A stretch of DNA of 64,000 nucleotides from Candidatus Bathyarchaeota archaeon (lineage in GTDB: Archaea; Thermoproteota; Bathyarchaeia; Bathyarchaeales; Bathycorpusculaceae), in assembly GCA_963780185.1 (NCBI GenBank), contig CAWABA010000006.1:832001-896000 (forward strand), written 5' to 3'. Shown in pieces: positions 1 to 64,000 of this stretch. Position 1 is the first letter of the stretch, and each line of letters opens with the position of its first letter. The notes under the pieces were generated by a model. It saw nothing but the letters and a program-made list of their open reading frames with translations. It did not search any database and was not told the origin of the DNA. A program made the position numbers and the translations under genes.

Positions 1-960
1 CAAAAGCTTCCGATTTTCAGCGGACCAGGCTTATCGCATAACGAGCTTGCTGCACAAATTGTTAGGCAAGCAACTATTCGGGGTGCGAGTGAAGAATTCT
101 TCGTTGTTTTCATCGCGATGGGGTTGGAGCATGATGACGCAGCGTTTTTCAGAAGAAGCTTTGAGGAAACAGGCGCAATAAAGAACGTTGCAATGTTCCT
201 TAACTTGGCTGAAGACCCCCCTGTGGAGCGTATAATTACGCCGAGGGCTGGTTTGACTTTAGCGGAGTATTTGGCGTTCGATCAGGGTTCGCATGTTCTG
301 GTTATTATGACGGACATGACGAATTACTGCGAGGCTCTGCGGGAAGTCAGCGCTTCAATGGAGGAAGTGCCAAGCAGAAAAGGATATCCAGGCTACATGT
401 ACAGCGACCTTGCAAGCCTGTACGAACGGGCAGGAAGAGTAGCGGGCAAGAAAGGCTCAATCACCCAGATGCCTATATTAACTATGCCTAACGACGACAT
501 AACACATCCTATCCCTGACCTCACCGGCTACATAACTGAAGGACAGATTGTGCTGTCCCGCAACTTAGAAAAACAAGGCATTTACCCGCCAATCTACATC
601 ACCACAAGCTTGTCTAGAATAATGAAAGACGGCATCGGTAAAGGGCGAACGAGGGCGGACCATGCCGACGTCGCAAGCCAGTTGTATGCGGCTTATGCAC
701 AATACAACTCGGTAAAATCGCTCGCTACTATCATCGGCGAAGAGGGGCTAGGTGTAAGGGACAAAGAGTACCTGCGTTTCGGCGAACGCTTCGAGAAGAT
801 GCTGATTAACCAAGGAAAAAACGAGAACAGAACGATTGAAGACACCCTTAACATCGCATGGGAAACCTTGTCGGTTTTGTCTAACGAAGAATTGATCCAT
901 GTGCACCCCGAATACATAGAGAAGTACTACGCGAAAGTGGACAAAGGGGTAAGTAAGTAG
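1..960 (+). CDS. atpB: A/V-type ATP synthase subunit B (5' end outside window)
   Basis: Frame open from base 1 ([20 protein letters not shown]); motifs [25 protein letters not shown] and [14 protein letters not shown]. Confidence 0.95.
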
Positions 961-1602
961 TTGTCAGCCGAAAACATAAGCCCCACAAGAATAAACCTGA
1001 TACAAACAAAAAAAACCTTAAACCTCGCCCAATCGGGACGAGACGTCCTTGAACGCAAACGTGACATCCTGCTACGGGAACTTCGAAGCAGCATCTACGA
1101 GGCAGAGCGGGCACGCATGGACCTGCTGGAAGCCCTAGCAAAAGCGTATGAAGCGATAAAAGAAGCAAACATGGCAAAAGGCTCAGAGACCATAGCCAAC
1201 GTCGCAGGCGGTTCACGTTTCGAAGCGGATTTCCTGATGGATTTCAAAAGTATAATGGGGGTCGTCGTTCCCGCAGTTGAATTCCAAGGAGCCGACGAAG
1301 TTAAGCCTGACTACGGTTTCGCTAACACCAGCTCCGAACTGGATAAAGCGTTCAAGAATTTTTACAGTTTGCTCGGGTTAATCGCTGATTTAGCCAGAAC
1401 TGAAGGTGCAACGTTTCAGATTGCTGACGACGTGAAGCGGACTCAGCGGCGGGTTAACGCTTTGAATTACGTTCTTATCCCTATGTACCGTAACATCACC
1501 AAGCAGATCGCGCTGGTTTTGGAAGAAAAAGACCGCGAGGAGTTTGTTCGCACTAAAAGAATTAAACAGATGATAAGGAAGCGTGGAAAAGTTGAGTTTT
1601 GA
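961..1602 (+). CDS. atpD: A/V-type ATP synthase subunit D
   Basis: PTRINL...LERKRDIL N-terminus, TQRRVNALNYVLIP, EEKDREEFVRTK; directly follows subunit B. Confidence 0.93.
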   Translation: MSAENISPTRINLIQTKKTLNLAQSGRDVLERKRDILLRELRSSIYEAERARMDLLEALAKAYEAIKEANMAKGSETIANVAGGSRFEADFLMDFKSIMGVVVPAVEFQGADEVKPDYGFANTSSELDKAFKNFYSLLGLIADLARTEGATFQIADDVKRTQRRVNALNYVLIPMYRNITKQIALVLEEKDREEFVRTKRIKQMIRKRGKVEF

Positions 1603-2035
1603 CTTTAAATCTATTAAGAAGATCTTAATCCCAACCGACGGGTCTGAACATAGTTTGCGCGCCGCCGAATACGGCATAGGCATAGCCAAAATGGTTGGGG
1701 CACAAATCCTTGTGGTTTTCGTCGTTGACGAGGTTGTTCTTGACCAGTTGGCGAAAGTAACCGAGCGGGAAGCTACTGAACGGGAACTGAAGGATGACGG
1801 GTTAGGCTACGTCAACTATGTCCTTGGCTTAGCAGAAAAAGCAGGCGTAAACGCTTCTTCCATGGTCGCGGAAGGAAGGCCGTTTGAACGAATTGTGCAT
1901 TTAGCGAAAGAGTTAAACGTTGATTTGATCGTGATGGGCACGTACGGGCGAAGGGGCGCCGAAAGGATTCTCATCGGCAGCGTCGCGGAACGAGTGATTG
2001 AATACGCTTCTTGCCCCGTCTTAGTCGTCAAATAA
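1583..2035 (+). CDS. Universal stress protein (UspA family)
   Basis: KILIPTDGSEHS, DLIVMGTYGRRG and LIGSVAERVIEYASCPVLVV motifs. Confidence 0.93.
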   Translation: MEKLSFDFKSIKKILIPTDGSEHSLRAAEYGIGIAKMVGAQILVVFVVDEVVLDQLAKVTEREATERELKDDGLGYVNYVLGLAEKAGVNASSMVAEGRPFERIVHLAKELNVDLIVMGTYGRRGAERILIGSVAERVIEYASCPVLVVK

Positions 2036-2059
2036 ACATTCAGATAAGGTGGAAAACGC

Positions 2060-2230
2060 ATGTCAAAAGCAAAGTTAGAAAAAGACTTCCAAGAGTTTAA
2101 CCTGCAAATTGAAAAGTTAGCAGAGGAAGAAATAAAAGACATCAAGGAAAAGGCGGATGCGGTGCAGGCGGAAGCTGCCAAAGTCGGCGCAAAGGTTGAA
2201 GTCTCAATCAAGGAAACGAAGGCAAAATAG
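2060..2230 (+). CDS. 56-aa charged helical protein, possibly a peripheral-stalk (G/H-like) subunit
   Basis: Below ORF-track cutoff; ATG preceded by AAGGTGG; MSKAKLEKDFQEFNLQIEKLAEEEIKDIKEKADAVQAEAAKVGAKVEVSIKETKAK; lies inside ATPase gene run. Confidence 0.6.
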   Translation: MSKAKLEKDFQEFNLQIEKLAEEEIKDIKEKADAVQAEAAKVGAKVEVSIKETKAK

Positions 2231-2289
2231 GAAGGAAAAAGGTTAATAGCTAGCGGCAACTTGTCCGTTTCTAACGGAGAGACATAGGT

Positions 2290-2625
2290 ATGAAAGGAAA
2301 AGTAATTGCTTTATTTGTGCTTCCACTAGCGCTCCTCATACCCATCGGGTTCGCAGCAGCCATAACCGTTACCACCTTACAATCAACTACATCCACAACA
2401 ACAGGACAATACGACACGTTCGGCTTAGCGATCGGCGCAGGACTCTCAATCGGCTTAGCAGCGTTGGGCGCGGGAATTGGAATTTCAGCCGCAGGCAGCG
2501 CAGCAATCAGCGCATTAGCAGAGAAACCTGACACATTCTTCAGAAGTTTCTTGATCGTTGCGTTGGCTGAAGCACTGGCAATCTATGGCTTAATCATGGG
2601 TATTCTGCTCTGGATTAAGATTTAG
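2290..2625 (+). CDS. atpK: A/V-type ATP synthase proteolipid subunit K/c
   Basis: Gly/Ala-rich hairpin GLAALGAGIGI and carboxylate helix VALAEALAIYGL; N-terminal signal-like extension. Confidence 0.92.
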   Translation: MKGKVIALFVLPLALLIPIGFAAAITVTTLQSTTSTTTGQYDTFGLAIGAGLSIGLAALGAGIGISAAGSAAISALAEKPDTFFRSFLIVALAEALAIYGLIMGILLWIKI

Positions 2626-2947
2626 AAAACCATTTTTTTATTTTATTTGTTCGCTGTAGATTTTTCGGCTTATTCATCTTTCTGCAAAAAACCTGATTCT
2701 TTCTTATTTTTTGGTTCTTGAAGGGTAGAGCCAGAATTCCAGGTTTGTCTCTGCGAAATTTTATTAAACTCAGAATTTCGGGTAACGCATCTCTGACCCC
2801 TGCGAAGATTTGGCAACTTAGACCTGTTGTCGCAATCTACAATCACATCGACTTAAATGTTGTAGTCACAAAGATTAACATGCATCATTTTGAGTCAACC
2901 TGAATGCGCCCTCAGGTTAATCGATAAACAAAAATGGCGGAAAAGAA

Positions 2948-4037
2948 ATGCGGGAAAACCTGAAAAAATACGTTTCCGTTTCGTTCTTCATCGGCTTCTC
3001 CGCCTTTGTCCATCTATCTTCTATCCTTCTCCAACGTCGGCTCAATCATAGATGTCATGGGAAAAACAAGCATAACCGTTTACGCCTTAGCGTTCATTTG
3101 CGTTTTATGCGGAGTAATCTTCGACGCCCTCACGTGGCACCAGATACTCGGTAAACTCTCCGTGAAAACAACTTTCCGCCGCGTTTTCACGTTAAGTTGG
3201 GTAGGAATTTTCGTTGACGCCATCGTTCCCAGCGGCTGGTCAGGAGACGTGTTCAAGGCTTACTTGTTGTCCAAAGACGGAGCTGACGGCTCAAAAACTG
3301 CAGCCTCCATTGTGGTGAAGAAGGTTTTTGAGCTAGTAATGACTCTGGCAGCGTTGCTTTTTGGCTTAGTCCTCTTGGTCGCCAATTACTCGTTGGACAA
3401 TGAATTAGTCATTGTCATAGGCGCAATGATGGCATTGATTTCTTTGCCCTTAGTGTTGATTCTTTATCTTAGTGTTAGCGCGAGGACGAGCCAGATGGTT
3501 TTCAAGTTTATGCGCCGATTCTCCACTTTGATAAGAGGGAAAAATTCTGATACCCCCGAATTTGAAAACAAGCTTAGAAAATCCCTCGGCGAATTTCACA
3601 ACGGAATCATGATGCTCAAAACAAACCCCAAAAAAATGTTTCAGCCACTGATATTCCAAGCAATCTCATGGATTTTCAGCATATTAACTCTGTTTCTGAT
3701 TTTTGCGTCAATAGGATACATAATAAGCCCTGACAAAATCATAATAACAAACTCAATAACAGCTAATTTTCAAACTCAAGGGTTCGCCGCCGCCGGGTTT
3801 TTGCCGCTTATCTCAAGCTTGCTTTACCGTATGCTGGGCACGGCGTCGCTTGTGAGTGTAGCGTCAAGTCTGTTGGCTAGTTTTCCGACTTTCTGGTTCA
3901 GGGTCATTATCGCCTTCGTTGTTTTCCAAGTTATGGTGTTTGACCGCGCTGTCCCTTTTTTGAGGGCAGAAACCAAGGGTATAACCGCTGAGAAACAGGG
4001 TTTGCTTGATTTCCCCGAAAAGCCAAAGCCCATTTGA
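2948..4037 (+). CDS. UPF0104 / lysylphosphatidylglycerol-synthase TM-domain (flippase-like) membrane protein, one frameshift near 3010
   Basis: MRENLKKYVSVSFFIGFSAFV joins IYLLSFSNV if one C is removed from TTTGTCCATCTAT; motif IVPSGWSGDVFKAYLL; multi-TM. Confidence 0.75.
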
Positions 4038-4167
4038 AAAGCACTAAGTAGACGCCAACTGAACAAAAATAATAGCAGACTGTGTTCTGAAATTGTCGTT
4101 TTTCCGAAAAGATAATAATGCCTGATTACTTAACCTTATTTTAGTTTGAAGGGATTTGTTGTTTTGA

Positions 4168-5604
4168 TTGCTAAAGGTGCGTAGTTTGCAGGCGAATTCA
4201 CTATCGTTTACGATCGTTCCTGAAATTCCGGCGGATTACTTTAGCAAGTTCTACGAATACATGAATCGGTTCTTCCTCGCCCCTCAAAAAAACAGGTTCG
4301 CTGATATTTCAACAGGCGATTTCTCGGTCAGCTATTCAATTTTAGATTCCAACGGCAAGAAAATTCTAAATGTGCGCGCCTCCGGCAACGAAGCTATCAA
4401 CGCGGTTATCGAGCCTCTTAACCAACCAGTTCCAGAAGAGGAGGTTTCCAGGTCCAAAGAAGACATTAGGATAGCCGTGGATGCATTTGAAGAACAAATT
4501 AGAAAGAACAGTCTTTTCTTCGCTTGGAGAGAAGGCGAATCAATTGTGCCTGAAAAGGTTTCAAGTAAAGAAAACAAGTCTCTGCGCCGCATTTTTTTGG
4601 AAACTCAGATTTTGCTTATCGCCGCGTTCATGACTGTGGGAATATTGCTGTTCCTCATCATTGGACCACTGGTTCCCATCGTTTTACTTGCTATCCAATT
4701 CGTCTTTGTTTTTTACTCAAACAAGATAGTTGCTAGGTCGGCAGATTGGCACATCACGGAGAAAGATCCTTACCTTCACATCCTGCAGTATCCCCTGTCC
4801 GCAGAGTTGGATGCGTCAAACAAGAAGCTGTCGAAAAAAGATTTGGCTCAGCTTAAACAAGAAATTTATAAGTTAACGATAGCTGAGAACGGCGAACTTG
4901 ACTGCCAAACGGCACACGACGTTTTCGCCAAGTACGGGATTGACTGCAAAACCCAAGATTTGATTGCCAAGAAAGTTAACGTTTACGACATTGTTAAGAG
5001 AACTGCTGACAAATTCGGTTACAAAGTTCCAGAAATCATAGTGTCTAACACTTTGCTGCCAAACGCCGCAGCTTCAGGTCCCACGCCCAGCAGAGGCATA
5101 GTCTTGGTTACAACTGGAACGTTTCTGCAGCTTAATGATGAAGAAATCGAGTCTGTTTTGGGTCACGAGTTCGGGCACCTGAAAGGTCATGACCCGCTTT
5201 GGCTTTACGGTTTATCAGCGATTCAGTACCTCTTCTGGTTCTACATAATTTTCACGTTGGTAAAAACCAGCTCAACTTTTCTGCTAATAATCTACTTGTG
5301 GGCGCTTCTGACGTTGACTTACTTCGTCTCCAAGTTCTTTGAGGCACGAGCGGACTTAATTTCAGCGATTGTAATAGGGAAACCGAAGGTTTTGGCTGAT
5401 TCGCTTGAAAAAATAGGCTTCCAAAGACTGCTTTACGAGCGTGTCCCATCTTTCCGTTTCCAAGAATGGCTGAATTGGGATCCACATCCGCCGATTTATT
5501 TTAGAATTGCCAGACTTCGCGGCATAGAGGACCCCTCAAGAATTAAGCATCCTCTTCGGCAATCAGCAAGGGAAGTCATAAGAGGTTTCATTAAAAGCTT
5601 CTAA
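4168..5604 (+). CDS. M48-family (HtpX-like) membrane zinc metalloprotease with long N-terminal extension
   Basis: PNAAA, HEFGH zinc motif, FFEARAD, HPP..RI. Confidence 0.88.
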   Translation: MLKVRSLQANSLSFTIVPEIPADYFSKFYEYMNRFFLAPQKNRFADISTGDFSVSYSILDSNGKKILNVRASGNEAINAVIEPLNQPVPEEEVSRSKEDIRIAVDAFEEQIRKNSLFFAWREGESIVPEKVSSKENKSLRRIFLETQILLIAAFMTVGILLFLIIGPLVPIVLLAIQFVFVFYSNKIVARSADWHITEKDPYLHILQYPLSAELDASNKKLSKKDLAQLKQEIYKLTIAENGELDCQTAHDVFAKYGIDCKTQDLIAKKVNVYDIVKRTADKFGYKVPEIIVSNTLLPNAAASGPTPSRGIVLVTTGTFLQLNDEEIESVLGHEFGHLKGHDPLWLYGLSAIQYLFWFYIIFTLVKTSSTFLLIIYLWALLTLTYFVSKFFEARADLISAIVIGKPKVLADSLEKIGFQRLLYERVPSFRFQEWLNWDPHPPIYFRIARLRGIEDPSRIKHPLRQSAREVIRGFIKSF

Positions 5605-5672
5605 ATTACGGGCCTAAACTCCAAAATTTCACTATGGATTCCTAAGTGCCTTCGTAATAATCGGTCGGTGTT

Positions 5673-5693
5673 GAGTCGCTAACTAAGCGACTT
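5673..5693. terminator. Hairpin between convergent genes
   Basis: AGTCGCT-AACTA-AGCGACT inverted repeat. Confidence 0.35.
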
Positions 5694-5763
5694 GAGACTT
5701 GAAGTAGAAAACCCGTATCTAATTGGACAAGAAGGATTTAACAAAAATAGTGCGAGATGGATG

Positions 5764-6342
5764 CTAAACGTATTTTTTGTCGTTGTAGCAGTACCATCGG
5801 CTATACTGGGGAATCCACGTTAGAGGCTTATTGCAGGTTGGGCACAGCGGCGCAGTGGATTGTTTCGGGGACGTTTTTGTCTTTTCATCTTTGAATACTT
5901 CTTCCCAATCTTCCTTTTTCGCAGATTCCTCTGGATTAACGTATTTCTTGTCGTTGTAGCAGTACCACCGCTTATACTGCGGAATCCAAGTAAGCGGCTG
6001 ATTGCATGTTGGGCAAAGCGGCTGGGCAGATTTTTTAGGTTCGGCTTGCACCGTCGGTTTCGCCTCTTCAGCTTGAGAGCTTTCGGTTTCTTCCTTTTTG
6101 CATTCCGCGTGGCTGCCAGTCAAAAATTCGGGTTTCAGCACAATGAAATCTGACGCTGCCTGAATATCTTGCCATTGGATGCATTGGAGTTCGCCAGCAG
6201 TGTTTTCCACTGAGAGTGAAATTCCAAGTTGCCCAACGACGAAGGCAACATCTTTGACTTTTCCAACCAAGTGACCTTGAGAATCTATTACTTGCATAGA
6301 GACAAGTGCGTTTTTAGTTAGAGGTTTATCGGTTTTAGCCAT
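5764..6342 (-). CDS. PRC-barrel protein with two C-terminal zinc-ribbon-like repeats
   Basis: MQVIDSQGHLVGKVKDV...IQWQDIQAASDFIVLK (PRC); CPTCNxPLTWIPQYxRWYCYNDKKYV twice. Confidence 0.8.
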   Translation of the reverse strand: MAKTDKPLTKNALVSMQVIDSQGHLVGKVKDVAFVVGQLGISLSVENTAGELQCIQWQDIQAASDFIVLKPEFLTGSHAECKKEETESSQAEEAKPTVQAEPKKSAQPLCPTCNQPLTWIPQYKRWYCYNDKKYVNPEESAKKEDWEEVFKDEKTKTSPKQSTAPLCPTCNKPLTWIPQYSRWYCYNDKKYV

Positions 6343-6395
6343 CTTGATACAGCCCTACTCTGATTATAGCTAGCTTGTTTAAAGGATTTTCGTTT

Positions 6396-6953
6396 TTAAC
6401 TCGAAACGTGCTGCGAATCCAGATTTGTGGGGATTTCCCAGTAGCTGATGATGTCGCCTTTGACCCATTTGCCGCCTAAGCTGCGAACAACCTCGTTAAT
6501 GTCTTCCCATTCAGCCTTCAAAAACTGAATAGGCTTAACCACAACACAATCCTCCTTGGCATGGAAACTAAGCAGTTTACGTTGGTCTGGGCTGAACTCG
6601 TTTTCCCATTTCGCGGTGGATTTAGGGGGCTGCGAGACCTGCGGTGCCTTCGCGGTTGCAGGCTTAGGCTCAAGTTTGGGTTCAACTTTGAGGGCTACGG
6701 CGGGTTTAGGGGCAGCTTTTGGCTCCGCGCCTTTGGTAAGCTTCATCTCTGGAGTTGGGCAGCCTTCAGCTACGTCCTCAAAAGTTTCGCTTCTCACTAC
6801 AGCAAGCACCTGCCTAAAAAATAGATCGAACTTTAGGTCTAACAGTTCGGCGTCAGCAGGCAAATTTGAAGCAAAAGCCGATGCCTCACCCTGCAGCAAC
6901 TTGACGAGCTGTTCGGGGGTTAATTTGATAACTCGGATCTTCATTTTGAGCAC
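6396..6953 (-). CDS. Hypothetical two-domain protein with Pro/Lys/Ala linker
   Basis: Protein-like ORF in an otherwise empty interval. Confidence 0.65.
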   Translation of the reverse strand: MLKMKIRVIKLTPEQLVKLLQGEASAFASNLPADAELLDLKFDLFFRQVLAVVRSETFEDVAEGCPTPEMKLTKGAEPKAAPKPAVALKVEPKLEPKPATAKAPQVSQPPKSTAKWENEFSPDQRKLLSFHAKEDCVVVKPIQFLKAEWEDINEVVRSLGGKWVKGDIISYWEIPTNLDSQHVSS

Positions 6954-7017
6954 TCAGTGCCTTTAGGTCATCGATAACTTAAAAGCGTTATCCACAGGTA
7001 CACAGCAAAGCTTTTTC

Positions 7018-7665
7018 TCATTTTTTGAGAATCTGCCGCTCAACCGTGGTTCGCTGGGCTTTAGCTCTGGTGGCTCTCCACTCGGCAAAGTTGCCAGAAT
7101 AAAGCCCCCAGCTTTTCAGCTTCGGCGTAACCGCTCTGAGTAGAGCGGGGCAGACTGCAAGTTGGATAACCAGATTTAGGCTGTAGGTGGAGGCAAGGAC
7201 GATTGCGAAGGAGAAGTTGCCGATGAAATTGAATGGCAGAATCCCGATGTTGAAGAGGTATAGGTATTGCCATAGTATGTAGGTGGTGCCTACGAAAAGG
7301 GTAACCGCGTACACAATCATGAGCATAAGTAAGTTTCTTTTTGATCTGCCTTCCGACGCATTCCGGGGGATAAGAGCCCAGTTTAAACTGAAGATAATTA
7401 GTGCAGTAACCGATTCTACCCATGCCGCGTAAGGAGGCACTCCCTCAACGTACAATCCGCCGATGAAAGCGCCAACCATGCTGCCGACAAGCCCCGGCCA
7501 ACCGAACCAGACGGGGAGGACACCGAGCAGAATGACGGGAAGATAAAGAAGCGTAAATCCCGGCAGCATGCCTATGGCTGAACCATAAAATAATACAGCG
7601 TAAAGCGCCGCTACCATAGCCATTATTGAAACTTGTTTTGCTTTGTTTTGTCTTTGCGGCAGCAT
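7018..7665 (-). CDS. Membrane protein, ECF S-component (QueT-like)
   Basis: MAMVAALYAVL and LPVWFGWPGLVGSMVGAFIG patterns, ~6 TM; start moved to ATG 7665. Confidence 0.6.
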   Translation of the reverse strand: MLPQRQNKAKQVSIMAMVAALYAVLFYGSAIGMLPGFTLLYLPVILLGVLPVWFGWPGLVGSMVGAFIGGLYVEGVPPYAAWVESVTALIIFSLNWALIPRNASEGRSKRNLLMLMIVYAVTLFVGTTYILWQYLYLFNIGILPFNFIGNFSFAIVLASTYSLNLVIQLAVCPALLRAVTPKLKSWGLYSGNFAEWRATRAKAQRTTVERQILKK

Positions 7666-7864
7666 ATTATTCGTCCTATGTTGGGTTTGACGGTTGGAAG
7701 GAGGAAATTGAATAAAAGGGTTTTCCCGCGTATTACGTGTGTAATACGTGTGGGTGAACCTGATTTCTCCGCAGAAAAATGCGCAAAATATAAAATAATT
7801 CACAGCTAAAGTATAAAAGTTCCAACAATAGTATTAAATAAAAATCGTCAAACCCGGGTCAACG

Positions 7865-8845
7865 ATGACTTTCAAACATCCATCAACCAAAACCGTTTTC
7901 GTCATAGCGGTCGCCGTCATCCTCGCCATAAACCTATACACCCTCGTTTTGGCATACCCCGAAACCCATACCCCTTCACACGGGATTACTTCGACGGCGC
8001 CGATACTGGCAAAAGACTTCTCAGCCTATTACATGGGCGCCTGGCGCCTCTGGAACAACCCATCACACATCTACACCTCCGGACTCCTAAACGACGGAGA
8101 ACCAACAATCCTGCCTCACCCTGAAACCTACAAGTACCTGCCATCCTTTCTGCTTCTCGTCTCACCTTTCCTCGCGTTGAACTATCAGCCTGCGCTCACG
8201 GCGTTTGACATCGTTCAGTTCCTGATGCTTCCGTTCATGGCGTTTTTCATTTACAAAATCTTAAGCGGTAAACCTCTTGCAGTGACCTTCATAGTTATCC
8301 TTGTTGCCCTTCTTCTGCCTCTCCCGTTCCCGCAGTGGGGCTTCTCGCCGAGTTACTATTGGCAGTGGGGCGAAGGACAAGCTAAAGTCTTCATCACCTT
8401 CCTGCTTCTGCTCAGCTTCTACCTTGGCTGGCGCAACAAACCAATCCTCTCAGGAATCGTCTATGCATTCGGGTTCTTTGACCCAAGGTTCGGGCTGCTG
8501 GCGATACCGCTTATCGTTGCGTACAACCGAAAAAACCTCAAACTTTTCGGGGCAAGCGCCGCCGTCTCTCTCGTTGTGTCAAATGGAATGCTGCTGATTT
8601 CAGGCATCCGCACAAGCTTCGTAACCATGGTTTTCTCCAACGCCGTAGCAACTCCGCTCTTCTACTACTCGTTAATCCCGCTAGTTACGTTGTCTGTGTT
8701 GATCGCAGTTAATTTTAAAGAGGAAGGCCGCGCGTTCGGTTTAATAAAAACCCGCAAAAATCCAGATGAAGCCAAAAAAAGACGAGAAACTTCCGAAAAA
8801 GCCTTGACACCCAAAAAAATTCAAAGTCAACACAGCCAAGAATAA
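7865..8845 (+). CDS. GT-C fold membrane glycosyltransferase (GT87/DUF2029-like)
   Basis: DFSAYYMGA, YKYLPSFLLL, GQ motif; multi-TM. Confidence 0.72.
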   Translation: MTFKHPSTKTVFVIAVAVILAINLYTLVLAYPETHTPSHGITSTAPILAKDFSAYYMGAWRLWNNPSHIYTSGLLNDGEPTILPHPETYKYLPSFLLLVSPFLALNYQPALTAFDIVQFLMLPFMAFFIYKILSGKPLAVTFIVILVALLLPLPFPQWGFSPSYYWQWGEGQAKVFITFLLLLSFYLGWRNKPILSGIVYAFGFFDPRFGLLAIPLIVAYNRKNLKLFGASAAVSLVVSNGMLLISGIRTSFVTMVFSNAVATPLFYYSLIPLVTLSVLIAVNFKEEGRAFGLIKTRKNPDEAKKRRETSEKALTPKKIQSQHSQE

Positions 8846-8939
8846 TATCCAGAAAACGCGTTTTTAGTCTTTCAACGCCTCTGTCGACGCTGTGGGTTTA
8901 CGCAAAAATTTAAGAGGGCACCTGTTCTTTTTTGTTCGC

Positions 8940-11900
8940 ATGAGAGTGGGGCATCGGAGCTTGGTTAGGCAGAGAGCCACAGCTGCGGCTTTGCTTCTCA
9001 TATGCATCTTTCTCATTGAGGTTCTAGCCCCCGCGTTGAATGCGTCCGTGGCAAGCGCCAACCTCCAACCCGCGTCAAGTCTAAGCCCGAACACTTCCGC
9101 CGAGAGTGAAACCTCAAGCTTAGGCCCGATGCAGACGGGAACCGTGAAGGTTTCAATAAGTTTAGCTGCCAGAAACGCCGCTCAACTGGACAGTTTCACT
9201 TCTTCGAATAAGACGCAACAAAACGGCGTGTCCCAAGCTCTTTCTGAAGCGCAGTTTGAAGCCGATTTCTCGCCTGCTCAAGCAGACTATGACAGGGCGT
9301 TAGCTTACCTTGTGAGCCAGAATTTGACTGTTACACAGACATGGACTAACAGGCTCCTCATCGACGCGGAAGGTTCCGTTTCCGACGTTGAAAGGGCGTT
9401 TGACACCGAAATCGGCTTATTTTCGTACATGAACCAAACTTTCTACAAGAGCGTGAACCCAATCACGGTTCCCTCGGCTTTAACCGGGTGCGGGATCACT
9501 GAAATCAGCGTTGACAGTTTTCCCGTCACTTCGTACGTTAACGTTGAAAAAGGGCACATAGCCCCTGCCGCCACGTCGAACGCCCTGCTTTTCGGGAGCC
9601 CAAGTGACTTTAGAACCCTCTACGGCACAACTCAAGCAATCCAAAACGGGTGGAACGGCACTGGAACAACAATCGCGATAGTAGACGCCTACGGTGACCC
9701 AACAATCGTCAGCGACGTAAACCTTTTTGATGCAGAATACAACCTGCCCGACATAAATTTGACTGTAGTAGGAACGTCTGGGAGTGACAACCAATGGGCT
9801 TTGGAAACGGCGTTAGATGTTGAGTGGGCACATGCGATGGCACCTGGAGCTACAATCAAGCTTCAACTTTCCCAAGACGAATCCGACCCAAACATGTTTG
9901 CGGCATTGCAAAACCTCGTTGCCAGCCAGAATCCTCCGAACGTAATCTCGCTAAGCTGGGGTATATCTGAGTCTCTTAGTTTGAATAATGCTTATTCGAA
10001 TATTTTCGCCGCGGCAGCAGCTAAAGGAATCGAGGTTTATGCCTCAACGGGCGATTATGGAGCGCACAACAACAAACAACAAATCGGTTTTTCCGTGAAT
10101 TACCCAGCCTCCAACCCAAATGTAGTTGCAGTTGGAGGAACTGAAGTCTACTACAACACGGTGCAGGGAGTAAATCAAACTTACGAGAACGGGTGGAGCG
10201 GAAGCGGCGGCGGATATTCAGCCCTATTCTCAGAGCCGAATTACCAGAAAAGCGCTGGAATCCCCAACCCAACTGGGAAAAGAGAAATCCCCGATGTGTC
10301 TTTAGACGCTGGAAGCGCCTCCCCTGTAAACATCTTTGAAGGCGGGAGCGAGACTGGCGTTTATGGAACAAGCTTAGCATCGCCTTTGATGGCCGCCATC
10401 GCCGCGGTTGCCTTAAACGAAGGCTACAACCTCAACAACACCGCCTTGTACAGCATGTACAGTTCAAGCAGCTACGGTGTTGCATTCCACGACATTTACC
10501 TGAGTGGAAACAACGGTTACCCAGTCCAGCAGGGTTGGGATGCAGTCACCGGATTAGGAACAATTAACTTTCAAAACTTTGTAGCCATCTCTGGCCAATC
10601 CTCGGGCGTATCCCTTGCGGCGCAATCGTTGACCCCCTCGGTTTTGATGCCAGGGCAAAGTTTCTCTTTGAATTACACAATAAACAATCCCAACAGCGCA
10701 GTGTCTATGACGCAAATCGGGTTAGGCGCAAGCATTCGTCTCCACGGAGCAAACGCATCAATAAACGACGCCTCCAACGACATATACCTCAACGTTCAAG
10801 GCGGCTTAAGCAACCAAACCAGACAGTTCTCAACAACCGCCTCTTTGGCTCAGGGCAGCTACGACGTGAACTGGCAGGTATGGATGGGTCAACCCGGCTT
10901 CGGCAATCTTCTGTCCTCCAGCGGCTGGCAGATGAATCAGCTTCAAATAGGTTCGGTCCCCACTGCAACTGTCATGCCCGGTTCTTGGACGATGGATGTC
11001 GGACAATCTGAACTCTTCACGGCTAATCCTTCAGGCGGCTCAGGAAGCTACTCTTCTTATCAATGGTACCTCAACGGCGCCTCCCAGAACGGCGCGACTT
11101 CGCAGACGTTTAATTATCAAGCCACATCCGCGGGTTCACCAACGATTACCGTAACCGTCACGGACGCGTTAGGTTTGACCTCCACGCAATCCACCGCCCC
11201 ATCAGTCACGGTGAATTCGGCTCCCTCTGTGAATGTTTCGCCAACCCTCGGCACCATAGATGTCGGCCAACCCCAACAATTCACCGCTCACGCCACAGGC
11301 GGCTCAACTCCGCTAAACTATCAATGGTACCTTGCAGGTTCTGCTGTTCCCGGCGAAACAGGCTCAACCTACACGTACACGGCTTCATTTTCGGGTTTCC
11401 CCCAGATTTACTGTAACGTAACTGACAGCGCCTCGCACCCAGTTACAGTTCAATCGAACACTCCTTCGGTCACCGTAAACCCAGCTTTGAATACGCCTGC
11501 CGTTTTTTCTTCTGCAAGCACGATAAATCAGGGTCAATCTTCAACCCTTTCAGTAACGGATCTCACGGGCGGCACAACACCATACAGCTACCAGTGGCTG
11601 CAGAAGGCTCCCAGTTCCAACTCTTACCTTTTGATTAATGGCGCAACGTTGCCGAGCTACGCGTTCATGACTTCAAGCTCGAACGAGACGGGGGGATGGT
11701 CATTTGAAGTCCAGGTAGCAGACGCCACGGGAGCATCGGTGACATCTAACCCTGTGTCAGTGACCTTAAATTTTGCGTTGGAAGCTCTGACCGTGACTTC
11801 GACTCTTGACACGGTGAATCAGGGTCAAGCATCAACTTTGTCATCTAGCACAATAACGACAGGAACATTGCCTTACACGTACCTGTGGCTCAGCGAGTCG

Positions 11901-12716
11901 CCTGGCACTTCATCTTACACGCCCATCAACGACGCGACTGCATCAAACTACAACTTTGCAACCTCAGCTTCCACTGCCACGGGAACATGGCGCTTCATCC
12001 TTCAAATCACCGACGGCGCAGGGACACAAGTGAATTCCACCGTAACCACAGTGACTGTCAACGCGCCCACGCCAACCGCCAACCCCACTCCAACCCCAAC
12101 AATCCAATCCACACCTTCCACATCGCCCACCCAATCACCAACACCCACGCCAACACCAACCCCAAACCCAGCCGTCATATCGACCGCCACCTCAACAGCA
12201 ACAGTGACCCAAAACTCAGCGACAGTTGACCAGACCTCTGCAACAGGCGTTAATGTTACCGTCAGTGGTTCTTCGTTGCAAGAAGGCGCACGCCTGAATG
12301 TAACTTCGATCTATTACGGTGACAATGCGCCTCAAGGAACTGGCGCCGTGTCGGTCAACGGAGCAGTCTTCTACGACGTCAGAGTCACATCAAGCAGCGG
12401 AGCCTTAAGCTCAAGCGTCTCCGTGACAGTAAGTCTCACGAACCCAGATTTCACTAGCGCCAGCGTCATAAAATACTGGAACGGGAACACCTGGGTCGCA
12501 GTCGCCACCACCTTTACCGCGCCACACACAGTGTCAGGCAAATTTCCCGCATCTGCCTTGACTGGAACCCCAATTTTAGTCGGAGTTCCCAAGGCATCCA
12601 CCCCGATTTCGTTTGCCCTAATAATTATCGTTTCAGCCGTTGTTGCCGTCGTGTTAATTTTGGGTGTGGTCTTTGTCTATGTAAAGAAGCGCCCTTGGGC
12701 AAAAAATGTTTTATAA
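8940..12716 (+). CDS. S53 (sedolisin/kumamolisin) protease with prodomain, Ig-like repeats, Pro/Thr linker and C-terminal TM anchor
   Basis: ETALDVE (Glu/Asp), STGDYG, GTSLASP (Ser), GWDAVTGLG; repeated YxYQW beta-sandwich units; exact start uncertain. Confidence 0.9.
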   Translation: MRVGHRSLVRQRATAAALLLICIFLIEVLAPALNASVASANLQPASSLSPNTSAESETSSLGPMQTGTVKVSISLAARNAAQLDSFTSSNKTQQNGVSQALSEAQFEADFSPAQADYDRALAYLVSQNLTVTQTWTNRLLIDAEGSVSDVERAFDTEIGLFSYMNQTFYKSVNPITVPSALTGCGITEISVDSFPVTSYVNVEKGHIAPAATSNALLFGSPSDFRTLYGTTQAIQNGWNGTGTTIAIVDAYGDPTIVSDVNLFDAEYNLPDINLTVVGTSGSDNQWALETALDVEWAHAMAPGATIKLQLSQDESDPNMFAALQNLVASQNPPNVISLSWGISESLSLNNAYSNIFAAAAAKGIEVYASTGDYGAHNNKQQIGFSVNYPASNPNVVAVGGTEVYYNTVQGVNQTYENGWSGSGGGYSALFSEPNYQKSAGIPNPTGKREIPDVSLDAGSASPVNIFEGGSETGVYGTSLASPLMAAIAAVALNEGYNLNNTALYSMYSSSSYGVAFHDIYLSGNNGYPVQQGWDAVTGLGTINFQNFVAISGQSSGVSLAAQSLTPSVLMPGQSFSLNYTINNPNSAVSMTQIGLGASIRLHGANASINDASNDIYLNVQGGLSNQTRQFSTTASLAQGSYDVNWQVWMGQPGFGNLLSSSGWQMNQLQIGSVPTATVMPGSWTMDVGQSELFTANPSGGSGSYSSYQWYLNGASQNGATSQTFNYQATSAGSPTITVTVTDALGLTSTQSTAPSVTVNSAPSVNVSPTLGTIDVGQPQQFTAHATGGSTPLNYQWYLAGSAVPGETGSTYTYTASFSGFPQIYCNVTDSASHPVTVQSNTPSVTVNPALNTPAVFSSASTINQGQSSTLSVTDLTGGTTPYSYQWLQKAPSSNSYLLINGATLPSYAFMTSSSNETGGWSFEVQVADATGASVTSNPVSVTLNFALEALTVTSTLDTVNQGQASTLSSSTITTGTLPYTYLWLSESPGTSSYTPINDATASNYNFATSASTATGTWRFILQITDGAGTQVNSTVTTVTVNAPTPTANPTPTPTIQSTPSTSPTQSPTPTPTPTPNPAVISTATSTATVTQNSATVDQTSATGVNVTVSGSSLQEGARLNVTSIYYGDNAPQGTGAVSVNGAVFYDVRVTSSSGALSSSVSVTVSLTNPDFTSASVIKYWNGNTWVAVATTFTAPHTVSGKFPASALTGTPILVGVPKASTPISFALIIIVSAVVAVVLILGVVFVYVKKRPWAKNVL

Positions 12717-13635
12717 ACAAAGCAAACGTAGAAGGAAGCCAAAGGGAAAGAATTTGCCAAAACAATTGTTAAGCCAAAAAGGCAAAGCGGTATTTTACAC
12801 CATTTTGGCTGGCGCCCTGTGGGGCACCTCTTTCCCAATCATCAAAATCGGCTTAGCATATACTGACCCGTTTGCCTTTCTCTTCTGGCGGTTTTTAGTC
12901 GCCTCTGTTGTGCTCGTAATCGCCATGCTGTTTATGAGGAAACTTGAGTTCAAGAAAGCAGACTGGAAGCTTCTTGTTTTTCTCGGCGCTGCAAACGCCG
13001 CTGGTTACCTTCTGCAGTACGTCGGCATGAATTACACCACAGCGGCGAAGGCGGCTCTTTTCATAAACTTAAGCGCAATGTGGGTTGCGCTGCTTAGCCC
13101 GAAACTGCTGGGTGAACGTTTCTCGAGGAAAAAAATCTTCGGTGTCCTTTTCGGTTTGGTTGGGATAGTTTTTGTAAGCACAAACTTGGATTTTCAAAGT
13201 TTGATGGGCGGACAAATAGTGGGCGACGTGATGCTGGTCGTTTCAGGCTTTGCGTGGGCGGTTTTCATGGTTTACAATAAACGGCTACTTAATACCTCCA
13301 CTTCGGCAACGTTCCAGTCGATGACGTGGGTGCTTGTGTTCACGATGCTTTCGATTCTGCCGTTTTCTTTTTTGGCTGGGTCACGGTTCTTTGCTTTAAG
13401 CGGGTCTGCATGGCTCGCCGTTTTCTACACAGCTATCGTATGCTGGGTCATACCGTACTATCTTTGGCTTGAAGGACTAAAGCATCTGTCGGCGTCCACC
13501 TCAACCGTTCTGCTTCTGTCCGAAATAGTAGTTGCGGTTGCCGTTTCCATTCTGGTGTTAAAAGAACCAATAACCGTCTTCTCCACGATAGGCGCTTTCT
13601 TCATTGTAATTGCAATTGCATTGGTTTCCCGATGA
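12706..13635 (+). CDS. EamA/DMT family transporter
   Basis: LWGTSFPIIKIGL, LLGER, 10-TM duplicated pattern; true start probably slightly downstream. Confidence 0.9.
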   Translation: MFYKQSKRRRKPKGKNLPKQLLSQKGKAVFYTILAGALWGTSFPIIKIGLAYTDPFAFLFWRFLVASVVLVIAMLFMRKLEFKKADWKLLVFLGAANAAGYLLQYVGMNYTTAAKAALFINLSAMWVALLSPKLLGERFSRKKIFGVLFGLVGIVFVSTNLDFQSLMGGQIVGDVMLVVSGFAWAVFMVYNKRLLNTSTSATFQSMTWVLVFTMLSILPFSFLAGSRFFALSGSAWLAVFYTAIVCWVIPYYLWLEGLKHLSASTSTVLLLSEIVVAVAVSILVLKEPITVFSTIGAFFIVIAIALVSR

Positions 13636-13689
13636 ATTCTCGGCTTCAACGCTGAAAAAAGCAGGGCAAGCGTGTTGGAGGGTTTTGGC

Positions 13690-14265
13690 TTAAGCTTTTA
13701 TTTTTTTGATTAGCCAAGCCATGTTTTTGCCGAGGTTATCCATGGTTTTCAGGGCTTCTTCATCTTTGTCTGCGTCGCCTTTCTTGTTTGCCACTCCGAT
13801 GTTCCAGTATGAGGAACCTGGGACAATCATTTGGTTGATGAGGAAGAAGTGATTTATGGCGTCGAAAGTCGTCATGGCGCCTGCACGTCGGGCAACGGCA
13901 ACGGCGGCACCAACCTTGAACTTCAACACGTCAGGCGTCGCCCTGCAGACGAATCCTGCACGGTCGATAAGCGCCTTCATTTCAGGCGACATCATCCCAA
14001 AATACGTGGGCGAACCCAAAATCACGCCGTCAGCTTGCAGCATCTTCTGAATGTACGCGTTCACGTTGTCTGTGGTGATTGAGCAGCGTTGATTCTTAGT
14101 TTCGAAACATGCCCGGCAGGCGGTGCAGCCCTGGATTTGCTCTCCCGCAAGCTGAACCAGCTCGGTCTGGATGCCTTCCGCTTCGAGGACGCCGAGAACC
14201 CGTTTCAGAAGAATCGCGGTGTTTCCGTCTTTCCGCGCGCTACCATTGAAAGCAACAACATTCAT
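13690..14265 (-). CDS. Iron-sulfur flavoprotein (Isf) / NADPH-dependent FMN reductase family
   Basis: GSARKDGNT, CxxCxxCx7C, GSPTYFG, KALIDR. Confidence 0.9.
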   Translation of the reverse strand: MNVVAFNGSARKDGNTAILLKRVLGVLEAEGIQTELVQLAGEQIQGCTACRACFETKNQRCSITTDNVNAYIQKMLQADGVILGSPTYFGMMSPEMKALIDRAGFVCRATPDVLKFKVGAAVAVARRAGAMTTFDAINHFFLINQMIVPGSSYWNIGVANKKGDADKDEEALKTMDNLGKNMAWLIKKIKA

Positions 14266-14358
14266 TTTTTTGAAACCTCAAAGTTTATCATTGAAAGTTA
14301 AAATAAAAAAGTAGCGGCTGAGGAGTCCCCGAGCGGGTTTTCCCCGACGCTTAGGTTT

Positions 14359-14853
14359 CTAGGCTTGCTTGTAGGTTACGTGGAATGTTCCTTGTCCACC
14401 GTTGGGGAAAATAAAGAAAATCGTGTAGCTTTGCGCGTCTGCTGCTCCGGTGAATGTTTCGGTGAAGGCTGTGTTTCCCTGTATGATTTTGTGGGCGTCC
14501 TGTATGTTGCTTAGGATTCCGTAGGTGTCGCCTGCTTGGCATTTGTAGTTTGTTCCGTTGTCCCAGTAGCCTTTGTAGATGTACAGCTCCGTCCAGCCTT
14601 GCGAGCCGCCGGGCATCTGAGTGCAATTTATTGTGAGCTGCCAATCTTGATGTGTACCAACCGTGAAGGGCACATAGCAAAGCGAAATGTTGCTCTCCAA
14701 GTATCTTAGGCAACTGTTTGTTCCTTTGACGGTGAAGTCAAGTGCTTGAGGCTGATGCTGAGCCTTTGCGGGTCCGATAGACAGCAGAAAAGCGCCTGCC
14801 CCAGCACAAGCCACAACGACTACGATTGTTAAAGCCACAAATTTCCAGTTCAT
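14359..14853 (-). CDS. Secreted or N-anchored beta-rich hypothetical protein with four Cys in the mature part
   Basis: N-terminal hydrophobic segment followed by beta-strand-like sequence. Confidence 0.65.
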   Translation of the reverse strand: MNWKFVALTIVVVVACAGAGAFLLSIGPAKAQHQPQALDFTVKGTNSCLRYLESNISLCYVPFTVGTHQDWQLTINCTQMPGGSQGWTELYIYKGYWDNGTNYKCQAGDTYGILSNIQDAHKIIQGNTAFTETFTGAADAQSYTIFFIFPNGGQGTFHVTYKQA

Positions 14854-14881
14854 ATTTTTCCTCTCTTTCCAAGTTTTTGAT

Positions 14882-15916
14882 TCATTGTTTCCCTCGATAT
14901 GCTTGATTGGTAAGTTCGAGGTACGTCAAAACAAATGCCCCCACCGAAGCATTTAAGAATTTTGCATTTTCGACCTTCCCGCCCCGCCTACGCCTGATTG
15001 CAAGAACAGCAGCAGCCACCACGACAATCGCCAAGGCGACGCCTAAGGCAACCCACTCAGGGGTCACGGAAACCTTCGAGGGTGGAGAAGGCGGCTTAAC
15101 GGGGCTCTGAGTAAGCGGGTAGCGGTCATAGTCTAAAACGTCGATGACGTAGGGTGTGTCTCCTACGCCGTCGTGGTTAGCGTCGGTCCCGTTGTAGTCG
15201 CTCCAGTAGTTCCCTTCTCTGCCTTTGTCCCAGTCATGCGGCGTTTCTGACAGGTTGTATGATTTGCATTGGCAACCGCTGATTTGGATGTTGTTTTTCA
15301 AAAACGCGTTCTGATAAACCACCATATCGGGGGGGAACTGTCCCGAAGGTGAGTTGAACCCGAAGAAGAGCCCTTCGATGTTGTCTGAAACGTAGTTCCG
15401 TGTTATGGTGGAGTTTGAGCCTGACATAAGCAAGCCGACGATGCAGCCTGAAAATGCGTTCCCAACTATTGTGTTGTTTTTTGTCCAGATGTACATGCCG
15501 ATGCTAAAGTTTTCCACGTTTAAGTTCTCAACCGTGACGCCCCCGACGCTTTTGCCGCCTAAGTCAACACCTATCGTGTAGTAAGCCATCGTTGGGTCGG
15601 GTCCAGTTCCGACAACCCAGATATCCGTTGAATTACCGTTAAACGAACCCCTAAGCGTGTAGCCTGCGCCGTCCAGAACTACGTTGCTTCGCAGAACGTT
15701 GATTGCTCCGTAGATGTCGCGTGTAAAGGTGTAGGTGTCGCCGCTTCGTTGAATCGCTGCTGTGCTTGGGGAGATGGTTCCGTCTGGCTGAATAGTAATC
15801 GTCGGCAGAGTTGTTGGCGTCTGCGAAGCCGCTGGCTTAGCCAGCAAAACCGTCGAAGTAAACATTAGGAAAATAACCGCCAAAACGATTAATTTTTTCA
15901 TGTAAACCTTAGTCAT
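14882..15916 (-). CDS. NosD-like right-handed beta-helix surface protein
   Basis: Signal peptide, Asn-rich repeats, GNYWSDYNGTDANHDGVGDTPY, C-terminal TM plus basic tail. Confidence 0.85.
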   Translation of the reverse strand: MTKVYMKKLIVLAVIFLMFTSTVLLAKPAASQTPTTLPTITIQPDGTISPSTAAIQRSGDTYTFTRDIYGAINVLRSNVVLDGAGYTLRGSFNGNSTDIWVVGTGPDPTMAYYTIGVDLGGKSVGGVTVENLNVENFSIGMYIWTKNNTIVGNAFSGCIVGLLMSGSNSTITRNYVSDNIEGLFFGFNSPSGQFPPDMVVYQNAFLKNNIQISGCQCKSYNLSETPHDWDKGREGNYWSDYNGTDANHDGVGDTPYVIDVLDYDRYPLTQSPVKPPSPPSKVSVTPEWVALGVALAIVVVAAAVLAIRRRRGGKVENAKFLNASVGAFVLTYLELTNQAYRGKQ

Positions 15917-17538
15917 TCAGACTCCGCCTTAACTTCATTTCCGTCGGCTAACCAATTTCTGGATTTGCAAACGGTTTTTCCTGCAAACTTGAACTCTAAG
16001 CAGCCTTCGTATGGGCACATTTCGACGCAGCGCAGACACCAAATGCACCCAGCTGGGGCGACGTCGCCGCTTTTTCGCTCATAAACCTCCTTAACCTGGG
16101 TTGGACACACTCGTTTGCAGACACCGCATTTCTTGCATTTCTCCTCATTCTTGTTCAGCTTAACCCCTGAAACCCACTTGAAAGGTGGAAACCGATTAAA
16201 CAACGCTATCAAGCCGCCAAGCGGGCAAATTCTGCACCATGACCGCCTGAAGTAGAATGCGGCGGCGGTAACCACCCCCAAAATGATTAGGTTTATCGAT
16301 GTCAAGTAGAATCCAAGTTGCCAAAATTGGCCGCCTGTGGTTTGGGTAAGCCAACCTGGCAGCTGCAGCCCCAACGCGACGTCAGCCAGCATGCAAAACG
16401 GCTTCATCGGGCAAACCTGGCAAAACGGAGCGGAATAGTAGTTCCAGACAAAGCCGCCTTTTTGGGTTCCTGGAACAAGCTGGGCTCCTGCTATGGCTTG
16501 TGAACCGAAAAGAATGCTGATTACGATGATGGCTGCCAAGATGACGTAGCTTAACTGGTGAAGTTGCTGGTTGAATTTGTCTGAAAAGTTCCGTCTTTTA
16601 ACCCTGAAAAGTTTTCTTAGCCGAGTCATCAAATCCAAGTATAACCCGAAGGGGCACACCCACCCACAGAAGGCCCTTCCAAGAACGACGGCTGCCACGA
16701 TGACCACGCCGAAAACTATGCCCAGCCGTTCAAGCCCCGTGGAGGTGTAGTGTACGCCCCAGCCGTTGCCGACGTTGAAGAACGGGTAAAGGTACGTTTG
16801 GATTTGCCACAGGGCGCAGGTTACGGTTCTTCCGCAGGGGTAGTAGCATCCGAAGAAAGGCGCTGGAAGCCCATCAGGCATAGAAACGCCCAAAGCGTTT
16901 GTGGCGACGAGAGATTCATGCGTCGAAAGCATTTCCACAGGCAAAGACAAGTACTGATGATCCCAGAAAACGCCGAAGAAAATAAGAAACAACAACCCGA
17001 TCTGGATAAGCAGCCGAAGTGAACTGATTTTTATAGTCATTTTTTTCAGGCTATAGACGAATCCGACGACGCCTAGGATCGACAGCGCCGCTGCTGAACC
17101 CAACACCGTGTAGTTGGGGTGATACTTTAGAGGTATGACTGAGGGCGGTGCGGTTGGGTTCGGGTTTGCTGGATCCGTCACCGTGGCGAAGAGCCTGTCG
17201 CATAAGACGCCGTTGATGGCAAATATGTTCCAGTATCCAGCCACGTCAAGTTTTTGCGTAACCGAGAAATTTCCCGTTTTAGGATCCGTCACGGGTTTTA
17301 CCTCGATGTATGAGAAGTCGGGTCTCGTGAAAACCACCCTTACAGTCTTGTCTGGTCCTGGGGGACAGATTTGCCCAGTAACCGTGACGGTTTGGTTGAT
17401 GTTGATTTGGGTGGTGTTTATGTCGGCGGTTACGCATGGACCATAACAGGCGTTGGCTGGCTGAACGTAGTATACGCTAACTAGATAAACAGCGATTATA
17501 ACCGCGATAGTTACGCAGAGAACAGCACGCTGTTTGAT
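15913..17538 (-). CDS. Membrane 4Fe-4S protein (NapH/FixG/YccM family) with N-terminal extracellular domain
   Basis: GRAFCGWVCPFG, RRSWCRICPLG, two CxxCxxCxxxCP motifs; frame extends upstream of ORF-track start to a signal peptide beginning at ATC 17538. Confidence 0.85.
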   Translation of the reverse strand: MKQRAVLCVTIAVIIAVYLVSVYYVQPANACYGPCVTADINTTQININQTVTVTGQICPPGPDKTVRVVFTRPDFSYIEVKPVTDPKTGNFSVTQKLDVAGYWNIFAINGVLCDRLFATVTDPANPNPTAPPSVIPLKYHPNYTVLGSAAALSILGVVGFVYSLKKMTIKISSLRLLIQIGLLFLIFFGVFWDHQYLSLPVEMLSTHESLVATNALGVSMPDGLPAPFFGCYYPCGRTVTCALWQIQTYLYPFFNVGNGWGVHYTSTGLERLGIVFGVVIVAAVVLGRAFCGWVCPFGLYLDLMTRLRKLFRVKRRNFSDKFNQQLHQLSYVILAAIIVISILFGSQAIAGAQLVPGTQKGGFVWNYYSAPFCQVCPMKPFCMLADVALGLQLPGWLTQTTGGQFWQLGFYLTSINLIILGVVTAAAFYFRRSWCRICPLGGLIALFNRFPPFKWVSGVKLNKNEEKCKKCGVCKRVCPTQVKEVYERKSGDVAPAGCIWCLRCVEMCPYEGCLEFKFAGKTVCKSRNWLADGNEVKAESE

Positions 17539-17632
17539 GCCACCTCACCCTTCTCTCCGCATATGAGGTATATGTTGATATACCTTTTCAATTTACCGCT
17601 TGCAGGTCAAGCAGGCGCCGTTTAGGAAAACG

Positions 17633-18916
17633 CTAGTCCAGGTGGTATGCTTCTTCGCCGTGCTGGCTCATGTCTAAGCCGTCTTCTTCCTCTTTCTGGC
17701 TAACGCGCAGAGGCGAGAAGCGGTCAACGATTTTCAGCAGAACGTAGGTGCCTGCGAAAGCAAAGGCGGATACTACTCCGACGGCAAGCAACTGCACTAA
17801 CAACTGGTGTACGTTGCCGTAAATTAAGCCTGTAACGTTTGGGTCAAGTGTGGCACTTGCAAACAAGCCTATTGAAACAGCACCGATTATGCCGCCGATT
17901 CCATGGCAAGCGAAAACATCCAGTGAATCATCGATCCTTGACCGACCAGCCCGCCAGTTAGCCACCAAGTTCGAAATTACTCCTGCAGCTAACCCGATGA
18001 CTACTGCACCCCAGAAGGTAACGTAGCCTGAAGCTGCTGTAACCGCGGCCAAGCCACATACTGCGCCGACCGCGATGCCGATTGCCGAAGGCTTCCCCTT
18101 AATCGTCCAATCCATAAGCATCCAGCTTACCGCCGCCGCAGCCGCTGCCAAGTTGGTTGTAATGACCGCTGAGACGGCGATGTTGTTGGCTGCTAATGCG
18201 CTGCCTCCGTTGAATCCGAACCAGCCGAACCACAGCAGACCCGCGCCCAAAATCACATAGGGGATGTTTGTCGGCTTAAACTCCGAACCCATCGGCACCG
18301 TTTTGTTTGTGCTTTTTTGGTCGAGGGCTTTTAGTTGGTCTTTCCAGTAAACGCAGCCTTGCCGTCTGCCGAGGACGACCGCCGCAGCCAACGCTGAAAC
18401 CCCCGCGGCTATGTGCACAACTATGCCTCCCGCGAAATCCACGGCGCCAAGAACATGCAGCCACCCGCCCGGGTTCCAGATCCAGCTGGCAATCGGCGAA
18501 TAAATCAGGGTTGACCACAGAACGACAAAGATGAGGAGGGATTTGAAACGGATTCTTTCCGCGCAGGCGCCTAGAATCAGGGCAGGTGTGATTGCTGCGA
18601 ATTTAAGTTGGAACGCGAAGAACAGGATTTCTGGGATGGCTGGCGCGGAAGGGTAAACGCTGGATAGGGTTATGTTGTTTAATCCGAGTTTGGATAGGTT
18701 GCCTATGACTCCGCCGACGCTTGGCCCGTAGACGAGGCTGTAGCCCCAGAAGAACCAGACGAGGCTTACTACGGCAAAGATTATCATGCATTGCACGAGG
18801 GTGGAGACAAGGTTTTTTCTTCGGACTAAGCCGCCGTAGAAGAAAGCCAAGGCTGGAGTCATCAGCATTACAAGAGCTGTTGACATTAACACCCATGCTA
18901 TGTCTGCTGCTCCCAC
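17633..18916 (-). CDS. amt: Ammonium transporter Amt, copy 1
   Basis: DFAGGIVVH, LLWFGWFGFNGGS, IDDSLDVFACHG, GLDMSQHGE; GTG 18916 follows GAGGGG. Confidence 0.95.
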   Translation of the reverse strand: MGAADIAWVLMSTALVMLMTPALAFFYGGLVRRKNLVSTLVQCMIIFAVVSLVWFFWGYSLVYGPSVGGVIGNLSKLGLNNITLSSVYPSAPAIPEILFFAFQLKFAAITPALILGACAERIRFKSLLIFVVLWSTLIYSPIASWIWNPGGWLHVLGAVDFAGGIVVHIAAGVSALAAAVVLGRRQGCVYWKDQLKALDQKSTNKTVPMGSEFKPTNIPYVILGAGLLWFGWFGFNGGSALAANNIAVSAVITTNLAAAAAAVSWMLMDWTIKGKPSAIGIAVGAVCGLAAVTAASGYVTFWGAVVIGLAAGVISNLVANWRAGRSRIDDSLDVFACHGIGGIIGAVSIGLFASATLDPNVTGLIYGNVHQLLVQLLAVGVVSAFAFAGTYVLLKIVDRFSPLRVSQKEEEDGLDMSQHGEEAYHLD

Positions 18917-19192
18917 ATTTGTCCCCTCGACAGCACCGCTACAGGTTATTTGTTCATCCATTTCAGCAAACAAATATTTAAACTATACATTCGCATCGAT
19001 TATCAGCTTAAATATAGATAAATGTCCAATCAAGCGCTCACAAACACGATATTCATAAAACAGTCAAACAAAAAAAGCCGAATAAACATGAAATTGTCCA
19101 AAATAAACCATGTAAAATCGAAAATTGTCAAACAACCTCAAAACTGGAAAAACTGTTTAGAACAAAAAAAGAAAAAGCGGCTAAGCTTTCGC

Positions 19193-20488
19193 TTAGTCTA
19201 GCTGGTAGGCTTCTTCGCCATGCTCACTCATGTCTAAGCCTGCGTCTTCCGCTTCCTCACTTACTCTCAGCGGCGAAAACACGTTCACCACCTTAAGCAA
19301 CGCGTACGAACCGAAGAACGCAAACGGCACCACTATACCAATCGCCACCAACTGAACCAGGAATTGATGTACGTTTCCAAAGATCAAGCCGCTTGCACCA
19401 TTTATTGCAGCCGACGCAAAGATTCCTGTTGCGATTGAACCCCAGATTCCTCCGATGCCGTGGCATGCGAAGACGTCTAATGCGTCGTCGATTCGGGATC
19501 TGCCTGCTCTCCAGTTAGCCACTGAGTTTGAGATGATGCCGCCGATTAAGCCAATGACTATAGCCGCGCCTACGCTGACATAGCCAGCTGCCGGCGTGAT
19601 TACGACGAGTCCAACAACCGCACCTGTCGCCATGCCTATTGCCGAAGGCTTCCCCTTCCTGAACCAATCTGCCAACATCCAGCTTACCGCTGCTGCGGCT
19701 GCCGCCAAGTTCGTCGTCACCAACGCCGAGACAGCAAGCCCGTTTGCAGCCAAAGCGCTACCTGCGTTGAAACCAAACCAGCCGAACCACAGCAACGCTG
19801 CACCTAACAACACGTAGGGGATGTTTGTCGGCTTAAACTCTGTTGCATGATCCTTTTGGTCTAAGGCTTTCATGTGGCTTTGCCATGGGACGGCACAGCC
19901 TTTTCGTCTTCCAACCACAAGCGCCGCCGCTAAAGCTGAGATGCCTGAGGAAATGTGTACAACTATGCCGCCTGCAAAGTCGATGGCGCCGAGGTTATGG
20001 AGCCAACCGTTCGGGTTCCAAACCCAGCAGGCAATGGGAGCGTAGATGAAGGTAGACCAGAGAACTATGAAGATAAGCAGTGACTTGAAACGTATTCTCT
20101 CAGCGCATGCGCCAACTATGAGTGCCGGCGTGATGGCTGCGAACTTTAGTTGGAACGCGAAGTACAGCAGTTCAGGGATGTTTGGGGCGAGTTTGGTGTT
20201 GATTGCATTTATGCCGAGTCCGTTCATGCCAAGAAGGCTTGGGCTGAAACCGATTATGCCGGTGCTTGAGGTCCCGAAAACAAGCATGTAGCCCCAGAGC
20301 GCCCAGACGATGCTTATGACCGCGAATATTATGAAGCATTGGGCGATGGTTGATACGAGGTTCTTTTTTCGTACTAGGCCGCCGTAGAAGAATCCTAAGG
20401 CGGGGGTCATCAGCATGACTAATGCTGTTGCGGTTATTACCCATGCGATGCTTCCTGGGTCTGAGACTCCAACAACTGACATATTCAT
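19193..20488 (-). CDS. amt: Ammonium transporter Amt, copy 2
   Basis: Same motifs as copy 1, both pore His retained. Confidence 0.95.
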   Translation of the reverse strand: MNMSVVGVSDPGSIAWVITATALVMLMTPALGFFYGGLVRKKNLVSTIAQCFIIFAVISIVWALWGYMLVFGTSSTGIIGFSPSLLGMNGLGINAINTKLAPNIPELLYFAFQLKFAAITPALIVGACAERIRFKSLLIFIVLWSTFIYAPIACWVWNPNGWLHNLGAIDFAGGIVVHISSGISALAAALVVGRRKGCAVPWQSHMKALDQKDHATEFKPTNIPYVLLGAALLWFGWFGFNAGSALAANGLAVSALVTTNLAAAAAAVSWMLADWFRKGKPSAIGMATGAVVGLVVITPAAGYVSVGAAIVIGLIGGIISNSVANWRAGRSRIDDALDVFACHGIGGIWGSIATGIFASAAINGASGLIFGNVHQFLVQLVAIGIVVPFAFFGSYALLKVVNVFSPLRVSEEAEDAGLDMSEHGEEAYQLD

Positions 20489-20845
20489 CCAATCCTTTTC
20501 GACATTTGTTTGCTTAGTTAATTTTTACCTTTACAGCTACACACAGTTATATTTAAAAGCTGTGCATATGAAACATGTTTTTGCCGTTAATTGTGCAATC
20601 GTTGATTAATCCCGTGGTTTCCATAGTGTTCATCCAATTTTTCAAGGATACAACGGCTTAGCCTAAAAAAACGTCCAAAATAAACGCCAAAATTGTAAGT
20701 TTGACAAGCATGGAAAACCCCGCCGATTCAGCTACTCTTACACAATATACAGGTTCAATTAAAAACAATCAAGTCAGCTTCAAAATAAAAAAGCAACGGT
20801 TTTCAGCCTTGCACAAAACACTTATTTAGTTTTTCAACCGCTTCT

Positions 20846-21772
20846 TTGCTTGAAAAGGCGCATCAAATGAAGCTTGGCTCATACACTTTCAAACCTGAAA
20901 AAGCAGAGGGCTTTGACTTTCACGTATTGCGCGTGAAAATTGAGACTGGAGCCAAACAACCTCCGCTTAGGAATATGTCCAGCAACGTCGCCGTCTTCGC
21001 CGATAACAGCGCCGTGGAAAAACACCCTGATTGGCTTTCTCAATCACCCACGGGACCAGCAAAGATGGGAAACAACACCCTCAACATTTGGTGGAACATA
21101 GTATGTGCTACTCAGCCGCAACACAGAGCAGAGACACTGGACTACATCGCCCAAGTAGATAGGCAATCACACGGTATATGGCTAACAAACCAATATTTTG
21201 CCAACCAAGGATACTGCACGTGCCCCAGATGCCAAGAACTGTGGAAAAAAAGCGGTTTAAGCTGGCTAGATTGGCGGCGCCGCGAAGTCACCGAATACGT
21301 CTCCCAAATCCGCGACCGAGTAAAGGGCGAGTTGGTTTTCTGCGTTCAGCCAGACCCTGTAAATTCTCTAGAGCGTTATGGAGTAGACTTCGATGACTTC
21401 GCCAAATACGCTGACAAATTCTGCGTCGTCATGTTCAGCAAAAACTACGCCACACCCTGGTACTTCGAAATGCTAACCCGCGCATTCAAGAAGCTGCTCA
21501 AAAAACCCTTCTACGTTGCCCTCTATGTTTATGGTCCAGGCGACAACCCAAAAGACGTGCCAACCACACAGGAGTTGCTTGTGACAAGCGTCCGCTGTGC
21601 ACGTTCAGGCGCAGATGGCTTGCTGTACTTGACGGAAGGCGCCAGCCAAATCCGAAACTTCCAAAAAGAAGCAGTCGCACAAACCCAACTAATAGAAAAG
21701 CTGAGGACATACGGCGGCCAACCCGTGCAGGAATTTCTGGACAGAGTCGAAGACTGGAAAAGCTTAATCTAG
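20846..21772 (+). CDS. Hypothetical protein, glycoside-hydrolase-like TIM barrel with CxCxxC
   Basis: VEKHPDW, GYCTCPRC, WLDWRRREVTEYV, YGVDFDDFAKYAD resemble GHL-type barrels. Confidence 0.55.
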   Translation: MLEKAHQMKLGSYTFKPEKAEGFDFHVLRVKIETGAKQPPLRNMSSNVAVFADNSAVEKHPDWLSQSPTGPAKMGNNTLNIWWNIVCATQPQHRAETLDYIAQVDRQSHGIWLTNQYFANQGYCTCPRCQELWKKSGLSWLDWRRREVTEYVSQIRDRVKGELVFCVQPDPVNSLERYGVDFDDFAKYADKFCVVMFSKNYATPWYFEMLTRAFKKLLKKPFYVALYVYGPGDNPKDVPTTQELLVTSVRCARSGADGLLYLTEGASQIRNFQKEAVAQTQLIEKLRTYGGQPVQEFLDRVEDWKSLI

Positions 21773-21804
21773 TTTTCCAAGTTTTTTCTCAAAAGAAAGG
21801 TAGG

Positions 21805-23292
21805 TTAGATAGGTTTTTGGTTTCTTCCGCCGCTTTTCATTCTTCGCATCAGAAACACAAAGACAACGACAAAGCCTGCAATAACCGCCATTAGCACAGC
21901 AATTATCGCCAAAAGCATCGTTTGATCCAGCGCGACTGTGGTTTTTTGGCGTTGGGCGTTGGATGCGGCTGGTGTTGCTGATGTTGTTGGTTGGCTTGGC
22001 TGCGTTGTTTCCTGCTGGGTTGGGGTTGCGGTTGGCGTTCCAGTTGAATTCTGCGCAGGCGAGGGTGAGGTTGTAGCCGACAAGGTGGGTGGGGATGCGT
22101 TTTGGTTGGGCAGTGCTTCTGGATTTGGAGTTGTTAAGAATGGGTTGAAGTTGATGGTTCCCAATGTGAAGTCTTCTTTGTAATCGTACATTGTTTGGCT
22201 GATTGCGTTTTGGTCTGTTGTTCCCCACCAATTATTAGGCAAGTTAACTTGAGCTGATGCCTTGTTGACGAGTTTGACACTCAGCGTGTTGCCGTATATG
22301 TTGTTGTTCTGTATTGTTGAGGCATAGGGGGTTCCTATCTGGATTCCAACGGAATTATTGGTAACCGTGTTGTTTTCTATGACAGCTTGATTGTTGTTGG
22401 CGTTTTGAAAGTTAACGGTGATTCCCGTAGAGTTGTTGCTTACTAAATTGCGTTCGATCAAAGTTGACACTGGGCAACTATAGGTGTCAGCCACCGTTAA
22501 GCCTCCTGAGATCGTGTTGTCTGTTACGGTGCCGCTTCCCGCTTCAACGTAGAGGCCGCCCGTAATGATGTTGTTGGAAACTGCAGGTGACAGTTGGCTT
22601 GACGCCAGAGGAGTTTCACCGCCGCCGACAAGACCCCGGACCAAATCTATTCCGTCGATTAGGTTCAGCCCGCAAGCAATATTGTTATCAAAGACTATTG
22701 GTGAACCGCCCAGAAGGGTGAAGCTACCAACCTGCAGAAAATCGCAGTCTCTAATCATGGCTCCGTTTGCCACCTCAAAATCTGTTTGGTTAACAATTGC
22801 ATCTTCCACGATTGACCCTGAATTTGTGTTTTGATTCCATCCTTGACTGCTTGAATCGAACCTCACGGTTGAGGTCGATGCGAAAGGAGTTGGAAATTCA
22901 TGCCATTGTGCTGCGCCATTAAAGTGAATCGGGTTGTCGCTTGTGCCTACCGCAGACAGAACCCCGTTGACATCGATTGCGTCGCCTATTATGCCCATGT
23001 TTATGGCGGCGCCCGGCTGAATTATTACCGTGCCGTTGACCAATAGGTAGAAGCTGCCGAGGTTAACGGTTGCGTCTGTGCCGATTGTCAAAGTGACTCC
23101 TGGATTAACCAATACGTTTCCCGTGAAGTCGTAGGGGCTGCCTGCCTGCGTCCACGTTGTGTTCTGGCTGATTATGTAGCTTACGTTGGTTCCGCCCTGC
23201 GCTTTGCCAAGATGCAAAGAACCCACATAGATGAGTGACGACAAAATCAAAAATGCCAAAAAAAGGGTTTCACTTAGTCGGCGACTGTTCAT
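21805..23292 (-). CDS. Right-handed beta-helix surface protein with Pro/Thr linker and C-terminal TM
   Basis: NTTWTQAGSPY, Asn-rich repeats, NNWWGTTD. Confidence 0.85.
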   Translation of the reverse strand: MNSRRLSETLFLAFLILSSLIYVGSLHLGKAQGGTNVSYIISQNTTWTQAGSPYDFTGNVLVNPGVTLTIGTDATVNLGSFYLLVNGTVIIQPGAAINMGIIGDAIDVNGVLSAVGTSDNPIHFNGAAQWHEFPTPFASTSTVRFDSSSQGWNQNTNSGSIVEDAIVNQTDFEVANGAMIRDCDFLQVGSFTLLGGSPIVFDNNIACGLNLIDGIDLVRGLVGGGETPLASSQLSPAVSNNIITGGLYVEAGSGTVTDNTISGGLTVADTYSCPVSTLIERNLVSNNSTGITVNFQNANNNQAVIENNTVTNNSVGIQIGTPYASTIQNNNIYGNTLSVKLVNKASAQVNLPNNWWGTTDQNAISQTMYDYKEDFTLGTINFNPFLTTPNPEALPNQNASPPTLSATTSPSPAQNSTGTPTATPTQQETTQPSQPTTSATPAASNAQRQKTTVALDQTMLLAIIAVLMAVIAGFVVVFVFLMRRMKSGGRNQKPI

Positions 23293-23439
23293 TTCACTTA
23301 CCTTCTAAACGCTTGTTGATTTGTTTCTCTTAATAGCGTTTCCGTCAAAGTTTCTTGACTAACCCAAGTCAAAATTCCTTGACCTCAAAACAAGAAAAAT
23401 GAACAGTACAAAGATGAAGAAGGTTGGTTTCTTCTTGGT

Positions 23440-24006
23440 TTATTCTTGGGGTTTGTTGTTTTCTGGCGGGATGAAGACGGCTGCTGCGACGGTGGTTGTC
23501 CACAAGCCATTCTTGTCGCCTGCTGCGCTCTGGGTTATGTTTGCGGTTTTGATGATGAGCCCGGTGGTTTTGAAGAGTTGTTTGCGTTCGTCCCATGCTG
23601 TTTCAGGGTCGAATTGGATGCCCATGGTTGTTGCAAGCATCGTGGCTGCGAGGTCTTCTGCGTAGTCGCCGGCGATTTCGTCGGTTTGCCCAAACGTGTG
23701 GTGCTCTGAGAGGTAGCCGTACTGGTTTTTGCCTGAGGGGATGGCGACGCCGATGGATGATGCGACGAGGCGGTGGGGTTCGTTGGTGGAGTTGCGTGCG
23801 ATGACGACAAAAGTGATTTCGCCTGGGCTTAGCATTTTTAAGCCTTTTTCGCGGGGTAGCTGTTCACATCCGGGCGGGACGATGCTGGATACGCTGACGA
23901 GGTTGCACATTTGTATGCCTGCGTCTCTGAGGGCTAATTCGAATGATTGGAGTTGCTCTTTGTGTTTGCCGACTCCCTTTGTGAAAAAGAATGCCTTGGG
24001 TATCAT
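23440..24006 (-). CDS. pdaD: Pyruvoyl-dependent arginine decarboxylase
   Basis: [22 protein letters not shown] self-cleavage site, YGYLSEHH. Confidence 0.93.
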
Positions 24007-24212
24007 TTGGATTCGGAAAGAATGATAACAGCATGTGTTTAAAAAGTTTTTTATCCCAAAGACCTCAAGTCACATCGTGCTGGGAACTTAATCGGGAAAA
24101 AAGAAGCACACTTCCCAAAAATTCTTAGACACGTCTATTTGGTTCTTCTAGATGCGGCTATTTGGATCATCTAGTAAACCGAGGGGGTAGGCTGAGAGAG
24201 AAAGAAAGAGAG

Positions 24213-24335
24213 CGACCGAGGGAGGGTACCCCATTTTTACATCAAAATTTCAACGTAAATATGGGTAGCGAAGACAGAGGGAGGGGAATGATATTTGCGG
24301 TTGAAAACCAGCACAAAAACAGCCTTGAAAACGCG
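24213..24335 (+). repeat. Structured intergenic repeat, copy A
   Basis: Matches reverse complement of 45547-45668; 41 of 46 nt identical from GGAGGGTACC, weaker beyond. Confidence 0.85.
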
Positions 24336-24341
24336 AACCCG

Positions 24342-25343
24342 TTACTTTACGTTGCCGACACGCATTTTTTCAACTTCAACTTCGCTAGGCACCGCAACGG
24401 TCACGGATTTGTCGAGGATTTCTCTGCCGAAGGTAACTTTGACCTCGCCTGTTTTGGCGTCGGAGTAGTAAGCGGTTAGTTTGGCGGCGGTTTCTACGGC
24501 TTTTTTGGTTTTTGGTCCCTGCAGAATCGTTGTTGGACCCACGATTTCGGGCAATTCAAAGCGGTATTCGCTTGGTGTTTTTCTGGCGACTAAGAGTTTG
24601 TTTTCAGCTTCGTTTCTTCCGACAACGATTTTGTTTTTGCCTGCCCTGAAATGCCTGCCAACACGTAGCAAAGCGATGTCAGACATCGAAACGTGTTTTT
24701 TGTGGTTGAAGAGGTCGCGGATTTTTTTGGCGTATTCCTCGCAGGTCAGAAGACAACCGCCCGCGGGACAAGGATAATCCTTAATGCTGTATTCCTTTGC
24801 CAGCTTGAACTGGGGCTTTCTTGACCTTCCCTGAATATCCATCAGTTTAGAGCGGTCAACCAAACCTTTCCGTTCAGCTTCCGTTTCAGGCAGCAACCTG
24901 GCGGACAGGGGCCTTAGAACTTTACCTTTCAAACCGCCTTCCTTTTCAATAAGCATCATTGCTGGGTAATGCTGAGACATAGGCCGCTCATCCAAAACTT
25001 CGCCTGTAAAAATGAAAGCTGCACCCATCTCCTTCGCGTACTTCTTGGCTTTTTTCATGAGGAAAATTCTGCAGTCAATGCAGGGATTCATGTTTCTGCC
25101 GTAGCCGTGCTTGGGGTTGCGAAGCATCCGTAAGTAATCGTTTCCAGCGGCAACAACTTTCAGAGGCACGTTTAGCTGTTTAGCTGCGTCTACTGCGGCG
25201 CACCCGTCTTTTTTGCAGAGGCAGAAGGGGCTTCTGACGTTGAAGGCGGTGACTTCGATGCCTTGTTTCTGAATCATTTCTGTGGCAAGAATGCTGTCTA
25301 ATCCACCTGAAAGTAAACCTAAAGCCTTAACGCGCGGAGTCAT
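24342..25343 (-). CDS. PP-loop tRNA sulfurtransferase-like protein (ThiI/MnmA-related, no THUMP, C-terminal DUF814/NFACT-R-like domain)
   Basis: SGGLDS, NPCIDCR, TGEVL..RPMSQ, PAGGCLLT, GRHFR, VGRNEAEN. Confidence 0.8.
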   Translation of the reverse strand: MTPRVKALGLLSGGLDSILATEMIQKQGIEVTAFNVRSPFCLCKKDGCAAVDAAKQLNVPLKVVAAGNDYLRMLRNPKHGYGRNMNPCIDCRIFLMKKAKKYAKEMGAAFIFTGEVLDERPMSQHYPAMMLIEKEGGLKGKVLRPLSARLLPETEAERKGLVDRSKLMDIQGRSRKPQFKLAKEYSIKDYPCPAGGCLLTCEEYAKKIRDLFNHKKHVSMSDIALLRVGRHFRAGKNKIVVGRNEAENKLLVARKTPSEYRFELPEIVGPTTILQGPKTKKAVETAAKLTAYYSDAKTGEVKVTFGREILDKSVTVAVPSEVEVEKMRVGNVK

Positions 25344-25488
25344 TTGCCAATAGATTCTTTGGCTTAGATAATAATTTAGCGATGCGTTAGACAGGAAAAC
25401 CCAGCCAAAAAGACCTTTTTCCTTCTACCTGCCGCTTAGTAGCCATTTTTTTCAGAATAATTTAAAAACCTAAAAGAAGATAAAACAT

Positions 25489-26631
25489 TTGGGTTTATGC
25501 CGAGCGACCGTGTGGACTATCTTGGACGTCAGTATCTTCATTCCTGTTTACAGAGAATCGAATCAAATAGGGGGCATGCTGAAAGAGCTTGTTTCTCAAA
25601 ACGTCAGCAAAGAAATCTTTGTAACCGTTGATGAGCCCACTGACGAGTTCTCAGAAGAAATAAAGCAGTTCCAGAACGAGCAAATCAAATTCTTCATCAA
25701 CAAGGAGCGAATTGGAAAAGCAAACGCGTTAAATGAAGCTGCAAAGTTGGCTTCGGGTAAAGTGCTTCTTTTCTTAGACGCCGACGTCCAAGTAACCAGT
25801 GACCCTGACTTTTTGAAGAAAATCATCATGGAAATGCAAATGACCGATGTGCTTGACATCAAAAAAGAAGTGTCAAAAGGCAAATCGTTCCTCTCCCGAA
25901 TGGCTTACTACGAATACTTCACCTTCAACGTCAGCGCATGGCTATCCTCAAAATACATGAACAAATGCCCATGCGTAAACGGCGCCGCCTTCGCCATTAA
26001 ACGGGAAACATTCGAGAAAGTCGGCGGCTTCCACAAAGTTGTCGCTGAAGACATCGACCTTGCAACCCGAGTTTTCCTGCAAGACGGCCGCTTCGCTTAC
26101 ACCACCGACGTAGAAGTCAAAAACGTCGTTTACAGCGACTGGACCAGATGGTTTAAGCAACGTCGAAGATGGGCAATAGGTCAAGGTCTATGGACAGTGG
26201 ACTGGTACCGCGACCTAACAAAAAAATTCGTCAAAAAACCCCAGGTTTTTCTGCCCAGCCTCTTCTTCTTGTACCCGACTATCGTCATTTTCTTAGTTAG
26301 CGCGTTAACGCCGAGCGGCTGGATGTACAATTCCATGCTGTTTTTTTCGCTGTTTCTATCAATGAAGTTTAACATCATGCTGCCGGTTTTCCTTGTTTCC
26401 CTCGCGACAGCAAACGTGCTGAAAATACTGATTATTATGTTGTCGGGTTTCGCTTTGACAGCCGCCACATTCTACGGTTTGTCCAGGAAAATCGGGTTCA
26501 AAGAAATGAAGCTGCATGAACTGTTCGCATACTACTTTTTCTACTCAAACCTTTACATAGCGATACAGGTTATCGGCTTCTTCCAAGTGATTGCCCTACG
26601 CAAAAAATCTGGACCAGGCTGGAAAACATAA
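25489..26631 (+). CDS. Family 2 glycosyltransferase with C-terminal TM segments
   Basis: IPVYRE, GKANALN, FLDAD, AEDID, QRRRW. Confidence 0.9.
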   Translation: MGLCRATVWTILDVSIFIPVYRESNQIGGMLKELVSQNVSKEIFVTVDEPTDEFSEEIKQFQNEQIKFFINKERIGKANALNEAAKLASGKVLLFLDADVQVTSDPDFLKKIIMEMQMTDVLDIKKEVSKGKSFLSRMAYYEYFTFNVSAWLSSKYMNKCPCVNGAAFAIKRETFEKVGGFHKVVAEDIDLATRVFLQDGRFAYTTDVEVKNVVYSDWTRWFKQRRRWAIGQGLWTVDWYRDLTKKFVKKPQVFLPSLFFLYPTIVIFLVSALTPSGWMYNSMLFFSLFLSMKFNIMLPVFLVSLATANVLKILIIMLSGFALTAATFYGLSRKIGFKEMKLHELFAYYFFYSNLYIAIQVIGFFQVIALRKKSGPGWKT

Positions 26632-26656
26632 AGTCCCGTCGATAACATAGCCGATT

Positions 26657-27529
26657 TTAGGAGCCGAGAAGTTTACCCAGCTTTTCAAAGTTATCAAACA
26701 TGACGCAGTGACCTGCCCCCTCAAAAATCTCCAGTTGCGACCCCAAAACGCTTTTCGCAATCAAACCTGCATTGGCAACTCGGCAAGTCATGTCTTCAGA
26801 ACCGTGCCAAATAACCAGTTTGCCCGCGGGAATGCGTGAAAACGAAACAGGCCAAGGCTTCATGAAAGCCTGATGCTCCATAAGCACTGCTTTGGCGCCG
26901 TCGCCTTGACGGAACGCTTCAGCCATGGATTGGTACATCAGCGTCATCCATGAGGGGTTGGAAAAAAACTTTAGGTCGCTTTTGGAGCAGGCGTGAAGCA
27001 TCTGTTTTCCCTGTCTTGACCTCAAGAAAGCGGGGATGTCGCCGTTGGCTTTGAGCACTTGGTTGCTCATTCTTTTCATCGCGAAGAGTCCGAGAAAAGG
27101 AATTTTCATGACGTAACGGGCAAAAGGCATGTTGTGCGCGGTGGAAACGTCGAAAGGCAACGCTGGCGCTCCCGCAATCACCGCTCGGGTTACACGCTCT
27201 GGGCAGCAGGCTAAGTATGCAAGGGCAAAAGCGCCTCCGCCAGACCATCCTAAAACCCCAAACCGCTCGACGCCTAAACGGTCAATTAAGGAATTGACAT
27301 CTGAATTGAAATCTTGAAGATTTTTTCTTGGATTGAAGGTTGACAATCCGTAGCCTGGTCTGTCTATGCCGATTATTTGCAGCCCAGCGGAGTTTGCGAG
27401 CTCCCTTAAAAGCAGAACTTCTAGGCGGCTGCTTGCGGTTCCGTGAAAGTAAACGATCGGTTTGCCTTCGCCCACAGTGCAGTAGCCAAGTCGGCGACCA
27501 TCGGGCAAAACAACGATTTGTTGGTCCAA
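26657..27529 (-). CDS. Alpha/beta hydrolase
   Basis: HGT oxyanion motif, DRPGYGLS, GWSGG nucleophile elbow, HGSED, GAGH. Confidence 0.92.
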   Translation of the reverse strand: MDQQIVVLPDGRRLGYCTVGEGKPIVYFHGTASSRLEVLLLRELANSAGLQIIGIDRPGYGLSTFNPRKNLQDFNSDVNSLIDRLGVERFGVLGWSGGGAFALAYLACCPERVTRAVIAGAPALPFDVSTAHNMPFARYVMKIPFLGLFAMKRMSNQVLKANGDIPAFLRSRQGKQMLHACSKSDLKFFSNPSWMTLMYQSMAEAFRQGDGAKAVLMEHQAFMKPWPVSFSRIPAGKLVIWHGSEDMTCRVANAGLIAKSVLGSQLEIFEGAGHCVMFDNFEKLGKLLGS

Positions 27530-27553
27530 TTCAAAGCCTCCTTAGAGTCGCCG

Positions 27554-28304
27554 TCATGCGTTTGCCTTCTTTAGCACTGCATAGGAACCGAAGAAGAATG
27601 CTACGCCGAAGCCGAACGAGAGCCGCAAGTGAAAACCATGGAAACGCTTGGTTCAAAGCTGCTGCACGCAGGCACTGGCTTGAATGGGTTAGCGGCAGGA
27701 AGTAAAGCGCGATTTTGACGCCTTCAGGAACCTGTGTCAGGGAAAAGAAGGTGCCGCAAAGAAATGTCATCGGTAGATTCACCAAGTTATTGAATGTGCT
27801 CATGTGTACATGGTTGTTAAACATTGAGGCAACCATCACGCCGAAGAGGGAGAAAACGAAGCAGGACAAAAGCAGCGTAAAAACAAAAACTGGGTTGACC
27901 ACTAAAGTCGGCGAAAGAACAAGCCCCAAGATGAGTATAGCCACAGAGCTGATTAAGCCTCGAACAATGCCGATAAGCGCTTTGCCCACGACAATGGAGT
28001 ACAAGTTGATCGGCGAAATCAAGAATTCGTCGAAGCTTCGGTAAAAGAGGCGGTCGATTTGAAGTTTTGAACCGGCGCCGTTGAAGCTGGATGAAAAAGC
28101 CGTAAGCGACACGATGCCTGGGATGACGAATGCAAGGTAGCTGACGCCGTCGACGGTGACGCCTCTGCCTAATCCGTAGCCGAAAGCCAGCAGGTAGAGG
28201 ACGGGTTGGATGAGGCTTGTAGCTACTGTTGACCGCCAGTGATGGCTCAGGTTTCGCAGGTCAACCCAGAGAATGGAGTAAATATCTTTCAGCGGCTCAA
28301 ACAT
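27554..28304 (-). CDS. ABC-2 type exporter permease, frameshift near 27615
   Basis: YLAFVIPG, PMTFLCGTFF, LPLTH; last helix LVGFGVAFFFGSYAVLKKANA is in an adjacent frame. Confidence 0.85.
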
Positions 28305-29163
28305 CTGTGTTGTCAACCTTCTCGCCTGTTTGCTCCACAAAAACATCCTCCAGGTTGGAGTCGCGGATAACGGTTCTGACGTTGGCTGGCTGCTTCTCAA
28401 CGTACCTTGCCGCTTCAGTGTGGTCATTGAAAAACTGGTAACGCGTCTGCTTGTTGTCAACCATTAGCTCGACGGCGACTGGTCCCAGCTTCCTGCGCAG
28501 TTCAGGCGGCGTGCCTAAGGCAATTAATTTGCCGTGATGCATGATGCCGACGCGTCCGCACAGCGCTTCAGCTTCCTCAATGTAGTGGGTAGTCAAAAAA
28601 ATCGTGGCGCCCTCCGCGTTGAGCCGACGCACAAGGTCCCACAGGCGACGCCGAGCCTGAGCATCCAACCCCTCCGTCGGTTCATCTAGAAACAGCACTT
28701 TAGGTTCATGCAGAAGGCTGCACACAATGGCTGCCCGCTTCTTCATACCGCCAGAGAGCGTGTCAACCATTTTGTCAGCGTATTCTCGGAGTTCGACGTA
28801 GTCAAGCAACTCGGCTATCCGCTGCTTCCGCTCTGCGGAGCCAAGCCGATGAAGCCGCCCGTGAAACTCCATATTTTCCCGCACCGTCAAATCGCGGTCC
28901 AACGTTAAATGCTGCTGCACAACGCCGATGAGACGCTTCACCTTATCAGGCTCTTTCGCGACATCAAAGCCTCCAACCCAAGCGGAACCAGAAGTGGGAC
29001 GGGTCAAAGTTGTGAGGACACGGATGGTTGTGGTTTTCCCTGCTCCGTTGGGTCCCAAAAAACCGAAAATCTCCTTAGGCTGCACCTGCAAATAGAGGTC
29101 TTTGACGGCTTCCAAAGTTCCATATTTTTTGCTCAGTTTCTCAGTCGATATCGAGTTTTCCGT
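28297..29163 (-). CDS. ABC transporter ATP-binding protein
   Basis: GPNGAGKTT, LSGGM, LFLDEPT, LTTH; first strand ISTEKLSKKYG lies upstream of ORF-track start, so start placed tentatively at ACG 29163. Confidence 0.92.
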   Translation of the reverse strand, partial: TENSISTEKLSKKYGTLEAVKDLYLQVQPKEIFGFLGPNGAGKTTTIRVLTTLTRPTSGSAWVGGFDVAKEPDKVKRLIGVVQQHLTLDRDLTVRENMEFHGRLHRLGSAERKQRIAELLDYVELREYADKMVDTLSGGMKKRAAIVCSLLHEPKVLFLDEPTEGLDAQARRRLWDLVRRLNAEGATIFLTTHYIEEAEALCGRVGIMHHGKLIALGTPPELRRKLGPVAVELMVDNKQTRYQFFNDHTEAARYVEKQPANVRTVIRDSNLEDVFVEQTGEKVDNTDV

Positions 29164-29182
29164 CGAAAGCCCCTCTTTTCTG

Positions 29183-29893
29183 TCATTGTTTTTCCATTGC
29201 TTTTACTTTGAGTTCTTTAGGCATAAGCTCGATGGCATAACGTAAAGCGGTGCGCGGCATCACAGACTTGTTCTTAACAACGTAATCGAAAACTTCCCTC
29301 TGATGCGTTCTGCTCTCCTCTTTAAGCAACCACCCGTAACCCTTCTGAACCATCTCATCCCCGTCCGTTAAAAGCACGTCACAGATTTCGAGGGCGTCCT
29401 GCAGAAAATCGCCCTTCTTCGCTGGAACGATGAGTGAAACCGCCGAAGCACGCCTGAGCCAGCGGTTCTTGCTTTTAGCCCAAGTTTTCACTTCGCCAAG
29501 GATCTGGGGGTACTTTTGGATTAGGTCGCCGATGGTGTGGTTGCAGAAGCCGTCGCATTTAGCCCAATTGTTGATGTAGCATTCAATCCATGTTTTGAAA
29601 GTTGCCAAGTCGCCTGGCTCAAGATTGTCCACGTAGTTGGGCAACCAATTAGAAACCACGAATGCTTCTTCCGTGTAATCCGAACGGTAAAGCTCTTCGC
29701 ACAGCCCAAAAATGGCTTGCTTGTCGAGGGTTTTCACTTGTTTCCAGTAATTCATGGCTATTTTGCCGACAGTCGGGGTTTTAACGCCGTAGTATTTTAC
29801 TTGTTCCTTGAAGAAGCGTTGGAAGGTTTTCTGCGTCTGCGGGTCGGCGTTGGCTGCCAAGTCTTTTCTTAGTTGGGCAAGGATAATGCTCAT
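29183..29893 (-). CDS. DNA alkylation repair protein (AlkD-like HEAT repeat)
   Basis: YGVKTP, INNWAKCD, NRWLRRAS, MVQKGYGWLLKE, MPRTALRYAIE. Confidence 0.9.
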   Translation of the reverse strand: MSIILAQLRKDLAANADPQTQKTFQRFFKEQVKYYGVKTPTVGKIAMNYWKQVKTLDKQAIFGLCEELYRSDYTEEAFVVSNWLPNYVDNLEPGDLATFKTWIECYINNWAKCDGFCNHTIGDLIQKYPQILGEVKTWAKSKNRWLRRASAVSLIVPAKKGDFLQDALEICDVLLTDGDEMVQKGYGWLLKEESRTHQREVFDYVVKNKSVMPRTALRYAIELMPKELKVKAMEKQ

Positions 29894-29977
29894 GTGTGAT
29901 AAAGCGTTTTTTGGTGAATAATAGCTTTTCCTGAAAAAAACAAATTAAACTTCAAAGCAAAAAGTGGAGAGGAAGAG

Positions 29978-30272
29978 TTAGTAATCTTCCATTTGATAGA
30001 GACCCAAGTCGATGTTGAGGGTTTTTTCGGCTTCGTGCGCTCCTTCCAAATCATAGAGGCACTCGTGTAGCTTTGTCCAGCCTGCTGGTTCTTTTCGGAG
30101 CCATCTTCGACTTAGCCATCCCAACCTTCATTTTGCTCTTGTGTTTGGGACCCATGTGTGGACCGCTTATGACCATGGAGTTGTCGATCATTTTTGGGAC
30201 AACCTCAACTTTAACGTCTTCAATGTTCAGCGGGTTCTTGAGGGCTTCGTCGTGTAAGGGGTGTTTAGTCAA
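29978..30272 (-). CDS. ~97-aa hypothetical protein, frameshift near 30073, acidic C-terminal tail
   Basis: TTG start overlaps the upstream RHH stop; removing one A from GACAAAGCTA gives LDKLHECLYDLEGAHEAEKTLNIDLGLYQMEDY*. Confidence 0.55.
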
Positions 30273-30420
30273 CGCCCTTTCGCCTCCAAACTTCAGCGCT
30301 GATTAAGTCTCGAATTGCGACCCTGATGGCTTCGGCGCGGTTAGGATAGAACCGCTCGTCAACCAGCTGGTCCAAAGCTTTTATATAGGTTTCAGGCAGA
30401 TACAGAGTAATTAGTTTCAT
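30265..30420 (-). CDS. Ribbon-helix-helix regulator, CdrS/CopG-like
   Basis: Below ORF-track cutoff; MKLITLYLPETYIKALDQLVDERFYPNRAEAIRVAIRDLISAEVWRRKGVD. Confidence 0.85.
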   Translation of the reverse strand: MKLITLYLPETYIKALDQLVDERFYPNRAEAIRVAIRDLISAEVWRRKGVD

Positions 30421-30471
30421 TAGTTTATCTCTTCCAATTTGTGATTAAACAACAGAGGGAGGGTCGCAACC

Positions 30472-30504
30472 TATACATGTATATAATATGCCTGAAATAT
30501 GCCT
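30472..30504. promoter_or_regulatory. Candidate operator upstream of the RHH gene
   Basis: Perfect palindrome TATACATGTATA followed by AATATGCCT twice with 11-nt period. Confidence 0.4.
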
Positions 30505-30633
30505 ATAACATGTTGATGCCACAGCATATAAGCGTTAAACAGGCATTGGTGCAGCTTTCTGTCAATTTCCATTCAGCAACCTTTAAGTTTTTATCCCTTG
30601 CTGAAATATCTAACATGCTGGTGTACATGGTTA

Positions 30634-32019
30634 TTGCGGGTTTTCCTTAAAAACTTCGGCTGCTCAGCAAACACAGCTGACGGCGAAGTCTTGGCAGGAT
30701 GCTTATCACAAGCTGGCTACCAACTCACCACTTCAGAAACCGAAGCAAACGTGCTAATCTACAACACCTGCGCAGTGAAGGGACCAACAGAAAACCGCAT
30801 CATAAACGCCATGAAACAAGCGCCAAAAGGCAAAAAACTCATCGTCGCAGGCTGCCTGCCCATGATTAGTTTTGAGCGGCTGCTTCGGGAAGTGCGCTTT
30901 GACGGCGCAGTCGGTCCCTCGGTCGGGGAAGGAATTGTGGATGTTGTTTCCGGGTTGCCGCAGGGGAAAGAGTTATCGATTTAGGCAATTTGAACGGGAA
31001 GCCGAAACTGGACCTTCCCAAAGTCAGGTCTAACCCTGTTGTAAGCGTGGTTCCGATAAATTATGGTTGCCTTGGCTCCTGCGCTTACTGCTGCGTTGTC
31101 CATGCGAGAGGGCATCTGCGAAGCTACAGCGTCAAAGAAGTTGTTGACCGAGTAAGAAGCGACCTTGCAGACGGCGCCAAGGAGTTTTGGGTTACTTCGC
31201 AGGATACCGCCTGTTACGGGAGAGATTTGCACAGTAACCTTGCGGAGCTGCTTGAGGCGTTGGATGGGTTGGCGGGTGATTTTCGGGTGCGGGTCGGCAT
31301 GATGACTCCGAACATGGTAACCGACATGCAGGATCGAGCTAATTGAGCGCTTTCAAAAGCGACAAGGTCTTCAAGTTTCTGCATTTGCCTGTGCAAAGCG
31401 GCGACGACGAGACGTTGAAGCGGATGCGCAGGTTTTACACAGCAGCAGAATTCAAGGCAATTGTCGACGCGTTTAGAGCGACAGTTTCCCGATTTAACGC
31501 TTGCCACCGACGTCATCGTAGGGTTCCCAGGGGAAACAGAGGAGGCTTTTGAGAACACCCTCAGCCTGCTGGAGGAAGTTAAGCCTGACGTGACCAATGT
31601 TTCCAAGTTTTTCGCCAGACCAAAAACCGCGGCTGCCCAAATCCAAGATGGACTTGGTTGAAAAAGAAGAGATTAAGCGCAGAAGCGCAGTGGCGGCGGA
31701 GTTGGCTAGGCGGATTTCTTTGGAGCGGAATAAGCGTTGGGTCGGCTGGGTTGGGGAAGTGCTGGTTGATGAAAAGGGCAAGGTTGATGGGTCATGGGTG
31801 GGACGCAACTTTGCTTACAAACCAGTCGCAGTAAAAAGCACGGAGAATTTGCTTGGCAAAACAGTCAAAGTAAAAGTTGAAGCCGCCGCTGGAACCTACC
31901 TCAAAGGAACGATCTCTGAAGGGATTGAGCAAAATAACAATGAATTTACATTTTTGTGGCAAGATCAAGAGTCTACTAGACATGGGTGTGTACTGCGGGT
32001 TAAAAAAATAATTTCTTAA
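30634..32019 (+). CDS. tRNA t6A37 methylthiotransferase (archaeal MtaB/CDKAL1 type), several frameshifts
   Basis: FGCSAN, NTCAVK, AGCLP, radical-SAM CLGSCAYC, HLPVQSG, TDVIVGFPGET and TRAM domain spread over five ORF pieces. Confidence 0.9.
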
Positions 32020-32846
32020 CTGAGTTCTTTTTTAGCAGGCTAAGAGCTGCTTTGTAGGTCACTAGGAACATATTGACTAAACCTAAGATCCTTAAGTTCA
32101 TAAAGAGTTCGACAATAGGTGGGCGGCTCTAAGTCCTGATGATTCAAGAAGCTTCACATTTTGCAGAACGTCATGCATTTCTCCCCCACCCAACAACGAC
32201 CCATGACTCACAACTATTACGCGGTCGGCAAGCTCCGGCAAGCGCCTCCACATCATGGGTGGAAACCACGATAGTAGTTCCCTCGGCGTTTAGTTCATTC
32301 AGCAAATCGATAAGCCCTCTCCTCGGATACAAATCCAAATTCGCAGTAGGTTCGTCAAGGATAAGCAATTCAGGCCTGTAAAACTCAGGCAGTTGCCAAA
32401 GAGACTTTTTTCTTTTCCCCAAAACTGAATCGGTGTGGAGGACGATTTTTCAAATGGCTTATACCAATGTCTTCAAGGATATGTTCGCATCTTTGCTGAA
32501 TAACTTCTTCAGGAAGCCTCAGGTTCTTTGGGCCGTACGCGACATCTTCAATAACGCTTTGATTAAACAGTTGATCATCAGGGTCTTGGAAAACAATGCC
32601 GACTTTTTGCCGTAACTTTTGAAAAGATTTTGAAGCAGTATCTTCACCAAAAACCCTGATTTCTCCTTTCAGCGGAGACAAAAGTCCAGCAATAAGCAAA
32701 ATAAGCGTTGATTTACCTGAACCGTTTGGACCCAGCAAAGCTACTCGTTCGCCTTTTTGGATTTCAAGCGACACATCGGTTATTGCTTTTACTCCGGCAG
32801 GGTAGCTGAAATTTACGTTTTTTACTGAAATAATTGGCTCTGACAT
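32016..32846 (-). CDS. cbiO: ECF transporter ATPase NikO/CbiO, frameshifted
   Basis: GPNGSGKST, FQDPDDQLF, LILDEPTANLD, STHD in successive frames. Confidence 0.85.
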
Positions 32847-32857
32847 TAGTTGACCCT

Positions 32858-33672
32858 CTATAATAGCAGTAAGATTAAACCAAACGCAATTATTATCGAC
32901 GATGCAAAGACTGCATCAAGCCACCTAAAAGAAGGTAACGCCAATTTATGGTCATTTTCTATATTGAAGCCACGTGACTTCATCGCAAGTAAACTCTTTC
33001 AGAACGTTCGTAAGTGCGGATGAACAGGGCAGCGAGGATGGCGCCGAAGTCTTTGAGGGCTTGATAATTCATGGTACGTCTGTGTATGTATGTTCGGGCT
33101 TCTTTTGCTATTAGGAAACTCTGCACTTCATGCACAGACACAAAGAAGTACCGGTAAGTCAAGCTGAACAATTGAACAATAACCGGGGGAACTCTCAATG
33201 AAGCCAAAAGCTTCAGCAATTTGTCAAAGCCCAAGGAGACAACCAGAAGACTCAATGATGCGACGCAGAACCATACACGGACAGTAAACACCAAAAACTT
33301 CGTGACTCCCGCAGAGGTAACTGCTAAAGCAAAAAATCTAAAGTTCGCAGCGGCAATCGCTTGCCCAGGCGTTATGAAAAGAATGGGTATGGAGATTAAT
33401 GCTGCAAATGCTGGAATCCAAATAGTTCTGGAAAGAAGATATTTTAGGGGAACTCTGGAGGCCAACGCCAAAATGAAGGGGATTATGCAGATCAACGCTA
33501 AATATGGAAGAGAAAAAATAAAGAGGGAAGCAACTATCATGAAGACAACCACTATGAGGTTGATAAGAGGGTTGATGCTTTGCATCAGGCCGCGCTTATT
33601 GCTTAAGTCTTCAACGTATACCAGTGACTCCGAACCATCGACTATGTCACGTAGTGACTGGGGAACTTTCAT
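32858..33672 (-). CDS. cbiQ: ECF transporter T component NikQ/CbiQ, frameshift near 32985
   Basis: LTYRYFFV, RTYERSERVY then AMKSRGF in adjacent frame. Confidence 0.88.
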
Positions 33673-33962
33673 GTTGACTGGCTCTTTTTTCTATGTACGA
33701 TTTTAGCGACTGCCAGCCCCAGACAGAAGAGTCCCAATGTTCCAAATACGCCAACTATGAGAAGACCCCATGTGTTCTCTAAGCCTGGAATGTTGTAGCC
33801 GTCGAACGGTGCCTTGTAAATCGATGTCTCATTGTCATTCATTTTTCCCGCCTGCTTATCCAACGTTTCGAATGAGTAAGATAATACGAAGGTGCCGACT
33901 AAGACGAATATCATCGCTATTGCGAGTATGAGTATTATGGTTCGTTTGGTTGTTAATGGCAA
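33669..33962 (-). CDS. NikN-like (PDGLE-type) accessory membrane subunit
   Basis: Two TM flanking ETLDKQA...APFDGYNIPG; lies between M and Q genes. Confidence 0.75.
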   Translation of the reverse strand: MPLTTKRTIILILAIAMIFVLVGTFVLSYSFETLDKQAGKMNDNETSIYKAPFDGYNIPGLENTWGLLIVGVFGTLGLFCLGLAVAKIVHRKKSQST

Positions 33963-33974
33963 AGTTCTTTCACC

Positions 33975-34703
33975 TCACTCCTTAGCCTGCTTTTTTTGTT
34001 CGGGGGCTTGCTTGTTTTCATCATCTAAATCCTGCTTGTTTTGGAGTTGTGGGATTCGTTTGAGGATGGGGCTTTGCATCAATAGATCTGGCCGTAGTTT
34101 TAGTAGGGTTCCTACTAGTATCGCCGTGATTATGCCTTCGCCGACGCCTATTATTGAGTGATTCATTGCCATTGCTGGAACTGCTACGTTGAGTCCATAC
34201 TGGAAGACTGGCTGTGAAAGGCCTAGTTCTGTGCCTGCTGCGATAGCTGCTAGTACGTCGCCTGTGAATGCCGACACAAAAATTATGGCGTATAACTTGT
34301 TGCCTTTTACTCCGATCAACTTGTATAGCAACAAGAATATTGCACATGGTACTAGTACGCCGATTATGCCCATGTTTAGGACGTTTGCTCCAAGAGTGGT
34401 GAGTCCTCCATCACCGAAAAGCAGTGCTTGCAGGACCAGGATTACTGTTATGCCGATGCCGCCTGCAAAGGGTCCAAGTATTAGACCCATGGAGGCGCCG
34501 CCGAGCAGGTGAGCTGTGGTTCCGCCTACAACAGGCCAATTCATCATCATTGCGGCAAAGAAAAGCGCACATAGAAGTCCCAGTATTGGGACTTGTTTCT
34601 CGGTGAGTTTGACTTTCTTAATGCAAATTGCCCACCAAATAATGGTTATTATGAAGGCTGGTATGAAGACATATGGGGTTAGATACCCGTCAGGTATGTG
34701 CAT
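33975..34703 (-). CDS. cbiM: ECF S component NikM/CbiM
   Basis: Metal-binding N-terminus MHIPDGYL, GGTTAHLLG, QALLFGDGG. Confidence 0.95.
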   Translation of the reverse strand: MHIPDGYLTPYVFIPAFIITIIWWAICIKKVKLTEKQVPILGLLCALFFAAMMMNWPVVGGTTAHLLGGASMGLILGPFAGGIGITVILVLQALLFGDGGLTTLGANVLNMGIIGVLVPCAIFLLLYKLIGVKGNKLYAIIFVSAFTGDVLAAIAAGTELGLSQPVFQYGLNVAVPAMAMNHSIIGVGEGIITAILVGTLLKLRPDLLMQSPILKRIPQLQNKQDLDDENKQAPEQKKQAKE

Positions 34704-34736
34704 ATTTCAATTTTCTCTCCTTGTTCTCCCAATTCA

Positions 34737-34804
34737 GTAATACTTTTATTAAAAAAAGTGTTACTCTTAAATATAAGTGTTACTTTTTTGTTGAATCGTA
34801 TTAC
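34737..34804. promoter_or_regulatory. Two tandem NikR-type operators
   Basis: GTAATAC-N14-GTGTTAC (34737-34764) and GTGTTAC-N14-GTATTAC (34777-34804) flanking a TATA-like TATATTTAAG on the minus strand. Confidence 0.8.
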
Positions 34805-34821
34805 TACATTCGGGTGCAAAA

Positions 34822-35064
34822 ATGGAAACCGACAATCAGCCCTCTGGAAAAAGAACAGAGTTCAAAGAAAGAGAAATCGAACGCATGTTTGAAGGAATTC
34901 ATGATGAAATCGCAATAATCTCTGCAACCGCCAAATTCAACTTCACAACGTGCAAAACCGACGAAAAAACCTTCAAACTGACAGTTGCCTATATCGAAGA
35001 CACAAAGAAACTAGCTGCCCTTCTGCAAAATAGGATAAGCCTACTAATTGACACAACAGGTTGA
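34822..35064 (+). CDS. Hypothetical 80-aa protein
   Basis: Protein-like ORF divergent from nikM. Confidence 0.45.
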   Translation: METDNQPSGKRTEFKEREIERMFEGIHDEIAIISATAKFNFTTCKTDEKTFKLTVAYIEDTKKLAALLQNRISLLIDTTG

Positions 35065-35119
35065 CCTGCAAGTAACTGCCAAATTTGGCGACCTGCTAGC
35101 TCGAGGAAAAAAGATGGGG

Positions 35120-35950
35120 CTAGAATGGTTTGAACAGCCCTGCGAACACGAGCCAGACGAGCAGTGTTTTGGCTACGAAGCTGAGGATTATGTATGCTCT
35201 TTCGCCGTACAGGTAGTCTTTCCATCGGCCAACTCCGCGGTATTGAAGAACCATGTTGACTGCGAAGGACATGAAAAGAGTCAAGTACACGATAAATATG
35301 GCGTACACGAAACGCGGGACAGAATTTTGGCTGGCAATTATGTCTCCAGTAAAGTAAGCGAAGAGCACGACCCATGGGAATCCGCCTGAGATGCTGCCTA
35401 AAATGAAGGCTGACCAGTTTGTTTTTTCGGTGTTTTGGTTTATCAGCTCCATCAAGTAGCCGAACATTATCATCAACGCGTTGAGCAGGAAAATCATTGC
35501 AAGCGACCAGAAATCCCAGATTCCAACGAAAGTCGCGATGACCCAAATCATAATGGAGCTGGAAAACGCGTATTCGAACCATCGATAAGGATTCATGCCT
35601 TTCTTGAGGTTCTCGTTGTAGCTTTTGTTTTTGGGAAACGCAATCATGAAGTGGGCAAATGAAGATATCAATGGAAAAGCAGCCAGAAGCATTCCCAAAT
35701 GGCTTAGCGTGAAGAGGACTTGAGGGTTTGGGGAGCCGAAGAACGCTGGAGATGTCGGGGATACATGTTGGAATTTGAGGTAGAAAGTGTAGATGTCTGT
35801 GCCTTTGGGCCATTTCAACAGAAAAGTCAACGATAAAATTGCCAGCCCATTTATCAGCTGTAGAATGCCTGCGCCGATGTTGAATCGTTTGAGGTATTGA
35901 AAAGAAATTGGCGATTTCGCGATTATTTCTTGCCTTTCTTTGCGGTTGAT
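35120..35950 (-). CDS. heR: Heliorhodopsin
   Basis: NPYRWFEYAFSSSIM, MFGYLME, YLYGERAYIILSFVAK with the retinal lysine; start placed at ATC 35950. Confidence 0.95.
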   Translation of the reverse strand: MNRKERQEIIAKSPISFQYLKRFNIGAGILQLINGLAILSLTFLLKWPKGTDIYTFYLKFQHVSPTSPAFFGSPNPQVLFTLSHLGMLLAAFPLISSFAHFMIAFPKNKSYNENLKKGMNPYRWFEYAFSSSIMIWVIATFVGIWDFWSLAMIFLLNALMIMFGYLMELINQNTEKTNWSAFILGSISGGFPWVVLFAYFTGDIIASQNSVPRFVYAIFIVYLTLFMSFAVNMVLQYRGVGRWKDYLYGERAYIILSFVAKTLLVWLVFAGLFKPF

Positions 35951-36090
35951 TTTTCCGCCTCCAATTTCTCTTTGATGAAAACTGTTTATTAAACTTGCGA
36001 TTTGACAAAAGTGACAAAATCTACCCGATGAACAATGGCATAGGAAAAGCCGCAGTTTGCAAACTTTTACATCCAACACAAAGAGGAAGC

Positions 36091-36876
36091 CTAACCAATT
36101 TTGCCCTCAAAAATCCACGCTTGAGCCGCATATTTTTCTTTGCACAGCCGCTCTGCAAGTTCAACTTCATGAGCCGTTAACTTGCCTATCTCAAGCTGGA
36201 CCTTCAAAGCCGACTCAAATCCCTTAGCCAACGCATCGGCAACAGCTTCAGGCACAACAGTGTGCCCTACCTCGTTTTCTACGCTGGTGATTTTGCGGCT
36301 GCCGATGTCTGCGGCTTGGCTGCAGCTGGCGTTTTTGAGTTTCAGGAGTGTGAACATTTTTGGCAAATCGACACTTCTCAGCACCGTGCCGTGTTGGAGT
36401 ACGACGCCGCGGGTGATGGCTTGGCTGCTTCCCGAGATTTTTTTGCCGCCCACCGTCATGTTCGGGCAGTTTTTTGCGTCGCCGCTGCTGAAGTCGGCTG
36501 TAATGCCTAAAAGCGCCAGCGCTGCTTGGATTGCCTCGTAGATTTTGGCGTAGACGGAGGTTATGTCGGCTGTGCCTAAATCCGCGGTTTTGGCAATCAG
36601 GCTGTAGGTGACTTCGCCCTCATAGTCGTGGTAGACTGTGCCGCCGCCGCTCATGCGACGGACAACATCGACGCCCAGCCGCTTGCAGGCTTCAAGGTAA
36701 ACTTCGGTTTCGGGATTCTGGTTCTTTCCAATGCTGACGGCGGAGGGCTGCCAACGGTAAAACCGCAAGGTGTTCGGCACTTTGTCGGCAATCCGCGCGG
36801 TTAAGATTGCCTCGTCAATCGCCATATTCATGAATGCATTGTTGGTTTGAAGTGGAAGTAAGCGCCAAGTATCCAT
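36091..36876 (-). CDS. Lipoate-protein ligase A family
   Basis: NMAIDEA, VSIGKNQ, RRMSGGGTVYHD, KKISGSSQ, QHGT. Confidence 0.92.
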   Translation of the reverse strand: MDTWRLLPLQTNNAFMNMAIDEAILTARIADKVPNTLRFYRWQPSAVSIGKNQNPETEVYLEACKRLGVDVVRRMSGGGTVYHDYEGEVTYSLIAKTADLGTADITSVYAKIYEAIQAALALLGITADFSSGDAKNCPNMTVGGKKISGSSQAITRGVVLQHGTVLRSVDLPKMFTLLKLKNASCSQAADIGSRKITSVENEVGHTVVPEAVADALAKGFESALKVQLEIGKLTAHEVELAERLCKEKYAAQAWIFEGKIG

Positions 36877-37169
36877 ATCGATTCAATCCTTTCCAATGAA
36901 AAATAGGTGTTACTTAAAACTGTTTTGCAAGAGAAAAGGCTTGAGCAAAAAGAGACAAAAAAACTAAAAGCGTGGTGACATCATCCTTGAAGAAACAGCC
37001 GACGTCAATGTTCGGTTTTGTTGTTGATGATGGATGAAGATGATGATGGAGTATTTTTCCTAATTTCCAAAAACTACAAGCCTAGACGATATAGTTGAGC
37101 TTATGAGGGAGTCAACAGATAAAGCCTTAAAACCTGAACTTGCATTTTAGAAGGCAAGAGGAAACAAGC

Positions 37170-38051
37170 ATGAAGGTTATTTGTGGTCCAGCGTCGAAAG
37201 CGCTTGCGGAAGGGGTTTCAGCTCTAACAGGTTTGGGCTGTGTCTCGGTCGCGTCGAAGGTTTTTCCCGACGGCGAATCCTACGTCCGCTTGGAAGGCAA
37301 CGTACAGGGCGAAAACGTCGCAATCGTGCAAACTACCTGCCCGCCCATGCAGGATGGCAAACTTTTCCAGCTGGGGTTCATGGCTGACGCGGCAAAACGC
37401 GGCGGCGCCCAAAAAGTCACGGCTGTCGTTCCCTATTTGGCGTATGCGCGTCAGGACAAAATGTTTCTGTCAGGAGAAGGCATCAGCGTTGAAACCATCG
37501 CGCGAATGCTCAAAGCCTCAGGAATCGACGAGTTAATCACAGTTAACATTCATTCGGAACCTGCGCTGGCGAAGTTTCCGTTTCCAGCCAAAACGTCGAG
37601 CGCTATCCCGCTGCTGGCAGACTACTTCGTGCAGAAGGGCTACAGGGGCGCGTTCGCTCTGTCTCCCGACAAGGGCGCGATGTACATTGCGGAGCAGGCT
37701 CAGAAGGTTTTAGGCGGCGACGCGGGACACCTCGACAAGCAGCGAGACCGCTACACTGGGCAAACGGTGCAGACGGCTCAGGGCTTAAACGTCAAAGATA
37801 AAACGGTCATAATTTTCGACGACATCATCAGCACAGGCGGAACCATCGTGGGGGCAGCAAAAATCCTCCGGGAACAAGGCGCCAAACACGTTTTCTGCGC
37901 ATGCGTACACGGCTTACTCATCGGCGACGCGGAAAAACGCATCCTTGACGCCGGCGTGGAGGAAATCGTGGGAACCGACAGCGTACCCGGAAGCGTCAGC
38001 AAGGTTTCGTTAGCGCCGCTACTCAGCCAGGAACTTAAGGCGCAAAACTAG
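37170..38051 (+). CDS. prs: Ribose-phosphate pyrophosphokinase
   Basis: FPDGE, PYLAYARQD, SPDKGA, DDIISTGGT. Confidence 0.95.
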   Translation: MKVICGPASKALAEGVSALTGLGCVSVASKVFPDGESYVRLEGNVQGENVAIVQTTCPPMQDGKLFQLGFMADAAKRGGAQKVTAVVPYLAYARQDKMFLSGEGISVETIARMLKASGIDELITVNIHSEPALAKFPFPAKTSSAIPLLADYFVQKGYRGAFALSPDKGAMYIAEQAQKVLGGDAGHLDKQRDRYTGQTVQTAQGLNVKDKTVIIFDDIISTGGTIVGAAKILREQGAKHVFCACVHGLLIGDAEKRILDAGVEEIVGTDSVPGSVSKVSLAPLLSQELKAQN

Positions 38052-39100
38052 TGGCAAAACTTTTTTTTCTCCTCTCAGGCGAAAGCGAATCGCTGCCTGC
38101 CGCCGAAGTCAAGGCGATTTTGGAGGCTGAAGGCTACGGCTACGCAAACCCGCAGGTTTTGGATCAGATCCTGCTTTTGGAAGCTGAGGTGGGCTGTGTC
38201 AAGGCGGTGCAGGTGCGGGCGGCTTTTACGAGGCTTTGCGCATTGGAGCTTTTTACTTCGGACGCCACAGAAGCCGCCGCATGCGAAGCCGCAGGTGAAG
38301 CCGATTTTGAAGCCGTCCTCAAGCCTGGGGAAAGCTTTTCGGTGCGGATAAACCGCATAAAAAACTACGCTGACGAAGACATCAACACGATGCGTCTTGA
38401 AAGCAGACTTGGCAAAGTGATTCTTCAACGTGTGCCGCAAGCCAAAGTCAACCTGAAGTGCCCAGACAAAACCTTCATCGGCATAGTTACAGGCGAAAAA
38501 GTGGTCTTCGGCTTAAAACTCACCGAAATCCAATCCAAAACTTTCAGCGAACGCAGACCACGAAAAAAACCCTTCTTCCACCCCTCCGCCATGCCGTCTA
38601 AACTTGCCCGCTGCATGGTAAATTTGGCGCATGGAAAAGCCGACGATCTGCTGCTGGATCCGTTTTGCGGCACAGGAACCTCCCTTATCGAAGCCACATA
38701 CATCGGCTGCAGAGCAGTCGGCGTTGACGCGCAGCGGCGGATGATTTTGGGTTGCAAAAGAAACTTGCGGTACTTCAACATCTCGCCTGAAGGCTTAATC
38801 TGGGGGGACGCACGCCATCTGCCTCTTTTCAAGGTAGACTGCGTAATTACCAACCCGCCGTACGGTCGTTCATCGAGCACTTTGAAGTCAACGACTAAGC
38901 AGTTGGTGCAGGAAGTTTTAGCTGCTTCTTATGACCTGCTAGGGGTGGGGCAACGGATTTGTATTGCTTCTCCCAAAACATTAGGCATCAAGGCAGTAGG
39001 CGTCTCGTTGGGGTACAAGCATGTGGAATCCCACTTCGCTTACGTACACAGAACATTAACGAGGGAAATTGCGGTGTTTGAGAAGGTGCAAAACAAATGA
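38051..39100 (+). CDS. trm11: tRNA m2G10 methyltransferase (Trm11/TrmG10, THUMP plus MTase)
   Basis: PFFHPSAM, LDPFCGTG, NPPYGRS, VHRTLTR. Confidence 0.88.
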   Translation: MAKLFFLLSGESESLPAAEVKAILEAEGYGYANPQVLDQILLLEAEVGCVKAVQVRAAFTRLCALELFTSDATEAAACEAAGEADFEAVLKPGESFSVRINRIKNYADEDINTMRLESRLGKVILQRVPQAKVNLKCPDKTFIGIVTGEKVVFGLKLTEIQSKTFSERRPRKKPFFHPSAMPSKLARCMVNLAHGKADDLLLDPFCGTGTSLIEATYIGCRAVGVDAQRRMILGCKRNLRYFNISPEGLIWGDARHLPLFKVDCVITNPPYGRSSSTLKSTTKQLVQEVLAASYDLLGVGQRICIASPKTLGIKAVGVSLGYKHVESHFAYVHRTLTREIAVFEKVQNK

Positions 39101-40020
39101 GTATCCGCGTTGTTTTTCTGGGAACAAGCGGCAGCGTGCCAACCCTCAAGCGGAGCTTACCGTCTGTCGTGGTGGATTGTCCGCGGCAGATGTGGATGTT
39201 TGACTGCGGCGAAAACACTCAGCGCCAAATGATGCAGGCAAAAGTAAGCTTCCACAAGAAACTCAAAGTTTTCTTAACCCACCTTCACGGAGACCACGTG
39301 CTCGGGTTGCCGGGGGTTTTGCAGACGATGGCGCTGATGGACCGCAAAGAACCCGTCCAGATTTTTGGTCCGCCGGGGATCAAGGATTTTCTGGTCTGCA
39401 CCAAAGAAACCCTTAATTTCGGCTTAACTTTCCCAGTGGAAATCAACGAAATCCTAAGCGAAGGCATGATTCTGGATGAGGAAGAGTACACTCTTGTAGC
39501 TGCAAAATCAAACCATGCAATCCAAAGCTTCGCCTACGCGTTTATTGAGAAGCCGAGGGCAGGAAAATTCTACCCGAAAAAAGCGAAAGCACTCGGAATT
39601 CCAGTGGGGGAGCTGTGGTCTAAGCTTCAGAGTGGACATGAAGTAACGTTGGCTGATGACAGGGTGGTTAAGCCATGCGAAGTGATGGGTCCTCCTCGGG
39701 CAGGAAGAAAAATCGTTTACACGGGCGACACAAGACCCTTCGATGGCTTCGCCAAGTTTGCGGCAGACGCTGACTTGGTGATTCACGAGAGCACATTTGA
39801 CGACGCGTTAGTTGAGAAAGCCGCTTTAGATGGGCATTCAACCCCTAGCCAAGCTGCGGCAGAGGCGAAGGCTGCTGGAGCTAAGCAGTTGGTTTTGATC
39901 CATATCAGTGCAAGATACCCCGACGCCACGTTGCTGCTTGAGCAGGCGAAAAAAGTCTTTGCCAACACCGTGGTGGCTGAGGATTTTATGAAGATTGAAA
40001 TGCCGCTTAAACCGAGCTAA
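39097..40020 (+). CDS. rnz: Ribonuclease Z
   Basis: FLGTSG, DCGE, THLHGDH, exosite, GDTRP, HEST, HST, HISARY. Confidence 0.96.
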   Translation: MSIRVVFLGTSGSVPTLKRSLPSVVVDCPRQMWMFDCGENTQRQMMQAKVSFHKKLKVFLTHLHGDHVLGLPGVLQTMALMDRKEPVQIFGPPGIKDFLVCTKETLNFGLTFPVEINEILSEGMILDEEEYTLVAAKSNHAIQSFAYAFIEKPRAGKFYPKKAKALGIPVGELWSKLQSGHEVTLADDRVVKPCEVMGPPRAGRKIVYTGDTRPFDGFAKFAADADLVIHESTFDDALVEKAALDGHSTPSQAAAEAKAAGAKQLVLIHISARYPDATLLLEQAKKVFANTVVAEDFMKIEMPLKPS

Positions 40021-40799
40021 GACAAAAGCTGTTTTAGTTTTTTGATGCTTTCAGGGACATCTGTTACGGATTCGATGATTACTGTTTTGTCGTAGCCTGT
40101 TTTGTTCATGGTTTCTTTGAACGATTCGTAGTCGATTTTGCCTTTGCCGATGCCTAGGTGCTGGTCGTCTGAGCCGTCGTTGTCGCTTGCGTGGATGTGG
40201 ACGATTTTGTCTGCGAGCAAATTGAAGAAGGGTTCTATCTGAGCTTCGAGGTGCGCGTGCCCAAGGTCCAGAGTGATGCCGAGGGGCAGGTTGGTTTCAC
40301 GGTAAAACCGCGCGAATTCTTCAGGTTTATGCATCAGAAACCAGTATTTCCCAGGCAAATTCTCCAACGCAATGTTTAACCCGTATTCTTCAGCTGCTTT
40401 GTAGAGTTCTTGGATGCTCTTAACGTTCTGTTTCCATTCTGCGCCTGGGTAAAATTGGCTGATGCCTGTTTTGGCGCCGGGATGAAAAACCCATACTTTG
40501 GCGTCCAACTCGTTTGCGTAAGCCATGGATTGTTTTAGGCGGTTTAATGAGGCGTTTAGGATGCTTTTTGATGGGGAGGCGATGTTGATGTCAGCGAAGG
40601 GTGCATGCAGGGTGTACTCTAAGCTGTGGCTTTTTGCGGCTTCTTTTAGGGTGGCGACTCGTTTTTTGCTGAGTTCTTGCACGCCGTCATCTACGATTTC
40701 GATGTAGCGGGTCTGCATGGTGCCTAAACGTTTAACCACCCGGTCGAAAGGGTCGCCCAGACAGAAAAGCATCGAAACCCCAACCTTAGCCTTAGACAT
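40017..40799 (-). CDS. Sugar phosphate isomerase/epimerase family TIM barrel
   Basis: LHAPFADINIAS, HPG, ALEN, LDLGHA, HASDN.G..D.HL..G.G. Confidence 0.88.
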   Translation of the reverse strand: MSKAKVGVSMLFCLGDPFDRVVKRLGTMQTRYIEIVDDGVQELSKKRVATLKEAAKSHSLEYTLHAPFADINIASPSKSILNASLNRLKQSMAYANELDAKVWVFHPGAKTGISQFYPGAEWKQNVKSIQELYKAAEEYGLNIALENLPGKYWFLMHKPEEFARFYRETNLPLGITLDLGHAHLEAQIEPFFNLLADKIVHIHASDNDGSDDQHLGIGKGKIDYESFKETMNKTGYDKTVIIESVTDVPESIKKLKQLLS

Positions 40800-40924
40800 G
40801 ACATTAATTACCTCGCTGTTAACATGAAATGCTAAGGGTTAACTCGCTGAAACCGCTTAATAATCTAATCCCATTTTCAGGCACCTATTGATGTTGAACA
40901 GGGACAATTCAGTTTCATTCGCTC

Positions 40925-41443
40925 TTATGGGAAAAGTCGTCTTCCCCACTGCTGGCTCACGTCGAAGTCGGATGCGCGGGTGGTTTTGCACTGCACATCT
41001 CTAACGCCGAGGGCTAATTCCGCGAATTCCTTGACGGTTACATGTTGGAAGTCCCATGTTGGGGCGCCGAGGCGGATGCCGCTGCACATTGTGTCGCCGT
41101 AAACGTAGAATCGATGCCCACGGTAGTCGTAGGCTGCCTGTTTTTCTTCACCGTACTTCGGCTCAGTAGCCACTTTGAAGGGCCAGATTTTGCATGCTTC
41201 AGGCTTCATGCTTTGCAGTCCGCAATAATAGTTGTTTGCGTGGTTGCAGAGAAAAGCACATGAACCGTCGCCTACCCGCTTAATGTAGAAGCGGTCCAAA
41301 CCAGCAATGGTCGTTTCCGAGCCGAAGGTTTGCGTGAGCCGCAGCCACTCTGGAAAGTTTAGGACTACGCTGTAGAGTTTGCAGCAGTAGCCGCATGCTT
41401 TGCAATGCCAATCAGCTATGTTTTGCCATGGAACAAACTGCAT
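40925..41443 (-). CDS. YkgJ-family cysteine-cluster protein
   Basis: CKACGYCC, CAFL, C...KPEACKIWPF. Confidence 0.88.
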   Translation of the reverse strand: MQFVPWQNIADWHCKACGYCCKLYSVVLNFPEWLRLTQTFGSETTIAGLDRFYIKRVGDGSCAFLCNHANNYYCGLQSMKPEACKIWPFKVATEPKYGEEKQAAYDYRGHRFYVYGDTMCSGIRLGAPTWDFQHVTVKEFAELALGVRDVQCKTTRASDFDVSQQWGRRLFP

Positions 41444-41524
41444 CTGAAGGTAGCTCGCTCAAGGGTCAAGCAGGGCGAAGCTAAAAATGTTTTTCCAACA
41501 GAAAAACGGTATTTTCCCAAAAAA

Positions 41525-42001
41525 CTAGGGTTTTCGGTAGAGATAGATTGTGTGTGACGGGTAGCCGAGTTGCGGGTTTTCGCAGAAGTTCTCAACTTTC
41601 TCTGGGTGCCAACCGATGATTTCGTAGTCATGCGAAACGACGCGTGCGCCTTTTTTGAGGTCACTGTCAAGTTTTGGCCTGATTTTCTCGTTTGCGCTCG
41701 TCGTCAGGTACAGGTAGACTACGTCGGCTTCGGTTAAGTTAACGTTGAACATGTCGCTGTTCACGATGGTTACCCTGTCTTCAAGTCCGTTTTCATGGAT
41801 TGACCCCATGGCTTTCTTAGCTAAATCCTCGCGAAGTTCAACACCGACGCCGCGTGCGCCGAAGGTTTTTGCAGCCATAATTACGGTTCTGCCGTCTCCA
41901 GAACCCAAATCAAAGACTACTTCGCCAGCCCTCAAACCTGCCAGCTTAAGCATGTACTCTACAACGGTGTTTGGGCTTGGAACAAAGGGTGCTATGAACA
42001 T
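41525..42001 (-). CDS. SAM-dependent methyltransferase, FAM173/archaeal aKMT-like
   Basis: PFVPSP, DLGSGDGR, GVE, ADVVYLYL, GARVVSHDY. Confidence 0.82.
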   Translation of the reverse strand: MFIAPFVPSPNTVVEYMLKLAGLRAGEVVFDLGSGDGRTVIMAAKTFGARGVGVELREDLAKKAMGSIHENGLEDRVTIVNSDMFNVNLTEADVVYLYLTTSANEKIRPKLDSDLKKGARVVSHDYEIIGWHPEKVENFCENPQLGYPSHTIYLYRKP

Positions 42002-42028
42002 TCATTTTCACCTGTTAACAAGTTGCTG

Positions 42029-42355
42029 CTATGCCACGTAGCCGTCCTTTTTCGGGAGGGGTCTTCTTGCTTCGCCGCATTTCACGCAGCTTTGAGCGCA
42101 TAAGTCAAGGTATTTTTCTTCGTCTGCGGATTCGACGGCGTTGGCTGCTTTGAGGCATAGTTCGCTTGGTTCGCTGCAGCCTTCTTCTTTGCACAGGGTT
42201 GAAATGTAGTGGCAAACTTCGCGTACATCTTGAGGTTCTAAAACGGCTCTGTTGGTTCGGACAAGCAGGCAAAGTTCTCTTGCCATGACACAGGTTTTCA
42301 CGTATTTAATGCGTTCCAAAACTTCGCTACGCAAATTCTTACGGCTTATTTCCAC
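42029..42355 (-). CDS. Cys-rich helical hypothetical protein
   Basis: GTG start after GGAG; many Cys including CxxxCxxC. Confidence 0.7.
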   Translation of the reverse strand: MEISRKNLRSEVLERIKYVKTCVMARELCLLVRTNRAVLEPQDVREVCHYISTLCKEEGCSEPSELCLKAANAVESADEEKYLDLCAQSCVKCGEARRPLPKKDGYVA

Positions 42356-42586
42356 GCGTCTTTTTCTCCTACGGGTATAGTAAGCTGATAAGCAAAATTA
42401 ACGGGTTCTACGCTTAAAAAGTTAATGTTGCAAAAAGCTTTTGGCGTAAAACTGGTTTGGTTGGCAGAATTTAAAGGTTCAGCCTCTATTTTGACGCTTG
42501 ATGCCGATTACAAGTCAAGGTGCAACTTTTAAAATGATTGAAACAAGCTAGCCCTCTGCCGCTTCATTCCAAGCGGGTTGACCCAT

Positions 42587-45458
42587 TCAAAATCGTTTGC
42601 TCAGCGACTTGCGTTCAGCGTCCATTACCAACTCGTAGAATTTGTCCGAAAGCGAAGGCTCCTTTGACAGAACATCCGTTATGTCGGTCATGTAAACTCG
42701 CCTTGCGCTCAGAGCAACTGCCGCCGCCTTGCCATATGTTTCTATCAGTGCCGCGGTTTGTTTGGCGTGGAGTTGCAGTTTTTCCTCTTCTTTGGCTAAA
42801 TGCGCCCTCTTCTCAATCAGCGGCAAAGCCTTCTCCTCGTCAACTTTGAGCAGCCCCAACGCGTATGAGCCGCATCTTGGACACTTCGGTTTGTCAGGCA
42901 GGTCTTTTATGCGGAATGTCTCCATGTAGTCCCAGCAGCTTGTGCAGATGAAGTTGCCTGTTTCATTTAGCAATCGGGCTTTGGCTGCCGCAATTAGGAC
43001 GGCACGCATCTTTTCAGGCGGGATAAGGTCGGTTTTCATGCTGACACGTTCGATTCCGACTCTTGCGACGGGAGTTGCGTTGCCGCCTGTTTCGACAACT
43101 TGGAAGCCTACGTCGCCGCTTCGAATTCGATTAAGTACGAACACTAAGCCGTCTGCGTCGAGGTCCTTGCTGAAGACTTCTTTGAGGCCTTCCTCGTAAA
43201 TGGGCGTACCTTCAAAGCTTGAGATCAACTTCTGAATGCTCACGTTGCTAAAGTCAGCCCACTTCTTCAGCGCGCCAAAACGCCTTGCCACCTGAATTAC
43301 CCGCCGCTTAAACAAACCCGTCTTCACAGTTGACCGTGTAAGCGTGGCTTTAACAACTGGGTCGCTCATGCCTTTCAATTCGGTGAAGATTTCAACTATC
43401 CGCTCGGCGCTCATGGTGCCCATGGTTTGGACAAAGATGCGGTAAGGGTCATGTTGAACAACGATGCCTCGTCCAAGCTTGTCAGACAGCACTTCGCCAA
43501 GAAACTGAGCCAGCGCACGGTTGATTAGGGAGCCAAAGTTAGAGTGAATTATGACAAATTCGCCCCAATCCTCCACCACGACGCGCTTAGGTGTGGGAAC
43601 AGCCAAACCAGAGTGCACCTGCTCCACCGTCTCCTCCAGCGCCCGCAGAATTGTCTCTTGAGTGGCGGGGTAACGTTCCGAAAGCAAAGCACTTACCTCT
43701 TCAACCGAGACGCCCGCATGCATTTTTTCTTCGAGGATTCCGCGGATTTCCGCAAGCTCCTGCGCTACCTCGTATGGAACAGGGATTTCTTCGCCTATCC
43801 AGCTGGGAATGGAGCCTGAGGGGTCGTTAACTGGGCGCACGTATACCTTGTCTTCTGTGGCATGCATTATTTGCCATGGGCTGCCGCGTATAATGAATTT
43901 TGTTCCAGGCTTGCCATATTCCGCCATGAATGCTTCGTCTGAGCACGCCGATTGAAGTGTCCGTTGATTCGTCAATAACCAAAAACTGCTTCTCAACAGG
44001 AATCATTGACAGGTTATCAAAATAGTATTCGAACAGAGCTTTGGACCGCTGAGGCTTAAGCGCAACTTGGTCTTCAAAACTCACCCAAGCCAAACGCGGA
44101 AAACGCTCATGCATGTACTTGAAAGCTTTGCTGACGTCTTCCATAGTTAGGTTCTGGAAGGGTGCAGCGTTTCGCGCCAGTTCTAAGACTTCGGTAAATT
44201 CGAGGCGTCGGGTTTTGAGCATTAACCCAGCTATCTGATGCACTAAAACGTCGTAGGGTTTGTCGGGCATTTGAACGGGCTCTAGCGATTCGACGAGGGC
44301 TCTGCGGGCGATAACCAACGCTTCAAGGGTATCGTCAGAATCCATGCCTATGATTAAGCCCTCGGCGACTTGACCGTAGGTGTGTCCTGCCCGACCGACC
44401 CGCTGAATCAACCGGGTAACTTGCCGCGGACTCATGTACTGGATGACAAGGTCGATGCGTCCAACGTCGATGCCGAGTTCGAGGCTGCTGGTCGCAATTA
44501 AGCCTTTTAAGTCCCCACGCTTCAAGCCTTGTTCAGCAGTTATCCTTGACAGCTTGGCTAAGGATCCGTGGTGGATTGAAATTGGAAAATCGATGTCCCA
44601 AACTTTGAAGCGGGAAGCTAAAACTTCAGATATTGAACGGGTGTTGGTGAAGAGGAGCACGGATTTTCGTTTGCTCATGTAGTCGCGGATAATTCGCAGT
44701 CGGGCGGCTACTTCTGGATGTGTGTAAATTTTGTTGGCGAACCTCACGTCTTCTTCGGTTGGTTTTGGGTAAATTACTTCCAGCTTGACCATTTTGGCGA
44801 CGGGTACACGGATGATTTCGACGGGACGCTTTGTGCCTACGAGAAATTGGGCGACGACTTCTGGGCTGCCGATGGTGGCGGATAAGCCGATCATTTGAAA
44901 ATCTTTTCCAACAAGGCTCCTTACCCGCTCCAGCGCCAGTGACAGTTGGCTTCCCCGTTTGCTGTCAGCTAACTCGTGGACTTCGTCGATGATTACCCAC
45001 CGCAGGCTTTGCAGGTGCTGTCGCAGAACCCAGCCTGAAAGAATGGCCTGCAGGGTTTCGGGGGTGGTTATCAGGATGTCTGGTGGGCTGCGGGATTGAC
45101 GCATGCGTTCTTTGGTTTCGGTGTCCCCGTGCCGAACCGCCAGCTTGATGTCTAGGCTGTTGCACCACCATTGAAGCCTATCCAAAATGTCCCTGTTAAG
45201 AGACCTAAGAGGCGTGATATAGAGGACTTTTATGCCTGGAGTTTTGGGTTCCCGCAAAAGACTGCTCAGAACGGGCAAGAAGGCAGCTTCCGTTTTCCCT
45301 GTGGCTGTCGGCGAAATCAGCAGGACGTTTTTGCCTTCGAGGATTTTCGGGATGGTTTTTTCTTGGGGTTCGGTTGGTTTAAGGAATCCTCTCTGTTCAA
45401 CGAGCCTTCGAACTGGCTTTACAAGCAAATCAAAAGCGTTTTCAGAAGTTTCCTGCAA
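42587..45458 (-). CDS. lhr: Lhr-family SF2 helicase with C-terminal zinc finger, one frameshift near 43943
   Basis: PTATGKT, DEVH, SAT, HHGSL, QRVGRAGH; SIGVL joins DEAF across the shift. Confidence 0.92.
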
Positions 45459-45546
45459 TAACTGTGAACCCCGAACTGGTAAGATAAGCTAAGAGCCAAG
45501 TATTTAAAAAACATTGTATTGCAGGTCGCTTTGCCCCTGAAATGAC

Positions 45547-45668
45547 CGCTTTTTTGAACCCATATTTGTGGTGGTTTTTTGTCACAAATACTAGACCCCC
45601 TCCCCCCGTCTCCAACCCATCTTTACCTTGACTTTTTGAGGTAAAAATGGGGTACCCTCCCCACGTCG
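45547..45668 (-). repeat. Structured intergenic repeat, copy B
   Basis: Reverse-complement match to 24213-24335. Confidence 0.85.
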
Positions 45669-46090
45669 GCTGGTTCTGCTTGGGGCTTGGTTTGGGTTGA
45701 TTTTTTGGTTTGGGCTTGTATTCTTTTTGTTGGTTCGGGCGAGGTGAGCTAGGGAAAAGTGGTTTTTTGGAGTGAAGTTTTGTAATATTACAAAACTGAA
45801 ATGTTCGAAGGCAGCAGAAACCCGTTGACACCTGTTTCTGGAGGGGCTCTTCTTGCGGCAAGGCGGGTTTGGTGGCTGGTTTCTTTTTTGTTTTTGTGGG
45901 TGTTTTGGGGGATACTGCTAAGTTACCCATGAAGTTTTCAGAAGATCAGCAATTTCAGATGTTTGGCCATTAGTAAAGATTTAATTTAACTTAGCAAAAA
46001 CCGATTTAGTACATTTAGAGGATTCAAAGAACTCCGAGTTTTCGTAATCAAATGGTCAGAAATAACCCCAAATCAAGCCCCGTTATACAT

Positions 46091-46126
46091 ATGACAGATT
46101 TTGTTCTAGAGAACAGATTCTGTCAT
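46091..46126. repeat. 36-nt imperfect palindrome
   Basis: ATGACAGATTTTGTTCT-AG-AGAACAGATTCTGTCAT. Confidence 0.7.
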
Positions 46127-46285
46127 CCACATGCTCAAATTCCACACGTACATAGTATAAATCTAAGTTGATTTGGCGCAAAAAGCCCATGAATACTGCC
46201 TTTAGAAGTAATCTGCTTTTTTGTTGTAGCATAAAACCTAAATAGCAGAGTTAGCACTATAGTAATAGAGGTTGAAAATAGAAAA

Positions 46286-46984
46286 ATGCCAAAAGCTGGA
46301 AAATATGAATATCCCTTCTTTGACTTGGACGCAACAATAGAGAAGCTCAAGAAAGCTCACGATGACATAAGGGCAGACGAAATGGATAGAGAATGAGGGC
46401 AATAGTCTTAGCATGTCAACAACTGGTGGCGGGTTTGCTTACATAGTATCTTCGATGGAAAAATATCGGGCTAGTCAAAACTGGCGGTGGCAAGATAGTA
46501 ATAACTGCCCTAGGAAAAGCTTGCGATCTATGGCGATGAAGACGAGAAACGGAAAAGCAGAAGCGAAGCTGTTCTAAGCGTGGAACTATTCAACGAGCTG
46601 TTTACACAATACGGCATAGATGTAACAATAGACCAGATCAAAGCGTTTCTCAGGCAAAAAGGCAATGTGCCAGTTGAAAAAGCACAAAGTCTCGCTGAAA
46701 ACGTTGACAAAATATACAAAAATGTGGCAAACTACATCATATCTGCCGATAAACTCGAAAGACCAGAGGAAAAAATAGAAACTAAACAAGAAACCTCGGT
46801 TCCGAGTGAGGTAGAGAGGCGATTTGACACGCAAACAGGAAACGAGAAAAAAGACCTAATAAAAGTGCAAATAGGAAGTAACTACTTTGAAATCGACAGA
46901 AACGATACCCAAACATCAGAGCTTGCATTACAGATTATAGCCCAAAAACTTGGCCTAAAAGTAACTATTGAAAAAAGTGATTAA
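46286..46984 (+). pseudogene. Winged-helix-like protein, interrupted
   Basis: MPKAGKYEYPFFDLD..., GGGFAYIVSSMEKY/GLVKTGGGKIVITALGK and the ORF at 46580 read as one protein across several shifts. Confidence 0.55.
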
Positions 46985-47012
46985 ATCCTAGTCATCTTGA
47001 AGAATGGTCACA

Positions 47013-47062
47013 GTTAGGATAACGCCATTTCCGATTGCCTGCGCGGATGGGGTTATCCTAAC
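47013..47062. other. Long hairpin just upstream of the tRNA-like gene
   Basis: GTTAGGATAAC / GTTATCCTAAC perfect 11-bp arms plus inner CCA/TGG and TCCG/CGGA pairing. Confidence 0.7.
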
Positions 47063-47070
47063 GATAAAGT

Positions 47071-47149
47071 GACTGGATAGCTTAGTTCGGACAGTAGAAC
47101 CCGCCTGCTAAGCGGATCGTCGGGGGTTCAAATCCCCTTCGAGTCGCCA
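47071..47149 (+). tRNA. Atypical or degenerate tRNA, anticodon GCT, short variable loop, encoded CCA
   Basis: Acceptor GACTGGA/TCGAGTC (one mismatch), anticodon arm CCGC-CTGCTAA-GCGG, T arm GGGGG-TTCAAAT-CCCCT, G73, CCA; D arm irregular. Confidence 0.7.
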
Positions 47150-47232
47150 TGTATATACTGTAAGATACCTTCACGTATATTTGTTTTGTGGAGCTAAGAA
47201 TCTGTTCTGTATAAGGCATTTTATTCTATATT

Positions 47233-47457
47233 TTGTTTTATGGTATCCTGTGGATATACCACAAGCCACAAATAGCTAGGACAATCTTATGGGATGCTGG
47301 AGCGTTCATTAATAACTGTTTCAGACCGCACCAAAGTTTTGGCGGTAAGACTCCAGCTCAAGCAGCAAGGATGAAGGCGCCCAACAACTGGAAAGGCTTG
47401 ATTGATGAAGCAACCAAGCTTGAAGCAATAACTTTAGTGAATGTTCTCAGTAATTAA
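47233..47457 (+). mobile_element. C-terminal fragment of a DDE transposase (IS6-like)
   Basis: NNCFRPHQSFGGKTPAQAA...NNWKGLI matches the YN..RPH..L.GKTPA..A tail of DDE/rve transposases. Confidence 0.65.
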
Positions 47458-47492
47458 ACAGAAGAAAAACTAGGAATGAAGGTTGTAAGTAA

Positions 47493-47663
47493 ATGAAGAA
47501 AATCTTAGTGTCTTTACCTGATGGTGTGGTCGAAATCTTGGACAAAGAATTAGTCGGCAAACTTGGAGAAGGATACAGCGATACACTAAGGCAAATTATC
47601 ATGAATTGGTTGAGCGAACAGGGATATTTGGCAAAAGGGGAAAACATGAACAAATCAAGTTGA
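47493..47663 (+). CDS. 56-aa ribbon-helix-helix (CopG-like) protein
   Basis: Below ORF-track cutoff; MKKILVSLPDGVVEILDKELVGKLGEGYSDTLRQIIMNWLSEQGYL. Confidence 0.72.
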   Translation: MKKILVSLPDGVVEILDKELVGKLGEGYSDTLRQIIMNWLSEQGYLAKGENMNKSS

Positions 47664-47813
47664 AAGAGAACCTTTAGAGGAATAGACCTCTAGTACAAGC
47701 ATTGACTCAGCCCTAGGTGACTTAGTTATTGAGAAGTGCATCACAACGGAAGAGGAATACGAAATCGAGTTAAAGGAAAGGTAAAAGTCAAGCAAGTATC
47801 AAAAATGCGTTTA

Positions 47814-48080
47814 CTATTCAATCACTAATCCGATTTTGTCGCTTATCTCCTTCTTGTTCAAAACTTCGCAGTCACTATTGTCAAAGTTAGCGTGATTTGG
47901 GCAACCGAATGGATATTCCCAAAATGCTAATTCGACTGTCAATTCTTTGTTATCATTGCAGATAGGACATCGAACTTCATTATTCCAGACATGCATGTAT
48001 TCTTCACTCATCGCTCGCTCATCTACCGAAACAACGCCACCATAGCAAATCGTGCTATGAAATTGTGCCCTTTTTGACAT
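47814..48080 (-). CDS. Hypothetical acidic protein with CxxC and WEYP.G motif
   Basis: ORF track; N-terminus may be shifted from an ATG near 48130. Confidence 0.5.
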   Translation of the reverse strand: MSKRAQFHSTICYGGVVSVDERAMSEEYMHVWNNEVRCPICNDNKELTVELAFWEYPFGCPNHANFDNSDCEVLNKKEISDKIGLVIE

Positions 48081-48211
48081 TTTAGTTTTACTTCCAATTC
48101 AGGGCATTCTTTCCAAAACTCGTCTTCCATTTCGCTTTTCAAGATTAACCCCTCGTAGTCAGATAAACTGCCTTAAAATATTTAAAACAAACGGTTTGCA
48201 GAAATTATTGA

Positions 48212-48233
48212 TGTTAGGTAACTTAACCTAACA
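48212..48233. promoter_or_regulatory. 22-bp palindromic operator candidate
   Basis: TGTTAGGT-AACTTA-ACCTAACA, about 20 nt upstream of TATA-like CTTAAATG and the HTH gene. Confidence 0.6.
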
Positions 48234-48320
48234 GTATCGTTTTGGGGTAAGGCTTAAATGCTTAATCAGCGTGCGCTTACTATGTAAGCCACATGGTGCT
48301 TACTGTAGGAGCAAAACAAA

Positions 48321-48782
48321 ATGACCCTCAGCCTCGCCTACCTAACCCCCAAACAAAAAACAATATGGGACCTCAAAACCAGAGGAATCCAAGAAGCCCA
48401 CATCGCCAAAAAACTCGGCGTCACCAGACAAACCATCCACAAAGCCCTCGACACCGCCAACCTCAAAATCGGCGAAGCCCTAGCGGAAACCGCCAAAATC
48501 AACAAAATCGAAACCCAAAAAATCGACCCCGACAAAGGCTACCTCCTCGGCTACAGCAGCCACTTCAAAACAGCAGCCTTCATCACCTTCAGCGCCAAAA
48601 ACGGCGTCCAAGTCTGGTACAAACACGAAGGCGACTGCCAAAAATGCAGCCAACTCCAAACCTGCCGAGACGCCCTACTCGCCGAGGCTAAAGACCGCAA
48701 CTTCCTAATCTTGGATGACACCAGCAAGATTTTGCCCTCCCAATTAGCAGAAGCCTTAATCTCAAAAATAACAGGTGAATAA
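48321..48782 (+). CDS. HTH DNA-binding protein with C-terminal HxGxCxxCxxxxxC motif
   Basis: LTPKQKTIW...EAHIAKKLGVTRQTIHKAL; WYKHEGDCQKCSQLQTC. Confidence 0.85.
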   Translation: MTLSLAYLTPKQKTIWDLKTRGIQEAHIAKKLGVTRQTIHKALDTANLKIGEALAETAKINKIETQKIDPDKGYLLGYSSHFKTAAFITFSAKNGVQVWYKHEGDCQKCSQLQTCRDALLAEAKDRNFLILDDTSKILPSQLAEALISKITGE

Positions 48783-48784
48783 CA

Positions 48785-49977
48785 ATGGGTTTACTCAAAC
48801 GCCTAAAAGAGTTATTGAGTTGGTGTCCACAACCCCCTGACCGTTCCCCAACAAAACTCAAACGCTACTCAATCCCGATTGCTGTGGCGCTTGTGGCATC
48901 AATCGTGTTAGCTATGTCGTTTTCCGTTTTTTTCTGTAAACCTTCGCTTCTCAGCACCTGTTGCCGCCTGCTCCAGCGGTAAACCTTCCCACGTTGACGT
49001 CGGCGGGACCAATCACCATTGAGGCAGATGGAAGCGTTCAGCCAGCAAACGCCCCCATCCAACGAGACGAAGACATCTACATGTTAACCTCAAGCATATA
49101 CAACAGCCCCATAACGGTGCTAAGAAACAACATAGACGTTCTTGGGTCAGGCTACGCTTCACAAGGCATCGGCAGCGGGGTAGCTTTAAACTTAACGTGC
49201 ACTGGCGTATCAGTTACGGGCTTTAGCATTTCCAACTGGGCTGTCGGAGTCCTCGGCGTCTACTTGGCAACGCAGTCAGCAACTGCAACATAACGGGCAA
49301 CAACAGGGGCATCGCAATCTACGCTGACGATTACTCGGTGATAAACAATTATTTGGCGAATAACCAGTGGGCTGTTCGCATCCAAGGAAACGACAACACC
49401 GTTTCAAACAACCAAATAGTCGGCAACACCGAAGGCTTCTACATCACATCAAGCAGCGGAAACACAATTTACCGAAACGACATATCCAACAACCCCACAG
49501 CAATCTCAACTGACTACGGCGGCTTTGTCGTCTACGACAACAACTTCTCAAACAACACAACCCCAGTTGTCACAGCCTACGATGCCCTGTACGATGAGCA
49601 ACACTTCAGTGCGATGCCAAACTGGGATTACCATGGCGTCGGCAACTACTGGGCTGACTACCAAGCAAAATACCCCAATGCAGCAACAGACAGCTCGGGC
49701 GTGTGGAGTCAGCCTTACGTGGTAGACGCAAACTCCGGCATCGTTGACAACTACCCACTTTCCGCCCAGGTTCCGCTCTCTGACAGTGGCAGTGACCACG
49801 CAGACTTCTCAGCATAAGTTGGCGACCCCTTCGCTATACATAGTGCTAATTTACGCAGTAGCCGGAGTTACCATTGCACTCTTAGCGGTCCTAGCCTTCA
49901 TGACCTATCGGCAACAAAAAACTAAAGCTGCCGCAGTTGAAAGTAAGCAAGCGCTCACCGAGGCAGCGAAAGTATAG
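48785..49977 (+). CDS. WCPQP-motif membrane protein with NosD-like beta-helix domain, multiple frameshifts
   Basis: ORFs 48785, 48961, 49338 and 49744 form N-peptide + TM, beta-helix (GNYWADY...PYVVD...DNYPL), C-terminal TM. Confidence 0.75.
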
Positions 49978-50001
49978 TTTAAAAAACAAAGGTGAATATG
50001 C

Positions 50002-51437
50002 ATGCAGTTAAGGAAGAGACTTAAAGACTTTAGAAATTGGTGCCCGCAGCCCCCAGACCGTCTGCCTACAAAATTGAAGCGTTACTCGATGCCTATTGCG
50101 GCTGTGGTTACGGCTACCCTTATTTTATCCGTGTCATTTTTCGTATTTTCATCAAGCTTAATGCCGTCCGCTCCAATTGTGCCCTTAGTTAATGTGCCTG
50201 TTTCAGCAACTCCCACGTTACTCTGGAAACACAACATTAATGCTACTGAAGGCTACGGAGCTTCTTCTCCAGTGGTGGTCAACGGCGTAGTTTACACAAG
50301 CGAGAACAACTACGTTTACGCTCTAAACGCAACCGACGGCACCCAGCTCTGGGATTACTTCACAGGCGGCGGAGTTGTTTCTAAACCTGCAGTTGCCGAT
50401 GGTGTCGTTTACGTTAATACGGACTTTTCCATTGACGCTTTGAATGCTACTGACGGCTCGCAGATTTGGAGTAACGAGCCTCAACATGATGTGCCCGTTG
50501 GTTTCTCTTCTCCGACTGTTGCCGACGGAGTCGTCTATGCTGGCACAACCACTTTAGACACCATTTGGACAATCGTGAAGGCAACGTTTACGCCATAAAC
50601 GCAACCAACGGCAAAACAGTTTGGACCACTCCGCCCTTCGCTGGCTTCGCCACCGTTCCTTCATCGCCCACGGTCGCCGACGGGGTAGTCTACATAGGTG
50701 CTGAGGGCGCGTTTGGCTGGGATATTCGTCCAGGTACGTCAATAAGCCAGATTTGCTATGGCGTTTATGCTTTGAATGCTACGAGCGGAGCGCAACTCTG
50801 GAAGTACAACATAGGTTACTCCGGTGGGGCGTCTCCAGTTGTTGTCGGCGGAGTCGTCTACTACGTCCCAGAAGAAAATAACTTATTCGCATTAAACGCT
50901 ACGAGCGGCGCAGAAATCTGGAATTACAGCGCGCCCATGGGCAACCCCTCTCAAGGCAATCCTTACAATGTCAACGTTGATTCGTATCCTGCCGTTGTCG
51001 ACGGCATCGTGTACTTGGGCTCAGATGAAGGCAACGTTTACGCTTTCAACGCCGCCAGCGGCACTATACTCTGGAATTACACGATTGGCAAGGGAGCTCT
51101 GTCGACTCCCAATGTCGCCGATGGAGTTTTGCACGTTGGTTCATCTGATGACAATATTTACGCTTTGAACGCCACAAACGGTGTCGAACTGTGGAGCTAC
51201 CCCACCAGCGGCGCAGTTGATTCTCCAGCTGTAATCAACGGGGTGCTCTACGTGGGCGGAGGCAACAACATTTATGCTTTAAGAGTTTCACCTGCCATGA
51301 GTTCTTCGGTTAAGACGCACCTCTCTGTGCAAATTATGATCGGCGTAGTGGTTTTTGCATTCATTGTTGTTGCATTAGTGCTTGTTCTGGCGCTAAAAAG
51401 GAAATTAAAAACAGGTGACAAAGATGGGCATGCGTAA
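50002..51437 (+). CDS. WCPQP-motif membrane protein with PQQ-like beta-propeller, frameshift near 50565
   Basis: Repeats SSPxVxDGVVY...VYALNATxGxxLW in both pieces; N- and C-terminal TM. Confidence 0.85.
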
Positions 51438-51466
51438 AAGATTGAGGATTGATGTCCTCAGCCTTT
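51437..51466. terminator. Hairpin between convergent genes
   Basis: TGAGGA-TTGATG-TCCTCA core with AAAG/CTTT flanks. Confidence 0.4.
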
Positions 51467-51508
51467 AGTGCCCTTAAATTAAAAAAATTGTCTTCAGCAG
51501 TATCTTTT

Positions 51509-51832
51509 TTACCAGCCGTGTTTAATTGTTGATGCTGTTTGCGGATGCTTGTTTTTCTTTTCGTCTTTTTTGTGGTTGAACCTTTTGATTTTGACTGCGT
51601 TGCCTTCTACGGCGGTCCAGTGGGTGCTGTTTAGCCTTTTGCTGTTGACGAATTTGGTTACCATCCTCTGCAATTCAAAGGTGGAAACCTCTTCGCCTTT
51701 CAAGGTTAATCCGTCGGAGATTATGGTTGAGGTTAATTTGAAGTGTTTTTGCAGAAAGTTGGCGAGGCTCTCCTTCTCCTCGTCTAAATCGGGCATTTCG
51801 ACTCTTACAGGGTTTTGGCTCTTTGACATCAA
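51509..51832 (-). CDS. Small basic protein, possibly ribosomal protein eL22-like
   Basis: LANFLQKH...LQRMVTKFVNSKRL pattern recalls the eL22 fold; weak. Confidence 0.45.
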   Translation of the reverse strand: MMSKSQNPVRVEMPDLDEEKESLANFLQKHFKLTSTIISDGLTLKGEEVSTFELQRMVTKFVNSKRLNSTHWTAVEGNAVKIKRFNHKKDEKKNKHPQTASTIKHGW

Positions 51833-52000
51833 ATCTTGCCAGCCTAATTCTATTGGCGATGCTTCAAGCTATTAAATCCTACCTAAATACAAGCGCAAAC
51901 AAACATTTTTGGAGACTAAAAACCCATTACCGACGAGGTTACCGTCAACTTTAACTTATAACGACGCTCAAGTTAAGACAAATAGAAAGGTGTCGTTTCG

Positions 52001-53374
52001 GTGAAGAAAACCAAGATTGTCTGCACAGTTGGACCCGCAAGCTTCTCCAAACATGTCATTGAAAAAATGTTCCATGCGGGCATGAACTGCGTGAGAATAA
52101 ACACGGCTTACGGGAACCTTGACCAGTACGAATCGACGATTGAGACGGTTCGCCAAGTTACCAACCTGCCCGTGATGGTTGACATCAAGGGACCTGAAAT
52201 CAGAATCCGAACAACCCAACCCAAAACACTCGGCAAGGGAGACATCTTGGAGGTCGGCTTCAACGGCGAAGACGTCTGCTTCAACCACGACTTATACGAC
52301 GAAATCGCCGTCAACGACTTAATCTTAATTGACAACGGCAAAATCAGAACTCACGTCACGGAAAAATCAAACCATAAGCTGTGCCTGAAATTTGCGAGCT
52401 GCGGCACAATAGAAGACGGCAAAGGAGTCAACATCCCAAACAAACGCCTTTCCGTACCCACCCTGTGCGAATGGGACCGAGAAATCCTTAAGATCTGCAA
52501 AAAACTCGACGTTGAATACGTCGCGCTTTCGTTCACAAGAAACGCCAAAGATGTCGAAAACCTGCTTCAAGCGCACAGGTTCGAAGGCGGCGTCATTGCG
52601 AAAATAGAGAATTCCGAAGGCGTCCAAAACATGGAGGAGATTTTGGCGGTTGCCAGCGGGATAATGGTTGCGAGAGGCGACTTGGGTATCGAAATTGAGC
52701 CTGAAAAGGTTCCTCTTGTTCAGAAGTCGCTTATTAAGGAATGTAACCAGAAGGGCAAAGTGGTTGTGACGGCTACAGAAATGCTCGAATCTATGATTCA
52801 TCAGCCGTGCCCCACAAGAGCCGAGGTAAGCGATGTCGCCAACGCGATACTGGACGGCTCAGACGCCGTTATGCTTTCAGGGGAAACCGCGGTGGGCTCG
52901 TATCCTGTGGAAGCTGTTAAGATGATGACGCGGATAGCTAACGAAATCGAAAAAGTCGCGAAAAGCAACGTTGAGGACACCGCCTTCATCAACATCTCCG
53001 ACACCGTAAGCAAGGCAATCCAGAACATATGCAAAAGCATGCCCGTCCACAAAGTCGTAACCTTAACCCGCTCAGGATACACAGCGCGAATGATTGCGCG
53101 CTTCAAGATAAGCCAACCTGTGATTGCTGTGACGCCCGACTTGAAAGTTAAAAGGCAGCTGGAGCTGATTTTCGGCGTTGAACCCGTTCTGATTAATTAT
53201 CTTGAGGAGAAAGACAGGGTTACGCATGTTGCTAACCAGCTTTGCGCGATGGGTTTGGTGAACGAAAAAGAAACTGTTCTGTTTACTTCTGGTGTGAGGA
53301 CAATGATGAAGCATGCGAGCAACTCGATTGAGATTCATAAAATAGAGGAGCTGCGGCAGTTCGCTTCTACTTAA
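52001..53374 (+). CDS. pyk: Pyruvate kinase
   Basis: KTKIVCTVGPAS, DIKGPEIR, IAKIE, MVARGDLG, TRAEVSDVANA, MLSGETA. Confidence 0.97.
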   Translation: MKKTKIVCTVGPASFSKHVIEKMFHAGMNCVRINTAYGNLDQYESTIETVRQVTNLPVMVDIKGPEIRIRTTQPKTLGKGDILEVGFNGEDVCFNHDLYDEIAVNDLILIDNGKIRTHVTEKSNHKLCLKFASCGTIEDGKGVNIPNKRLSVPTLCEWDREILKICKKLDVEYVALSFTRNAKDVENLLQAHRFEGGVIAKIENSEGVQNMEEILAVASGIMVARGDLGIEIEPEKVPLVQKSLIKECNQKGKVVVTATEMLESMIHQPCPTRAEVSDVANAILDGSDAVMLSGETAVGSYPVEAVKMMTRIANEIEKVAKSNVEDTAFINISDTVSKAIQNICKSMPVHKVVTLTRSGYTARMIARFKISQPVIAVTPDLKVKRQLELIFGVEPVLINYLEEKDRVTHVANQLCAMGLVNEKETVLFTSGVRTMMKHASNSIEIHKIEELRQFAST

Positions 53375-53527
53375 AGACCTTTGGGTTTGGCGCGGCATGT
53401 TGCAGGGCTTTAGACAAAAATATGTTTAAGCGTGACATTCAAACATGTATTATCCATTCGAAAACTATGGAAAGTTTTTTATTCTATAATGATAAAGCAT
53501 GGAAGCGGTAATACGGAGGAAAAAAGA

Positions 53528-53698
53528 ATGGCAAAATGTCCAAAATGTTCAACCGAAGTTTCAAAAGCAAAAAAGACTTGGAAAATGGCAGGGCGTCCAG
53601 ACAAAGCTGGAAAACGCATGCAACTCGAAATCGGACTTTACGAGTGCCCGAAATGCGGTAACGTCTTCCGCGAAGTTTTAAGCAAACAGAAAATCTAA
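53528..53698 (+). CDS. Cren7-like chromatin protein with two CxxC knuckles
   Basis: ATG after GGAGG; MAKCPKCSTEVSKAKKTWKMAGRPDKAGKRMQLEIGLYECPKCGNVFREVL; K.W...IGL(Y/F)....G..FR matches Cren7. Confidence 0.7.
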   Translation: MAKCPKCSTEVSKAKKTWKMAGRPDKAGKRMQLEIGLYECPKCGNVFREVLSKQKI

Positions 53699-53811
53699 AT
53701 TTGCAACCGAAAAACAGTTGCATTTCCCGTATCTTTATCTTTTTTCTTTTTTGGAAGAAACTTTAAGGCTTAGAAGCCGTATTCAATCGAAATTATTGCT
53801 GAGGCTAAAGC

Positions 53812-54489
53812 TTGAGGTTCCTTAGGCGAATGTGGAAAAACGAGTACTTCAAAACCGCAGTCGCCATCGCGTTAATTGTCGGGGTTGCCTTCGGGTTGCT
53901 GGTCGGCATCCAGCAGGTCCTTCACACTTCTTCTCCCGCGTTGACTGTTGAAAGCAGCAGCATGAGCATTCCCTATGATTTTCAACCAGGCCCGCCTTAT
54001 CCTTTGAGTTATGTCTTAATAACGTTACAGCACCCATTTGATAGAACCCTAAATATCGGGGACATTATAATTGTGGAAGGCGTAAACACAAGCGACTTAA
54101 ACACCAATTACCCTAACAGCGACATCATCGTGTTCCATGAACCCGGCGACTATAAAACTTTGATAGTTCACCGCATCGTCCGCACGGAAACAGTCAACGG
54201 CACCCTTTACTTCATCACCAAAGGCGACGGTAACGGAAACCATTGGCCGCAGACCCCAACGGGCGGCTGGGATGCATGGGACAGCAATAACCCGCCGGGA
54301 GTGCCAGCAAGCGCCGTGGTCGGCAAGGTGGTTATGCGTATTCCATGGTTGGGTTGGGTGCCGCTTTTTATGAAGAATGACTCGTGGGGTTTGCCAGTTG
54401 TCATCACCATCATAATGTTGCTTGTAATCGTCGAATTTGTCGTTCCTGAGCTGCGGAAGAAAAGACCTGAACAACAGAAACAGACTTAG
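53812..54489 (+). CDS. Signal peptidase I (Sec11/S26B type)
   Basis: VESSSM, GDIIIV, IVHRIV, TKGDGN, RIPWLGW. Confidence 0.9.
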   Translation: MRFLRRMWKNEYFKTAVAIALIVGVAFGLLVGIQQVLHTSSPALTVESSSMSIPYDFQPGPPYPLSYVLITLQHPFDRTLNIGDIIIVEGVNTSDLNTNYPNSDIIVFHEPGDYKTLIVHRIVRTETVNGTLYFITKGDGNGNHWPQTPTGGWDAWDSNNPPGVPASAVVGKVVMRIPWLGWVPLFMKNDSWGLPVVITIIMLLVIVEFVVPELRKKRPEQQKQT

Positions 54490-54570
54490 CGCGGGGCACA
54501 GATGTCTTTATAAAGTAAGTTTTTGATAGTGAGGATATTTAAGGGCGGTTAATGCAAAGGGGGAGATTGT

Positions 54571-55131
54571 GTGCCGAAAGTTAAAGCTACAATAAGCGTT
54601 GAAAACGTGGTCGCTTCTGCAACTCTTAACCAGAAAGTTGATTTGAACGCTGTCGTTAAAGGTTACCCAGGCGTTGAGTATCGCCCTGAACAGTTTCCAG
54701 GCTTAGTTTTCCGTTTGAAACGCCCCAAAACAGCCACTTTAATTTTCAGTTCAGGAAAGATGGTTTGCACAGGCGCCAAGTCGGAGAAAGAAGCCCGCCG
54801 AGCCGTCATGAAAGTGATTAAGGAGCTTAAGAAAGGCGGCATCATAATAATCAGCAAACCCGAACTTAAAATCCAGAACATTGTGGCTTCAGGCAGTTTA
54901 GGCGGCATGATTGATTTGGAGAAGGCGGCTTACACTTTGGGGCACGCCATGTATGAACCTGAGCAGTTCCCAGGCTTAATCTACCGCATGCAGGAGCCCA
55001 AAGTCGTGATTTTGCTTTTTGCAAGCGGAAAACTTGTCTGCACAGGAGCCAAACAGGAACCAGACGTTTACGTAGCAGTGGAAAAATTGCATACGCTACT
55101 TGAAGAAACCAACCTCATATTCTACGATTAA
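54571..55131 (+). CDS. tbp: TATA-box-binding protein
   Basis: Two repeats NxVAS...YxPEQFPGL...FxSGKxVCTGAK. Confidence 0.98.
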   Translation: MPKVKATISVENVVASATLNQKVDLNAVVKGYPGVEYRPEQFPGLVFRLKRPKTATLIFSSGKMVCTGAKSEKEARRAVMKVIKELKKGGIIIISKPELKIQNIVASGSLGGMIDLEKAAYTLGHAMYEPEQFPGLIYRMQEPKVVILLFASGKLVCTGAKQEPDVYVAVEKLHTLLEETNLIFYD

Positions 55132-55138
55132 GACACGG

Positions 55139-55768
55139 TTATTTTTTCTTTACTTGTTTGAGGATTGTTTTTAGGCTTTCTTTGTCTATCAAGCCAGTGT
55201 CGTAGAGTACGTTTGCGATTTCGCTGATTTTCAGCATGGAGTGAAGTTTTATTCCGCTTTTTTCAAGTTGCGCTGCTCCGCCTTCTTCCCTGTCAAGGAA
55301 AACGATTGCGTCGGTTACTACGCCGCCTTCGGCTCTGACGGTTTCAGCGGCTTTCTTGAGCGTTAATCCCGTGGTGACTAAGTCGTCGATTAGAAGCACT
55401 TGGTCTCCTGAAACCAAGATTCCTTCAACCCGCCGCTCTCTGCCGCGAAGCCGAACTCCCTTGCGCACGTATAGGAACGGTTTTTCAAGGTTATAGGCAA
55501 CTTGGGACGCAAAAATGATGCCGGTCAACGGTACCCCTGCAATTCTGTTAAAGCTTTTTGCTTCGATTTGGCTTTGGATGTATTGGGCGTAGAAGTCGCA
55601 GATTTCTCGGAATGCATCGGGGAAACTGGGGATAACGCGCAGATCCACGTAGTATGGGCTTGCTTTTCCGCTTGAAAGCTTGAAAACCCCAAACTTTACC
55701 GCGTCGACTTTGGAAAGTATGTTTGCCATTTTTTCTTTCTTTACTTGAATCGACTGGTCAACTTTCAT
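55139..55768 (-). CDS. pyrE: Orotate phosphoribosyltransferase
   Basis: FGVFKLSSGKASPYYVDLR, IDDLVTTG, DREEG. Confidence 0.9.
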   Translation of the reverse strand: MKVDQSIQVKKEKMANILSKVDAVKFGVFKLSSGKASPYYVDLRVIPSFPDAFREICDFYAQYIQSQIEAKSFNRIAGVPLTGIIFASQVAYNLEKPFLYVRKGVRLRGRERRVEGILVSGDQVLLIDDLVTTGLTLKKAAETVRAEGGVVTDAIVFLDREEGGAAQLEKSGIKLHSMLKISEIANVLYDTGLIDKESLKTILKQVKKK

Positions 55769-55772
55769 TTTT

Positions 55773-56462
55773 TCACTTCCTTTTTGACACCTGATAAATC
55801 TTGTTCTGTTCAGGAACCAAGCATGTTGTCCTCGGCATCTCCTTCTTCATTATCTGGGCAAATTCCCGTTGGCTTTCGGCGGACGCTGTGTGGTATGGTA
55901 CGGCGACTTGAGGCTTAATCAACTGTGCAATTTCAAAGCCTGTCTGCGGCGTGGAGCCTGGAGCGATGCCGACCGTGCAGAAAACCACGTCAAATTTTTC
56001 TTTTTGACCCATAAGAGCCATCTCCGGAAAAGGCAAGCTGTCGGCGGTATGGTAAACTTTTACGCCGTCTTCACTGGTAATTATGTAAGTTACGGGTGCT
56101 TTGGCGTTGTGGTTGCATTTCTCCGCTTTAACTGTGACTTCGCCGATTTTGATTTCTACGCCCGGCTTGGCTTCCTGCAGTTTGCCCATAGGTACGACGT
56201 ACTGGAGTTTTTTGGTGGATGCTGAGTCGGCGATGATGGTGCAGTCGGTTTCTTTCTGGATTTCCGCTATTAGCCGTGGGTCAAGGTGGTCGTAGTGCTC
56301 ATGCGTTATCAGGACGGCGTCGACGTTTTGGAGGCTTTTGGATTTGATGTCCACTGGGTCTATGGCGAGGGTTTTAGTGGGGGTTTTCAGAAGGATTCCA
56401 GCGTATTGGTTGAACCAAACGAAGAGGATGGCGTTTTTTTCAGGTATTTTCTGTATCGACAT
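55773..56462 (-). CDS. Metallo-beta-lactamase fold hydrolase
   Basis: IDP, THEHYDH, YHTADS, VPYH. Confidence 0.88.
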   Translation of the reverse strand: MSIQKIPEKNAILFVWFNQYAGILLKTPTKTLAIDPVDIKSKSLQNVDAVLITHEHYDHLDPRLIAEIQKETDCTIIADSASTKKLQYVVPMGKLQEAKPGVEIKIGEVTVKAEKCNHNAKAPVTYIITSEDGVKVYHTADSLPFPEMALMGQKEKFDVVFCTVGIAPGSTPQTGFEIAQLIKPQVAVPYHTASAESQREFAQIMKKEMPRTTCLVPEQNKIYQVSKRK

Positions 56463-56729
56463 AACTTGATTCCTCGAAAAGAATTATGTCGTTAGCTTGT
56501 TAAAGAAGTTGCGTTTGCTCAACATACGCATCAGCCAGCGCTCCATCTGCCGCCATGCCGAAAAGTGACCAAGCAGATTTTCCCTGTCCTTCTTCTTCTC
56601 GCGCCCAAACGGCTGGCAATCTGAAGTTTATTAATAATTGTTCGTTTGTTCAACAGGTTGGGCGGGTTTGTTTTTTGGGAATAAAGGTTATGTAGGTAAC
56701 CATTCGCTTGTCCTATTAGGGAGGGCCCT

Positions 56730-57368
56730 TTGATGGGGTCATTGAAAGGTTTAGGAGAAGGCTTTCTAGTAGCGACAGGAATAATTTGGAGTTTCAGCAT
56801 AGCGTCCCTTTTCAAAAGTGGCGACGCATGGCTAGCTCTGCTTTACCTGATGATTCTAGCCATCCCAGTTTCCACTCTATTGCTCTTTAGGCTGAGAAAA
56901 AAGAAATCTGAAGCCCATTTTGAAGGTGCCAATAAATGGCGGGAAATGATGTTTTCCGTTCAAGGAGTCGCTTTAGCCTTCTGGGGCTTCGACATCATAA
57001 CGACGTTCTACGCCATCAACGTGACGCGTTTAGCGTACGAGTTGAACCCGCTTGGTTGGCCGCTTGGAATTTTAGGCGGATTCGCATTCTACGGTCCAGC
57101 AGTGGTTTTCTCGTATGTTTTGCTTTACAGGTTCAAGGAAAAAATCGCGTTGTACGCTGCAATGTTGTTATCGATGGTTACGGTTGTCATGGGCATGATG
57201 AATCTTTTGGCTGGAGCCCAAAACTTCCAAGTGTTCGTTGAAACCGCCGCGTTGACGACGGGGATACGGTTTGGGTTGTTGGCCGTGGTTGGCACGGTGT
57301 GTTTGATCGTTCCCTTAGCGTTGAAGCGAACAATGACCCAGCCCAAATCCAAGCCGCTTCTGTCTTAA
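56730..57368 (+). CDS. Multi-pass membrane protein (DUF5658-like C-terminal part)
   Basis: FDIITT...ELNPL motif, ~6 TM. Confidence 0.6.
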   Translation: MMGSLKGLGEGFLVATGIIWSFSIASLFKSGDAWLALLYLMILAIPVSTLLLFRLRKKKSEAHFEGANKWREMMFSVQGVALAFWGFDIITTFYAINVTRLAYELNPLGWPLGILGGFAFYGPAVVFSYVLLYRFKEKIALYAAMLLSMVTVVMGMMNLLAGAQNFQVFVETAALTTGIRFGLLAVVGTVCLIVPLALKRTMTQPKSKPLLS

Positions 57369-57388
57369 AGCACGCATTTCAGAATCCG

Positions 57389-59691
57389 TTATGCACCCAA
57401 ATATTTTGTTAAGGTGCTGGTGGATGCTCCGTTGACTGCGTCGCGGATTGTTTTCGCCGTATAACCCTTAAAGCTTAGCAGGTTGGCGGCTGAAGCGTAA
57501 AGCAGAAGCAGATACTTTTTTGTGTCGGCATGCACGCCCCTATCGATAAGCTGCTCCGCCACAACCCGTCTATGATGCCGTTTGTTTTCTGAATCTGTAA
57601 AAACAAAAGCCAAGTTTGTGCCCGCATTAACTTCCACGCCGCTCTTAACCAACTGCTCCGCCACAATCACTTGGCTTACATGCTGCCTGTAACTTTTAGG
57701 GTCCTTAGACAGGTGCTTAGTTATGATTAAATCCCAAACGGGAACTTCGCCGTTGATTAGTTTTTGCCGATAAGCCTTAACCACCTGCAGGGCGTCAGGG
57801 ATTTTCTGCGTAAACTCCGCTGAATTGTTTGCGGAAGCCAACACGTTGATCATTTCCATCTGGAGGTTGTAGATGAACCGCGGCGTATCTCTTCGGCGCA
57901 CCTCTAAACCTCTGACCTTGATTTTGCCGTTGTCCATGGCGCCGTAGTAACGGTTTAAGACGCTGACGCGGGGATGCATGGTGGAAGGCAAAAAAACAAT
58001 CCATTTGTAGCGTCCCTCAAAATTTATGGGAACCCCAATCTCGTCAGTAATCACCTTGCAGAGGTGACGGTACTCTTCCATGGTTGCGTTTTCTTTTTTT
58101 AGCCAGAACGAATCCACTATGCCGTGGATAACCTCGAAGCCTTCGTCTTCCGCGAGGTGTGTTGCTTTAAGAAAGGCTTCTCGGGCAAAAGCGCAGACGC
58201 CGATGTGCCCATCAACTGAACCGAATTTTGAGTTGCTAAAACCCAAGTAGCCGAAGCATGTGACCAAGATCCATTTTAGCGCTGTCTGACGTTTATCGTA
58301 CACCTGCTTAAGCGTTTTATCAGAAGTTTCATCCCGTAACCGTTTGTAGCTGAGCCGTTTGGTTAATGCCAGCTTGACGGTTTTCGGAACCATGCCGACG
58401 CGTTTTGTGCAGATGTGGTAGTTTAAGTCGGGAATCCTAATCGGGGAATCGGGGCAGCATTTGCAAAGCACTGTTTCCGCTGAAATATTGTATTTCGCCA
58501 TCAGGCTTGGGTACATGGAAGAGAAATCTAGTCCCCGATTGAATCATGCAGTCCCAGCCGTGGCTCAAAAACGAGTCCTCCGCGGTCGCCGACAAGCAGG
58601 TCAAGGGCTGATTTGAAGGCTTCAGTGTTTTTCTTGTTTCTCGGCAGCAAAATGTCGTCTTGCAGGGCTTGATAGTACTGGATAGAAGACATGCTGGAGC
58701 CGATTGAGAAACGCGCCGCCGTATGCAGGGGGACTCTGCAGGTTCGCGCTATTTCGATAAAGCCGTCTAAACCTGATTCGCCGATGATGAAGGTGTTATG
58801 TTCGTCAACGTGGATTCTGCCATAGAGTCGAATGGTGCTTGCCCGATAAAACGTGTGTCCATACGAAAAGAAAGTTTGCCCCGACGCAGTTTTCCTGCTG
58901 AAAGGCTTGTTGTCCCTGCTTAAAACAAACTGGTCTATGACGCCGTTTTCTGTTGCTCTGTGAATGAGGTATGGGAAAAGGTACGAGTCGCCTGACTGGG
59001 TTAAAATTATGTCGGGGTCTAACTTGTTTACCGCATAGACAAACTGCAACAGCTTAGTCGCTTCGTCGCCATAATCAATCGCAATCTCGTCTTGGTCATC
59101 CAGCTTTAAGGTGATGCTGCGGATTTCATCCTCGAAACCTGCGACAACGCCGCTTTTGGCAACATCCACCTCGAGCCTCAGGATACGCATCTGCGGAACG
59201 GCGTAGTCTATGCTTTCCACCGAATCCAAAAGCTTGTAATCCAAGCCTGATTTCCCGTATTTGACTTCCATAAAGGCAAGTGGGAACAAGCCGCGGCTGA
59301 AAAGGTACGAGCGGTCATCTTGGATGTCGCAGTTATAAAGTTCATAACGCAAATAATCGCCCATCCGCAGGATTTCAAGCGTTAACCCACGAATCGATCG
59401 GCAATCCTTAACCGTTACTTCTAGCACCGGGGATTTTTCGGCGTCCGTGGCTTGCGCGTATTTCTGCACGAACCGCACCGAAGCGATTTTCTCGTTATCG
59501 TATAGTCGGCTGATTAGGGTTTGGAGTTCGTCTTGTCTGCCTGAAACATAGATGCAGGGCTGAAACTTGTCAGTCAGCTTGACGCGTTCACCACTCTCCG
59601 TTATTACCCACACAGCAACTTTGCCGAAGTCGCTGGGGTAAACATCAAGCAGCCAACCCCTAATTGCCTTTGGCACGCTCATCTGCTGCAT
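57389..59691 (-). CDS. polB2: Family B DNA polymerase, PolB2 group, frameshift near 58530
   Basis: DRGGLVFEP, LDFSSMYPS across the shift, KWILVTCFGYLG, HGIVDS in place of YGDTDS, RGLEVRRRD. Confidence 0.9.
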
Positions 59692-59929
59692 CTAAAGCCT
59701 TCTCTAAACGCGTAATCTGCTTCTGCTGCGACACCAAAATCGAAAGAACCATCGGCTCAAACAGTATAGGCTGCGTTGCGTTGCTTCCAGCTGAAGCGTA
59801 GTTTCGGCAAGCATCCATCAAAGCGTCAAAGGCTTCTCTATCTTCGATCCGCAGAGCTTTGGCAAAGCCGTTCCAGCGGCGGATTTCATCCTCTATCGCC
59901 ATGCGGTAGGACTCCACGGTTTTACCCAT
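59660..59929 (-). CDS. Small helical PolB2-associated protein (arCOG07300-like)
   Basis: MGKTVESYR...FAKALRIEDREAFD; overlaps polB2 start. Confidence 0.8.
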   Translation of the reverse strand: MGKTVESYRMAIEDEIRRWNGFAKALRIEDREAFDALMDACRNYASAGSNATQPILFEPMVLSILVSQQKQITRLEKALDAADERAKGN

Positions 59930-60229
59930 AAGGCAGCCGCCTCCAATGATGCTGTTTATTTTTGTTCATGCTCTTTCTGCTCCCATCTTTGAAGGGCAGC
60001 AAAAAAGCCGACATAACTATTAAACCATCAACTCAAACGACATGGCAACGCAGTGGAGGGTAAACTGAAAGTGAATGTTTCCAGAATAAAATTAACTAAC
60101 TACTTGAGAGCTTATCGGGTATAGGACACTGTAAAGTAAGAATTTGTCAGTATTAATATTAATTTAGACCATAAAAGAAAAGAGAACATAAACCTTCGAG
60201 AGTACCCGTTAAGAGCCCTAACCGCTTAA

Positions 60230-61485
60230 TTACTCTGGAAACTTTAGTATGTTTTGGGAAAGGGTTCACTGACTTGGGTTAGCGTTTTTTCGATGCCTTC
60301 TAAAAAACATGATAGAAATGACAACTATCGCTAATATCACGATAGCAATTATTAACAGTTGAAACCAAGAACCTATCGTCAATATTGGATTTGGCGTTTA
60401 GACTACTGTGGGAATATCAACAGGTTGAGCTATTGGATGATGGTCAACATTATTCTGGTTAATAACGTAGCTTCCACCACCATTGTAATCACTCCAGTAG
60501 TTGCCAACTTTGCCGTTATCCCATGAAACTACTACTGTGCCGTTTGCTATTCCCGTGGAATTGTATGGATAGCTATTTTCAATCTTGACATTTTGCTTCG
60601 TGTTGTTAACAAAATTGTTGTTGTAAACTATGTTATTCGAACCTTGTGTTGGTCCAATATTTGACGTCACACTGACTATGAGGAAGTTCCTAAGATTAAT
60701 TCCATAGCTGTTGTCCTGCACGTTGTTCTCGCGAACGATTGTGTTGTTGCAGTTTCAAAGTCTAATCCAACCTTGTATCTGTCTTCAGTCTCATCATATC
60801 CACGGCTCCGGTTATGTTATTGCGGTAGATGTAACACCTGAGACACCTGCAAGGGAAATACCGTATGAATTGTCAAGATATTGTTGCCCGCTATCATTCA
60901 AATTCTTCGTTTGGAGTGCATCGATGCCTCTATAGTTCATTGATATTACGTTATTTGAAATGGCGCTATTAATAGTTTCTCTCAAGGTAGATGCCGTCTC
61001 CATTATTTGTGATGGTATTTCCGGCAATGAAAACCGGCGGAGTTCAATCCAATTCAAGTCCAAAAGAATTGTTCGCTATGTAATTTCGGTTAATCGAATT
61101 CCAGCAACTTGATTTGGGCTTCGAGTTACAATCGCCTCATGGCAATTTCAGATAGTGAACCCTGAACGAGGACGTTTGAGAAAAAATAACAATACTCTCT
61201 CCACCTTGGTTAATGTTTATTCCCAACTAAAACAGTGCTTTGTTCGTCCGTCCAACTAGTTCAAGGGTTTATTTATTTCCAAACCAAGTGCAAGATAATT
61301 TCCTCTCTTTACAAATACGGTTCTCCTTGCGCTAGCATTTCCGATGGCGGCGTAAATAGTTGGATATTGATCAGAACAATTCAGGGTTTTGGTTTTCGCC
61401 TTAACTATTCCGGGATAAAAACTAACTGTGGAGATTAAAAGTACCAAAACAAGCAGTAAACCCAAAGTCTTGTATTACTACCCAT
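60230..61485 (-). pseudogene. Fragmented NosD-like beta-helix surface protein
   Basis: Pieces: signal + YPTIYAAIGNA (61256-61465), Asn repeats (60812-61063), WDNGKVGNYWSDYNG (60398-60721), TM tail near 60300-60360; ends approximate. Confidence 0.7.
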
Positions 61486-62029
61486 ATTTAGCTATATGAA
61501 CTAAAAAGCGATGAAAAGGCTATTCGTAAAAGATTCTTGACTGGATTTAGTCAAAGTTTCTTGACTAAAATGAATTTGGAGCTAACTCTCATTAGGTAGA
61601 ATCCAATTGCTGTTGAAAGTCCGCCTATGAAACACCCAAAGGCAAATGCGAAAATTGAATACTCAACAGCTCGTTGACAGGGCAGAACTATAGTCTGGAA
61701 ACCTTGAAGGATGCTGGGCTAAAGGTTTACACTGTTTTCATAGTTTGAAAGATTTACAAAACTACCGATAGCTGTTCCTAAAAGGATATAGATTCCAATG
61801 GCAATGACAATCCAACTGCACACCAGAAAAGCTTTGACTTCCCTTTCAGCATAGCAGTCACATCAAGGATGTATCGTTTGTTCAGAATTTAATAACTTCC
61901 ATGATTTTACGCTTCAAAGTTAGTTCTTAAGGGTCTTTATATCCAAAGTTGACCACTCAGGGGTCCAAACTTGGGAAGAACTTAATGGTGACCTACAAAA
62001 GGCAGAATCAAACCCTAAATTAAGAATGG

Positions 62030-62068
62030 TGGCGGGTCCGATGAGATTTGAACCCACGACTTTCAGCT
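62030..62068 (-). other. Isolated 3' fragment of a tRNA (Arg-like), possible att-site scar
   Basis: AGCTGAAAGTCGTGGGTTCAAATCTCATCGGACCCGCCA gives T arm, acceptor 3' strand and GCCA, with no 5' half adjacent. Confidence 0.7.
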
Positions 62069-62349
62069 TGAAAAAAGTCAAGATAAGTATGCCTATTATG
62101 CGGGAAACACGAGGCGAACGCCAACGTATGCAAAGATCGTTTTTCAACTTGTTTGCTGGCAAAAGGGCAATAGGACTTTTCAGCTATGAATAATTAAGTT
62201 GCCAATTTTTTCAAAACGGGAAATTCCATGTTAACACCCAACCGCCTGATAATAGCCAAACGCAGTTTAAGGCGGCAGAATTACCTTATTAATGTATATT
62301 CCCACCTGTGGAATATCGTTTTTATAGTGTTTAGCACGGCATTTGACGG

Positions 62350-62694
62350 ATGTTATCAATTCCTAAAACAAACCAGTACACTGTGCACGTTGGTTCGAGG
62401 TACGCTGTAAACGACAAGCTTAAGGTCAAAGTCACAGCTGTCAATAAATTCTTATTAAACATGATAAAGCCTTGCTTGGAGAGGCAAAAACGCTTTGAGG
62501 CTAAAATAGTCACAACCGCAAAAGAAGATGCGCACAGAATTCGAAATGTTACCAATGATGTTGCAGCACTTGGTTTTGAAATACTAGAAAAAAAGGGATT
62601 ACAATTCTTAAAAGAGTTTAGGAAAAGTTCTACAAGCATTTCCTTTTTTCGCTCAGTCACGAAAGTGACGACTTGCAGCATCATTGCCAAATAG
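62350..62694 (+). CDS. Hypothetical protein, doubtful
   Basis: ORF directly upstream of the TrmB gene, no motifs recognised. Confidence 0.3.
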   Translation: MLSIPKTNQYTVHVGSRYAVNDKLKVKVTAVNKFLLNMIKPCLERQKRFEAKIVTTAKEDAHRIRNVTNDVAALGFEILEKKGLQFLKEFRKSSTSISFFRSVTKVTTCSIIAK

Positions 62695-62709
62695 CGGAGA
62701 GTCCATGAG

Positions 62710-64000
62710 TTGAGTCAAGAACCTTTTGTTAAAACACTTATTGACCTCGGACTTACGAGCATGGAGGCCAAAGTCTATCTTTTCTTGGCAAAAAAAGGGA
62801 CTGAAAAAGGAAAAAACGTTGTCAACGCACTGAAAATGAACAGGCAACAGGTCTATCGGAACTTGAAAAGCCTGCAAAACAAAGGAATCGTAAGCTCCAC
62901 GTTTGAACATCCCGCTCGTTTTCAAGCTGTTTCTTTTGAGAAAATACTCGACATGTTCATCCAATCCAAAATAGAGGAAGCACGGCAGATGCAGCAAAAT
63001 AAGACTGAAATTCTTTCCAATTGGCAATCAATCGAATTGAGAGAAACTGTTGATACATCTGCAAGGTTCATGATCATCCAAGGCAGCAACTACATTCAAT
63101 CCAAAATCTTACAGATAATAAATGAGACCAAAAGTCAATTGTCTGTATATCAACAGTTCAAGGACTGGGCTATGTTCACCAGTTAGGCTTTTTTGACGCC
63201 GCCTGTAAACATCCTTTAAAATCTCAAGTTCAATTCAGATTTCTCACTGAATTGTCTCAAGAAAACGTTGAATCGATGAAGGGTTTCCTTAAGATGAAGA
63301 CAAATGCCAAACTTAATTTTCAAGCCCGCGACGTAGGTTCTAGTCTGAAGGCTTATTCCCAGATTAGTTATAAAAGATGAAGAAGAACTTGTCTTTTTCA
63401 TATCATCCGCAGTGAACGCATCAACAGCAGAACAAGAAGATACAGGAATATGGACCAACAGCAAGGCTCTTGTTCATGCTTTCAAAGCTCTTTTCGAAGA
63501 ATTATGGCGAAATTCATCAGACATTCAGAAAAAGCTATTTGAGATCAAGACAGGCCAACCAACCCCAGAAACCTACGTCATTAGGGGTGCAGAAGGGGCC
63601 TACAAGAAGTACGTTGAGACCATAGATTCAGCAAAAAAAGAGATTGTTAGCATTACCTCTTCAAACGGCATCATCAAATTCTGGAAAAATGCACCGCCCA
63701 TGAAGAAGCCGACTAAAAAAAACCTCATTATCAAAATAATGACGACAATAACAAATGAAAACTTGGAATTAGCGCAGCAACTGCCGAAGTACGTCGAGGT
63801 TCGGGACATCCCAACAGATTATTTGGGGATTACAGTAGTTGATGGAAAGCACCTCTTCATATTCAAGACGCCTTCGTCTACTCGAGAAAAGCTGGACGCT
63901 TTATCTTATTTTGAAGACACTTTTTACACTAATGATTTAGAATTTGTGGAAAGCGCAAAGGATACGCTTATGAGCATTTGGAAAAGTGCGTCTCCGCTTT
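62710..64000 (+). CDS. TrmB-family regulator with repeated sensing domains, frameshifted, runs off window
   Basis: LGLTSMEAKVYLFL...RQQVYRNLKSLQNKGIV...HPARF; later frames give RLVIKDEEEL...GIWTNSKALV..F.ELW and ITVVDGKHLF. Confidence 0.8.

Follow-up and report, generated by a model that had tools for sequence, protein, structure and literature searches.

Introduction

To our knowledge, only a few routes from the membrane to transcription are known in archaea, and sigma factors are not used by these organisms. A described case in which a membrane protein acts on a regulator is Mlc-PtsG, where a transporter reportedly uses its cytoplasmic part to sequester a soluble repressor at the membrane. 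The sigma/anti-sigma pairs (SigI-RsgI, zinc anti-sigma) resemble the locus presented below in several respects: the gene of a region-4-like helix-turn-helix (HTH) protein is followed by that of a single-pass membrane protein, the latter exposes a variable domain to the outside and keeps a short N-terminus in the cytoplasm, cysteine-metal chemistry is expected at the presumed interface, and the operon is apparently autoregulated.

Other relevant systems concern the regulator itself. One report (PMC10570040) describes EnfR as a dimeric repressor acting at a palindromic promoter site and Tfx-type regulators as devoid of an effector-binding domain, and its authors suggested an anti-repressor. For WhiB1, another (PMC6282962) gives C9, C37, C40 and C46 as the residues that bind a [4Fe-4S] cluster. 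It describes the Wbl proteins as restricted to Actinobacteria and as having a G[VI]WGG turn, the fourth Cys being part of the same chain. As for the membrane side, the entry “MGWCP motif, DUF1673” is listed by Makarova et al. 2014; DUF1673 is a long-standing “dark matter” family of unknown function, expanded in Methanosarcina.

The operon considered here lies in a 64,000-nucleotide stretch of DNA from a Candidatus Bathyarchaeota archaeon, hereafter called the window. It combines a Tfx-like regulator with membrane proteins that carry a short tail with a single Cys, and the almost fixed pairing of the two suggests a so far undescribed way to couple gene control to the membrane.

Organization of the Locus

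The operon (48321-51437) consists of one gene for a 153-aa HTH protein and then two membrane-protein genes (Table 1). The ATG of the first membrane gene, at 48785, is separated from the stop of the HTH gene by 2 nt, and 24 nt lie between its own stop at 49977 and the start of the second at 50002. The original prediction had described a palindrome, a TATA-like box, an HTH gene with HxGxCxxCxxxxxC and two membrane genes spaced in this manner, and all of these elements were found in place.

The N-termini of the two membrane proteins, MGLLKRLKELLSWCPQPPDRSPTKLKRYSIPIA and MQLRKRLKDFRNWCPQPPDRLPTKLKRYSMPIA, are near-identical WCPQPP tails, each followed by a hydrophobic helix. Pfam searches assign the first ectodomain to NosD/Beta_helix (E 8e-10) and the second to the PQQ_2 propeller (E 4e-34), and both genes end with a hydrophobic helix and then basic residues; near-copy N-termini before a TM helix, a beta-helix versus a PQQ ectodomain and a second TM helix had all been predicted, and correctly so. 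Similar ectodomains encoded outside the operon share the C-terminal anchor and come with a plain signal peptide. The NosD-like gene at 21805-23292 (minus strand), with its plain signal peptide, agrees with the prediction that such proteins occur elsewhere in the window.

Table 1. Positions of the operon genes, cysteine codons and promoter elements in the window
Feature	Position	Strand	Basis
Regulator, 153 aa, contains KHEGDCQKCSQLQTC	48321..48782	+	sequence, weak family matches, alignments, AlphaFold model
Regulator Cys codons C106, C109, C115	48636-48638, 48645-48647, 48663-48665	+	
Membrane protein 1: cytoplasmic tail, TM helix, NosD/beta-helix ectodomain, C-terminal TM anchor	48785..49977	+	
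Membrane protein 1, tail Cys codon	48824-48826	+	
Membrane protein 2: same-type tail, TM helix, PQQ_2-like beta-propeller, C-terminal TM anchor	50002..51437	+	
Membrane protein 2, tail Cys codon	50041-50043	+	
BRE/TATA-like box AAGGCTTAAATG (AAGGCTTAAATGC), presumed operon promoter	about 48249-48261	+	
Palindrome TGTTAGGT-N6-ACCTAACA of the original prediction, upstream of the TATA box	48212..48233	.	
Candidate operator: GCTTAC 48275-48280, N3, GTAAGC 48284-48289, N8, GCTTAC 48298-48303	48275..48303	.	

In the assembly, neither membrane gene forms a single open frame, a point absent from the original prediction. The reading of membrane gene 1 passes through four frames, which change near 48933-48948, 49264-49266 and 49784-49821; that of membrane gene 2 passes through two, with a single break at 50550-50568. 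Are the two then decaying pseudogenes, and is the arrangement devoid of function here? Four frame breaks within 2.6 kb would favor this view, but short-read contigs from two coded runs (X1 and X2; depth 2-4, with large parts of the stretch uncovered) contain frame-restoring indels at 3/4 breaks: both runs show a net change of -2 at 48933-48948, X2 has +1 behind 49264, and X1 carries an additional C at 50563/50564 between flanks that both match with 0 mismatches; the contigs have no coverage of 49784-49821. Because of these indels, and because the same kind of frame splitting affects other genes of the window, the breaks are probably assembly errors or strain variants and not decay. Intact homologues are common, and those of membrane protein 2 measure 477-494 aa in loci L005 and L006, all of which makes the pseudogene explanation highly improbable.

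The Regulator and Its Cysteines

The regulator is built of an N-terminal HTH like that of Tfx and of sigma-70 region 4, a long helix, and a C-terminal domain of four strands and two helices (AlphaFold pLDDT 84.7 for the regulator and 86.6 for the C-terminal domain model). The Tfx/EnfR proteins (TIGR00721; TFX_C; PDB 8HNO, 1NR3) share with it the size of ~150 aa and the order of parts, in which a region-4/LuxR-like HTH leads over a long helix to an alpha+beta domain at the C-terminal end; unlike them, the window regulator has no TFX_C by sequence and contains a CX2CX5C motif. TIGR00721 matches residues 6-53 (E 4e-5), its whole-protein score of 23.5 bits being below the curated cut-off of 60.25, and hhalign against 14 canonical Tfx proteins aligned residues 3-53 (probability 95.5%, E 1.6e-8) and nothing past residue 53. 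On the structural side, VIA-align superposed 60 residues on EnfR (8hno_B; Z 7.5, rmsd 2.4), EnfR ranked first in the Foldseek search with the whole model but with E 0.03 and TM 0.36-0.39, and the nearest named clusters in the ESM-Atlas are Tfx (0.87-0.88). TFX_C (PF14601) gave no match on the regulator, and none genome-wide at E up to 1. When the C-terminal domain was compared with the PDB, weak partial beta-meander matches were returned (best Foldseek E 0.11, best VIA-align Z 5.3), with EnfR not among the matches listed. To judge from these comparisons, the resemblance to Tfx/EnfR is apparently confined to the HTH, the C-terminal domain having no clear match to known families. The regulator family and canonical Tfx are both present in some genomes.

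The regulator alignment keeps C106, C109 and C115 (CX2CX5C) throughout and shows no fourth conserved Cys in cis. Their spacing is identical to that of C37, C40 and C46 in WhiB1, and each protein is a small transcription factor; in the Wbl proteins the contact with a partner is cluster-dependent, and here it is proposed to be so. The regulator differs in having neither a fourth conserved Cys nor G[VI]WGG in its alignment, and in its unrelated fold. The His of HxGxC, put forward as a metal ligand, is a weaker candidate than before: several clades have Gly or Asp instead. In most clades a His that precedes the first Cys by four or five residues could complete a metal site without the tail.

The comparison with sigma/anti-sigma pairs meets similar differences. 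Sigma70_r2 has no match on the 153-aa regulator, which hits HTH families only, all below cut-offs; devoid of sigma region 2, it cannot be a sigma factor. Its Cys cluster is in the DNA-binding protein and not in the anti-factor, and what the partner offers is a cytoplasmic tail of ~28 aa with a single Cys, on which Pfam found no matches and no anti-sigma domain (e.g., the zinc-type HxxxCxxC).

Linkage across Genomes

The linkage of this HTH family to Cys-tailed membrane proteins, as originally predicted, is borne out across Bathyarchaeia, Halobacteriota and other public genomes, so that the gene linkage is established. In the genome of the window, all three WCPxP tails (3/3) come after one of two paralogues of the Cys-type regulator. 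Within a genus sample of 46 genomes, 36/39 tail matches are in same-strand arrays right behind a Cys-type regulator, and a tail gene adjoins 21 of the 24 regulators of this type. Another 40 loci were hand-picked across the Bathyarchaeia families, and 31 of the 39 with Cys-type regulators have a downstream Cys-tail partner; in the clade that lacks it, 4/4 loci inspected encode, in divergent orientation, an amino-acid permease whose N-terminal tail has E[YF]C. All Halobacteriota loci are paired (29/29), and each of 41 regulator relatives in public genomes, Geoglobus and three Asgard lineages included, has an adjacent or overlapping downstream gene coding for a basic tail with one Cys and a TM helix (41/41). 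The obligate-looking membrane partner is a further point that separates the family from canonical Tfx, whose loci, used as the negative control, have no Cys-tail membrane neighbor (0/16).

Partner calls were made by scripts and by reading of N-termini, with start codons being uncertain, and the closer inspection of the exceptions covered those other than L100 and L103. Two loci (L076, L077) keep the three Cys and the operator and have no adjacent partner; in another (L089) the next gene carries a plain signal peptide. Conversely, L075 has a WCPQP protein with no regulator nearby or elsewhere in its 91%-complete genome.

Promoter and Candidate Operator

The proposal that the palindrome upstream of the TATA box is the operator is not supported: the palindrome is absent at the equivalent place in L008, whose regulator is 98% identical, and in the paralogous locus L001, and the conserved repeat is elsewhere. 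Moreover, the window contains 171 inverted repeats of this class (arms of at least 8 nt, distance up to 12), which is therefore not rare, and the palindrome sits in an intergenic region common to the divergent gene 47814-48080.

Most related loci have the A/T box with identical spacing to the start codon. In the window, the TATA box is closely followed by a conserved repeat, GTAAGC-N8-GCTTAC (48284-48303). Within the segment 48275-48303, two inverted repeats overlap each other and cover the site where transcription is expected to start. Among Cys-type loci, GTAAG-N9-11-CTTAC occurs in 37/42, and 26 of the 42 have CTTAC-N3-GTAAG as well; a looser form of the repeat is present in 28/30, 24/40 and 29/29 loci of other clades, versus 3.7% of random windows. 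Conservation of an operator-like repeat is thus established, and the segment is a candidate operator, at which we infer DNA binding and repression. The window thereby displays the three features of the module: a CX2CX5C regulator, an adjacent Cys-tail gene, and GTAAR-N10-YTTAC after the TATA box.

A genome-wide scan placed the composite site at the promoters of the two paralogues and nowhere else, and found single half-palindromes at about chance level. A wider regulon marked by the composite site is accordingly not supported in this genome.

The Tails and Their Membrane Proteins

The Cys is the sole invariant column in an alignment of 24 tails. Its conservation had been named as a check in the original prediction, and with the three Cys of the regulator it brings to four the cysteines whose conservation is established. 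The Cys-Pro pair of both window tails is not invariant in the family, where WCRMPP, WCQQPS, FCLEQP and EFCILKP occur, nor is Pro-Pro. The three tails of this genome differ at synonymous sites, so that conservation is at the level of the protein; the idea of a conserved DNA element was rejected on these grounds.

What follows the tail is most diverse, namely beta-propellers, beta-helices, small polytopic proteins, amino-acid permeases and DUF1673. Do these proteins sense ligands, as the term “receptors with swappable ectodomains” of the original prediction implied? In that case, ligand binding to the ectodomain, or its cleavage, would free the tethered regulator as in SigI-RsgI, with TGTTAGGT-N6-ACCTAACA as the operator. 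Support for this view comes from the Bathyarchaeia, where 17 of 43 scanned partners have a propeller or beta-helix between two TM helices and a single regulator serves one to four different ectodomains. The term fails for the permeases, the small polytopic proteins and the DUF1673 partners of other clades, which have no large ectodomain, so that ectodomain sensing cannot be the common principle; besides, the palindrome is not conserved and the loci read have no protease gene in the module. Ligand-sensing receptors are, on balance, improbable. With regard to Mlc-PtsG, it is the permease-paired clade that fits repressor capture best; the proteins are unrelated to that pair, and the capture element here would be a portable N-terminal tail on many membrane proteins.

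Alternatively, tail and first helix might be a long signal peptide, retained after cleavage and binding the regulator, so that the module would gauge the secretion flux. The tail does occupy the position of the n-region of a signal peptide, and similar ectodomains elsewhere have plain signal peptides with the same C-terminal anchor. The hydrophobic stretch, though, is TM-like, with ~20 residues or more, and permease and polytopic partners have no cleaved signal peptides; we consider this explanation very unlikely.

Among eight longer proteins examined, no clean natural fusion of regulator and partner was found. One of them, P0180, resembles the product of a frameshifted read-through that ends in a tail gene with GLCRKPP. 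A co-fold of the regulator alignment, Zn and the tail alignment, run without controls, gave an ipSAE of 0.02 and weighs neither for nor against docking.

In Halobacteriota, 16/26 partners score above the DUF1673 cut-off, and in five one-contig genomes all 20 above-cut-off DUF1673 matches (20/20) belong to arrays of 1-8 genes adjoining a regulator gene. The “WCP” link to DUF1673, named in the original prediction, is real: it is supported by the published listing and by the DUF1673 genes directly after the regulator family. The MGWCP motif of DUF1673 (PF07895; arCOG06827) is the Cys tail of the Halobacteriota partners, whereas the partners in the window have the tail logic in common with it and not the membrane domain; PF07895 has no match on their pieces or genome-wide, and none of the Bathyarchaeia partners has a DUF1673 Pfam match. 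In a search of the literature outside subscription journals, no paper turned up that connects a Tfx-like regulator with either the motif or DUF1673.

Joint Loss of Cysteines and Proposed Mechanism

A sister clade of regulators is devoid of the three Cys, and its partner tails have F, L, V or I instead of Cys: in 30 loci, all 27 tails found read RGW[FLVI]P, and 25 of these 27 start at an ATGA stop/start overlap. In L086 the second Cys is lost and the partner is absent. According to a quick tree, which contains some duplicate rows from two query alignments, the Cys-less regulators are one long-branched clade, plus L086. The joint loss, established for this one clade, fits a tail that lends its Cys to the metal site of the regulator. 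Yet kin are not independent, and the loss is essentially one evolutionary event; as such, it is an anecdote and not a statistic.

The same observation bears on another explanation, in which the regulator controls the operon only and the tail has a separate job and never touches it. Such a job could be membrane insertion or topology, turnover, the binding of a metal, heme or lipid on the Cys, or ribosome pausing at the Pro-rich stretch. The Cys-Pro dipeptide is the heme ligand in heme-regulatory motifs, and many tails have this pair and Pro-rich stretches; furthermore, co-regulation alone explains gene adjacency, and orphan regulators and one orphan tail protein exist. On this explanation, though, it stays without reason that the tail loses its Cys exactly where the regulator loses its three, and that the tails are almost only beside this regulator family, on propellers, permeases and DUF1673 alike; nor is Cys-Pro or Pro-Pro invariant. 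A separate job for the tail is a serious alternative, if a rather unlikely one.

The explanation we lean towards is an autoregulated operon, an undescribed and widespread archaeal module, in which an autorepressor docks to the tails of membrane proteins via a shared Cys-metal site. Its first part would be a small dimeric repressor, made of a Tfx-type HTH and a family-specific C-terminal domain with CX2CX5C; its second part would comprise between one and eight membrane proteins per regulator, with hardly any limit on their kind. Each begins with a tail predicted to be short, basic and cytoplasmic, which leads directly into the first TM helix and contains a single invariant Cys, in most cases with Pro behind it. 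The repressor would bind GTAAR-N10-YTTAC, overlapping the transcription start of its own operon, and the co-encoded tails would dock on its C-terminal domain. A metal centre (Zn or Fe-S) would thereby receive three of its ligands from the Cys of the regulator and the fourth from the tail Cys. Docking would keep the repressor at the membrane, and repression would be relieved; transcription might then report the amount or state of the membrane proteins, or the redox or metal state of the shared centre. Of this scheme, the docking is inferred, as are the metal and the way in which the response runs. A simple one-to-one titration would be overwhelmed where a single regulator faces an array of as many as eight tail genes.

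That three Cys of the regulator and one of the tail make up an intermolecular metal centre, in the boldest form a WhiB-like [4Fe-4S] cluster, is a tentative idea, possible but on the doubtful side. In this bold form the tether itself would be the sensor, and oxygen, the redox state, or the supply of iron or sulfur would make or break the cluster.

Concluding Remarks

These data describe a sister family of Tfx-type regulators with an almost fixed partner, and they point to a testable input mechanism. A portable Cys tail sits on very different membrane proteins, beside a near-constant regulator partner. The DUF1673/MGWCP “dark matter” family is now tied to a regulator and to a concrete hypothesis, and Methanosarcina can be manipulated genetically. 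If the shared metal centre is true, it would be a new wiring of membrane proteins to transcription, extending from Bathyarchaeia and the relatives of methanogens to Asgard lineages, and it would provide the first function for DUF1673.

Linkage of the regulator to tail-bearing membrane proteins

The linkage of the 153-aa HTH regulator family to membrane proteins with a short, basic, cytoplasmic tail is established in separate samples, as the original prediction had proposed for WCP-tail proteins. When one genome per species was scanned, 41 loci with regulator relatives came up, mostly in Bathyarchaeia, together with one Geoglobus and three Asgard genomes. In all 41 the next gene on the same strand encodes a partner with a basic N-terminus, a single Cys, mostly with Pro after it, and a TM helix; the two genes usually overlap or lie within about 45 nt of each other. 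In a genus sample of 46 genomes, 36 of 39 tail matches come straight after a regulator of the three-Cys kind (Cys-type), in arrays on its strand; two of the others are weak (E 0.003 and 0.008), one is a true orphan (locus L075), and a tail gene adjoins 21 of the 24 Cys-type regulators. Among 40 further loci, hand-chosen to spread over families, a Cys-tail partner lies downstream of 31/39 Cys-type regulators, with tails of clade-specific flavour (GWCPG, WC[RQ]QPER, PMCPKPPP). The corresponding count for canonical Tfx genes, used as a control, is 0/16.

One clade seemingly without a partner has a divergent amino-acid permease (PF13520) with an E[YF]C...P tail at all four loci inspected. At locus L123 (5257-5787 and 8198-10473), two regulators of this clade lie 3 kb apart, and the E-F-C-tail permease faces the second only.

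The regulator also occurs in 51 genomes of a 401-genome sample from the phylum of the Geoglobus genome. Every locus read there (29/29) is followed by a partner that begins ...KLMGWCPN... or ...GLCRKPP..., and 16 of 26 such partners exceed the cut-off for DUF1673. Five one-contig genomes hold 20 DUF1673 matches above the cut-off, every one of them in an array of 1-8 genes that adjoins a regulator gene. The WCP motif does mark DUF1673, as the original prediction had suggested; an entry in Makarova et al. reads "MGWCP motif, DUF1673".

The module in its own genome

Coordinates are collected in the table. The first membrane gene begins 2 nt past the regulator stop, and its product starts with MGLLKRLKELLSWCPQPPDRSPTKLKRYSIPIA, followed by a hydrophobic helix; the third gene begins 24 nt past the end of the first membrane gene, with MQLRKRLKDFRNWCPQPPDRLPTKLKRYSMPIA at the N-terminus of its product. 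The first of these proteins has a NosD/beta-helix as its body, the second a PQQ_2-type propeller, and both end in a hydrophobic C-terminal anchor.

As assembled, the coding sequence of the first membrane gene runs through four frames, that of the second through two. Short-read contigs (two coded runs, depth 2-4) carry frame-restoring indels at three of the four breaks: (i) a net change of -2, seen in each run at 48933-48948; (ii) a +1 behind 49264, present at 49266 in the closest relative too; and (iii) an extra C at 50563/50564, with a perfect flank match. The fourth break lies near 49784-49821. Because of these indels, the relative's +1 and the splitting of other genes in the window, the breaks are put down to errors of the assembly or to variation between strains; the split helicase, polymerase and beta-helix genes point to frequent indel errors in this assembly.

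Features of the module, its surroundings and related loci of the same genome
Feature	Coordinates	Strand	Remarks
tRNA gene	47071-47146
Short frame	47233-47457		like end of transposase or integrase (by eye)
Short frame	47493-47663		56 aa, like ribbon-helix-helix protein (by eye)
Divergent gene	47814-48080	-	88 aa; two Cys pairs (CPIC, later GC...C; by eye)
Candidate operator repeat	48275-48303	.	conserved between TATA-like box and start codon
Regulator gene	48321-48782	+	153 aa, contains KHEGDCQKCSQLQTC
Lhr-type helicase	42590-45458	-	DEAD plus DEAD_assoc; split over two or three frames
Family B DNA polymerase	57392-59691	-	split over two or three frames
Beta-helix surface protein	60398-61465	-	split over two or three frames
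Second Cys-type module (L001)	contig 6, 56540-60500		then ABC transporter
Cys-less module (L002)	contig 11, 58800-62154		four tandem RGW[FL]P-tail genes
Decayed third module (L003)	contig 5, 107660-108105		Cys-less copy; stops in regulator and tail gene

The window is part of a genome of 13 contigs and 2.75 Mb, in which the WCPxP tail motif occurs three times, twice inside the window; the remaining occurrence comes after a second regulator copy (80% identical) at 56.5 kb of contig 6. The stretch 47071-47663, just upstream of the module, may be the remnant of an integrated element. Overlapping the regulator gene, but out of frame with it, is a 132-aa open frame rich in Pro, Gln, Arg and Asn (48293-48691, plus strand). 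The coding strand there is unusually A+C-rich (GC skew -0.41, AT skew +0.53), and the frame is probably a by-product of this composition.

The regulator and the conserved cysteines

What kind of protein is the regulator? Its HTH signal is weak (HTH_11, E 7e-4), and TIGR00721 (Tfx) matches residues 6-53 below its cut-off (E 4e-5). The AlphaFold model (pLDDT 84.7) begins with two short helices and a long one (residues 36-60), followed by four strands and two more helices, with the three Cys between strand 4 and the following helix; the N-terminal part aligns to LuxR/GerE/sigma region 4 domains and to EnfR (Z 7.5). Compared as profiles, the family and 14 canonical Tfx proteins match with a probability of 95.5%, limited to residues 3-53. 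For the C-terminal domain there is neither a TFX_C signal nor a convincing structural match. The regulator is therefore treated as a separate family with a Tfx-type DNA-binding head, and a small one, with 441 representatives at an E of 1e-3 or below in a set of 1.84 billion proteins.

All 24 aligned regulators have C106, C109 and C115, and no fourth Cys is conserved among them; the His of the HxGxC motif is Gly or Asp in several lineages. At L086, a Cys-type regulator has lost its second Cys and has no partner. Conservation of the tail Cys is established: in 24 tails it is the only invariant column, the next best being a Pro three residues later. A sister clade of regulators has WYWHDNPEEVTDxxFLxQT, without any Cys, at the Cys site. 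Its partners, in 30 loci, are found at an ATGA stop/start overlap in 25, further downstream in 2 and not at all in 3, and 27/27 of their tails are RGW[FLVI]P, with no Cys. This joint loss is likewise established; it is a single event, of no use as statistics, since in a quick tree all Cys-less regulators form one long-branched clade. The stronger argument is that a single Cys persists in otherwise unalignable tails, always beside a three-Cys regulator. The Cys-tail proteins have unrelated architectures and come from three phyla-level groups, next to a regulator with a free fourth position. Two genomes (L022, 5001-8312, and L016) carry a Cys-type module with a Cys-less regulator gene right beside it in one locus, which indicates that the two systems coexist without merging.

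Promoter and candidate operator

The palindrome at 48212-48233, proposed originally as the operator, exists, yet it is missing in the closest relative and at the paralogous locus. It sits in the intergenic region common to the module and the divergent gene, and may belong to the latter instead. Conserved, as an established feature, is another order: a TATA-like box, (G)CTTAC-N3-GTAAG(C)-N8-(G)CTTAC, and a start codon 10-20 nt on. GTAAG-N9-11-CTTAC is found in 37/42 Cys-type loci, with the upstream half-site too in 26. Promoters of the Cys-less clade have a TATA box, then GTAAAT-N-ATTTAC, and GTAAAC/GTTTAC repeats are seen by eye at the Geoglobus locus and a Hodarchaeota locus. A loose GTNAR-N8-12-YTNAC occurs in 28/30, 24/40 and 29/29 loci of three further sets vs 3.7% of random windows. 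Transcription in archaea usually starts about 25 nt past the TATA box, so the conserved repeat covers the start site, the usual position for a repressor. The composite site occurs in this genome at the two regulator promoters only.

Proposed mechanism

A soluble DNA-binding protein under the control of a membrane partner is a known kind of system; the module's parts, the portable Cys tail and the DUF1673 link were not found in the literature searched, which covers few subscription journals. We propose that the regulator would repress its own operon, that the tail would dock onto its C-terminal domain, and that the two would share a metal centre; the direction of control is likewise presumed. 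What could this centre be? The CX2CX5C spacing equals that given for WhiB1 (PMC6282962), in which a distant Cys is the fourth ligand. By this analogy, an Fe-S centre with its fourth Cys supplied in trans would deserve serious consideration in these anaerobes, with Zn as the simpler choice.

Several observations count against docking: orphan regulators exist, and L089 is an exception to the pairing. The orphan tail gene of L075 (1380-2966, minus strand) encodes a 529-aa WCPQPQ-tail protein and comes after a signal-peptide surface protein, with no regulator nearby; the genome, 91% complete, yielded no Cys-type regulator. A His could complete the metal site without a tail. Arrays with as many as eight tails for one regulator speak against a simple titration.

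If docking does occur, what is sensed? A ligand of the ectodomain, the input first envisaged, cannot be the common one, because permeases and small polytopic proteins are among the partners. The abundance or conformation of the membrane proteins is a better fit as the input, as is the chemistry of the centre.
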